Source of the DNA: a virus
Taxonomy: Duplodnaviria > Heunggongvirae > Uroviricota > Caudoviricetes
Reading direction: 5' to 3' (one strand)
Length of the DNA stretch: 6,776 nt
IMG/VR virus record: IMGVR_UViG_2654587674_000004
Shown here: piece after piece, positions 1 to 6,776 of the stretch
Numbering within the stretch: the stretch's first letter is position 1
Layout of the letters: each line of letters starts with the position of its first letter
Notes under the pieces: generated by a model
Told to the model about the DNA's origin: nothing
Seen by the model: only the letters and a program-made list of their open reading frames with translations
Database searches by the model: none
Translations under genes and position numbers: made by a program

Positions 1-13
1 TTGTGGAGTGGAT

Positions 14-1288
14 ATGGCAGCAGTAAAAATCTCAGGTGTGCTGAAAGATTGTGCGGGAAAACCAATACAGAACTGCACTATTCAACTGAAGGCAAAGCGT
101 AACAGCACCACGGTACTGGTGAACACGGTGGCCTCTGAAAATCCGGATGAAGCCGGGCGTTACAGCATGGATGTTGAGCATGGCCAGTACAGCGTCATCC
201 TGCTGGTTGAAGGTTTTCCGCCTTCACATGCCGGGACCATTACCGTCTATGAAGGCTCCAGACCAGGTACGCTGAATGATTTTCTCGGTGCCATGACGGA
301 AGAGGATGTCATGCCGGAGGCATTGCGTCGTTTTGAGGCAATGGTGGAAGAAGTGGCACGCAACGCCGAAGCCGCCTCTCAGAGCGCAGCGGCGGCAAAG
401 AAATCCGAAACTGCAGCGGCATCATCGAAGAACGCGGCGAAAACCTCAGAAACGAATGCAGCTAATAGTGCACAGGCGGCAGCGACCTCAAAGACTGCAT
501 CGGCAAACTCAGCGACAGCAGCCAAAAAATCAGAAACCAACGCGAAAAACAGTGAGACAGCCGCAAAGACGAGCGAAACCAACGCAAAGTCCAGCCAGAC
601 GGCAGCGAAAACCAGCGAAACGAATGCCAAAGCCAGTGAAACTGCGGCAAAAAACAGCCAGGCTGCAGCAGCTGAAAGCGAGAGCGCGGCAGCCGGTTCT
701 GCGACTTCAGCAGCTGGATCAGCAACTGCTGCGGCTAACAGCCAGAAAGCTGCGAAGACGAGTGAAACTAACGCAAAGTCCAGCCAGACGGCAGCGAAGA
801 CCAGCGAAACGAATGCCAAAGCCAGTGAAACTGCGGCGAAAAGCAGTCAGGATGCAGCGGCCCAAAGCGAGAGTGCCGCAGCCAGTTCTGCAAGCGCGGC
901 GGCTGCTTCTGCCACTGCATCAGCTAACAGTCAAAAAGCAGCAAAAACCAGTGAAACCAACGCAAAGGTGAGCGAAACAGCGGCTGCGAACTCAGCGAAA
1001 GCATCGGCAGCAAGCCAGACGGCAGCTAAAGCAAGCGAAGATGCAGCCAGAGAGTACGCAAGCCAGGCTGCGGAGCCGTATAAATATGTCTTACAGCCGC
1101 TGCCTGATGTGTGGATACCATTTAACGATTCGCTGGATATGATTACGGGCTTTTCGCCATCATATAAAAAAATTGTTATTGGTGATGATGAAATAACGAT
1201 GCCTGGCGACAAGGTTGTTAAGTTTAAACGACAGGGACGGATAATTTTGGTTTTACCTATGGAAAGTTTGTCTGCAACGATTCTCTGA
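14..1288 (+). CDS. stf: Side tail fibre protein, Stf family: N-terminal tail-attachment domain plus Ala/Ser/Thr-rich repetitive shaft. At about 425 aa it is short for this family and may be truncated or split from the next ORF.
   Basis: The N-terminus (MAAVKISGVLKDCAGKPIQNCTIQLKAKRNSTTVLVNTVASENPDEAGRYSMDVEHGQYSVILLVEGFPPSHAGTITVYEG...) matches my recollection of the conserved N-terminus of lambda Stf and the K-12 prophage Stf homologues. GGAG at 5-8 sits 5 nt upstream of ATG 14; the ORF track's GTG at 8 is the less likely start. The body is KTSETNAK-type repeats. Confidence 0.8.
   Translation: MAAVKISGVLKDCAGKPIQNCTIQLKAKRNSTTVLVNTVASENPDEAGRYSMDVEHGQYSVILLVEGFPPSHAGTITVYEGSRPGTLNDFLGAMTEEDVMPEALRRFEAMVEEVARNAEAASQSAAAAKKSETAAASSKNAAKTSETNAANSAQAAATSKTASANSATAAKKSETNAKNSETAAKTSETNAKSSQTAAKTSETNAKASETAAKNSQAAAAESESAAAGSATSAAGSATAAANSQKAAKTSETNAKSSQTAAKTSETNAKASETAAKSSQDAAAQSESAAASSASAAAASATASANSQKAAKTSETNAKVSETAAANSAKASAASQTAAKASEDAAREYASQAAEPYKYVLQPLPDVWIPFNDSLDMITGFSPSYKKIVIGDDEITMPGDKVVKFKRQGRIILVLPMESLSATIL
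571..968. repeat. Intragenic tandem duplication in the stf shaft: 189-bp (63-codon) unit, two full copies plus the start of a third, embedded in a wider low-complexity region (about 370-1060)
   Basis: The motif ag(c/t)gaaac(c/t)aacgcaaagtcc recurs at 571, 760 and 950 (period 189). The encoded 63-aa units are near-identical (KSSQTAAKTSETNAKASETAAK...ANSQKAAKTSETNA). Confidence 0.85.
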
Positions 1289-1311
1289 TTGGGCAAACCT
1301 CAGCCATTAAT

Positions 1312-2217
1312 ATGGCATCAATTGCTGCAACAAAGTCAGTTGATGTCTCAGGCGATAATAAACACGTGACAACCTCATGTCGTTTTAAAACAGAACTGCA
1401 GGTAAGGTTGCGTATCCGGTTTGATAAATATGACGGTAGCGCAACAACTTTTCTTGGTGATGCGTATATTGATACACAAACGCTTGAAATTAATATGACA
1501 GGCGGTGCTGCCTCAAGGATTACAGCGAGAGTCAGAAAGGACGAAGCTACCGGATGGATTTTTGCAGAGGCAACAATTCAGGCAATTGATGGGGAGTTAA
1601 AAATAGGCTCTCAGATACAGTATTCTCCTAAGCAGAGCGGGGCAACCGTATCTGGTGACTATATTTATCTGGCCACCCCACAAGTAGAAGATGGGCCTTG
1701 TGTATCATCTTTTATTATATCAGGAGCGACGGCGGCGACCCGCGCAAGCGATATAGTTACAGTTCCAATTAAGAATAATCTTTATAATCTTCCTTTTACG
1801 GTTCTTTGTGAGGTACATAAGAACTGGTATAAAACGCCAAATGCAGCGCCACGTGTTTTTGATACCGGCGGTCATCAAACCGGAGCGGCTATTATTCTTG
1901 GCTTCGGTCGTTCAACAGATTACGACGGATTTCCTTATTGCGATATTGGAGGAGCTAACAGACGGGTAAACGAAAACGCATCGCTTGAAAAAATGGTTAT
2001 GGGGATGCGTGTAAAGTCAGAGCAGTCTACGTGCTCAGTAAGTAACGGGCATATATCCAGCGAAACAAAAACCACATGGTCCTGTATTCAGAACACCGCA
2101 ATTATCCGTATTGGAGGCCAGACTACAGCCGGGTTACGTCATTTATTTGGTCATGTCAGGAATTTCAGAATATGGCACAAGGCATTGACTGATGCTCAGG
2201 TGGGGGAGTCAATCTAA
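1312..2217 (+). CDS. Tail-fibre distal / receptor-binding protein with a C-terminal concanavalin-A-like (LamG-type) jelly-roll motif; possibly the distal part of a split tail fibre
   Basis: The C-terminal segment ...GLRHLFGHVRNFRIWHKALTDAQV fits the characteristic closing strand of LamG/ConA-like lectin domains (F-x-G-x-h-x-x-h-R-I-[YW]-x-[KR]-A-L-[ST]). Its reading frame is open from 1228, overlapping the 3' end of stf. Composition is beta-rich and Gly/Thr/Ser-rich. Confidence 0.6.
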   Translation: MASIAATKSVDVSGDNKHVTTSCRFKTELQVRLRIRFDKYDGSATTFLGDAYIDTQTLEINMTGGAASRITARVRKDEATGWIFAEATIQAIDGELKIGSQIQYSPKQSGATVSGDYIYLATPQVEDGPCVSSFIISGATAATRASDIVTVPIKNNLYNLPFTVLCEVHKNWYKTPNAAPRVFDTGGHQTGAAIILGFGRSTDYDGFPYCDIGGANRRVNENASLEKMVMGMRVKSEQSTCSVSNGHISSETKTTWSCIQNTAIIRIGGQTTAGLRHLFGHVRNFRIWHKALTDAQVGESI

Positions 2218-2498
2218 TGAAAGATTTAACACTCAAATTTGCCGACAGGGCCGACTTTTCGGCCTTTATGGAGAGTATTGGCTATTATGATGACGAGTCG
2301 ATGCAGGATGATATTCTTATTGACGTGATAGGTAACGTGTACAAAGAAACCGGAGAACTGACTGAAGATGGCGAACCGGTATGTGTTAAGGAAGACGGAT
2401 ATTTTGTAAACGTGCGCATCATTAATGATTCGCAAATATCGTCATTATTCGATGAATACGTGGTTGCTGTTGAGCATCAACTTCGTGGCTGGATGTGA
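2217..2498 (+). CDS. Small acidic hypothetical protein (93 aa), translationally coupled to the upstream gene; function unknown (possibly a fibre-associated chaperone or adaptor)
   Basis: The stop/start overlap TAATG at 2215-2219 couples it to the upstream ORF. The protein is strongly acidic (many D/E) with no predicted transmembrane segment. I do not recognise the family. Confidence 0.5.
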   Translation: MKDLTLKFADRADFSAFMESIGYYDDESMQDDILIDVIGNVYKETGELTEDGEPVCVKEDGYFVNVRIINDSQISSLFDEYVVAVEHQLRGWM

Positions 2499-2507
2499 GG
2501 AAGAAAA

Positions 2508-3548
2508 ATGGCTACATCGACAGTAATTCCTGATGACATCAAAACGCTAAAATCCGACGTTAGCAAATTAAAAAACGATCAAGGAAGCTACGCAACAAAA
2601 TTATATGTAGACAGCAAAGATGAAATCGTTGGTGACTGGTCTGCTTCATGGTATCAGCAGGTATTGCCAACTAGCGGAGCTATATTTGGGAGAAAACTCC
2701 GCTCAACTCACAGGACGGCAGGTGTTGAGGATGCGTATTGCGAACTATACCTCAAAAAATGGATAGACAGTCCAGGTAACGCAATGGCGCGCCTTAACCT
2801 GAACGATAACGGGACAAACATTTGCTGGGACTTTACCAACCTTTATGGCGGTACGATGATTTTTCCCGGTGACAGCGGATACCTCAAAATGGGTAACTGC
2901 CTTATGTCATACAGCAAGCGTGGAAGTAACGCGCTTATTAAATTTGATTACACCGACACATTACAGATCAAATATGCCAATCATGGGTCAACCATGACAT
3001 TAAACACACAGGGAACCGCTTATGCTGGTGTTACTGCTCAATTGTGGGGCAACTCCAGCCGTCCTGTTGTTTATGAAGTCGGTGTTGATGGTGGCGCTTA
3101 TATGTTCTATGCGCAGAAAAATACCGATAACACCTATATGTTAAGCGTTAATGGTGCATGTCATGCCACCGCATTTAACCAGCATTCCGACCGGGATCTG
3201 AAAGACAACATTCAGGTGATCGATAATGCAACCGACCGCATCCGTAAAATGAACGGCTATACATACACGCTTAAAGAAAACGGTATGCCCTATGCTGGTG
3301 TCATTGCACAGGAAGCTCTGGAAGCAATCCCAGAAGTTGTAGGTTCCGCAATGAAATATCAGGACGGTGCAAGCGGATCGGAAGGTGAAGAAGGTGAACG
3401 TTATTACACAGTAGATTATTCTGGTGTTACTGGCTTGCTTGTTCAGGTAGCCAGAGAGTCAGACGACAGAATAACAGCACTGGAAGAAGAAAATGCAGAA
3501 TTAAAACAAAGATTATCTGCAATTGAGGCGACGCTTGCGTCTAAATAA
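2508..3548 (+). CDS. Tail fibre / tailspike-like protein with a C-terminal intramolecular chaperone auto-proteolytic domain (peptidase S74 / endosialidase-chaperone type)
   Basis: The C-terminal 120 aa (...FNQH-SDRDLKDNIQVIDNATDRIRKMNGYTYTLKENGMPYAGVIAQEALEAIPEVVGS...YYTVDYSGVTGLLVQVARESDDRITALEEENAELKQRLSAIEATLASK) match the conserved S-D-x-x-x-K-x-N-I...G(V/I)IAQE...PE(V/A)V...VDY...coiled-coil pattern of the self-cleaving chaperone domain of phage K1F endosialidase and T5 L-shaped fibre. The Shine-Dalgarno GAGGAAG lies 7 nt upstream of ATG 2508. Confidence 0.75.
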   Translation: MATSTVIPDDIKTLKSDVSKLKNDQGSYATKLYVDSKDEIVGDWSASWYQQVLPTSGAIFGRKLRSTHRTAGVEDAYCELYLKKWIDSPGNAMARLNLNDNGTNICWDFTNLYGGTMIFPGDSGYLKMGNCLMSYSKRGSNALIKFDYTDTLQIKYANHGSTMTLNTQGTAYAGVTAQLWGNSSRPVVYEVGVDGGAYMFYAQKNTDNTYMLSVNGACHATAFNQHSDRDLKDNIQVIDNATDRIRKMNGYTYTLKENGMPYAGVIAQEALEAIPEVVGSAMKYQDGASGSEGEEGERYYTVDYSGVTGLLVQVARESDDRITALEEENAELKQRLSAIEATLASK

Positions 3549-3552
3549 TATT

Positions 3553-3577
3553 AAGGGGCCGAGCGCCCCGTTTTATT
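3553..3577 (+). terminator. Rho-independent terminator after the tail-fibre gene block
   Basis: GGGGC (3555-3559) pairs with GCCCC (3565-3569) around a 5-nt loop, followed by the T-tract GTTTTATT (3570-3577), immediately after the TAA stop at 3546-3548. Confidence 0.7.
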
Positions 3578-3590
3578 GGGTAGGATGAAA

Positions 3591-3884
3591 ATGGATATAA
3601 CACCTTTCCTTCATGCACTTTGTGCTGTGGCTGCGCAGGTACTGGTTGGTCTTTTTACCGGAAACTGGGCTTACGGGGCGATAGCCGGTTGTACGTTCTT
3701 CATTGCTCGTGAACATACCCAGGCAGAATATCGCTGGATTGAAATGTTCGGGCATGGCAAGCGTATGAATATGCCGTGGTGGGGTGGTTTTGATCCGCGC
3801 GTGTGGGATGTGGCAAGCCTGATGGATTTTTCTGTGCCGGTGGTGGCTTGTCTGCTGGTCTGGCTGTTGGTTAATCGTGGGTGA
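3591..3884 (+). CDS. Small integral membrane protein (about 97 aa, 2-3 predicted TM helices), phage moron-like; function unknown
   Basis: Hydrophobic stretches ITPFLHALCAVAAQVLVGLFTGNWAYGAIAGCTFFIA and LMDFSVPVVACLLVWLLV. AGGA at 3582-3585 sits 5 nt upstream of ATG 3591, which I prefer over the track's TTG at 3576 because that lies inside the terminator T-tract. Confidence 0.5.
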   Translation: MDITPFLHALCAVAAQVLVGLFTGNWAYGAIAGCTFFIAREHTQAEYRWIEMFGHGKRMNMPWWGGFDPRVWDVASLMDFSVPVVACLLVWLLVNRG

Positions 3885-4037
3885 AAAAGGGAGTTGTAAA
3901 CGCAACACAGGAAGAGGTGCCGCTTCAGGTTGCTGGGAATAAGCGCCGGGGTCTGTTAAATCATGCCAATACGCTAATCGAGCCAGATATTGAGTAGCCT
4001 GCAGTCCGTCATGGCGTAATCGTTTTGTGATATGCTG

Positions 4038-4106
4038 CACGCCGTATGCAAGGAGCATGATTGCGCTCGACTGGCGAGCGCTCGATAGTGCTACTATTGA
4101 ATGATT
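4038..4106. repeat. Copy A of an imperfect direct repeat of about 70 nt (partner at 5509-5575)
   Basis: Two conserved blocks shared with copy B in the same orientation: cacgccgtatgcaagga (4038-4054; 15 of 17 identical to 5509-5525) and cgatagtgctactattgaatgatt (4083-4106; 22 of 24 identical to 5552-5575), separated by a divergent 28-nt spacer. Weaker similarity may extend about 30 nt further upstream. Confidence 0.7.
4063..4081. repeat. Perfect 7-bp inverted repeat inside the spacer of repeat copy A (hairpin or palindromic binding site)
   Basis: GCGCTCG (4063-4069), 5-nt loop ACTGG, CGAGCGC (4075-4081). No flanking T-tract on either strand, so it is not a typical terminator. Confidence 0.5.
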
Positions 4107-4241
4107 GCTAGTCTAGGCGGATTGTACTTAAGTAATATGACGGTTCAAGGCGTTTAATCTGAAACCAGCCACATATTAGCCTTTTCAAACATTTCCTGAA
4201 CACTCAGGCTTACCTGCTCTTTCTCGTGCTTGCTGGCATTT

Positions 4242-4275
4242 GTGTTGAGCGCCGGTGAATACTCTTACTCAACAC
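4242..4275. repeat. 8-bp inverted repeat with an 18-nt spacer (possible operator-like dyad)
   Basis: GTGTTGAG (4242-4249) and CTCAACAC (4268-4275) are exact reverse complements. Confidence 0.4.
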
Positions 4276-4347
4276 TCCCAGAATTATATCTGTTGCATCA
4301 GGCAGACCATCAAAATTCTTTTGTCATAAACGAGTTCCACGAATAAT

Positions 4348-4366
4348 GTGCCCTATGGTAGGGCAC
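4348..4366 (-). terminator. Candidate weak terminator hairpin downstream of the minus-strand orphan gene
   Basis: Perfect 8-bp stem GTGCCCTA / TAGGGCAC with a 3-nt loop, 64 nt past the stop at 4430-4432. On the minus strand it is followed by ATTATTCG, a weak U-tract, so it could instead be a protein-binding palindrome. Confidence 0.35.
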
Positions 4367-4379
4367 TATTGATATGAAT

Positions 4380-5330
4380 GAGTAGCTAAAAAGATTTTTC
4401 GTTATGTATTAATGTATCTGTCACTTATTTTATAGTAAAGATGATATGCCAGCAAGAAATGGAGTAAATACTGTAATGTGTGCAGATACATTATTAATAA
4501 AGTCCTTATATGCTTCTTTAAAACAGCCGCTTTGGTGACTGGCTGCCAGTGCCTGTACATTATCTATAAGGTGTGATTCTGTCGCGCCATCAAAGTTTTT
4601 CGATTTTATTGCCTCAATCATTTCATTAAATATTGTGGGCTCATTATAATTTGTCGTAGTAGTTGCCGTAGCACCTGAAGAATGTATATTGATACTAGAA
4701 CCGGAAATTCCACTGACATGAATATTAGCTTCTTGTTTCATAAGAGGTAAACCATTCTCCATCTTGTATAGGTCACTATCTTGTAGCATCTGCAATGTGA
4801 TACGTACTGCTGCTAATAGTTGTTCTTGCTTTTTGAATAAGGAACACATCTGTTCTACAGACCAAAGCTGAACTGCATTTTCTTCGCATGTTTTTTTAGC
4901 TATATTTGGCACTTCCGAATCATAATTACCATAAACCCAAGTGTCCTTGAATCTTTCGATAATAGCTGTCAACGTTGGAAATTTACTGAAATCACTATTA
5001 ATGGATAGTAACTCATCAGACATATAAAGTGCCATATCTCTGCCTTCCGCATATACTGCTTCCACTTTATTCCGTGTTGCAAATGGTATTCTTGAAATAA
5101 AACGAAAATCCTCTTCATTTTTTAAATGGACCCAGTCTTTATCAAAACGGCTAAATTCGTACCCTATCGATAACAGTCTACTTATATATTGGGCTACTGA
5201 TTCCAAATCTTTTCTTATGTCCAAAGTATTACTCCTGCTTGTCAACCGAGTCTGTCGGTTTTCTTACAAATGGCTTGTCTTTAAAGTTCTGATTAAAAAG
5301 ACGCTAACCAATACTTAATAATACATGAAA
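4380..5330. other. AT-rich island of foreign-looking composition containing the orphan gene
   Basis: Hand counts on 60-nt lines inside 4441-5040 give about 30% GC, against about 50% in the tail-fibre and sit genes on either side. Confidence 0.7.
4430..5224 (-). CDS. Orphan hypothetical protein (264-271 aa) in an AT-rich island: helical N-terminal region, Ser/Thr/Gly-rich linker and hydrophobic C-terminal tail. Candidate accessory cargo (defence/exclusion, toxin or effector); function unassigned.
   Basis: Longest ORF is 4430-5245 with a TTG start. I prefer the in-frame TTG at 5222-5224 because AGGAG (minus strand, plus coordinates 5232-5236) lies 7 nt upstream of it; there is no in-frame ATG until about residue 71. 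The C-terminus AHITVFTPFLAGISSLL is hydrophobic and the linker reads HVSGISGSSINIHSSGATATTTT. I recognise no family. Confidence 0.6.
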   Translation of the reverse strand: MDIRKDLESVAQYISRLLSIGYEFSRFDKDWVHLKNEEDFRFISRIPFATRNKVEAVYAEGRDMALYMSDELLSINSDFSKFPTLTAIIERFKDTWVYGNYDSEVPNIAKKTCEENAVQLWSVEQMCSLFKKQEQLLAAVRITLQMLQDSDLYKMENGLPLMKQEANIHVSGISGSSINIHSSGATATTTTNYNEPTIFNEMIEAIKSKNFDGATESHLIDNVQALAASHQSGCFKEAYKDFINNVSAHITVFTPFLAGISSLL

Positions 5331-5355
5331 AAAAAGCGCATAAGCTGGCTTTTTT
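5328..5355 (-). terminator. Candidate bidirectional intrinsic terminator between the sit operon and the orphan gene
   Basis: An A8 tract (5328-5335), an imperfect hairpin (AAGC 5334-5337 pairing with GCTT 5348-5351, plus inner GC 5338-5339 pairing with GC 5344-5345 around loop ATAA, with a 2-nt bulge) and a T6 tract (5350-5355). On the minus strand this reads hairpin then U8, about 340 nt downstream of the sitD stop. Confidence 0.45.
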
Positions 5356-5508
5356 ATCAATCGGGAACTGCGGCCCCTTTGCGTATCCTTTTTTGTTTCT
5401 TCACCGTCTGGTCGGTGTTCTGCTGAGACTGCTAATTTCCTGTTTTTGCTAGTGCTGTCTTGGCACTGTCCATCGTGATTGGTGGACTGGTGAAGTTGAA
5501 ACCGCAGA

Positions 5509-5575
5509 CACGTCGTATGCAAGAACGTGCTGCGGCTGGCTGGTGAACTTCCGATAGTGCGAGTATTGAATGATT
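5509..5575. repeat. Copy B of the imperfect direct repeat of about 70 nt (partner at 4038-4106)
   Basis: Blocks cacgtcgtatgcaagaa (5509-5525) and cgatagtgcgagtattgaatgatt (5552-5575), in the same order and spacing (26-nt spacer versus 28 nt) as copy A. Confidence 0.7.
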
Positions 5576-5696
5576 TACAGCCGTTATTGATTTTACATAT
5601 TTTTTGTATGAAAGGATTAGCGCCTCCTCCCAACGTCCGCCCATGACTTTCTGGACTGCAGTGTACTAGCGGACAATGCTGCCCTCGGATGTTGTG

Positions 5697-6554
5697 CTAA
5701 TTGGGGGATAACAGATCCTGTCTATGAGCGTTTCCCTTTGTGCGTGCGTTGAAACTGATAACGGTAAACGTCATGATGAACACAACCGCGAATAAGACGA
5801 CAATCGTCGGAGCTGGTGCGCTGTCGATAAAAAAGGACAGCCAAACACCAGTCATTGAGACTATTACCGATATGCCAGTCGCCAGTAGGAGTGCAATATG
5901 AAAGCGTTGTGTCAGGAGTACCGCAATGGCGCCAGGCGCAATGAGCAGAGAAATGGAGAGAATGATACCTACTGCTTTCAGCGTCGCCACAATGGTCAGG
6001 GAAACCATGCACAGCAGCCCATAATGCAGCCATCGCGTATGCAAACCGCTTACCTGCGCCTGTTGATAATCAAAGCTGAACAGCAAAAAATCCCGCCATT
6101 TTACGCTAATAACAAGTGTAACCAGCCCGGCAATAATCATCGTCTGGATTATATCGCCGATGGTTACCCCGAGCATGTCGCCGAAAAGAATATGGTCAAG
6201 ATGTATGTCTGGTTTGACTGCAATATACAAGATCAGACCTGCGGCAAACATGCCAGAAAAAACAATCCCCATCACTGTATCTTGCTTGATTCGGCTGTTG
6301 TCTTTCAGGTATCCCGTCGCCACCGCGCAGAATACTCCGGCGATAAATGCCCCTGTAGCCAGAGGTAACCCCAGAATCCAGGCAAGCACGATGCCAGGAA
6401 AAACCGCATGACTCATCGCGTCACCCATCAGTGCCCAACCTTTCAGGACCAGAAAGACCGACAGCAGCGCACAGGGTATGGAAACTACCAGTGAAATCAG
6501 CAGTGCGTGACTCATAAAGGTGAACTGCAGTGGCTCCAGTAATAATGCCATCAT
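5697..6554 (-). CDS. sitD: ABC-3 family Mn/Fe transporter permease, SitD/MntD-like
   Basis: 285-aa polytopic membrane protein with the ABC-3 permease pattern (...DAMSHAVFPG..., ...ILFGDMLGVTIGDI...). Its start overlaps the stop of a second upstream permease in an ATGA arrangement (6551-6554), as in sitC-sitD type operons. The SitD versus MntD/other ABC-3 assignment is from context and recall. Confidence 0.8.
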   Translation of the reverse strand: MMALLLEPLQFTFMSHALLISLVVSIPCALLSVFLVLKGWALMGDAMSHAVFPGIVLAWILGLPLATGAFIAGVFCAVATGYLKDNSRIKQDTVMGIVFSGMFAAGLILYIAVKPDIHLDHILFGDMLGVTIGDIIQTMIIAGLVTLVISVKWRDFLLFSFDYQQAQVSGLHTRWLHYGLLCMVSLTIVATLKAVGIILSISLLIAPGAIAVLLTQRFHIALLLATGISVIVSMTGVWLSFFIDSAPAPTIVVLFAVVFIMTFTVISFNARTKGNAHRQDLLSPN

Positions 6555-6776
6555 GAGCGATCCTCCAGCGCTTTATGCGCACGCCGACGATTTGCCAAAA
6601 GCCCATGGGTGGGCGCAAATACAAATGCTAAAAGAAACAGCAGTGTCTGCGCCACCACGATGATTCCACCTGTCGCGCCGTCCAGAAAGTAACTGACCCA
6701 CGCGCCGAGGAAACTGGTTACACTGCCAATAGTTACAGCAATTATGAGCAGGCGGGGAAAACGATCGGTTAACAAC
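6551..6776 (-). CDS. sitC: ABC-3 family Mn/Fe transporter permease, SitC/MntC-like; 3' portion only, the gene continues beyond the window end
   Basis: The C-terminal 74 aa are open to the window edge (...SYFLDGATGGIIVVAQTLLFLLAFVFAPTHGLLANRRRAHKALEDRS), typical of an ABC-3 permease C-terminus. The TGA stop overlaps the sitD ATG. Confidence 0.7.
   Translation of the reverse strand, partial: LLTDRFPRLLIIAVTIGSVTSFLGAWVSYFLDGATGGIIVVAQTLLFLLAFVFAPTHGLLANRRRAHKALEDRS

Follow-up and report, generated by a model that had tools for sequence, protein, structure and literature searches.

We found that the two fibre-like open reading frames at the start of the window (the whole 6,776-nt stretch of DNA analysed here) are parts of one tail fibre gene. 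Our preferred reading, to which we give a probability of roughly 0.7, is that a single lambdoid-prophage stf was inactivated by a private, out-of-frame 172-bp deletion at 1230|1231 in Escherichia coli EC-IMP153. The window copy is a pseudogene of the lambda-type Stf family: the continuous ORF from anchor to tip that is expected of such a gene is found in all homologues and breaks off after codon 408 in the window. The 301-aa 'LamG-type' ORF and the 426-aa 'short Stf' should therefore share one annotation, as a single stf pseudogene, instead of being entered as two genes. The initial annotation had recognized the first ORF's stop at 1288, the next frame already open from 1228 and its peptide TTGTDNFGFTYGKFVCNDSLIGQTSAINM, all correctly, and its idea of one Stf tail fibre split in two holds, since the homologues are continuous and an intact homologue spans PHROG 1419 end to end. 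Its proposal that a single −1 shift would fuse both parts into a fibre of ~730 aa does not hold; the lesion is the 172-bp deletion, the fusion would be 736 aa and still without 57 residues, and the intact size in relatives is about 791-793 aa rather than ~730 aa.

The window is the entire contig LJOJ01000083.1 (GCA_001443175.1) of E. coli EC-IMP153, an ST405 bloodstream isolate sequenced with MiSeq 2x250 reads and assembled with A5 (PMC6046176), a de Bruijn assembler working here on 250-nt reads. The authors of that study placed EC-IMP153 in a clade with 50579417 and Z1002 (PMC6046176), two complete ST405 E. coli genomes that we used as clone-mate references. By blastn the window is 100% identical to both over all 6,776 nt except at position 511 and at the 172-bp gap; position 511 is N in the deposited contig, A in the window and T in the relatives, and the N falls in the stf repeat region of the contig. 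In the clone-mates, which match the window as just described, J and lom precede stf, and an IS200C is inserted between lom and stf, directly upstream of the latter. The window itself begins at stf, and the position of IS200C accounts for the start of the contig 7 nt before the gene. This one short draft contig is the sole witness of the deletion junction.

Features of the stf region of the window (all coordinates are window positions)
Feature	Position	Strand	Description
stf 5' remnant	8..1288	+	426 aa from GTG 8; 424 aa from ATG 14; TGA 1286-1288
Shaft repeats in stf	548..967	+	189-bp (63-aa) unit, 2.2 copies, 83% identity
Deletion junction	1230..1231	+	172 bp (TGCATCGAAAGC...GATGTGCCCGAA) missing, present in all relatives
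stf 3' remnant	1231..2217	+	−1 frame; codons 466-793 of intact gene
93-aa gene	2217..2498	+	overlaps stf stop (ATGA); PHROG 1361; intact
346-aa tail-fibre protein	2508..3548	+	C-terminal Peptidase_S74 intramolecular-chaperone domain; PHROG 4563; intact

Of the two candidate starts of the 5' remnant, the ATG has a GGAG 5 nt before it and is the one used in phage annotations; it is likely the true stf start. Codons 1-408 of this ORF are native, encoding the PF08400 anchor, an Ala/Ser-rich repeat shaft and a linker that ends ...DKVVKFKR, and codons 409-426 (1232-1285) are 18 out-of-frame residues, QGRIILVLPMESLSATIL. Translation from the ATG (or the GTG) would thus yield 408 native residues and 18 nonsense residues before the stop. 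The second ORF, 1312..2217, is what an ORF finder reports from the first ATG of this frame, which is the internal Met493 of the intact Stf protein; the frame itself is open from 1228, just after a TAA at 1225-1227. The two frames overlap by 61 nt, and passage from the first to the second is a −1 shift. At the base composition of the window, 28 stop-free codons have a chance of ~0.20; taken alone the open stretch is not significant, and in our sequence comparisons it is homology that makes the feature real. In the second frame, 1231-1311 encodes residues identical to 466-492 of the continuous 793-aa protein of relatives, and in the alignment that the initial annotation had called for, every homologue includes this upstream in-frame extension in one continuous protein.

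Alignment with relatives identified the lesion. A megablast search with 900-2300 returned hundreds of near-identical matches in complete E. coli genomes and phages, each in two pieces that together span 1573 bp against the 1401-bp query. Pairwise blastn placed 172 extra bases of E. coli 7/2 between window positions 1230 and 1231, with colinear matches on both sides; the arrangement is the same in phages PhiR63_1 and VogelGryff and in the ST405 genomes 50579417 and Z1002. The missing bases run from the third base of codon 408 through codon 465, 57 codons and 1 nt in total, so the deletion is out of frame and shifts the reading frame of stf.

The intact gene is uniform in its architecture. The stf ORF is single and uninterrupted in E. 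coli 7/2, where it encodes 793 aa, and in 50579417 and Z1002. One intact allele lies at about 4745460-4747890 on the minus strand of NZ_CP033884.1. A single stf CDS is likewise annotated in seven phages, namely the lambdoid phages PhiR63_1, HannyBb, Tritos and 2G7b, the Nonagvirus ESCO3, the Seuratvirus VogelGryff (Bas25) and the Warwickvirus tunus, and in all seven it ends at the same ATGA overlap with the 93-aa gene. These phages share with the window a three-gene cassette (the fibre gene, the 93-aa gene and the S74 fibre protein). Compared with the window at the nucleotide level, the four lambdoid phages and ESCO3 are 96-99.7% identical; VogelGryff and tunus reach ~78-81%. Whereas the window copy is interrupted, these PHROG 1419-type phage fibres are single ORFs of 657-791 aa that retain the 57-aa block. 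The intact homologue matches positions 1-793 of PHROG 1419 (793 positions) at 1487 bits; in the window no full-length match is found, the second ORF matching only 490-793 and the first carrying the N-terminal part, and the PHROG positions for residues 409-465 are absent from the window DNA altogether. The fibre family is one already catalogued, as PHROG 1419 and, by PGAP, as 'phage head spike fiber domain-containing protein'.

The direction of the event follows from conservation. The 57-aa block ASKATYINKSGVLTEAAIDEPRFERDGLLIEGQRTNYMLNSESPASWGRSSNMDVPE is conserved in seven of seven aligned homologues (E. coli 7/2, PhiR63_1, Tritos, 2G7b, ESCO3, VogelGryff and tunus, with HannyBb left out). 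A broader alignment of 26 C-terminal regions, extending to 50% identity, has 74 invariant columns; 25 of them lie in this block, which accounts for 14% of the length. Judged by these alignments, no other part of the C-terminal domain is as conserved as the lost segment. Because it is so strongly conserved across homologues, we take it that the window lost sequence and that the relatives gained none. An insertion in the relatives was considered and rejected on the same ground, and also because the segment aligns to the RcGTA head fibre Rcc01080.

No microhomology was found at the junction by manual sliding (0 nt; a blunt join), and among direct and inverted repeats around both endpoints of the intact allele none pairs the two endpoints. 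We therefore rejected a repeat- or microhomology-mediated deletion; the blunt junction would instead point to an illegitimate, homology-independent event. The junction appears nowhere else that we looked. A junction-centred 50-mer had no megablast match when 5,426 complete genomes of E. coli were searched; with blastn at word size 11, every match among the 25 records listed fell into two pieces that span 222 bp. The exact junction 37-mer had 0 matches in GTDB representative genome contigs and 0 in JGI metagenome contigs, and the shortened protein, with three alternative N-termini, had no exact database record. The lesion is private to the EC-IMP153 assembly, being either a very recent deletion or an artefact.

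The second of these, in which the gap arose during library preparation or assembly (for instance through a chimeric fragment, a fault in error correction or graph simplification, or the assembler's choice of an allele from a minority sub-population) and the strain has an intact stf, is the one alternative that we take seriously, though we consider it unlikely. The deletion is unique to this contig, which is otherwise 100% identical to the two clone-mates, and the contig is a short one of 6.8 kb with an IS200C boundary at its start and an N in the stf repeats. Moreover, such genomes hold the 5' part of stf in multiple copies, at a median of 2 places per genome, and two other apparently split copies are scaffolding artefacts with N runs. 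Against this, the junction carries no N, and there is no endpoint repeat or shared k-mer that could mislead a de Bruijn assembler. Given such an assembler and the lack of any repeat shared with the surroundings, reads spanning the junction must have existed; since a 250-nt read exceeds the 172-bp gap in length, the junction k-mers must derive from real reads. A junction with no N, repeat or microhomology and a gap shorter than a read together favour a real deletion. Genuine stf lesions also occur in other strains.

These came from a survey of the 301-aa ORF, which figures as a gene of its own in the calls for 18 contigs; we examined ten, one of which is the window. Among the other nine, four simply begin inside the gene, two are N-run scaffold joins (L005 and L012), and three carry independent lesions: IS1 has inserted into one (L004, in the complete genome AP022478), a TGC>TGA change creates a nonsense codon in another (L006), and four bases, ATTA, are duplicated in the third (L011). 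The split copies fit sporadic decay of a dispensable prophage gene. The scenario that would have counted against the split-gene reading of the initial annotation, the same two ORFs in homologous intact prophages, is refuted; the homologues have a single ORF and the other splits share no architecture with this one.

The same survey bears on the suggestion of a genuine two-gene mosaic, that is, a functional fibre made by recombination, with anchor and shaft on one protein and a lectin-like tip on the other. Siphovirus lateral fibres can be built from one or several polypeptides (PMC8594841), and gene calls for the 301-aa ORF recur as just described. Yet the module is one gene in every viable phage that has it, seven of which are listed above, and in the clone-mates; the nine other contigs listed show no common architecture; and the sole difference from the intact clone-mate gene is a loss of conserved coding sequence. 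The first ORF ends in its 18 out-of-frame residues, and the second lacks both a Shine-Dalgarno sequence and the first half of its domain. No Shine-Dalgarno sequence precedes ATG 1312, whereas each of the next two genes has one, which suggests that the 301-aa fragment is poorly translated; efficient translation from this ATG is unlikely on such sequence grounds. With no ribosome-binding site and no anchor, the 301-aa ORF would not be an independent gene. We regard a functional two-gene fibre as extremely improbable.

The idea that a one-base error, or a ribosome programmed to slip by −1, within 1228-1288 yields a functional fibre of ~730 aa has next to no chance of being right. The frames do overlap by 61 nt with the needed shift being −1, but there is no X XXY YYZ slippery heptamer between 1200 and 1290, and the overlap is free of homopolymers. 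The flanks match intact relatives at every base on both sides and so hold no one-base indel, and the fusion product would be without the 57 most conserved residues. The homopolymer sequencing error that had been put forward fails for a related reason, the only such run being an A7 at 1166-1172, outside the overlap and identical in relatives. The pseudogenising frameshift in a prophage came closest of the three options originally offered; pseudogenisation is the favoured reading, with the 172-bp deletion rather than a single-base shift as its cause.

Returning to the deletion, its likely consequences depend on the domains it affects. The N-terminal anchor is a clear prophage tail fibre N-terminal domain (PF08400, phage_tail_N; residues 5-134, 220.2 bits against a cut-off of 26.6). 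The shaft repeats have sub-periods of 21/42 bp (7/14 aa), and they are followed by a conserved linker, VLQPLPDVWIPFNDSLDMITGF... Beyond it, the intact protein matches NF048003 (phage head spike fiber, GTA; an NCBIfam profile of 182 positions with a curated cut-off of 36 bits) at 50.5 bits over residues 437-637 and profile positions 1-181, whereas the second ORF of the window reaches 32.4 bits, below the cut-off, and covers profile positions 92-181 only. Homology to Rcc01080, found with phmmer at E = 1e-7, extends over Stf residues 406-652 and begins at F406, three residues before the deletion. The 3' remnant holds the remainder of this head-spike-fibre-like region, which is probably lectin-like and receptor-binding.

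A lectin-like fold for the C-terminal domain is plausible; the earlier 'LamG-type' label is weakly supported, with PF13385 (Laminin_G_3) scoring 18 bits against its cut-off of 27.6, and the curated match is NF048003. The C-terminal 416 aa of the intact protein, modelled with AF2, are rich in beta-sandwich (mean pLDDT 68), with confidence confined to residues ~70-240. From this moderate-confidence model, the top Foldseek pdb matches were to laminin LG4-5 (tandem LG domains), with E = 4e-5 and TM of only 0.22-0.25; Pseudomonas phages Pa193 (baseplate complex and tail fiber) and E217 (tail baseplate) were also matched, at a low TM of ~0.3. For the deleted segment pLDDT is below 50 over much of the length, so its structural role is argued from conservation.

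For siphoviruses carrying this module, O-antigen or LPS glycans have been proposed as a primary but non-essential receptor to which the lateral fibres bind (PMC8594841), and the C-terminal domain may be the distal, glycan-binding, receptor-recognition part of the fibre. Rcc01080 mediates attachment of RcGTA to capsular polysaccharide (PMC7296036), and by analogy its homology suggests glycan binding by the Stf domain. Rcc01080 is, however, no tail fibre: it is located at capsid vertices, to which its N-terminal (I/L)-G repeat attaches it. Its PDB entries (6TB9) resolve only residues 2-10, and the homologous domain is compared here by sequence.

The deletion would remove the start of the receptor-binding domain and uncouple the remainder from anchor and shaft. 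Virions, if made, would bear at most fibre stubs consisting of anchor and shaft without a tip, and the sequence predicts loss of stf function. Should the EC-IMP153 prophage prove inducible, we would expect virions without functional side-fibre tips. By analogy with lambda, whose side fibres speed adsorption and are dispensable for plaque formation (PMC12617516), such a loss should slow primary adsorption without abolishing infectivity.

The closest known parallel is the stf lesion of lambda PaPa. As PMC12617516 cites Hendrix & Duda 1992, the frameshift of lambda PaPa relative to Ur-lambda (orf401/orf314) prevents side-fibre assembly and leaves plaque titre unaffected. In both cases a frameshifting lesion splits a lambdoid stf into two ORFs, and the genes share the PF08400 anchor family and the position after J-lom. 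Lambda PaPa, a laboratory phage, carries a frameshift mutation, while the lesion of the window is a 172-bp deletion that also cost 57 conserved residues and so cannot revert by a single base. The C-terminal domains differ too: that of lambda is gp37-like, with an OmpC-binding tip and a Tfa chaperone, whereas that of the window is GTA-head-spike-fibre-like and lectin-like, and is followed by the 93-aa gene and the S74-domain fibre protein. Directly downstream of stf the window lacks the Tfa-type chaperone gene that goes with a lambda-type Stf; Pfam and NCBIfam gave no Tfa-type match in the 93-aa and 346-aa products, their only match being Peptidase_S74 in the latter. In phages the 93-aa gene is always 3' of this fibre gene, and the 346-aa gene is the third of the fibre cassette.

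We think it very unlikely that the deletion was retained as useful, with the tip-less stub or a free, lectin-like 301-aa fragment made from ATG 1312 altering surface properties or phage susceptibility of the ST405 bloodstream clone, or with the lesion marking domestication of the tail module. The window copy is an ordinary strain-specific pseudogene, or less probably the product of an assembly error, and is mechanistically nothing new and of little import beyond annotation. For annotation it carries two cautions: a short overlap of frames may conceal a large deletion and not a one-base slip, and repeat-rich fibre genes are often mis-modelled, in draft and complete genomes alike. Among the neighbouring small ORFs, PADLOC gave a sub-threshold match only. 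The prophage adjoins sitABCD in EC-IMP153.

The block at 1088-3548, comprising the C-terminal region of the side-tail-fibre protein Stf, the 93-aa gene and the S74-domain fibre, occurs in temperate lambdoid prophages as well as in three genera of virulent siphoviruses (compared loci L003, L017 and L018). Nucleotide identity to the window is 96% in the Nonagvirus ESCO3 and ~78-81% in the Seuratvirus VogelGryff and the Warwickvirus tunus. VogelGryff reaches 98.5% identity over a 137-bp stretch (window 1094-1230). These figures point to receptor-binding modules having been exchanged horizontally in recent times. The identity of VogelGryff falls close to where the 172-bp segment missing from the window at 1230|1231 ends, and the drop marks a mosaic boundary.

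Other E. coli strains carry independent stf lesions. In L004 (AP022478) there is an IS1 insertion with target duplication; L006 has a TGC>TGA nonsense change at codon 480 and is also missing one 189-bp shaft repeat, a loss that is in frame; in L011 a 4-bp ATTA duplication lies immediately ahead of Met493, the internal methionine at window ATG 1312. Apparent stf splits at two further loci (L005 and L012) were rejected as real lesions, being artefacts of N-run scaffolding.

Annotation also divides stf where no interruption exists. RefSeq/PGAP splits the uninterrupted 791-793-aa ORF (L001 2115-4490; L019 and L020 4615-6990), labelling an N-terminal piece a 'partial pseudogene' alongside a 'phage head spike fiber domain-containing protein' of 416 or 678 aa; the cluster of the 416-aa form has 364 member sequences. 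The low-complexity Ala/Ser shaft seems to provoke this division systematically, as an artefact of annotation. Three long ORFs overlapping the shaft in other frames (Table) were rejected as genes, since they are a mechanical result of the stop-poor Ala/Ser repeats. Within the shaft, position 511 is N in the stored record LJOJ01000083.1, A in the window and T in all close relatives. Because this position falls inside multi-copy repeats, the discrepancy suggests that the consensus is collapsed or ambiguous at this site.

Upstream, the ST405 clone-mates carry IS200C between lom and stf (L019 4036-4601), ending directly before window position 1; the contig breaks at the window start because the element abuts there. 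IS200C could influence stf transcription throughout the lineage.

At the downstream end, a GC-rich hairpin lies 7 nt past the stop codon of the gene for the 346-aa fibre protein and looks like a bidirectional terminator, predicted to close the fibre operon. The DinI-like pseudogene is a second decayed gene at the prophage end. The isolated lambdoid phages PhiR63_1, HannyBb and Tritos encode in the corresponding region a Pin-type DNA invertase, which the window lacks. The 264-aa ORF had no match in Pfam, NCBIfam or PHROG, and its sole PADLOC match was sub-threshold (PDC-M14B, E = 0.0017).

Features at the prophage end and ORFs overlapping the stf shaft (window positions)
Feature	Position	Strand	Remark
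GC-rich hairpin GGGGCCGAGCGCCCC	3555-3569		T-runs on both strands
DinI-like gene	4154-4340	-	frameshifted pseudogene by annotation of identical clone-mate sequence
264-aa ORF	4430-5224	-	between prophage end and sitD
Alternative-frame ORF	306-971	+	221 aa
Antisense ORF	379-819	-	146 aa
Antisense ORF	931-1296	-	121 aa

Among database matches to the E. coli fibre gene, MG065692.1, an unannotated 99.9-kb record under the name 'Campylobacter phage C13', aligns with 66% of the query at 80% identity; matches also come from three Listeria phage records, and a partial homologue (protein P0108) carries the label Alistipes onderdonkii. These records are probably mislabelled or contaminated.

Follow-up and report, generated by a model that had tools for sequence, protein, structure and literature searches.

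A small tail-fibre protein with an S74 chaperone domain, encoded by the third gene of a fibre cassette in a lambdoid prophage

T5 pb1, K1F endoNF and gp37 of Salmonella phage S16 end in an intramolecular chaperone domain (CIMCD) of about 120 to 135 aa, which starts with a Ser residue, has a Lys five positions later, and closes with a long C-terminal helix. In T5 pb1, this domain terminates the lateral fibre of a siphovirus. Mature pb1 ends at residue 1263, and the mutation S1264A blocks cleavage (PMC4690869). The related protein MyRF is cut between P586 and S587, as determined by mass spectrometry, and its S587/K592 pair is equivalent to S911/K916 of endoNF (PMC8326128). Virion cryo-EM maps of related fibres are without the S74 domain (PMC12143355).

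Two-protein lateral fibres are found in phages DT57C (LtfA/LtfB) and phiEco32 (gp14/gp15). The second protein in each pair has no virion anchor, is presumed to be carried by the first, and has an S74 end (PMC4728585, PMC10713586). Similarly, KP32-type Klebsiella podophages are reported to have a secondary receptor-binding protein, RBP2, whose short N-terminal docking peptide is conserved and whose bodies can be exchanged, together with a branching domain in RBP1 (PMC13352976). The RBPseg class TC7 combines an N-terminal coiled coil with a C-terminal peptidase S74 domain, and its members share only about 26% identity (PMC12143355).

A three-gene arrangement is present in T5-like phages with two-gene lateral fibre loci, such as AKFV33 and IrisVonRoten, in which LtfC or J is followed in order by a large fibre gene with a conserved junction and a head (gene 1), a gene for a 92-aa protein (gene 2), and a gene whose product has a characteristic N-terminal peptide and a C-terminal S74 domain (gene 3). 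The same cassette corresponds to the "distal subunits" of the lateral fibres of Drexlerviridae and Queuovirinae in the BASEL papers. Our searches found no experimental dissection of the cassette for AKFV33, IrisVonRoten, or the Drexlerviridae and Queuovirinae phages.

The window analyzed here is a stretch of 6,776 nucleotides from IMG/VR virus record IMGVR_UViG_2654587674_000004. Coordinates are those of the window, and every feature lies on its plus strand except a deletion junction, to which no strand applies. The window contains the cassette in a temperate lambdoid prophage, and it differs from the AKFV33, IrisVonRoten and BASEL loci in that gene 1 has a lambda-Stf-type N-terminus and gene 3 has a different, shorter body allele. 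Gene 3 (positions 2508 to 3548) encodes a 346-aa tail-fibre protein, a 38.1-kDa precursor with a C-terminal S74 intramolecular chaperone domain. Its product is probably a trimeric lateral-tail-fibre subunit of a phage 21/Tritos-like prophage that is cleaved by its S74 domain and that would serve as an optional accessory receptor-binding subunit.

The gene 3 protein is not novel. It is 99.1% identical to TRITO_21 of phage Tritos, it corresponds over its full length to PHROG 4563 ("tail fiber protein"), and near-identical database proteins already carry the S74 domain. Architectures of about 310 to 350 aa are abundant, as PHROG 4563 and sequence clusters whose members number in the thousands show. 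The product is thus of an ordinary, already annotated kind, namely a small tail-fibre protein with a self-removing folding domain. The cassette genes are tightly packed. A ribosome-binding site read from the sequence (GAGGAAG, positions 2497 to 2503) is located 4 nt ahead of the gene 3 ATG, and a terminator-like hairpin (GGGGCCGAGCGCCCC, positions 3555 to 3577), followed by a T-run, lies 7 nt past the stop codon. Searchable publications yielded no experimental work on this protein or on others of the gene 3 type; a search on phage Tritos returned nothing, and one for a lambdoid second fibre with an S74 domain returned general statements only.

A preliminary description of this DNA identified the C-terminal 120 aa as a chaperone domain, and the Pfam search that it proposed supports this assignment. 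The PF13884 (Peptidase_S74) profile aligns positions 1-57 of its 58 positions to residues 227-278, at 52.8 bits (E = 4.7e-14) against a gathering cutoff of 22 bits, and this significant match starts exactly at Ser227. Precomputed PF13884 annotation is present on all close homologues. Because a single-sequence search of the PDB with gene 3 gave only a marginal match, to 6f45, a profile search was needed. A profile built from 20 homologues matches the chaperone-bearing C-terminus of S16 gp37 (6f45, E = 2e-8) and the ICA domain of MyRF (7dc3, E = 1e-3).

Further features of the domain (residues 227-346; positions 3186 to 3545; 13.2 kDa) are consistent with this identity. Ser227 (codon TCC, positions 3186 to 3188), which aligns to the first position of PF13884, is the predicted nucleophile, and Lys232 (codon AAA, positions 3201 to 3203) is the predicted general base of a Ser-Lys dyad. 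Their i/i+5 spacing matches that of S911/K916 in endoNF, S587/K592 in MyRF, and S1264/K1269 in T5 pb1. Residues S227, D228, L231, and K232 are invariant across 72 diverse homologues, and S227 and K232 are also invariant in all 68 intact copies of gene 3 (the window and 67 IMG/VR prophage loci, which together encode 45 distinct proteins). The S74 part has a dN/dS of 0.08-0.12, with dS up to 1.3, and the gene 3 family is under strong purifying selection. The part predicted to be released extends 120 aa to the stop codon, and the median for 115 diverse relatives is likewise 120 aa. A long helix is predicted at its C-terminus (residues 304-345). In the S74 family, where the domain spans about 120-150 aa, such a helix builds the trimeric coiled coil.

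The reading frame contains FNQH followed by SDRDLKDNI, as quoted in the preliminary description, which placed cleavage N-terminal to Ser227. This placement agrees with the experimental precedents of MyRF (PMC8326128) and T5 pb1 (PMC4690869). As in pb1, endoNF and S16 gp37, the predicted cut is N-terminal to the Ser. By homology, scission between His226 and Ser227 would yield a mature product of 24.9 kDa and a released product of 13.2 kDa. Unlike pb1 and endoNF, which have a folding-sensing Arg at -14 (R1250 and R897, respectively) that belongs to the upstream trimeric beta-structure and makes cleavage depend on correct folding, gene 3 has Ser at the corresponding residue 213, and its nearest invariant Arg is R185, at -42. 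This sensor is not universal in the S74 family, because MyRF likewise is without such stalk contacts (PMC8326128).

The mature part would comprise 226 aa, far less than that of pb1 (1263 aa) or endoNF (910 aa). To call this length unusually short, as was done originally, is an overstatement. Predicted mature lengths among the 115 diverse relatives have a median of 488 aa, and 226 aa does fall in the lower fifth, yet 18% of these relatives have mature parts of 226 aa or less.

Several parts can be distinguished within the mature protein. Residues 1-26 (positions 2508 to 2585), in which a conserved peptide at the N-terminus (MATSTVIPDDIKTLK...) leads into a coiled-coil-like repeat, are proposed to be a docking module. 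Variation is concentrated in two patches. Patch A (residues 36-110; positions 2613 to 2837) is a predicted beta-domain in which 79% of sites vary among the 45 distinct proteins, and whose alleles are replaced wholesale, with dN of 0.5-0.6. Patch B (residues 170-226; positions 3015 to 3185), in which 63% of sites vary, is a knob whose profile matches the T4 gp34 repeat domain (E = 4e-6), and it is predicted to be the distal tip after cleavage. Specificity probably resides in these two regions. The domain upstream of S74, a gp34-type knob, differs from both the "bullet" of pb1 and a structurally known triple beta-helix. In phage ChristophMerian, the gene 3 body is the covalent distal half of a single-chain lateral fibre.

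AF2 monomer models of gene 3 are of low to moderate confidence. The model based on a 20-sequence alignment (pLDDT 52) was set aside, and that based on 72 sequences (pLDDT 66.5) was used for secondary structure and domain boundaries only. It predicts a helix at residues 9-26, strands at 58-118 (pLDDT 71-84), the segment at 170-226 (pLDDT 84-91), and, in the S74 part, short helices, a hairpin, and the long C-terminal helix (pLDDT 72-90). A Foldseek search of the PDB with this model returned no match at E <= 1e-3. Its top match was T4 gp34 (E = 0.04), which merely echoes the sequence-profile match. The model represents an isolated chain of what would be an intertwined trimer.

Gene 1 is interrupted in the window. 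Its N-terminal fragment (positions 14 to 1288) is a homologue of lambda-Stf-type side tail fibres (PF08400, E = 1e-65; PHROG 1419 positions 1-406 of 793). The fragment includes the phage_tail_N domain, a repeat shaft rich in Ala, Ser, and Thr, and 47 residues from the start of the conserved junction, and it ends in a frameshifted tail and a premature stop. The frameshift is caused by a 172-bp deletion between positions 1230 and 1231 (junction at 1226 to 1235). In a blastn comparison with Tritos, window 1-1230 corresponds to L001 6325-7551 and window 1231-3915 to L001 7724-10410. The missing 172 bp are present in L002. The C-terminal remnant (positions 1231 to 2217; residual open reading frame 1312-2217) is an out-of-frame, lectin-like head of the GTA_spike_fiber type (PHROG 1419 positions 490-793 of 793, E = 1e-141). 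Both Tritos and E. coli strain 50579417 have intact versions of gene 1, with 790 or 791 aa. Gene 1 has its own head domain at its end: the Tritos version matches NCBIfam NF048003, a phage head spike fiber model, and the remnant in the window shows a weak match to Laminin_G_3. In phage EmilHeitz, which has a gene-2-like gene, cryo-EM revealed a lectin-like head at the distal end of a lateral fibre. The lambda Stf/Tfa system has PF08400 as its fibre anchor and, downstream, a gene for a Tfa-type assembly chaperone. The PF08400 match is to gene 1 and not to gene 3, and no Tfa-family match was found on gene 2 or gene 3, so gene 3 does not belong to the lambda Stf/Tfa group.

The deletion was found in none of the 77 IMG/VR loci with enough upstream sequence and in none of the complete E. 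coli genomes listed, so it is private to the window, where gene 1 is a pseudogene. Since the partner fibre gene is inactivated, a two-headed fibre could not be made from the locus as it stands. The original suggestion of a second receptor-binding protein beside Stf is plausible and reasonably inferred from relatives, in which gene 3 and an Stf-like fibre may together provide two specificities. The sit iron/manganese transporter, which travels as cargo of phage 21-type prophages, adjoins the locus. In a closely related chromosome, a DinI-like pseudogene lies downstream and IS200 lies upstream.

Perhaps, then, gene 3 in this prophage is a functionless remnant that is intact by chance and contributes to no consequential fibre. 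The private deletion in gene 1, the neighboring DinI-like pseudogene and IS200 of the related chromosome, and the frameshifts at an A6 run in some gene 3 copies elsewhere all point in this direction. However, gene 3 of the window is intact, is 99% identical to the Tritos copy, and retains its ribosome-binding site and terminator, and the family is under strong purifying selection. Intact copies account for 67 of the 80 independent gene 3 loci. Decay of this kind seems somewhat unlikely, and it is compatible with a lateral-fibre subunit as the best explanation of gene 3, because it concerns the state of the locus and not the identity of the protein.

The cassette is found well beyond this prophage, in lambdoid, T1-like, 9g-like, and T5-like phages. 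It consists of gene 1 (a large lateral fibre with its own head), gene 2 (about 92 aa), and gene 3, whose product starts MxTxTVIP.DI..LK. This order is present in Tritos, Drexlerviridae, JenP1, KurtStettler, the T5-like L007, and IrisVonRoten. A scan of IMG/VR gave close relatives only, and the association of the peptide with the cassette was instead taken from coordinates in about 30 phage records, namely those listing the gene 3 N-terminus together with gene 2 or the gene 1 junction. These records share the same order and spacing, and among the listed coordinates the N-terminal peptide occurs solely directly downstream of gene 2. The peptide is retained in five phage lineages on bodies that range from 224 to 574 aa, some bearing an S74 domain and others not; examples are the protein of swan01, which has no S74 motif, and that of IrisVonRoten, with 574 aa.

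Gene 2 (positions 2217 to 2498) encodes an acidic protein of 93 aa (10.7 kDa, pI 4.05; PHROG 1361, E = 2e-46) whose function is unassigned and which always accompanies gene 1. Its homologues, in 183 phage records, hold the equivalent position in Drexlerviridae, Queuovirinae, T5-like, and lambdoid phages. Gene 3 is optional, since it is missing from phage 21, where gene 1 and gene 2 are both present.

This distribution also bears on how the gene 3 product might be attached. It could be an independent short fibre fixed directly to the tail tip (J, baseplate, or collar) rather than through the Stf-like fibre or gene 2, given that its docking partner is only predicted and that it has its own N-terminal coiled coil, as many autonomous fibres do. 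However, the lambdoid, T1-like, 9g-like, and T5-like phages that share this peptide have different tail tips. Next to it, they have only gene 2 and the gene 1 C-terminal module in common, and in the coordinates listed the peptide was seen only directly downstream of gene 2. Direct attachment to the tail tip is accordingly improbable, and a subunit carried by the lateral fibre is preferred.

Alleles of the gene 3 body are found with all four allele classes of the gene 1 head, in 11 of 16 possible class pairs, and the alleles of the two genes reassort. Correlations between the identities of modules were not taken as evidence of interaction, because they are confounded by linkage and shared ancestry. 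Two candidate relationships within the cassette were considered, of which the first is doubtful and the second was rejected. The first is that the near-invariant gene 1 junction (dN/dS about 0.02) is the docking site of gene 3. This junction diverges in IrisVonRoten, which has gene 3, as well as in phage 21, which does not, and prophages with a 62%-identical junction still keep gene 3. The second is that gene 2 is a co-varying chaperone of the gene 1 head. The head is swapped at 37-100% identity, and gene 2 stays at 88-100%.

The reassortment is pertinent to an annotation in the BASEL phages KurtStettler, VogelGryff, and KarlJaspers, in which the protein is termed a "putative lateral tail fiber chaperone". 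Because gene 1 itself carries no intramolecular chaperone, gene 3 might act in trans to assemble the upstream fibre and not be part of the virion. However, S74 domains act in cis on their own chain (PMC4690869, PMC8326128), and the body ahead of Ser227 shows hypervariability of the kind typical of receptor-binding domains. Moreover, in ChristophMerian this body is a covalent part of the fibre, at its distal end, phage 21 builds its gene 1 fibre without gene 3, and gene 3 alleles do not track those of the gene 1 head. A chaperone role in trans is thus very improbable. Least credible of all is a tailspike with enzymatic activity (a depolymerase, for example an endosialidase), which is suggested by the Pfam family name "chaperone of endosialidase" and by records labeled "endosialidase-like" and which we reject, because that name refers to the chaperone domain only, Pfam, NCBIfam, and PDB profile searches found no catalytic domain in residues 1-226, and 226 aa holding a coiled coil and a gp34-type knob leave no room for a beta-helix depolymerase.

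As a lateral-fibre subunit, the gene 3 product would mature in the manner of its S74-bearing homologues. Three C-terminal domains would associate through their long helices and template the folding of the upstream beta-structure, after which the Ser227/Lys232 dyad would cut each chain between His226 and Ser227. The 13.2-kDa chaperone would leave, and the 24.9-kDa mature subunit would stay. This subunit would consist of the conserved N-terminal peptide and short coiled coil (residues 1 to about 35), the hypervariable beta-domain (36-110), a conserved linker region, and the hypervariable gp34-type knob (170-226), which would become the free distal tip once the chaperone is gone. We infer that the N-terminal peptide would plug into a conserved module made up of the C-terminal part of the upstream Stf-like fibre, the 93-aa gene 2 protein, or both. 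The side fibre may thereby gain a second, independently exchangeable binding head, arranged either as a branch or in series.

This organization resembles that of DT57C and phiEco32 in having two fibre proteins, of which the second has an S74 end and no anchor, with variable receptor-binding regions in both. The gene 3 product shows the features of a secondary fibre in that it has no virion anchor and its short N-terminal module is conserved across differing bodies, and its putative attachment to the primary fibre, with a receptor specificity of its own, is supported indirectly by the invariable synteny, by the lack of gene 3 in phage 21, and by the independent reassortment of the variable regions. 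In contrast, the docking elements of DT57C and phiEco32 are not homologous to the gene 3 peptide. Homology to the docking modules of LtfB or phiEco32 gp15 was not detected, and DT57C matched only through an internal ltfA module (query residues 27-69). In addition, LtfA, the primary fibre of DT57C, has a terminal S74 domain of its own, which the lectin-like head at the end of gene 1 lacks, and descriptions of DT57C mention nothing equivalent to the 92-aa gene 2. The likeness to RBPseg class TC7 is one of architecture only, and that to the KP32-type pair, which involves unrelated proteins and another phage morphotype, is an analogy only.

Tentatively, the gene 3 peptide may constitute, with gene 2 and the highly constrained C-terminal module on gene 1, a universal plug and socket for interchangeable second receptor-binding heads on the lateral fibres of at least four siphovirus families (lambdoid, T1-like, 9g-like, and T5-like), with gene 2 as an adaptor or assembly factor. 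Such a device, which has a reasonable though less than even chance of existing in this form, would be distinct from the branching of DT57C and phiEco32 and is experimentally undescribed so far.

For the gene 3 protein itself, little changes, as databases already label it an S74-capped tail-fibre subunit. What is gained is a precise predicted processing site between His226 and Ser227, with a mature product of 25 kDa, and a map of the probable specificity regions at residues 36-110 and 170-226. The small protein is also recognized as the exchangeable third gene of a fibre cassette that spans several coliphage families. Should its N-terminal peptide prove to be a portable docking tag, host-range engineering in lambdoid, T1-like, and T5-like phages would gain a convenient handle.

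Gene 3, a 346-aa ORF on the plus strand at 2508-3548, contains the sequence quoted in the preliminary description, in which a C-terminal S74 chaperone domain beginning at Ser227 had been proposed. The Pfam HMM for Peptidase_S74 (PF13884) matches residues 227-278 over profile positions 1-57 of 58, with a score of 52.8 bits (gathering score 22) and E = 4.7e-14. Profile position 1 aligns to residue 227, so the S74 domain begins exactly at Ser227. A profile of 20 homologues also matched the chaperone-bearing C-terminus of gp37 from Salmonella phage S16 (6f45, E = 2e-8) and the ICA domain of MyRF (7dc3, E = 1e-3). Residues S227, D228, L231 and K232 are invariant in an alignment of 72 diverse homologues, and the codons for Ser227 (3186-3188) and Lys232 (3201-3203) were read from the plus strand of the window. 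Judged by sequence, dyad, position and length, gene 3 is a member of the S74, or C-terminal intramolecular chaperone domain, family.

Mass spectrometry mapped the cut in MyRF to the P586-S587 bond, and cleavage is abolished by S587A and K592A, the counterparts of which are S911 and K916 in endoNF (PMC8326128). In T5 pb1, the mature form comprises residues 970-1263, processing is blocked by S1264A, the serine is activated by K1269, and competition for the receptor is confined to the processed protein (PMC4690869). Because of these precedents, gene 3 is predicted to be cut between His226 and Ser227, which would yield a mature chain of 24.9 kDa and a released domain of 13.2 kDa (computed masses). 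An arginine at position -14, which couples cleavage to folding in pb1 and endoNF, was not found in gene 3, where residue 213 is Ser; MyRF likewise lacks such stalk contacts (PMC8326128). The S74 domain is absent from virion maps of fibres, and an N-terminal coiled coil plus a C-terminal S74 domain is a recognised fibre class (PMC12143355).

When 1.84 billion representatives were searched exhaustively, 10,902 proteins proved to share the C-terminal domain (E <= 1e-3). Of the best 150 matches, 115 extend across the cleavage site; in these, the median inferred mature length is 488 aa, with a lower quartile of 280 aa, and the median released part, at 120 aa, is exactly as long as that of gene 3. 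The mature part of gene 3 had been called unusually short. It is indeed shorter than in any S74 protein yet characterised, though unexceptional among sequences, as the mature part is at most 226 aa in 18% of these 115 relatives, some of the shortest of which may be fragments. PHROG 4563 ('tail fiber protein', 346 positions) covers gene 3 end to end, its NCBI name is 'tail fiber domain-containing protein', with PF13884 assigned, and the nearest cluster has 2132 member sequences; the protein is therefore already catalogued. TRITO_21, a protein of phage Tritos, is 99.1% identical to it. The S74 prediction was correct and well placed, for a domain that is ordinary and already annotated.

The anatomy of gene 3 was derived from the homologue alignment, an AF2 model (mean pLDDT 66.5, single chain only) and population data, with site variation counted among 45 distinct gene-3 proteins. 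Residues 1 to ~26 comprise a conserved peptide, MATSTVIPDDIKTLK..., that leads into a helix; in relatives, this region carries 'TLKSDVS'-type repeats in varying number. A beta-domain at residues 36-110 (79% of sites variable) is followed by a conserved region at 111-169 (24%) and a gp34-type knob at 170-226 (63%; pLDDT 84-91). Residues 173-223 match the repeated knob domain of T4 gp34 (E = 4e-6, profile of 20 homologues). The S74 domain, residues 227-346, is variable at 29% of sites, with dN/dS of 0.08-0.12 and dS up to 1.3. Removal of the chaperone would leave the variable knob as a free distal tip, in parallel with T5 pb1, in which receptor binding is unmasked by cleavage.

Gene 3 is intact at 346 aa in 67 of 80 independent IMG/VR loci. 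An A6 run at 2754-2759 (codons 83-84) is A7 in two IMG/VR loci (L082 and L090), which splits the gene into ORFs of 90 and 309 aa. Either the homopolymer is a hot-spot of slippage or a sequencing error recurs at this site. A 254-aa version that starts at Met93 is annotated in several large NCBI clusters (P0015, P0025 and others).

The gene belongs to a three-gene fibre cassette. In Tritos, J is followed by a 790-aa homologue of the lambda Stf side tail fibre (gene 1), a 93-aa gene 2, a 346-aa gene 3 and a 97-aa membrane protein. The order gene 1-gene 2-gene 3 recurs in Drexlerviridae contigs and swan01, Nonagvirus JenP1, Seuratvirus KurtStettler, T5-like IrisVonRoten and a T5-like contig, in the last directly after pb4 and LtfC. 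Gene-1 N-termini are lineage-specific, and all change at one same point to a common C-terminal region of ~430 aa, which opens with QPLPDVWIPFNDSLDMITGFSPSYKK... and matches NCBIfam NF048003 ('phage head spike fiber domain'). Constraint at the protein level is extreme over the first 82 residues of this module (pN 0.03-0.07, pS 0.63-0.86, dN/dS ~0.02). This junction occurs in 224 phage records, rV5-like myoviruses among them, and gene 2, homologous throughout these cassette phages, occurs in 183. Gene 3 lies immediately downstream at the expected spacing in all ~30 phage records that give coordinates for its N-terminus plus gene 2 or the junction.

Gene-3 proteins all start M[AV]T[SKV]T[VIA]IP.DI..LK, and their bodies differ. 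One type is 326-351 aa long with SD..LK at positions 215-227; the IrisVonRoten protein has 574 aa with SDSRLK at 464, that of KurtStettler 510 aa, and that of swan01 224 aa with the S74 motif absent. In ChristophMerian, a single 633-aa Stf-type lateral fibre has the gene-3 body (residues 7-339) as its covalent distal half, which makes this body a genuine fibre end. In classical phage 21, gene 1, gene 2, the membrane protein and sitDCBA are present and gene 3 is missing; gene 3 is therefore optional.

Gene 3 of KurtStettler, a BASEL phage (4926-6458 of its locus), is annotated 'putative lateral tail fiber chaperone' and is an odd fusion. It has SDRDLK at residue 208, and its S74 domain stops at ~residue 294 and gives way to Gly-rich sequence (GGAIGGLIGSWIGNGWGGNGGWGG) and then a tail rich in Cys. 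A second cassette allele family is found in E. coli prophages (L066, L071, L087 and ~15 other IMG/VR loci). Its gene 2 has 89 aa (36% identity), its junction is 62% identical and its gene-1 tail ends ...HLNGHIKNLRFWNRALSDTQLKEYV; it keeps a 346-aa gene 3 that starts with the same N-terminal peptide.

The window derives from an E. coli lambdoid prophage adjoining sitABCD. Compared with Tritos and E. coli strain 50579417, 172 bp are missing between 1230 and 1231, which frameshifts gene 1 (ORFs 14-1288 and 1312-2217) just inside the conserved junction, its most conserved stretch. Neither the 77 IMG/VR loci that extend far enough upstream nor the listed complete genomes have the deletion, which is therefore either specific to the source or an artefact of assembly. 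Gene 2 and gene 3 are intact, the latter with a ribosome binding site (GAGGAAG, 2497-2503) and a terminator-like hairpin beyond it (3555-3569). With its primary fibre gene a pseudogene, the locus in its present state cannot produce a two-headed fibre.

The Stf homologue of E. coli strain 50579417 (6014-8389) is one unbroken ORF of 791 codons. RefSeq splits it into a partial N-terminal pseudogene and, separately, a 416-aa 'phage head spike fiber domain-containing protein', which is probably an annotation artefact. The gene-1 shaft in the window (~380-1050) contains tandem repeats rich in Ala, Ser and Thr (KTSETNAKSSQTAAKTSETNAKASETAAK...); internal units of 231 bp are ~84% identical to one another. 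The length of the shaft differs widely among phage lineages.

Downstream, a 97-aa protein (3591-3884, plus strand; PHROG 1443, function unknown) is near-identical in Tritos (TRITO_22) and phage 21, the record of which labels it a putative membrane protein and gives it two transmembrane domains. A role in superinfection exclusion or lysogenic conversion is possible. Located between the fibre module and sitD, a 271-aa minus-strand ORF (4430-5245; hypothetical in RefSeq) gave no significant match to Pfam, PHROG or NCBIfam; in a related chromosome, its immediate upstream neighbour is a frameshifted DinI-like gene. The minus strand also encodes sitD (5697-6554) and the start of sitC (6551-6775). 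Because the phage 21 genome (4177-7273 of its locus) carries the sitABCD iron/manganese transporter as cargo in the equivalent position beside its fibre genes, the sit operon of the window is probably prophage-borne.

In working mode, gene 3 may be likened to LtfB, the secondary fibre of DT57C (PMC4728585, PMC10713586), although the docking elements are not homologous. The same cassette is present in 'two-ltf-gene' T5-like phages such as AKFV33, and the 'distal subunits' of BASEL siphoviruses, conserved only at the far N-terminus (PMC8594841), correspond to it.

Gene 3 had also been suggested to be a second receptor-binding protein that confers two specificities. Among near-identical prophages, the lectin-like gene-1 head falls into allele classes of ~100, 72, 48 and 37% identity, and gene-3 bodies range from 58 to 100%. 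Each of the four head classes is found alongside gene-3 body classes, and 11 of 16 possible class pairs occur. Such reassortment is what two separately exchangeable, putative receptor-binding modules would be expected to show, and it supports the suggestion for intact relatives. A role for gene 2 as a head-specific chaperone was rejected, because its identity remains at 88-100% across exchanges of the head. The gene-1 junction is a candidate docking site for gene 3; it diverges, however, in IrisVonRoten, which carries gene 3, and gene 3 is still present in prophages whose junction is 62% identical. Perhaps, and we offer this tentatively, the N-terminal peptide serves as a portable docking tag in a plug-and-socket fibre system that involves gene 2 and is shared across phage families.

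Follow-up and report, generated by a model that had tools for sequence, protein, structure and literature searches.

The locus analysed here raises two linked questions, namely what a 97-residue membrane protein does when its gene lies directly behind the terminator-like hairpin of a phage tail-fibre gene, and how a gene in that position would be expressed. The window, which is the whole 6,776-nucleotide stretch of DNA that was analysed (IMG/VR record IMGVR_UViG_2654587674_000004), is the right arm of a lambda-like E. coli prophage, and its positions 3400-4400 are identical in many ST131-type E. coli chromosomes, for example DA33137. A preliminary description of the same DNA had placed the reading frame (hereafter the ORF) behind what it called a strong terminator, had regarded this as a moron position, and had pointed to superinfection exclusion or host interaction as frequent functions of genes in this slot. 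The 97-aa ORF is present at the positions given there, and the features that surround it are listed below.

The gene and its neighbours

8..1288 and 1312..2217: side-tail-fibre or "tail protein" gene
2217..2498, plus strand: 93-aa gene (phrog_1361, weakly phrog_18574), co-travelling with the ORF in prophages of E. coli and Comamonas
2508..3548, plus strand: 346-aa tail-fibre gene (phrog_4563) with a C-terminal Peptidase_S74 intramolecular chaperone, directly upstream of the ORF
3523..3551, plus strand: weak sigma-70-like match TTGAGG-17 nt-TAATAT, 8 of 12, read by eye and below the scan threshold, overlapping the fibre stop codon
3555..3577, plus strand: terminator-like hairpin with U-tract, ending the 346-aa fibre gene (five G-C pairs, 5-nt loop)
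3582..3585, plus strand: Shine-Dalgarno AGGA, 5 nt before the ATG at 3591, read from the sequence
3591..3884, plus strand: the ORF, stop included, encoding the 97-aa membrane protein (phrog_1443; RefSeq WP_001405873.1), the final plus-strand cistron

Beyond the upstream edge of the window lie gpJ and lom, and after the ORF the opposite strand carries a DinI-like pseudogene, a 271-aa gene of unknown function and sitD/sitC. A 790-aa fibre gene neighbouring the ORF is broken in the prophage of the window, while the ORF itself is intact. The sitABCD genes are phage cargo too, and in phage 21 the order is side fibre, 92-aa gene, ORF and sitDCBA; sitABCD has been reported as a moron in gut lambda-like phages (PMC6969025). 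An Rfam search of the window returned no RNA family.

Translation from a TTG at 3576 would give 102 residues and translation from the ATG at 3591 gives 97, with the stop codon at 3882-3884. The ATG at 3591 is the true start, since RefSeq uses it, the AGGA Shine-Dalgarno sequence precedes it, and the N-terminus ATGGATATAAC is shared by the homologues, which all open with these same residues even in unrelated upstream contexts. In addition, the annotators of phage 21 mark a ribosome-binding site at the position equivalent to 3582..3585. The reading frame itself is a genuine gene under purifying selection and more than a chance opening, because pairwise dN/dS against homologues is 0.12-0.25, 570 homologous clusters exist at the 90% level, and the antisense ORF is broken in homologues. 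This antisense frame, 161 aa long at 3573..4058, was considered as a gene and rejected, as homologues show stops in that frame.

Junction with the tail-fibre gene and expression

The hairpin consists of GGGGC-CGAGC-GCCCC at 3555-3569, followed by GTTTTATT, and has a local folding energy of -15.1 kcal/mol, with z = -1.0 against shuffles; across the window, 10 terminator-like sites were found where 6.3 +/- 2.3 were expected. A hairpin with a U-tract is thus present as had been described, but with five G-C pairs, this z-score and this background its strength had been overstated, and it is better seen as a plausible, modest terminator. The spacing of about 14 nt between terminator and start holds, as 13 nt separate the end of the U-tract at 3577 from the ATG. 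That a start so close behind a terminator leaves the expression signal unclear, as had also been pointed out, is a puzzle largely resolved by the relatives of this locus.

When the junctions of the 80 closest IMG/VR prophage loci were compared, the ORF was found 10-25 nt past the stop codon of a preceding plus-strand tail gene in 58, with an AAGGAGG Shine-Dalgarno sequence and with the hairpin absent. The other 22 have a hairpin junction like that of the window, accompanying the 346-aa S74-chaperone fibre cassette. The same tight, hairpin-free arrangement (10-25 nt, AAGGAGG) occurs in phage 21 and in an Stx2k phage, and in a Comamonas prophage the homologue follows gpJ and overlaps its neighbours. 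Given this coupling in the 58 loci, phage 21 and the Stx2k phage, the ORF is normally, and in most relatives, the final cistron of the tail-fibre operon, and the hairpin is a part of the S74-type cassette of the 346-aa fibre. The ORF of phage 611R6 has moved together with the hairpin and 165 nt of the 3' end of the 346-aa fibre gene.

A promoter scan from the fibre gene to the ORF yielded no promoter at threshold, and no plus-strand terminator was found downstream of the ORF in the scan. The weak TTGAGG-17-TAATAT match is retained in phage 611R6; speculatively, a transcript from it would begin ~7 nt downstream, within the 5' arm of the hairpin. Gally alone has, before the ORF, a 190-nt spacer that is AT-rich and contains a promoter-like site matching at 9/12. 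Late transcription in lambdoid phages is Q-antiterminated and passes through such hairpins, which makes late co-transcription of the ORF the default expectation.

These results bear directly on the view of the locus as a moron position. The accessory slot is real, the ORF is patchily present among syntenic phages, and its base composition is unlike that of its neighbours (52% GC, compared with 44-46% in the fibre gene and 36% in the downstream gene). As an independent transcription unit, however, the moron does not stand, given the tight coupling to a tail gene in 58 of 80 relatives and a scan with no promoter at threshold; the pairing of own promoter and own terminator that marks a moron was not found for the ORF. 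In this it differs from HK97 gp15, which is its own annotated moron unit, the ORF usually being operon-coupled.

Spread and conservation of the family

The ORF product matches the phrog_1443 HMM with E 7.2e-59, residues 1-96 aligning to profile positions 1-96 of 97. When 1.84 billion protein representatives were searched with a profile, 438 clusters emerged (about 440 at 50% identity). All of the 150 profile matches listed are stand-alone proteins of 63-146 aa, with a typical family length of ~95-100 aa, and there are no domain fusions among them; an apparent 1123-aa fusion in Sphingobium L043 was rejected as a frame artefact lying in a different reading frame. The family ranges over alpha-, beta-, gamma- and deltaproteobacteria and their phages. 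Its members are found in Escherichia, Salmonella, Leclercia, Citrobacter, Pantoea, Aeromonas, Halomonas, Comamonas, Acidovorax, sphingomonads, Devosia, Chelativorans and Desulfovibrio. Within E. coli, 1912 of 5426 complete genomes (35%) carry the gene, with a median of 2 copies and a maximum of 7, and copies within one genome are near-identical. The family is also found on phage-plasmids.

Close relatives share 26 invariant positions, and the Trp/Gly-rich loop quoted in the preliminary description (HGKRMNMPWWGGFDPRVWDV, residues 55-74) has M61, P62, W64, G65, G66, F67, D68 and W72 invariant among them. Its "conserved-looking" character is borne out in the enterobacterial, Aeromonas and Comamonas branch but not family-wide, where W72 is the only invariant residue within the loop. 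Among 50 divergent members the conserved core is H8, R40, E41, Q44, A45, E46, W72 and P83, with D79, R58 and M61-P62 also common, and H42 varies across the family. The best-conserved element, together with H8, W72 and P83, is a family signature (A/G)R40-E41-x-x-Q44-A45-E46-Y-R-W-I, or (A/G)RExxQAEYRWI, which is invariant from E. coli to Comamonas to sphingomonads even as the fibres and spikes encoded upstream are unrelated.

The contexts in which the gene occurs are as varied as its hosts. Searches by tblastn and HMM found it absent from lambda, the HK97 tail region and P22; it is present in phage 21, HannyBb, Gally, phiv142-3 and many lambda-like, P22-like and epsilon15-like phages. In P22-like phages its slot lies between the tailspike gene and int, the place where P22 has gtrABC, so that the orders read tailspike-ORF-int in Gally, tailspike-oafA-ORF-int in 611R6 and tailspike-gtrCBA-att in P22. 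The products of the lysogenic-conversion genes in this slot, P22 gtrABC and the OafA/Oac acetylases, are likewise membrane-located accessory proteins, and the lambda-type accessory morons lom, bor and sitABCD can be grouped with the ORF in the same way; gtrABC, however, has its own promoter and the opposite direction of transcription, unlike the ORF, and no relatedness to GtrA was seen (hhalign 0.1% against P22 GtrA, no hit in Pfam). In the epsilon15-like phage phiv142-3 the ORF stands between the tail-fibre gene and the genes for lysis, and a P1-like plasmid has it in a group of small ea-type genes.

Virulent phages present a different picture in the copies at hand. Coliphage 6947 retains a 51-aa C-terminal fragment and Kuttervirus KFSST3 a 41-aa N-terminal fragment, each beside intact fibre or spike genes, and both remnants are frameshifted or truncated. 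The Aeromonas jumbo phage ACP1 carries an intact 87-aa copy between two fibre-like genes. From these comparisons the ORF is dispensable for plaque-forming phages and decays in virulent ones, the latter on the basis of two decayed copies, a small sample.

Solitary chromosomal copies also exist, in five Aeromonas species as pirin-ORF-RIO1 kinase and in sphingomonads as recN-ligA-ORF and as ORF-cfa synthase. What lies next to them varies from case to case (ligA, pirin, RIO1 kinase, cfa synthase, MFS transporter, cytidine deaminase, cyclophilin and AMP nucleosidase), and no conserved partner gene was found for the chromosomal copies. A supposed ftsA-ORF-ftsZ arrangement proved wrong, the upstream gene being an MFS transporter. 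Taken together, the patchy presence, the decay in virulent phages, the retention in a broken prophage and the solitary copies indicate a function that benefits the cell, and not one in the virion or its assembly. No homologue is a known structural protein, a finding that the preliminary description had named as one that would refute its reading.

Family members are everywhere annotated as hypothetical, and a function can be assigned to them by inference only. Literature searches on phrog_1443, Ybl63 and the accessions found nothing, and the gene is undiscussed in the phage 21 announcement and in the gut-coliphage paper. The phage 21 gene CPT_21_24 ("putative membrane protein", OL657228) belongs to the same family and occupies the same slot, and its annotators gave it no function.

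Predicted structure and candidate roles

AlphaFold predicts a confident three-helix bundle (pLDDT 92.4; helices 4-23, 26-53 and 74-96), and this, together with the hydrophobic segments, upholds the description of a small polytopic membrane protein. The elements of the predicted structure map to the window as follows.

3600..3659, plus strand: helix 1, residues 4-23 (AlphaFold), with conserved H8 and Q16
3666..3749, plus strand: helix 2, residues 26-53 (AlphaFold), hydrophobic over 26-39 and then a polar half with the signature
3705..3740, plus strand: signature A39-R-E-H-T-Q-A-E-Y-R-W-I50, with R40, E41, Q44, A45 and E46 invariant or nearly so among 50 divergent members
3750..3809, plus strand: loop, residues 54-73, GHGKRMNMPWWGGFDPRVWD, K/R-rich and predicted cytoplasmic, with W72 invariant family-wide
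3810..3878, plus strand: helix 3, residues 74-96 (AlphaFold), with D79, P83 and C87

Residues 4-39 form a hydrophobic hairpin, and the polar stretch of helix 2 is amphipathic. The mean number of Lys and Arg residues is 5.3 in region 40-73 and 0.5-0.9 on the opposite side, so that by the positive-inside rule an orientation with the N-terminus and the loop inside and the C-terminus outside is predicted. With this orientation H8, R40/E41, Q44, E46, the loop and D79 would cluster at the cytoplasmic face. The GenBank note of phage 21 disagrees, giving two TMHMM transmembrane domains with both termini inside plus a SignalP signal peptide, a topology that would make the conserved loop periplasmic.

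Comparisons with known proteins gave little to build on. Fold searches returned only generic helical bundles, with no fold relative and no recognisable enzyme fold, and searches of Pfam, NCBIfam, PADLOC and PDB sequences with the ORF and 50 divergent members produced no match above chance, the chance-level hits of single members being to the PhoR N-terminus, VirB3/TraL, Phage_holin_8 and CbiM. PADLOC-DB v2 gave 0 defence families for the ORF and single chance-level hits only for the 50 members. In an hhalign panel of HK97 gp15, P22 SieA, GtrA and gp13, lambda RexB, S and SieB, and E. coli CcmC and CcmF, the probability was at most 1.6% throughout. Heme handling of the WWD type (CcmC/CcmF, PF01578; WGxxWxWD with His ligands) was considered and rejected, with hhalign values of 1% and 0.2% and one of 50 members hitting PF01578 at E 0.14; GKRMNMPWWGGFDPRVW resembles the CcmC segment GKPMWGTWWVWDARLT by eye only, and the WW pair varies family-wide.

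Weighing this evidence, we tentatively favour a non-structural, host-directed accessory factor of the inner membrane, with a cytoplasm-facing polar cluster, that alters the competence of the envelope or of phage entry, and give this reading somewhat less than an even chance. The ORF would be co-transcribed with the late tail genes through Q-antiterminated read-through of the modest hairpin, and low-level expression in lysogens may also occur. The protein would insert with its N-terminus in and its C-terminus out, gathering H8, R40-E41, Q44, E46, the K/R-rich loop and D79 at the cytoplasmic face, where the polar cluster may bind or modify an inner-membrane component found throughout the Proteobacteria, such as a lipid, a lipid carrier, a membrane protein or an ion. 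No particular phage receptor would be masked; what would change, in a generic way, is the competence of the envelope or of entry, a benefit of the conversion or exclusion type to the phage-carrying cell.

What leads us to a general target is the signature, whose invariance across hosts and across unrelated fibres and spikes points to a host ligand or partner that is itself conserved, or to catalysis, at the inner membrane, and speaks against the masking of a particular receptor or recognition of a particular phage protein; conservation this extreme over hosts and fibre types likewise argues against a receptor-specific blocker. Cor and Llp, the receptor-blocking lipoproteins, are small and are encoded beside tail-fibre or receptor-binding genes. 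They are, however, periplasmic or outer-membrane lipoproteins, whereas the ORF protein is polytopic and tied to no single receptor type. A lipoprotein reading of the ORF product itself was rejected, as its N-terminus (MDITPFLHALC) has no basic n-region, Leu stands at -1 to Cys11, and Cys11 is variable.

Some observations run against the preferred role. The placement in a late operon and the intact copy in ACP1 would be compatible with a function during lytic growth as well. The TMHMM/SignalP topology given for phage 21 is at odds with the cytoplasmic cluster, and the scan showed no promoter at threshold for expression in lysogens.

The closest competitor, which we judge distinctly unlikely, is superinfection exclusion of the gp15, SieA or Imm type, in which the protein would bind incoming tape-measure or ejection proteins, or the conduit, and stop DNA entry. 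HK97 gp15, P22 SieA and T4 Imm are likewise small inner-membrane products of tailed-phage accessory genes and plausible analogues in function, and the accessory slot by receptor-binding genes would suit this reading, as several exclusion genes adjoin receptor-binding genes (cor, llp) and P22 sieA lies near gene 9. Decay in virulent phages and retention in degraded prophages, that of the window included, would fit as well. Those exclusion proteins are, however, narrow and phage-specific, whereas the ORF family spans four proteobacterial classes with its motif invariant over unrelated tail types and has chromosomal members, which are fixed genes in Aeromonas and in sphingomonads. Up to seven near-identical copies in one E. 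coli genome also speak against exclusion, and neither sequence nor profile comparison related the family to gp15, SieA, SieB, any Pfam family or PADLOC (hhalign 0.5% for gp15, 0.3% for SieA and 0.1% for SieB).

Improbable, in our view, is a lysis-related or permeabilising protein, whether a holin, an antiholin-like timer or an abortive-infection pore. The class I holins lambda S and P22 gp13 have, like the ORF protein, three hydrophobic helices in about 100 aa, and the intrahelical polar residues H8, Q16 and D79 would be compatible with a pore. The ORF of phiv142-3 lies just upstream of genes for a membrane protein, holin, endolysin and Rz, an endolysin-like gene follows the ORF in an Acidovorax prophage, and one of 50 members matches Pfam Phage_holin_8 at E 0.0036. 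Against this, the lambda-like carriers have a separate S-R-Rz cassette, and in them the ORF follows the tail fibres, away from the lysis genes. Its C-terminal tail of ~3 residues lacks the charge of holins, its predicted N-in/C-out orientation is opposite to the N-out/C-in of class I, and hhalign gave less than 1% for both lambda S and P22 gp13. A lethal pore would, moreover, be unexpected as a solitary chromosomal copy under purifying selection.

To an ion- or metal-handling membrane protein, carried as metabolic cargo in the manner of sitABCD and with a cation site formed by H8, E41, Q44, E46 and D79, we attach equally little probability. The conserved residues are indeed His, Glu, Gln and Asp, the chromosomal copies look like housekeeping genes, and individual members gave weak hits to the CbiM and Cad transporters. 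R-E-x-x-Q-x-E resembles the REXXE motif of iron permeases, but the motif of the ORF differs from it and H42 varies family-wide. No transporter family rose above noise, and the linkage to sitABCD appears incidental, the ORF also occurring in phages that lack sit.

A helper in tail-fibre maturation or assembly, acting with the upstream fibre genes, is highly improbable. In its favour, the ORF is linked both tightly and widely to genes for fibres or tailspikes, with examples among siphoviruses and podoviruses, in the remnant of a myovirus and in a jumbo phage; its translation start lies close behind the preceding tail gene, and it co-travels with the 93-aa phrog_1361/18574 gene. Against it, the product is integral to the membrane and accompanies fibres of unrelated types, and the gene decays in virulent phages beside intact fibre genes, is absent from lambda, HK97 and P22, and has solitary chromosomal copies with no fibre genes nearby.

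Returning to the host-directed inner-membrane factor, a bolder form of it, which we think unlikely, is that phrog_1443 constitutes an unrecognised class of miniature inner-membrane effectors of about 97 aa and three helices, defined by H...R-E-x-x-Q-A-E...W...D/P and acting as a tiny lipid or carrier enzyme or as a ligand or ion module. Temperate phages of the four proteobacterial classes would deploy it from the ends of tail-fibre operons as a generic envelope conversion or entry block, independent of any specific receptor, and bacteria such as Aeromonas and sphingomonads would have domesticated it.

In kind, the ORF is familiar, a phage accessory membrane protein encoded near tail-fibre genes, and one previously uncharacterised. 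It is among the commonest unexplained genes of E. coli prophages and is carried also by the classical laboratory phage 21, and what sets it apart is the combination of its frequency, its wide phylogenetic reach and its sharply conserved polar motif. The invariance of that motif over four proteobacterial classes implies a specific, conserved molecular interaction. Phage 21 and the lambda-like gut isolates are ready genetic systems for its study. If the protein is enzymatic or ion-related, it would rank among the smallest membrane effectors known, and should the interaction act on the envelope or on the entry of phages, it would bear on host-range prediction and on phage therapy directed at clinical E. 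coli, those of the ST131 type included.

The disrupted side-tail-fibre gene

The left part of the window carries, in two pieces, a gene whose 790-aa counterpart in phage HannyBb is intact:

8..1288, plus strand: first piece of the side-tail-fibre ("tail protein") gene
514..967, plus strand: tandem repeats of 42 nt and 189 nt, within the N-terminal part of the fibre
1312..2217, plus strand: second piece of the same gene

As the first open reading frame corresponds only to residues 2-405 of the 790-aa protein and the second only to residues 490-790, about 84 codons have been lost and the frame has been shifted. The window prophage is probably side-fibre-defective, as laboratory lambda also is. 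The repeats encode the fibre stalk, which is rich in Ala, Ser, Thr and Lys ("KTSETNAK"), and this stretch is a likely place for the fibre to vary in length and for the disrupting deletion to have arisen.

The hairpin and the convergent minus-strand genes

Four genes or gene remnants read toward the hairpin that separates the 346-aa S74 tail-fibre gene from the 97-aa ORF:

3555..3569, both strands: hairpin, terminator-like in both directions
about 4154..4340, minus strand: DinI-like gene, marked as a frameshifted pseudogene in the identical RefSeq region
4430..5245, minus strand: 271-aa gene
5697..6554, minus strand: sitD
6551..6775, minus strand: sitC

The hairpin receives a terminator score on the minus strand too, but its T-tract there is poor (TTAATATTAT). 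The sitD and sitC genes are parts of a phage-borne sitABCD cargo operon rather than host chromosome; the genes are arranged alike in classical phage 21, and in strain DA33137 the host genes uspF-ompN-nifJ begin only beyond sitA. The 271-aa gene, with a very low GC content of about 36%, matched nothing in Pfam, PHROG or NCBIfam, and its single hit, to the PADLOC candidate PDC-M14B, is weak (E 0.0017). A defence or accessory function that has escaped recognition is possible for this gene. An intact DinI-like gene occupies the position equivalent to the window pseudogene in an Stx2k phage. Against antisense transcripts from this convergent side, the hairpin could shield the tail genes.

Companions, relics and transfer of the 97-aa ORF

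The following features, the first in the window and the others in phage genomes elsewhere, bear on the 97-aa ORF:

2217..2498, plus strand: 93-aa gene, phrog_1361 and weakly phrog_18574
L077 (coliphage 6947) 3465..3620 and L079 (Kuttervirus KFSST3) 3480..3605: decayed 97-aa ORF fragments in virulent phages
L073 (phage 611R6) 3845..3958: 38-aa "tail fiber protein" CDS

The 93-aa gene co-occurs with the 97-aa ORF and immediately precedes it in phage 21 (L164, 5710..5988) and in 28 of the 80 closest prophages compared. A Comamonas prophage (L025, 5432..5998) has in its place a 188-aa protein whose N-terminus is likewise phrog_18574. In coliphage 6947 and its relatives and in KFSST3, the decayed pieces adjoin intact tail-fibre or tailspike genes and look like traces left when temperate and virulent phages exchanged fibre cassettes. 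The 38-aa CDS is a mere 3' remnant of a lambda-type S74 fibre gene, which the P22-like 611R6 genome, where an OafA acetylase adjoins, received together with the hairpin and the 97-aa ORF.

Follow-up and report, generated by a model that had tools for sequence, protein, structure and literature searches.

What do two imperfect direct repeats around an AT-rich gene in a prophage-like locus stand for: the scar of a cassette insertion, two copies of a structured RNA or regulatory element, or an ordinary part of the phage genome? The repeats lie in a 6,776-nt stretch of viral DNA (the window), between the remnant of a tail-fibre assembly gene (tfa) and sitD (Table 1). The first-pass annotation had described two same-orientation copies, A and B, with two shared blocks, and these were recovered unchanged: block 1 (4038-4054 versus 5509-5525) is identical at 15 of 17 positions, and block 2 (4083-4106 versus 5552-5575) at 22 of 24. 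The copies form a single blastn alignment of 69 columns with 75% identity and 41.9 bits. The best direct match in 200 dinucleotide-preserving shuffles of window positions 1301-6776 scored 25.6 ± 1.9 bits on average and 32.8 bits at most, and 0 of 200 equalled or exceeded the observed score, which places the pair far above chance. The spacers between the blocks measure 28 nt (copy A) and 26 nt (copy B), as first noted; they had been called divergent but are homologous between the copies at 18 of 27 positions (hand count), and are not unrelated filler.

An nhmmer profile built from 97 other members of the repeat family matched the window at exactly two places, copy B (E = 1.6e-31) and copy A, the latter aligning to model positions 7-99. 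From the extents of these matches, the repeat, first put at about 70 nt, is real but slightly longer, ~95-100 nt. The two copies do bracket the AT-rich gene, together with a dinI-like pseudogene.

Table 1. Features of the window between the tail-fibre remnant and sitD.
Feature	Position	Strand	Evidence or remark
tfa remnant (3′ end of tail-fibre assembly gene)	3887-4019	+	in-frame stop 3994-3996, original stop 4017-4019
Copy A, decayed family member	4034-4127	-	nhmmer 41.3 bits, E = 1.4e-10
DinI-like (MsgA/DinL-type) pseudogene, frameshifted	4154-4340	-	RefSeq annotation of identical genome NZ_CP033884.1
Terminator-like hairpin directly downstream of the 264-aa gene	4348-4366	-	consensus match only: GTGCCCTACCATAGGGCAC then ATTATTCG
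AT-rich 264-aa gene (earlier 'orphan')	4430-5224	-	RefSeq CDS WP_000354607.1; GC 0.356
'X' extension, conserved non-coding segment	5320-5498		adjoins the unit on its left side in some prophages
Copy B, intact family member, 3′ of sitD	5499-5596	-	nhmmer 108.7 bits
Right-hand extension TTTTTTGYATGAGAGGATT..CCTCCTCCC...	5597-5657		common to the lambda ea47-ea31 spacer and the CB209 site
sitD, last gene of the leftward sitABCD operon	5697-6554	-	Pfam ABC-3, E = 1.9e-75; RefSeq annotation

On the left side, the tfa remnant translates as ATQEEVPLQVAGNKRRGLLNHANTLIEPDIE*PAVRHGV when set against the C-terminus of lambda Tfa, it is followed by the lambda-type tfa trailer TCGTTTTGTGATATG, and positions 3990-4040 share 86.5% identity with the 3′ end of lambda tfa. 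Copy A lies 3′ of the dinI-like pseudogene, whose C-terminus, read by eye, is ...MFEKANMWLVSD as compared to ...MFEESDMWLVSE in phi80 DinL, and the copy itself resembles the phi80-type subfamily. It has kept the conserved block of the family, and a 4-nt deletion together with substitutions has disrupted its terminator hairpin. Positions 4063-4081 now form a perfect palindrome (GCGCTCG-ACTGG-CGAGCGC), and the fold of copy A is no better than that of shuffled sequences on either strand (z = -0.71 and -0.57).

Copy B is the nearest hairpin downstream of sitD. Its stem (5502-5535; CCGCAG-A-CACGT / ACGTG-CTGCGG, 6 + 5 bp with a one-base bulge) is followed on the minus strand by UUUCAACUU, the complement of 5493-5501 and a weak U-tract, while the conserved block occupies 5536-5596; the minus strand folds at -27.5 kcal/mol (z = -2.86). 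The X extension to its left has blastn matches of 78-85% identity at 15 or more other loci, in every case immediately next to the unit; it has stops in all frames, and the window and locus L005 share no open frame in it. The right-hand extension is the second commonest right-flank class in the family, and the match to strain CB209 reaches query position 168. Sequence specific to sitD starts only beyond this extension.

The repeats belong to a family found in 5413 of 5426 complete Escherichia coli genomes, with a median of 3 places per genome and at most 11, and in 196 phage records, including lambda, HK97 and phi80. A scan of species-representative genomes with an exact pattern returned mostly chance matches and lambda contamination, the true matches being in Escherichia and Shigella only. 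All copies whose surroundings were inspected lie in a prophage or phage tail-end. Over ~100 nt the copies are conserved at 90% or more, and at both edges this falls to ~40-50%, so that the unit has sharp boundaries; it consists of a hairpin with compensatory changes, then a block of ~60 nt that hardly varies. We found no published description of the unit and no name for it, phage lambda included, and a literature search on lambda ea47 and ea31 returned nothing on their spacer.

The surroundings of the unit are highly diverse: 144 copies fall into at least 35 classes by their left flank and at least 27 by their right flank. A conserved segment with many unrelated neighbours on both sides is a feature of a mosaic joint, or linker, and the unit has this feature. 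Among 127 distinct contexts, the left flank holds Tfa in 32 and Pin in 12, both on the plus strand, and the right flank holds in 46 a DinI-like gene on the minus strand, whose stop codon is ~10 nt away. The right flank can also hold an HNH nuclease with an AAA ATPase (lambda ea31 and ea59), a SIR2 gene, a YkgJ gene, sitD, and sib/attP/int. The unit or its hairpin is located 3′ of dinI-like, sitD, ea31, ea47, SIR2, methyltransferase-like and GIY-YIG-like genes. The arrangement seen in the window is not unusual: 25 of 165 loci carry two direct copies 1-3.3 kb apart around leftward genes, and in lambda ea47 is bracketed by a partial copy that follows tfa and a full one in the ea47-ea31 spacer. 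The expectation that the repeats recur at cargo boundaries was borne out in many genomes and phages. They are indeed a dispersed element, with about three copies per E. coli genome, but not one unrelated to boundaries, as they occur at prophage module junctions only.

The hairpin is supported by covariation. Changes on both sides were found in 9 of 11 pairs; the number of cells with both-side changes was 47, versus 13.6 in shuffles (reached in 0 of 500), and 92.9% of hairpin cells were paired, versus 25-46% with the partners slid. The suggestion that the repeats might be a structured RNA or regulatory element is therefore partly right, in that the unit contains a hairpin supported by covariation. 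Which strand folds is not decided by the tally of G-U versus A-C pairs (18 favour the plus strand, 12 the minus strand), and the pair counts of helix 3 are biased because the search pattern fixed one arm of this helix. In 79 of 149 copies, the plus strand has 5 or more A among the 8 nt 5′ of the stem, equivalent to a U-tract on the minus strand; both lambda copies are without one. The plus-strand sequence after the stem is YUGGCUGG.

For the copy in the K-12 Qin prophage, published Term-seq data show RNA 3′ ends within the U-tract, at 1632571(+) and 1632574(+), on the strand corresponding to the minus strand of the window. This 3′ end was classed as 'orphan', having no same-strand gene upstream. 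The K-12 Qin homologue thus has an in vivo RNA 3′ end on a U-tract following the stem, as an intrinsic terminator should, and is the one copy for which this was shown. Copy B has the stem of an intrinsic terminator, and copy A, with its broken hairpin, does not. By its likeness to the Qin copy, copy B itself may terminate transcription. Given the weak U-tract of copy B and its absence from the lambda copies, termination efficiency probably varies between copies.

We consider it probable that the repeats are paralogous copies of a lambdoid unit of ~100 nt that sits at the junction between the late operon and the accessory genes, forms a terminator on the minus strand, and is a place where cassettes are swapped and stacked. 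The unit would mark the point at which the rightward late operon, ending in tfa or pin, meets the leftward 'b region' accessory genes near the attachment site. Read on the minus strand, it would provide a common 3′ end for the leftward genes, made up of the ~60-nt block, the GC-rich hairpin and, mostly, a U-tract, and would stop accessory-gene transcription from running antisense into the tail-fibre genes. The genes served would be sitABCD at copy B and, formerly, the dinI-like gene at copy A. Since many different accessory genes end in the same 100 nt, homologous recombination between prophages could swap or stack cassettes, and stacking would leave diverged direct copies around each cassette; the mosaic pattern points to recombination as the process. 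In the window, one module would comprise the tfa remnant, copy A and the dinI-like pseudogene, and the 264-aa gene with the X segment would have been joined to a second module of copy B and sitDCBA. Some observations sit uneasily with this explanation. The near-invariance of the 60-nt block is unexplained by termination alone, the small RNA CssrB has been modelled with its 3′ end at a homologous hairpin on the opposite strand, and the 'orphan' 3′ end in K-12 implies transcription there other than accessory-gene read-through.

The first-pass annotation had favoured a recombinational insertion or cassette exchange with att-like or hotspot boundary repeats. On the att-like reading, the repeats would be att-like sites or a target duplicated by the site-specific insertion of a cassette. 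Direct repeats that bracket a module, and a single copy in a related genome, are what such an event would leave, but we now regard it as extremely improbable. Identity between the copies is only 75%, and indels separate them (they differ by 2 nt in length, and the hairpin of copy A has the 4-nt deletion); they therefore do not derive from one insertion event. The module encodes no integrase or recombinase, only the dinI-like pseudogene and a 264-aa protein of unknown family. The unit is also well away from the att cores in lambda, HK97 and phi80: the lambda units are near 22570 and 24160-24260 and the att core is at 27724-27738, and in HK97 (locus L011) the unit (3003-3101) is ~190 bp from the attP core (3288-3308), beyond sib. 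The related strain CB209, which lacks the module, has one copy between a tfa remnant and sitD, so that a single copy was found as predicted, but the site is not cleanly empty, since the tfa remnants of CB209 and of the window are different alleles; CB209 is thus unlike the window on the left side as well. The repeat pair is most probably a phage mosaic joint of the ordinary kind rather than the scar of an integration. What stands of the earlier proposal is a part of its hotspot reading, as the repeats recur at the boundaries of accessory genes.

The sequences known as attB sites inside prophages provide a further comparison. Nakamura et al. 2021 (PMC8112680) described, for the tail-fibre-distal end of lambdoid prophages, effector loci that can be exchanged and attB sites that lie within the prophage. 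The neighbourhood, from the tail-fibre genes to the prophage end, and the accumulation of accessory genes are the same as for the unit. Those attB sequences, however, were acquired from host loci (yecE, ykgJ-ecpE and ompW) and serve integrases as sites, whereas the unit belongs to the phage backbone, has no link to an integrase and is unrelated to them. An identity of the repeats with these sites was rejected on account of their host origin, which also speaks against an att-like origin of the repeats.

The remaining readings give the unit a function or mobility of its own. The least improbable, though still unlikely, is that it encodes a small regulatory RNA or a 3′-UTR-derived small RNA of ~85-100 nt on the minus strand, of which the repeats would be two gene copies, one of them dead; such an RNA would have a stem-loop closed by GGCUGG/CCAGCC, with the invariant loop as a seed or protein-binding site, followed by the terminator. 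This would agree with conservation of at least 90% in the 60-nt block, as against hairpin stems that have drifted through compensatory changes, with a compensatory GGCTGA/TCAGCC subfamily of the closing helix, and with minus-strand folds of copy B and of the HK97 and lambda copies that beat shuffles (z = -2.9 to -3.4). The 'orphan' 3′ end at the K-12 Qin copy, which has no gene upstream on its strand, and a TAAAAT hexamer at the right edge of the unit, read from the alignment by eye, point the same way. However, searches upstream of the K-12 copy and in the window found no consensus promoter, a -35 element would have to lie in the variable flank, and the covariation of helix 2 may stem from one lineage. 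No Rfam family matches the minus strand of the unit, and our search found no published 5′ end, Northern blot or Hfq-binding data for it. Such an RNA would overlap with the terminator explanation and is compatible with it.

That the unit is an unannotated small RNA, or one derived from a 3′ UTR, with an invariant-loop stem-loop and a terminator, whose conserved loop acts on a phage or host target, is more doubtful still. If so, nearly every E. coli genome, and also lambda, would carry a multi-copy prophage small RNA, with the repeats of the window as a live and a dead RNA gene, and its targets could include late-operon read-through transcripts, which are perfectly antisense to the unit RNA. A search of the enteropathogenic E. 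coli (EPEC) RIL-seq tables by gene name returned nothing relevant.

A small non-autonomous mobile element of the MITE, REP or ERIC-like kind would account for the sharp ends, the at least 27 different flanks on each side and the several copies per genome. It is nevertheless very unlikely, given that the unit keeps one orientation with respect to tfa, pin and dinI-like genes in all but one of 91 classified flanks, that terminal inverted repeats and target duplications are absent from the alignment as read by eye, and that the inspected copies all lie in prophage or phage tail-ends. Scarcely credible, too, is a coding origin of the conserved block, as what is left of a small ORF or of a protein-coding 3′ end. 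The unit is spanned by two open minus-strand frames (5304-5633 and 5432-5644), and in some genomes PGAP places a 'capsid protein' pseudogene fragment over it. However, one frame has a stop in CB209, substitutions read by eye fall at first and second codon positions in both frames, and Pfam finds nothing in either ORF. The flanks differ between copies, and the unit ORFs therefore have no conserved start codon. On the basis of the stops, the variable starts and the substitution pattern, the small-ORF reading was rejected.

The preferred reading, a junction unit carrying a terminator, has several known counterparts. Intrinsic terminators between convergent phage operons, such as lambda tI/sib, have in common with the unit a GC-rich hairpin (covarying in the unit), a U-tract (in most copies of the unit), a place between convergent genes and an experimentally mapped RNA 3′ end, the last for the K-12 copy; in HK97 the unit comes directly after sib/tI. 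It differs from them in its additional near-invariant block of ~60 nt, which terminators do not need, and in that some copies lack a U-tract; no RNase III retroregulation is implied for it. The modular theory of lambdoid phage evolution, reportedly set out by Botstein in 1980, is said to include conserved boundary or 'linker' sequences. The unit resembles these linkers in being a short conserved segment between exchangeable modules, with many neighbours and with leftward genes ending in it; it differs in being stacked as direct repeats around single cassettes, presumably by recombination. A moron is an autonomous promoter-gene-terminator cassette in a lambdoid phage, and terminators flanking morons were reportedly described by Juhala and colleagues in 2000. 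The accessory genes share with morons a terminator of their own, since the unit or its hairpin lies 3′ of them.

Among known RNAs, CssrB (Rfam RF02799), a small RNA of Shigella flexneri, has a modelled 3′ hairpin homologous to that of the unit. At 23.4 bits, the match is below the gathering threshold of 76; it covers the hairpin only and is on the strand opposite to the proposed reading; CssrB is a transcript of ~180 nt on Northern blot, and its 3′ end was predicted and not mapped. An E-value scan of the whole window against Rfam, on both strands, returned no family covering the unit; the matches were the sub-threshold CssrB hairpin, IS009 over the tfa remnant and a chance DnaX. The Hfq-dependent prophage small RNAs of pathogenic E. 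coli (PasA to PasD, AgvB, AsxR and Esr41) are likewise short intergenic RNAs of lambdoid prophages that end in an intrinsic terminator, but the unit is far more widespread than any of them, and AgvB, AsxR and Esr41 have no Rfam match in the window. EPEC PasB was suspected because its flanks are reportedly rich in IS009 matches. It was rejected, as its coordinates do not match and its Northern probe AATCCCGCAGTGATCGCGGAGCT has no counterpart in the unit, which is thus not PasB; this counts against the small-RNA reading.

For this window, the consequence is small: the repeats are a common phage junction sequence, and no new insertion mechanism is called for. As a family, the unit is a precise landmark for the left edge of the lambdoid accessory-gene zone, which holds defence genes, sitABCD and dinI-like genes, and it could aid the automatic delimiting of accessory-gene cassettes. 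A role besides termination is hinted at by the near-invariance of the 60-nt block and by the 'orphan' RNA 3′ end in K-12, which is unexplained.

The AT-rich gene between the repeats had been labelled an orphan, and this label does not hold, as 85 homologues with 32-76% identity were found for its 264-aa product, in Pseudomonas, Vibrio, Enterobacter, Klebsiella and others. The protein belongs to an uncharacterised family widespread in Gammaproteobacteria. Its gene starts with TTG at 5224, with AGGAG in front. Promoter-like sites in a consensus scan of the window were no more numerous than in shuffles, and none was clearly placed for this gene. No match to the protein was found in Pfam or PHROGs, and a Foldseek search with its AlphaFold2 model returned no match in the PDB. 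The model itself is all-helical (pLDDT 84.5), and the protein shows a weak match to PADLOC PDC-M14B (E = 0.0017).

The window is identical (100%) to part of the E. coli 50579417 chromosome (NZ_CP033884.1) and covers the tail-fibre end of a lambdoid prophage that sits where K-12 has Rac, with uspF and ompN downstream. The Ala/Ser-rich region of the side tail-fibre gene contains 21-nt and 189-nt tandem repeats (~365-1040), and the source genome has an IS200C element immediately upstream of this gene, whose N-terminal part is annotated as a pseudogene (L001 1764-2709). A strong terminator-like hairpin (3555-3569) separates the second tail-fibre gene from a 102-aa ORF encoding a predicted membrane protein of unknown function, and about half of all E. 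coli genomes contain sequence homologous to this ORF. The tfa remnant is overlapped by a weak match to Rfam IS009 (3865-3978; 19.9 bits against a threshold of 117), a candidate RNA family that appears to consist at least partly of tfa coding sequence.

Features of the window, with positions in window coordinates
Feature	Position	Strand	Remarks
Side tail-fibre gene, disrupted	8-1288 and 1312-2217		Frame stop at 1288, second ORF from 1312
Tail-fibre gene with endosialidase-chaperone domain	2508-3548		
Conserved membrane ORF, 102 aa	3576-3884		phrog_1443
tfa 3'-end remnant	3887-4019		
Copy A	4034-4127	minus	Right of tfa remnant
dinI-like pseudogene	4154-4340	minus	Frameshifted
264-aa gene	4430-5224	minus	GC 0.356
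X, conserved non-coding stretch	5320-5498		
Copy B	5499-5596	minus	Between X and sitD
sitD and sitC		minus	Right of copy B

The first-pass annotation described two direct repeats bracketing the AT-rich 264-aa gene and two candidate terminators, and its description is accurate: 15 of 17 positions agree in the first matching block and 22 of 24 in the second, with spacers of 28 and 26 nt. The bracketed segment (the module) also includes the dinI-like pseudogene. The spacer has indeed diverged, but it is homologous sequence rather than filler. Copies A and B align as a single stretch (69 columns, 75% identity, 41.9 bits), compared with a best direct match of 25.6 ± 1.9 bits on average, and 32.8 bits at most, in 200 dinucleotide-preserving shuffles. 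The copy A spacer includes a perfect 7-bp palindrome, GCGCTCG-ACTGG-CGAGCGC (4063-4081), where the family has GCGGCTGGCTGGTGAAC; it may be a chance product or a replacement hairpin.

By blastn, copy B has matches in 5413 of 5426 complete E. coli genomes (median 3, maximum 11 places per genome) and in 196 phage records, among them lambda, HK97, HK106, phi80 and many Stx phages. Distinct copies were gathered from viral contigs and genomes using two independent patterns, one for the conserved block and one for the hairpin loop, and both sets gave one and the same unit of ~100 nt. The unit starts with the hairpin CCGCAG(N)CACGT - GTATGCAAGAA - ACGTGCTGCGG, followed by a ~60-nt block, TTGGCTGGTGAACTTTCGATAGTGCGAGTATTGAATGATTTCCAGCCGTTACCGATTTTACG; conservation is at least 90% within the unit and drops to ~40-50% at either edge. 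A search of the window with the family profile returned exactly two members, copy B (108.7 bits) and copy A (41.3 bits, E 1.4e-10). We conclude that both repeats belong to a junction unit conserved in lambdoid phages.

The fold of copy B consists of a stem-loop closed by GGCUG/CAGCC and then a terminator hairpin (–27.5 kcal/mol, z –2.86), while in copy A a 4-nt deletion has destroyed the hairpin, and this copy folds no better than shuffles. Across the family, 9 of the 11 hairpin pairs have changed on both sides, for example CCGTAG/CTACGG, CCGCCGCA/TGCGGCGG and ACAGCGGTA/TACCGCTGT. Doubly changed cells number 47 versus 13.6 in shuffles, a count reached by 0 of 500 shuffles, and 92.9% of cells are paired, versus 25-46% with partners slid. 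The hairpin is under selection for pairing, and the earlier suggestion of a structured element is thus partly right. Most copies have a U-rich tract after the stem when read on the window's minus strand, with at least five U within 8 nt in 79 of 149 copies (such as UUUUUCUUUUU and UUUUCUUUAU); the plus-strand sequence after the stem is YUGGCUGG. Term-seq of K-12 (Adams et al. 2021, PMC7815308, supplementary file 1) placed 3' ends at 1632571(+) and 1632574(+), and these positions are the U-tract of the copy in the Qin prophage, on the strand corresponding to the window's minus strand. We conclude that the unit has at its core a probable intrinsic terminator of leftward accessory genes; the sitABCD transcript most likely ends at copy B, and copy A would be the defunct terminator that once served the phi80-type dinI-like gene, itself now dead. 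Since G-U versus A-C pair counts do not discriminate between the strands, and the modelled end of the Shigella RNA CssrB is a homologous hairpin but on the other strand, the hairpin may work in both directions.

Examination of 127 distinct contexts revealed a fixed orientation of the unit relative to its neighbours. In 32 contexts the left neighbour is the tfa 3' end, lying on the same strand, and in 12 it is that of the invertase gene pin; on the right, 46 contexts have a dinI-like gene on the opposite strand, its stop codon ~10 nt from the unit. Annotated records also show, on the right, lambda ea31 and ea59 (HNH nuclease, AAA ATPase), a SIR2 gene, a YkgJ gene, sitD and, for HK97, the sib/tI site with attP and int beyond it. 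These neighbours, together with at least 35 left and at least 27 right flank sequence classes, place the unit at the exact meeting point of the rightward late operon and a leftward, highly variable accessory region. The reading of the repeats as boundary elements is partly borne out, as the unit recurs between tfa or pin and varied leftward accessory genes. The stretch X (~160-180 nt), which has stops in all frames, adjoins the unit's left edge in at least 15 other prophage loci, and its far-left end (5331-5356) carries an A-run, hairpin, T-run motif.

Bracketing by two copies is also found in lambda (NC_001416), where a partial copy directly after tfa (~22570-22620; L010 1072-1117) and a full copy between ea47 and ea31 (~24160-24260; L010 2661-2757) enclose ea47; neither has a feature in the RefSeq record. 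Two direct copies 1-3.3 kb apart occur in 25 of 165 matched loci, ten of the 25 being lambda itself, mostly as contaminating contigs. The genes enclosed in distinct arrangements are leftward (for example methyltransferase-like, GIY-YIG-like and ClpP/SppA-like), and, as in the window, one copy is usually partial or decayed. The related strain CB209 has the same tail-fibre genes and sit operon without the module, and carries just one copy, flanked by a tfa remnant and sitD. The single copy expected at an empty site is thus present, but the CB209 tfa remnant is another allele than the window's, so the two genomes are separated by a replacement rather than a clean insertion. This replacement ends on one side within or close to the 102-aa ORF and on the other side at copy B.

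Because these 100 nt form the shared end of many unrelated accessory genes, the unit provides homology through which co-resident or infecting lambdoid phages may recombine, and cassette stacking would leave diverged direct repeats. From the mosaic pattern, we infer that recombination may have given rise to the repeats. An att-like scar, the other origin proposed for them, is rejected because identity between the copies is only 75%, no recombinase gene is present in the module, known attP cores do not coincide with the unit, and the known attB sequences inside prophages are different and derive from the host (Nakamura et al. 2021, PMC8112680). The repeats are best read as a terminator and mosaic joint.

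The near-invariance of the 60-nt block goes beyond what termination alone explains, and we give a minority chance to the unit being an overlooked small RNA or 3' UTR-derived RNA, very widespread in phages. The closing helix GGCTGG/CCAGCC, which has a compensatory subfamily GGCTGA/TCAGCC, would fit such an RNA, as would the 3' ends at the Qin copy (NC_000913.3 1632470-1632575; L008 2470-2569), which are classed as 'orphan', with a further orphan end at 1632744(+) (Adams et al. 2021, PMC7815308). No annotated gene lies upstream on the same strand; however, no consensus promoter is found there either, which speaks against an independent transcript. The candidate RNA has no counterpart in Rfam, and PasB was ruled out as its identity.

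The 264-aa gene had been regarded as an orphan, yet it has 85 homologues (32-76% identity) across Gammaproteobacteria, and its product belongs to a widespread, uncharacterised family predicted to be all-helical. A disordered stretch is predicted for residues 163-193, and the protein has a hydrophobic C-terminus. Searches of Pfam, PHROGs and PADLOC and a fold search returned no function; one of the homologues' UniRef names reads 'AbiTii domain-containing protein'. Paralogues in E. coli occur beside genes for a reverse transcriptase and a SMEK_N-domain protein, or at other places in prophages; these surroundings fit a mobile accessory gene, possibly one for defence.

Some genomes (for example L006 3028-3096) have a PGAP 'capsid protein' pseudogene, interrupted by stops, placed across the non-coding unit; this probably reflects a spurious match at the protein level. 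Seven contigs with the lambda arrangement, identical in scores and spacing (L134, L139, L153, L164, L182, L198 and L199), are assigned to a Chromatiales MAG, Chromatium weissei, Pseudomonas sp., a Legionellaceae MAG, Neobacillus, Shewanella and Oceanobacillus, and matches to the exact pattern also came from several contigs of very short length and low coverage that are labelled Streptomyces, Enterococcus, Vibrio and Pseudoxanthomonas. These off-taxon contigs look like lambda DNA contamination of public assemblies, the lambda arrangement having been checked in the seven listed loci.

Follow-up and report, generated by a model that had tools for sequence, protein, structure and literature searches.

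We found that a lone, AT-rich gene beside the tail-fibre genes of a lambdoid prophage encodes a protein whose front half recurs, in other bacterial proteins, ahead of the killer domains of immune systems. Because this conserved front half is fused elsewhere to immune killer domains, the protein is most likely a single-gene anti-phage defence protein, and we give about an even chance to the specific reading that it is a stand-alone, mobile, two-module cytoplasmic protein of the abortive-infection type, carried as prophage cargo. Anti-phage defence was one of several functions listed in an earlier note on this DNA. It is now the favoured one, given the fusions of the N-terminal domain (N-domain) to TIR, SEFIR, CHAT, PNP and transmembrane (TM) effectors and the carriage of the family on mobile elements, and nothing was seen in support of a secreted virulence effector. 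The window analysed here is a stretch of 6,776 nucleotides of viral DNA (IMG/VR record IMGVR_UViG_2654587674_000004), and the features discussed are collected in Table 1.

Table 1. Features of the target gene and its surroundings, in positions of the window
Feature	Position	Strand	Basis
Cargo block missing from otherwise collinear ST131 sit-prophage	3916..5676		blastn of window vs ST131 locus (L010)
Left copy of lambda b-region-derived repeat bracketing cargo	4038..4106	+	direct repeats D1/D2, alignment A3
Frameshifted DinI-like pseudogene	4154..4340	-	RefSeq annotation of L001, offset 10701
Terminator-like GC-rich hairpin, 64 nt 3' of stop	4348..4366	-	consensus scan, RNA fold
Coding sequence, 264 aa, RefSeq WP_000354607.1	4430..5224	-	ORF list, RefSeq annotation of identical locus L001
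Small helical bundle and hydrophobic tail, residues 197-264	4433..4636	-	AF2 on A7, KD19
Ser/Thr/Asn/Gly-rich strand-prone segment, residues 161-196	4637..4744	-	alignments A1, A5, A7
N-domain, residues 1-160, helical bundle, constant superfamily module	4745..5224	-	alignment A1, AF2
Shine-Dalgarno AGGAG, 7 nt before TTG start	5232..5236	-	read from sequence
Weak A/U-rich hairpin with U8, between sitD and target gene	5326..5359	-	RNA fold
Right copy of the same lambda b-region-derived repeat	5509..5575	+	direct repeats D1/D2, alignment A3

The gene and its expression signals

A single gene had been drawn from 4430 to 5245. One long open reading frame was indeed present there, on the minus strand, but its start lay at 5224 rather than 5245, giving 264 aa. 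The start codon is the second TTG of the frame (5224-5222) and the stop codon occupies 4432-4430, so that the protein begins MDIRKDLESV; most of the 38 aligned homologs and RefSeq WP_000354607.1 begin at this same position. The Shine-Dalgarno sequence claimed for the gene was found. Also as described, the gene lay between the tail-fibre module of a lambdoid prophage (Pfam phage_tail_N, 1e-65; Peptidase_S74, 5e-14) and sitD (Pfam ABC-3, 2e-75). The GC content of the gene was 35.6% and its GC3 27.5%, compared with 49.2% and 54.9% for sitD; the GC content was 51.5% for the phrog_1443 gene and 42-52% for the tail-fibre genes. The gene is therefore clearly lower in GC than both flanks, as the earlier note had stated, but at about 36% rather than about 30%, and the left flank is at 42-46% rather than 50%.

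Terminator-like hairpins had been proposed on both sides, and only the downstream one held. It formed an 8-bp stem (-14.8 kcal/mol, z=-3.75) followed by a poor U-tract, whereas the upstream one folded no better than chance (-10.4 kcal/mol, z=-0.44) and is possibly a weak, perhaps leaky, terminator of sitD. On the coding strand, no sigma-70-like promoter scoring at least 9/12 was found upstream of the gene. Scans of this region for tRNAs and Rfam families gave nothing over threshold. Transcription may start at an AT-rich promoter that escapes recognition, or may come by read-through from the sit operon on the same strand. Read-through from sitD is possible because the intervening hairpin is weak.

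A variable cargo slot in the prophage

Comparison of the window with the sit-prophage of ST131 by blastn gave homology that ended at 3915 and started again at 5677. The inserted unit was thus not the gene alone, as first proposed, but a block of 1.76 kb that includes the frameshifted DinI-like pseudogene. The gene and this pseudogene were co-inherited, being found in the same 105 genomes; the target stands as a lone gene between the pseudogene and sitD, with sitD as its sole intact neighbour. The wider element around the right repeat (5500-5650) was about 86% identical to lambda 24162-24308, and gene order ran from gpJ through Lom and the tail-fibre genes to the cargo. On sequence grounds, the slot is the equivalent of the b region of phage lambda, which is dispensable. 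A further copy of the lambda-derived repeat was seen beyond sitA in ST131.

The contents of the slot varied. It was empty in the ST131 prophage, held a Bcr/CflA efflux gene in SCU-109, and had other content in W409. This neighbourhood comparison agreed with the expectation of a variable cargo slot beside the tail fibre, and the description of the gene as single-gene accessory cargo of foreign composition stood as well, given its GC content relative to the flanks and the polymorphic slot. The target gene was carried by 105 of the 5,426 complete E. coli genomes, and all 105 copies were at least 99% identical and in one fixed context beside the DinI-like pseudogene. The carrier E. coli belong to a clinically common lineage.

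The target gene resembles the cargo of the lambda b region and lambdoid morons (lom, bor, ea31/ea59, sitABCD) in its position distal to the tail-fibre genes, in being bracketed by lambda b-region sequence, and in its foreign composition and presence/absence polymorphism. It differs from them in having only one convincing flanking hairpin and in the lack of a promoter of at least 9/12. The moron label rests on position and autonomy, not on function.

A mobile family under purifying selection

The gene had been called an orphan, which it is not. Its full-length family comprised about 85 clusters at 90% identity, almost all of about 264 aa, and domain relatives numbered 1,374 representatives (clusters at 50% identity) at E<=1e-3 and 614 at E<=1e-10. 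Distribution of the family was patchy, in Proteobacteria and beyond. On the other hand, the statement that no known family could be recognised was correct, in that there was no curated match in Pfam, NCBIfam, PHROG or PDB. Searches of Pfam, NCBIfam and PHROGs with the protein and 39 family members returned no real match; the best hit, MethyTransf_Reg, had an E value of 0.03, below the cut-off. Sequence searches of the PDB with the single sequence and two profiles hit only repeats in de novo 4-helix designs, and fold searches with the models recovered generic helical bundles only. We found no homology to validated defence proteins. By tblastn, neither 50,697 sequenced phage genomes nor the PLSDB plasmids contained the target gene, and a literature search on the accession, PDC-M14 and the architecture found no description.

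When the target was compared with seven homologs, pN was 0.15-0.31 against a saturated pS of about 0.78. The family is under strong purifying selection. In 22 of the 24 tabulated representative loci, the GC content of the gene was lower than that of the locus, often by 0.15-0.25, and the family was more AT-rich than almost every host.

These data bear on the proposal that the gene rides as a silent passenger in this E. coli lineage, where it would be intact but unexpressed and would persist only through the youth and clonality of the lineage. The near-identity of the 105 copies in their single context would fit this, as would the TTG start, the lack of a consensus promoter, a GC content of about 36%, typical of H-NS-silenced DNA (H-NS silences AT-rich DNA), and the IS-disrupted copies in other genomes. 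However, the Shine-Dalgarno sequence is good and the frame intact, the whole family shows the selection described above, and read-through from sitD past the weak hairpin is possible. We consider a silent passenger quite unlikely.

Members of the family were located in lambdoid prophages (in three different slots), in a Klebsiella ICE, in a P4-like satellite and in island-like spots, and the roughly 10 annotated contexts were mostly prophage, ICE, satellite or island. One E. coli copy adjoined a reverse transcriptase and a SMEK protein. In an unbiased census of 23 representative loci, 120 neighbours fell into 77 Pfam families, none of which was present in more than three loci. Integrases were most frequent, and AAA_15/21, Type ISP and many housekeeping flanks were also seen; defence content was modest. 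The family gene moves alone between mobile elements, without a conserved neighbour. A second 264-aa gene in an Enterobacter prophage was unrelated to the target family.

A mobile, AT-rich single gene with effector-like relatives could also encode a toxin or an addiction-type function, which would keep mobile elements stable or harm competitors and have no relation to phage. Against this, neither the window nor the context of any homolog showed an adjacent small antitoxin or immunity gene, and no context was linked to a secretion system. Moreover, 105 genomes stably retain an intact copy, which indicates that the protein is not constitutively toxic. We regard such a function as very unlikely.

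The N-domain and its partners

The AF2 model of the whole protein had a pLDDT of 85.9. Residues 1-156 were all-helical, and the N-domain was modelled at pLDDT 88-97. Fifteen positions of this domain were invariant (R4, D6, R16, W31, K35, N36, E38, D39, E55, Y58, G61, R62, N76, P83 and W121). With a polar cluster this invariant, the domain would more probably recognise a conserved ligand or partner than a fast-evolving phage protein. No relatives of the domain were found in Pfam or the PDB, and it matched no sensor domain there or in PADLOC.

The N-domain alone recurred at the N-terminus of proteins of 190-740 aa. Behind it, the C-termini of relatives matched the CAP12/Pycsar TIR (5e-24), TIR_2 (2e-28), SEFIR (5e-8), PNP_UDP_1 (2e-13) and CHAT (2e-8), and others were of PADLOC type, namely the C-terminal part of PDC-S54 (1e-74), PDC-S66, PDC-S35 and bSEFIR. 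In 29 of the 132 representatives analysed, the N-domain was followed by just a short tail containing a strong TM helix, and others had two or three TM helices. No further architectures or Pfam labels came from a word-indexed search that used the N-domain profile. Judged from these alignments, the N-domain is a constant module joined to alternative C-termini in the relatives.

Effector-associated domains couple TIR, CHAT and PNP effectors to STAND/NLR sensors, and TIR, CHAT, PNP and TM partners are reportedly typical of adaptor-coupled effectors. The partners of the N-domain are that same set, and its high conservation across phyla is what one would expect of a module for homotypic interaction. 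The protein might then be a defence component unable to work alone, whose N-domain would be an adaptor for docking to a sensor from another locus of the genome. However, the gene moves alone, with no recurring neighbour in the 23 representative or the roughly 10 annotated loci, and the N-domain has about 160 aa and long helices, in contrast to death-like adaptors of about 100 aa. No STAND NTPase was present among the best 25 of the 77 neighbour Pfam families, and the fetched loci held no second copy of the N-domain apart from IS-split genes. An adaptor of this kind is, in our judgement, improbable.

The C-module and the membrane question

The earlier description of a helical N-terminal region, a Ser/Thr/Gly-rich linker and a hydrophobic C-terminal end agreed with the models. 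Residues 161-196 (SGISGSSINIHSSGATATT) had a pLDDT below 50 in both monomer models, with a low-confidence stretch rich in Ser, Thr, Gly and Asn at 164-192; the family core was R-[IV]-N-[IV]-x-S-T-D-N-S-x-N, and S182 was invariant. Beyond this segment, AF2 on alignment A7 placed helices at 198-208, 213-232, 235-245 and 247-261 (pLDDT >90), and the conserved pattern of the hydrophobic tail was F..AY..F...aaNHxT...PF.PAL...LL.

The C-module (residues 161-264) also followed small N-terminal regions rich in beta structure, both at a defence-island-like locus (REase-ARP, SLFN/AlbA_2, KAP NTPase) and on a PrimPol element. From these combinations, the C-module is taken to be a separable, autonomous unit. 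Two apparently stand-alone C-modules (P0236 and P0237) were IS-split full-length genes. The sole PADLOC hit of the protein was a weak partial match of this module to PDC-M14B (E 1.7e-3, residues 163-251 against profile positions 149-239 of 267), and 9 of the 39 family members matched this profile in register, again weakly (best 1e-4).

The earlier note had suggested a membrane-acting protein. Analysis of the C-terminus for a TM helix gave a borderline result: the end is hydrophobic, but the Kyte-Doolittle 19-residue maximum was 1.53 (residues 246-264), and the customary cut-off for a membrane helix is near 1.6. No signal peptide or clear TM helix was seen in the protein. The tail contains a conserved Asn-His and a Pro, and in the AF2 model it is packed into the bundle as the final helix. 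Since the tail is sub-threshold, carries these conserved residues and is packed in the bundle, membrane action is uncertain; it is plausible, and the designation as membrane-acting was not sustained.

The hydrophobic C-terminal helix would also suit a non-killing factor in lysogenic conversion, superinfection exclusion or competition between elements, acting for example by a block of DNA entry or of a receptor. The site is equivalent to the b region near the tail-fibre genes, a setting shared with Lom, sitABCD and the SCU-109 efflux gene, which favours this idea. Yet the target has neither a signal peptide nor a clear TM helix, the family is also found on ICEs, satellites and non-phage islets, and fusions of the N-domain to TIR, CHAT and PNP suggest effectors that kill the cell or deplete metabolites. 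A function of this type is unlikely.

How single-gene defence would work

For the favoured reading, a single-gene defence of the abortive-infection type, we infer that the N-domain acts as sensor or regulator and the C-module as a swappable effector. Upon activation, copies of the protein would associate through the strand-prone Ser/Thr/Asn motif, after which the helical bundle, whose last helix is hydrophobic, would injure the cell. The membrane would be the leading candidate target, and the infected cell would halt growth before phage release.

A bolder version, to which we assign a low probability, is that the family is a new single-chain immune switch in which beta-sheet assembly of the motif releases a membrane-permeabilising helix. 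The helical sensor would restrain the Asn/Ser/Thr-rich strand-forming motif until infection; the motif would then template amyloid-like or beta-solenoid self-assembly and unpack the adjacent mini-bundle, and the freed hydrophobic helix would permeabilise the membrane. The protein would be the proteobacterial equivalent, in a single chain, of HET-s/HeLo or RHIM-type signalling, and across bacteria this sensor would serve again to trigger TIR, CHAT, SEFIR and PNP effectors. By analogy only, fungal HET-s/HeLo, RHIM and bacterial BASS/Bell have a similar short, conserved, strand-prone motif, rich in Asn, Ser, Thr and Gly and disordered as a monomer, which likewise adjoins a small helical domain whose terminal helix is hydrophobic. 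In the target, however, the order of elements is reversed, there is a single polypeptide and no NLR partner, and the hosts are unicellular Proteobacteria.

Comparison with known defence systems

In bSEFIR, ThsB-type TIR, CBASS/Pycsar TM and TIR, and PNP ATP-nucleosidase effectors, a constant regulatory domain is combined with interchangeable killing modules, as in the relatives of the target, and such effector-swapping proteins are also carried on mobile elements. The target differs from them in that it has no TIR, SEFIR, CHAT or PNP catalytic domain and no cyclase-like, signal-producing partner nearby.

PDC-M14B is similar in length (about 267 aa, against 264), and the C-terminal residues of the target, about 90 in number, align with it in register. 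PDC-M14 is, however, a two-gene candidate whereas the target is a lone gene, and the PDC-M14B profile does not cover the N-domain. No PDC-M14A partner was present at the locus of the target, and the neighbours varied in all other contexts. PDC-M14 and the other PADLOC PDCs are candidates from guilt-by-embedding (Payne et al. 2024 preprint, 10.1101/2024.01.29.577857).

AbiT of Lactococcus lactis (AbiTi and AbiTii) requires two genes, in contrast to the target, a lone gene with an all-alpha N-domain. The target protein had no AbiTi match at E<=1, and only P0173-class relatives matched AbiTi. Homology of its C-module to the P0173-class C-module, and through it to AbiTi, was not significant (hhalign/hmmsearch, E 0.08-0.14). 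AbiTii (PF18864), an alpha+beta domain (PMC3710099), was not matched in 39+58 proteins. The UniRef label "AbiTii domain-containing" on P0067 was likewise set aside, since there was no AbiTii match at E<=1 and the fold class differs.

Significance

The slot in the lambda b region, beside the sit iron/manganese transporter, is a point of cargo exchange bracketed by recurring lambda-derived sequence. If the target is inactive, it remains one of many hypothetical prophage genes. If it is protective, then domain libraries and PADLOC 2.0 have missed a widespread family of defence proteins (about 1,400 clusters at 50% identity). Such a result would also name a new sensor or regulator domain that is wired to TIR, SEFIR, CHAT, PNP and membrane effectors, and the N-domain would serve as a handle for finding the infection cue that so conserved a domain reads.

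Start, composition and signals of the target gene

The earlier note had placed a single gene at 4430-5245. One long ORF does occupy that interval on the minus strand (271 codons in the ORF list, counted from the first TTG), but the real start is the second TTG at 5224. RefSeq lists exactly this 264-aa product as WP_000354607.1, 'hypothetical protein', at an identical locus (L001), and in most of 38 aligned homologs the N-terminus (M-[DE]-[IV]-R-K-D) falls at the same residue. The gene has its own Shine-Dalgarno, as had been proposed. Its AT-richness against the flanks was real (35.6% GC and 27.5% GC3, versus 49.2% and 54.9% in sitD, 51.5% GC in the small gene at 3576-3884 and 42-52% in the tail-fibre genes), but smaller than a hand count of about 30% versus 50% had indicated. 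Of the terminator-like hairpins expected on both sides, the downstream one held up (8-bp GC-rich stem, -14.8 kcal/mol, z=-3.75 versus shuffles), though with a poor U-tract; the upstream one, an A/U stem with U8, was no better than chance (z=-0.44) and would serve sitD, on the same strand. Upstream of the gene, the coding strand showed no sigma-70-like site scoring 9/12 or better. A 14-nt inverted repeat pairs codons of the hydrophobic tail with the 3' UTR just beyond the stop; the RNA fold of 4395-4500 gave z=-2.76, and the repeat may serve to stabilise or terminate the 3' end, or may have arisen by chance.

Features of the window
Feature	Position	Strand	Description
Tail-fibre ORF	8-1288		Prophage tail-fibre N-terminal domain, Pfam 1e-65
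Indel	1230/1231		172 bp, window versus L001
ORF	2217-2498		PHROG match, function unknown
ORF	2508-3548		Peptidase_S74 chaperone domain
ORF, probably spurious	3573-4058		161 aa; overlaps the phrog_1443 gene on the opposite strand
phrog_1443 gene	3576-3884	+	102-aa hydrophobic protein; phrog_1443 9e-59, PHROG of unknown function
Cargo block	3916-5676		Missing from an ST131 strain
Imperfect direct repeat	4038-4106, 5509-5575		Brackets DinI-like pseudogene and target gene
DinI-like pseudogene	4154-4340		Frameshifted
Downstream hairpin	4348-4366
Inverted repeat	4407-4420, 4483-4496		93% complementary
Target gene	4430-5224	-	264-aa product
Shine-Dalgarno	5236-5232	-	AGGAG, 7 nt ahead of the TTG start
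Upstream hairpin	5326-5359
Rfam CssrB match	5472-5534		Overlaps the repeat; weak, sub-threshold, E 0.05
Wider repeat element	~5500-5650		~86% identical to phage lambda 24162-24308
sitABCD	5697-6776	-

A variable cargo slot in a lambdoid prophage

The window corresponds to a lambdoid prophage's right arm. RefSeq neighbours of the locus are tape measure, gpJ and Lom genes upstream and sitDCBA-uspF-ompN-nifJ downstream, the latter side being the Rac attachment neighbourhood of K-12. The tail-fibre gene at 8-1288 carries a long internally repeated region rich in Ala/Ser/Thr/Lys; it is annotated as a pseudogene in L001, which is otherwise identical to the window, and the indel there points to length changes driven by the repeats or to differing assemblies. 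The phrog_1443 gene, whose product had no Pfam or NCBIfam match, ends the tail-fibre module in the three prophages retaining it (window/L001, SCU-109 and ST131).

Neighbourhood comparison bore out a variable slot, since collinear sit-prophages differ at this point: in the ST131 strain the phrog_1443 gene abuts sitD, SCU-109 has a Bcr/CflA efflux gene there, and W409 has yet other content. The target gene and the DinI-like pseudogene co-occur in 105 of 5,426 complete E. coli genomes, and because the copies share one context and never fall below 99% identity, they reflect one acquisition in one lineage. One of the 105 was reported on a plasmid-typed rather than a chromosome record. The target gene had no match in 50,697 sequenced phages or in PLSDB plasmids. 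The lambda-like element of the bracketing repeat was found in 196 phage records, among them Stx phages. Its copy in a K-12 lambda lysogen adjoins HNH-endonuclease and AAA-ATPase genes, where the dispensable b region has its ea47-ea31 interval. ST131 has another copy on the far side of sitA (L010 10650-10781). The target gene therefore sits in the equivalent of the lambda b region, a zone in which cargo appears to turn over by exchange at the repeated sequence; the repeat looks like a recombination linker for swapping b-region cargo, the sit operon included. sitABCD (window, L001, L009, L010 and L011) lies within lambdoid-prophage right arms at either of two chromosomal sites, uspF-ompN (Rac-type) and, in ST131, beside an icd fragment and ymgL-ycgX-bluR, so the transporter operon is itself prophage cargo.

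A conserved family outside curated libraries

The gene had been called an orphan, which proved wrong: a search of 5.8 billion proteins returned 85 related clusters, nearly all of 261-267 aa and down to about 32% identity, in Escherichia, Enterobacter, Klebsiella, Serratia, Edwardsiella, Vibrio, Pseudomonas, Marinomonas and others. Only 25 loci turned up when 185,579 species genomes were scanned by pattern; they lay in Gamma- and Betaproteobacteria, plus one each in Gemmatimonadota, Campylobacterota, Cyanobacteria, Aquificales and Planctomycetota. Non-synonymous divergence was 0.15-0.31 with synonymous sites saturated (~0.78), and the protein is therefore under strong purifying selection. In 22 of 24 tabulated loci the family gene had lower GC than its own locus (e.g., 0.33 versus 0.56 in Citrobacter, 0.37 versus 0.59 in Larsenimonas). 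Searches of Pfam, NCBIfam, PHROGs and PDB sequences gave no match to the protein, in agreement with the earlier note's failure to recognise a family.

Full-length homologs occurred in an E. coli lambdoid prophage between replication genes and the Q antiterminator gene, in an Enterobacter prophage late region, beside tail genes, in a Klebsiella ICE after TraC, in the cargo region of a P4-like satellite of Pseudomonas veronii, in small islets of Vibrio and Celerinatantimonas, and in E. coli adjoining a 613-aa reverse transcriptase (RVT_1) and a SMEK_N protein. The last homolog, a divergent one (58% identity; L006 323-3422, L008 458-3557), lies near the ecp fimbrial operon in what is likely a defence island. 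Across 23 further loci, 120 neighbours carried 77 different Pfam families, each confined to three loci at most; integrases (3), AAA_15/AAA_21 ATPases (2), a Type ISP enzyme and a P4-type primase were commonest, mixed with ordinary genes. The gene is thus clearly mobile and has no obligatory partner. The presence of defence genes among the neighbours is suggestive.

A constant N-domain with interchangeable C-termini

The AF2 model (39 homologs, pLDDT 85.9) agreed with the proposed helical N-terminal region, showing a long-helix bundle at residues 1-156 (pLDDT 88-97), then a stretch below 50 (164-192) and helices at 197-262. Invariant polar residues of the N-domain (residues 1-160) across the family are R4, D6, R16, W31, K35, N36, E38, D39, E55, Y58, G61, R62, N76, P83 and W121, with K35, N36, E38 and D39 belonging to an 'HLKNxED' motif. 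The supposed Ser/Thr/Gly-rich linker is present but far from random in sequence, being conserved across the family (SGVSGSSININSxGATA, S182 invariant), with the core R-[IV]-N-[IV]-x-S-T-D-N-S-x-N in a wider alignment. When the C-module (residues 161-264) was modelled alone with 65 diverse sequences, this motif stayed disordered and residues 198-261 formed a compact four-helix bundle (pLDDT >90), of which the hydrophobic tail is the last helix. That tail (246-264, VSAHITVFTPFLAGISSLL) is hydrophobic as claimed but sub-threshold for a TM helix (KD19 1.53). Its pattern, F..AY..FI..AANHMT...PF.PAL...L, includes a conserved Asn-His and Pro, and it resembles a dedicated surface for packing or interaction more than an unspecific anchor.

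Among 1.84 billion representatives searched exhaustively by HMM, 1,374 relatives reached E<=1e-3, of which 614 reached <=1e-10. For most of the top 150 the N-domain was the sole matching part, N-terminal within proteins of 190-740 aa. We sorted 132 representatives by what follows it: the target-type C-module (31), a short tail with a strong TM helix (29), a short tail without one (13), or a C-terminus longer than 110 aa (59); several further relatives have 2-3 TM helices. Long C-termini matched CAP12/Pycsar TIR (5e-24), TIR_2 (2e-28), SEFIR (5e-8), CHAT (2e-8), PNP_UDP_1 (2e-13), a phage tail-collar domain, LRV repeats, the C-terminal part of the PADLOC candidate PDC-S54 (1e-74), PDC-S66, PDC-S35 and bSEFIR. 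A C-module-only profile also found it behind small beta-rich N-termini, once amid REase-ARP, SLFN/AlbA_2 and KAP-NTPase genes and once in a PrimPol element. Two apparent stand-alone C-modules were discarded as full-length genes cut by IS elements. IS3-family and IS4-type (DDE_Tnp_1) insertions split N-domain from C-module in two metagenome-assembled genomes (L018 4205-6354; L019/L020 3688-6414), and the L019 gene adjoins an AAA_15/AAA_21 ATPase and HNH gene pair. In a second class of N-domain proteins (P0111, P0121, P0148, P0176, P0177, P0180, P0189, P0209 and P0223), the ~120-aa C-terminus opens with a Gln/Asn/Gly-rich motif (e.g., INIQNFQGILGNV..S.V.QNL) and continues in helices; hhalign against the target C-module gave E 7e-4 at only 26% probability, a hint that the pairing of a strand-prone motif with helices recurs as a design.

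A constant domain joined to interchangeable TIR, CHAT, PNP or TM modules is a hallmark of bacterial immune proteins. The constant N-domain would therefore be sensing or regulatory and the variable part the effector. We take this modularity as the decisive evidence.

Links to known defence systems and a proposed mechanism

The only defence-library match of the target protein was PADLOC PDC-M14B (E 1.7e-3; residues 163-251 versus profile 149-239 of 267), recurring in register in 9 of 39 family members; such PDCs are themselves untested 'guilt-by-embedding' candidates. The C-terminus of P0173, a relative sharing the N-domain, matched PDC-M14B and lactococcal AbiTi (both ~1e-8). Profile-profile and HMM comparisons of the P0173 class with the target C-module were not significant (E 0.08-0.14), the target protein had no AbiTi match, and its N-domain differs from AbiTii of the AbiT system, an alpha+beta domain.

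Our preferred reading, at about even odds, is that the target protein is a single-gene abortive-infection-type defence, and we infer every step of how it would act. The N-domain would keep the protein inactive and sense a conserved cue, which its invariant charged cluster suggests to be a small ligand or some conserved component of host or phage rather than a rapidly evolving phage protein. On activation the strand-prone motif would self-associate, and the mini-bundle would next act on the cell. The membrane, named in the earlier note, would be the leading target, since some 30 relatives carry a genuine TM helix at the corresponding position, but the conserved polar and proline residues of the tail and its packing in the AF2 bundle make this less certain; overall we hold it doubtful. 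A bolder but improbable reading is a one-chain executioner triggered by a beta motif, analogous to HET-s/HeLo or RHIM signalling.

The target gene and sitDCBA share a strand with only a weak hairpin between them, and read-through from sitDCBA would tie expression of the gene to iron/manganese limitation. Prophage cargo encoding a modular candidate immune protein is a familiar kind. Its parts are less so: for both modules, curated families and solved relatives are lacking, and the searchable literature yielded no description of either and no mention of WP_000354607.1. The target gene is a good candidate for defence, among many such.

Follow-up and report, generated by a model that had tools for sequence, protein, structure and literature searches.

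The sitABCD genes aid the acquisition of manganese and iron and the resistance to oxidative stress in extraintestinal and invasive E. coli and in Shigella. As right-end cargo of lambdoid prophages they are already known from phage 21, from the LF82 prophage Perceval and from the sit island. The deposited record of phage 21 (OL657228.1) shows, in this order, a side tail fibre, two small genes, sitDCBA, small ORFs, an icd' fragment, attP, int and xis; a literature search on phage 21 together with sitABCD found no paper. In the case of Perceval (OV696612.1), virions have been reported, and its sitABCD genes, which were termed a moron, are transcribed in the LF82 lysogen (PMC9928086). A review (PMC7545054, citing Fisher et al. 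2009) describes the so-called PAI sit of Shigella flexneri and E. coli as an unstable, acquired and phage-related island that carries sitABCD at several chromosomal sites, with aspS and yecN given as insertion sites. Plasmids of the ColV/ColBM type also harbour sitABCD, placed between IS1 and Tn3 remnants, beside the aerobactin genes and without phage genes. A last element of comparison is the Rac prophage of K-12 (ttcA-intR...stfR-tfaR-pinR-ynaE-ttcC-uspF), which lacks sit.

The window, that is, the whole stretch of 6,776 nucleotides analysed here (IMG/VR record IMGVR_UViG_2654587674_000004), was laid out from a six-frame ORF listing and profile searches (Pfam, PHROG). On its (-) strand, a full-length sitD of 285 aa (5697-6554) matches the Pfam family ABC-3 (PF00950) along profile positions 1-256 of 258 (E 1.9e-75), preceded by the 3' end of sitC (6551-6776), whose last 74 codons, from an ORF that runs off the window, cover 52 positions at the end of this profile (206-257 of 258, E 2.7e-11). 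The sitC stop and the sitD start overlap by 4 bp. The identical DNA of the E. coli chromosome NZ_CP033884.1 is annotated in RefSeq as sitD (WP_000968125.1) and sitC, followed by sitB and sitA, and the full sitC of this genome (locus L001) is an ABC-3 match with an E value of 3.8e-83. Outside the window, and contiguous with it in a 100%-identical genome, sitA encodes a ZnuA-type binding protein (PF01297, E 9.2e-87) and sitB an ABC ATPase (PF00005, E 9e-31). Pfam and RefSeq thus agree with the sit-like ABC-3 transporter genes that a first-pass annotation had noticed at 5697-6776: sitC and sitD encode the two permeases of the SitABCD Mn/Fe ABC importer, whose transport of Mn2+ and Fe2+ is predicted from sequence. 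In such an importer, SitA would bind periplasmic Mn2+ and Fe2+, SitC and SitD would form the membrane channel, and SitB would hydrolyse ATP.

The remaining genes are mostly those of a phage. A side tail-fibre module occupies positions 8-3548 of the (+) strand (Pfam phage_tail_N, E 1e-65; Peptidase_S74, E 4.7e-14; PHROG tail families), and comprises stf, split into two ORFs (8-1288 and 1312-2217), followed by the gene of a 93-aa protein (2217-2498) and by that of a tail-fibre protein (2508-3548) that carries a Peptidase_S74 chaperone domain. It is followed by the last phage-typical gene (3576-3884, +), which encodes a small membrane protein (phrog_1443, E 8.6e-59) that regularly comes after the tail-fibre genes in such phages. 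As sitC and sitD both lie on the (-) strand, they would be transcribed towards lower coordinates, that is, towards a gene for a 264-aa protein and, convergently, towards the tail fibres, which is the direction initially proposed. On the other hand, the description of sit as abutting prophage DNA is only approximate: about 1.8 kb separate sitD from the last phage-typical gene, a gap occupied by the 264-aa gene and by a dinI-like gene with a frameshift. In the closest complete genomes examined, stf is a single open frame of about 795 codons, and 172 bp that are absent from the window at 1230/1231 are present there (L001 21231-21402), and this deletion of 172 bp in the window shifts the frame and splits stf. 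The N-terminal part of stf (around 380-1000) shows 21-nt-periodic and 189-nt tandem repeats, which encode a stretch rich in Ala, Ser, Thr and Lys. Some insertion sequences were also observed in this region: in NZ_CP033884.1, shortly before the window begins, lom and stf are separated by a copy of IS200C (L001 19435-19893), which is absent at that position in strain 7/2, and NZ_CP085063.1 has an IS3-family insertion within the window region.

The mapping of the window onto complete genomes offered the boundaries of the element. The whole window was matched in 92 complete E. coli chromosomes with a coverage of at least 80%, many of them at 100% identity. The gene order in NZ_CP033884.1 consists of lambda-like head and tail genes, J, lom, IS200C, stf and other tail-fibre genes and the small protein, and continues with the dinI-like pseudogene, a hypothetical protein, sitD, sitC, sitB, sitA, an interval of 585 bp, uspF, ompN and nifJ (ydbK). 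The 585-bp interval between sitA and uspF is made up of the sit promoter region and about 200 bp nearly identical to the right end of Rac in K-12, which include GGGGCAAAA arm repeats and a ttcC fragment. An att core of 26 bp (TTGTTCAGGTTGTATTGTTCTTTCTT) is identical in the alignment of attB (strain HS), attL (ttcA-intR) and the attR of the window strain, with bacterial and phage sequences exchanged on either side of it, as site-specific integration predicts. The attR core sits in a ttcA fragment, 360 bp past the sitA start codon and adjoining uspF (L001 29678-29703), so sit lies between attL and attR. A tRNA or tmRNA gene as the integration site is ruled out, as the att site belongs to a protein-coding gene, ttcA.

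Strains with an empty site allow the complementary comparison. HS shows the order dbpA-ttcA-uspF-ompN, and empty-site strains, where ttcA adjoins uspF, match a query of the sitA-uspF junction from the core onward only, and are devoid of both the phage and sit. These data bear on the possibility that sit is ancestral core DNA beside uspF, with a prophage inserted independently nearby, which would fit with the conserved uspF-ompN-nifJ neighbourhood of sit in the 495 genomes with a sitA-attR-uspF junction. However, the att core between sit and uspF and the empty sites without sit place sit within the prophage and refute this scenario; moreover, more than half of the complete E. coli genomes have no sit at all, and others have it at icd or on plasmids. 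In consequence, we regard a core origin of sit as extremely improbable. The window is instead, very probably, the right arm of a ttcA-integrated Rac-type lambdoid prophage that carries sit as phage-borne cargo. The first suggestion that the whole window is one horizontally acquired island holds with some qualifications, because this island amounts to a lambdoid prophage's right arm, its att boundary falls outside the window and the arm has been rejoined by an inversion.

K-12 Rac, which uses the same integration site with the same 26-bp core, has a similar right arm, including the GGGGCAAAA repeats and the flanking hairpin sequence, but carries pinR-ynaE-ynaM in place of the 264-aa gene of the window and lacks sit, which indicates that sit is dispensable for this arm. 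Relative to Rac, a boundary motif (hereafter motif X), sitDCBA and the promoter form an insertion between ...GCGGTTGG (a left edge also given as ...GTGCTGCGGTTGG) and GACTTTGATTGAG.... On the other hand, strain AR_0077 carries an apparently intact Rac-like prophage (ttcA-intR-xisR-recET...trkG...terminase-capsid-tail-J-lom-stf-tfa'-sitDCBA-attR-uspF), whose X-sitD and promoter-arm junctions are those of the window. Together with the attR position and the icd-type phages, this prophage bears out the view of the first-pass annotation that sit loci reside in prophage-like islands.

Perceval and phage 21 are the icd-type relatives of the window arm. Both share with it the same sit operon, with a nucleotide identity of 97.7%, in the same orientation and at the same place on the map, with the side tail-fibre genes on one side and the att site on the other, as well as the small membrane-protein gene after the tail fibres, the promoter region and about 45 bp of 3' flank. 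However, they integrate at icd, whereas the window arm has an attR of the Rac/ttcA type. In LF82 and phage 21, the homologue of the 3576-3884 protein directly precedes sitD and motif X lies at the opposite end of sit, upstream of sitA, whereas in the window motif X lies downstream of sitD and a module with the dinI pseudogene and the 264-aa gene is intercalated. Compared with the PAI sit, the insertion sites also differ, with ttcA/uspF and icd for the sit loci of the present analysis and aspS and yecN in the review (PMC7545054).

A survey of 5426 complete E. coli genomes detected sit in 2384 of them, corresponding to 1683 chromosomal and 1060 plasmid places, and the alternative junction sitA-...-icd', which is the one of icd-integrating lambdoid phages such as Perceval and phage 21, in 739 genomes. 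Moreover, sit is carried by 28 deposited phage records (phage 21, Perceval and about 26 others), and so it occurs in the packaged genomes of viable phages, which applies to relatives of the window prophage and not to the window's own prophage. The closest match in the phage database (98.9%), the so-called Salmonella phage SPF_0923 (ON032529.1), was not accepted as proof of a free phage, since uspF, ompN and a fragment of a pyruvate-flavodoxin oxidoreductase (a ydbK homologue) are part of the record, as expected from a prophage prediction that overran attR into the chromosome. Despite its Salmonella name, the record looks like an E. coli-type prophage. The empty sites, the sit-free Rac, the AR_0077 prophage, the icd-type phages, the 28 phage records and the patchy distribution among genomes all argue for sit as an accessory phage cargo, or moron.

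A comparison of all these contexts defines a sit cassette of about 3.7 kb, as the similarity runs from some 45-50 bp past the sitD stop to the vicinity of ...TAGGCTTTGAAAT, at about 180 bp in front of sitA. In the window, its 3' flank (5651-5696, -), a stretch of some 45 bp that follows the sitD stop, is common to the prophage, phage 21, LF82 and plasmid copies in an alignment of five contexts. The sit allele of the window is about 97.7-97.9% identical to those of AR_0077, phage 21 and plasmids, and the ColV/ColBM-type plasmids contain the same cassette and promoter (about 97.6% identity). A different history could be drawn from such a movable unit, in which sit was recombined into a resident, decaying prophage, either homologously or by means of an IS, from a source such as a plasmid or a second prophage, the resident prophage being just a landing pad. 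The same cassette of about 3.7 kb with the same ends on plasmids, between IS1 and Tn3 remnants, would agree with this idea, and so would an IS3-like remnant that adjoins sit in LF82 and phage 21, the rearrangement of sit islands by homologous recombination mentioned in the review (PMC7545054), and the position of the cassette, which lies to one side of motif X in the ttcA-type phages and to the other side in those of the icd type and must therefore have been rearranged at least once. Yet viable phages (phage 21, Perceval and infant-gut lambda-like phages) package sit, and the identical X-sitD and promoter-arm junctions of an apparently intact ttcA-type prophage indicate that these junctions are older than the lineage of the window, so we consider the landing-pad history quite unlikely. 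In one plasmid copy (L005 9600-9680), about 40 nt past the promoter resemble the Rac-type phage arm (...GGTAATGGCAAAGCAAAAAT...), which hints at the capture of the plasmid cassette from a prophage context.

Between the tail fibres and attR, the phage would carry two stacked non-phage modules, one with the dinI pseudogene and the 264-aa gene and the other being the sit cassette of about 3.7 kb. The window contains two copies of a sequence of about 75 nt (4045-4118 and 5505-5578, 76% identity), which bracket the dinI'/264-aa module. The second copy of this motif X belongs to a larger block (X2, 5487-5650), a homologue of the Rac right arm with a hairpin and about 110 nt of conserved prophage backbone according to alignments, which extends to around 5650 and is directly followed by the sit cassette. 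The first copy (X1, 4045-4118), detected as a direct repeat and by alignment, is degenerate, with about 76% identity to the start of X2. The presence of motif copies at the module boundaries, in agreement with the different G+C contents (about 35% in the 264-aa module versus about 49-51% in the sit cassette), leads us to read the region from the tail fibres to attR as a putative zone of cargo, in which two modules or more were acquired independently. The idea of stacked cargo advanced from the sequence at first sight stands, since the two modules are separate, differ in G+C and are each bounded by a motif copy. An Rfam scan of the window at E <= 0.1 gave no match, which indicates that motif X is not a described RNA family.

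Motif X is not restricted to this phage. In other E. coli prophages it occurs just after pinE and the tail-fibre genes, beside restriction-modification, HNH/AAA and other defence-like cargo. Additional copies were located at 15630-15761 of locus L004, 5001-5328 of L020 and 5001-5153 of L021. In prophages of different types, the cargo modules that follow the tail-fibre or pin genes are repeatedly edged by this motif, with restriction-modification, HNH/AAA, FRG-domain and Zorya genes among its neighbours.

The module bracketed by the two copies starts with a frameshifted DinI-like pseudogene (4154-4340, -), annotated by RefSeq on identical DNA (L001 24326-24512), between the tail-fibre module and the gene of the 264-aa protein (4430-5224, -). 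The low G+C of this gene (about 35%) points to a separate cargo module. The first-pass annotation called it an orphan, a term that does not apply in a strict sense, because the protein has 85 homologues in the cargo regions of prophages and satellites. They show identities of 32-76%, are nearly all of about 264 aa, and appear scattered through Gammaproteobacteria (Enterobacterales, Pseudomonas, Vibrio, Marinomonas and others), where their neighbours, amid variable genes, are integrases or tail genes of phages or the primase genes found in satellite-like elements; the family therefore occupies variable regions of prophages and P4-like satellites. No match to the protein was obtained in Pfam, PHROGs or NCBIfam, in a tblastn search against 50,697 phage records, with a PDB sequence profile, or by Foldseek against the PDB at E <= 0.001, and PADLOC gave a single weak match (PDC-M14B, E 0.0017). 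Its AlphaFold model (pLDDT 82) consists for the most part of helices and is disordered between 163 and 194. From its genomic context, our guess is that the 264-aa protein could be a candidate defence or exclusion factor. A broader proposal, in which motif X is a shared hot spot of cassette exchange in lambdoid and e14-like prophages and the 264-aa protein a new single-gene anti-phage or exclusion factor, is rather doubtful. If the hot-spot reading were true, sit, restriction-modification systems and single defence genes would be swapped and stacked as self-contained cassettes by recombination.

The sit cassette would be a transcriptional unit of its own, formed by sitABCD and by an Mn/Fe-responsive promoter located some 60-130 bp ahead of sitA, and its end would lie about 45 bp after sitD. 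Upstream of sitA there is a perfect palindrome, AAACATAGCAACGGCTATGTTT, which corresponds to the consensus of the MntR box, and an element, GAAAATGATTATCATTAGC, a Fur-box-like site that matches 16 of the 19 positions of the Fur box. Expression of sit from the lysogen would be independent of the lytic programme of the phage, as in a moron. At the other end of the operon, a hairpin of 14 or more bp is predicted at 5500-5537 (the RNA fold of 5420-5560 on the (-) strand gave -37.2 kcal/mol and a z-score of -2.79), and it is followed on this strand by a U-rich stretch, UUUCAACUU, so that it may terminate the sit transcripts. A simple terminator scan from sitD to the 264-aa gene called no canonical terminator, the 5500-5537 hairpin included, and thus sit transcripts may also read through into the 264-aa gene. 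In the proposed mechanism, the sit transcripts that head for the tail fibres probably end at this conserved hairpin.

A last question to be considered is the present state of the prophage. In NZ_CP033884.1, the far end of the element with sit is a non-Rac integrase that adjoins rspB, the site of Qin in K-12, and the element carries Qin-like genes, while the Rac-type intR beside ttcA heads a second prophage that ends with pinQ-ydfK-ynfT-ydfJ', the other end of Qin. The tail-assembly, J and Lom proteins of the two prophages are identical (the same accessions), with their genes in inverted orientation, and the gene order on the uspF side, and not on the rspB side, is reversed with respect to K-12. 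The identical inverted genes and the one-sided reversal indicate that a terminus-proximal segment was inverted through recombination between the prophages of the Rac and Qin sites. This arrangement was read from loci L002, L001, L009 and L010 of NZ_CP033884.1 and L013 of NZ_CP023820.1, and strain 7/2 shows the same inverted order. An element that ends, opposite sit, with a cognate integrase beside ttcA is thus found in AR_0077 but not in the lineage of the window, where the non-Rac integrase near rspB, and the intR-ttcA end on the reciprocal hybrid, suggest that the window arm is of the Rac type and the present element a hybrid. As neither hybrid would have cognate att ends, sit can probably no longer be mobilised by excision. 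The inversion has joined the sit arm to a non-cognate integrase end, and it probably locks the cargo in the chromosome of this lineage. The hybrid prophage also contains a Kiwa KwaB-like gene and neighbouring hypothetical genes (L002 14648-16287), as well as queH and two toxin systems, relBE and hokD.

In any case, the features that are specific to the window are minor ones, namely an additional module of cargo, the side of motif X on which the cassette lies and the inversion between prophages. The cassette would spread with phages of the ttcA and icd types, and also on ColV-type plasmids, and its carriage by temperate phages would account for the patchy distribution of sit. Phage carriage of these genes is already documented, and the window represents one more, slightly rearranged example of it.
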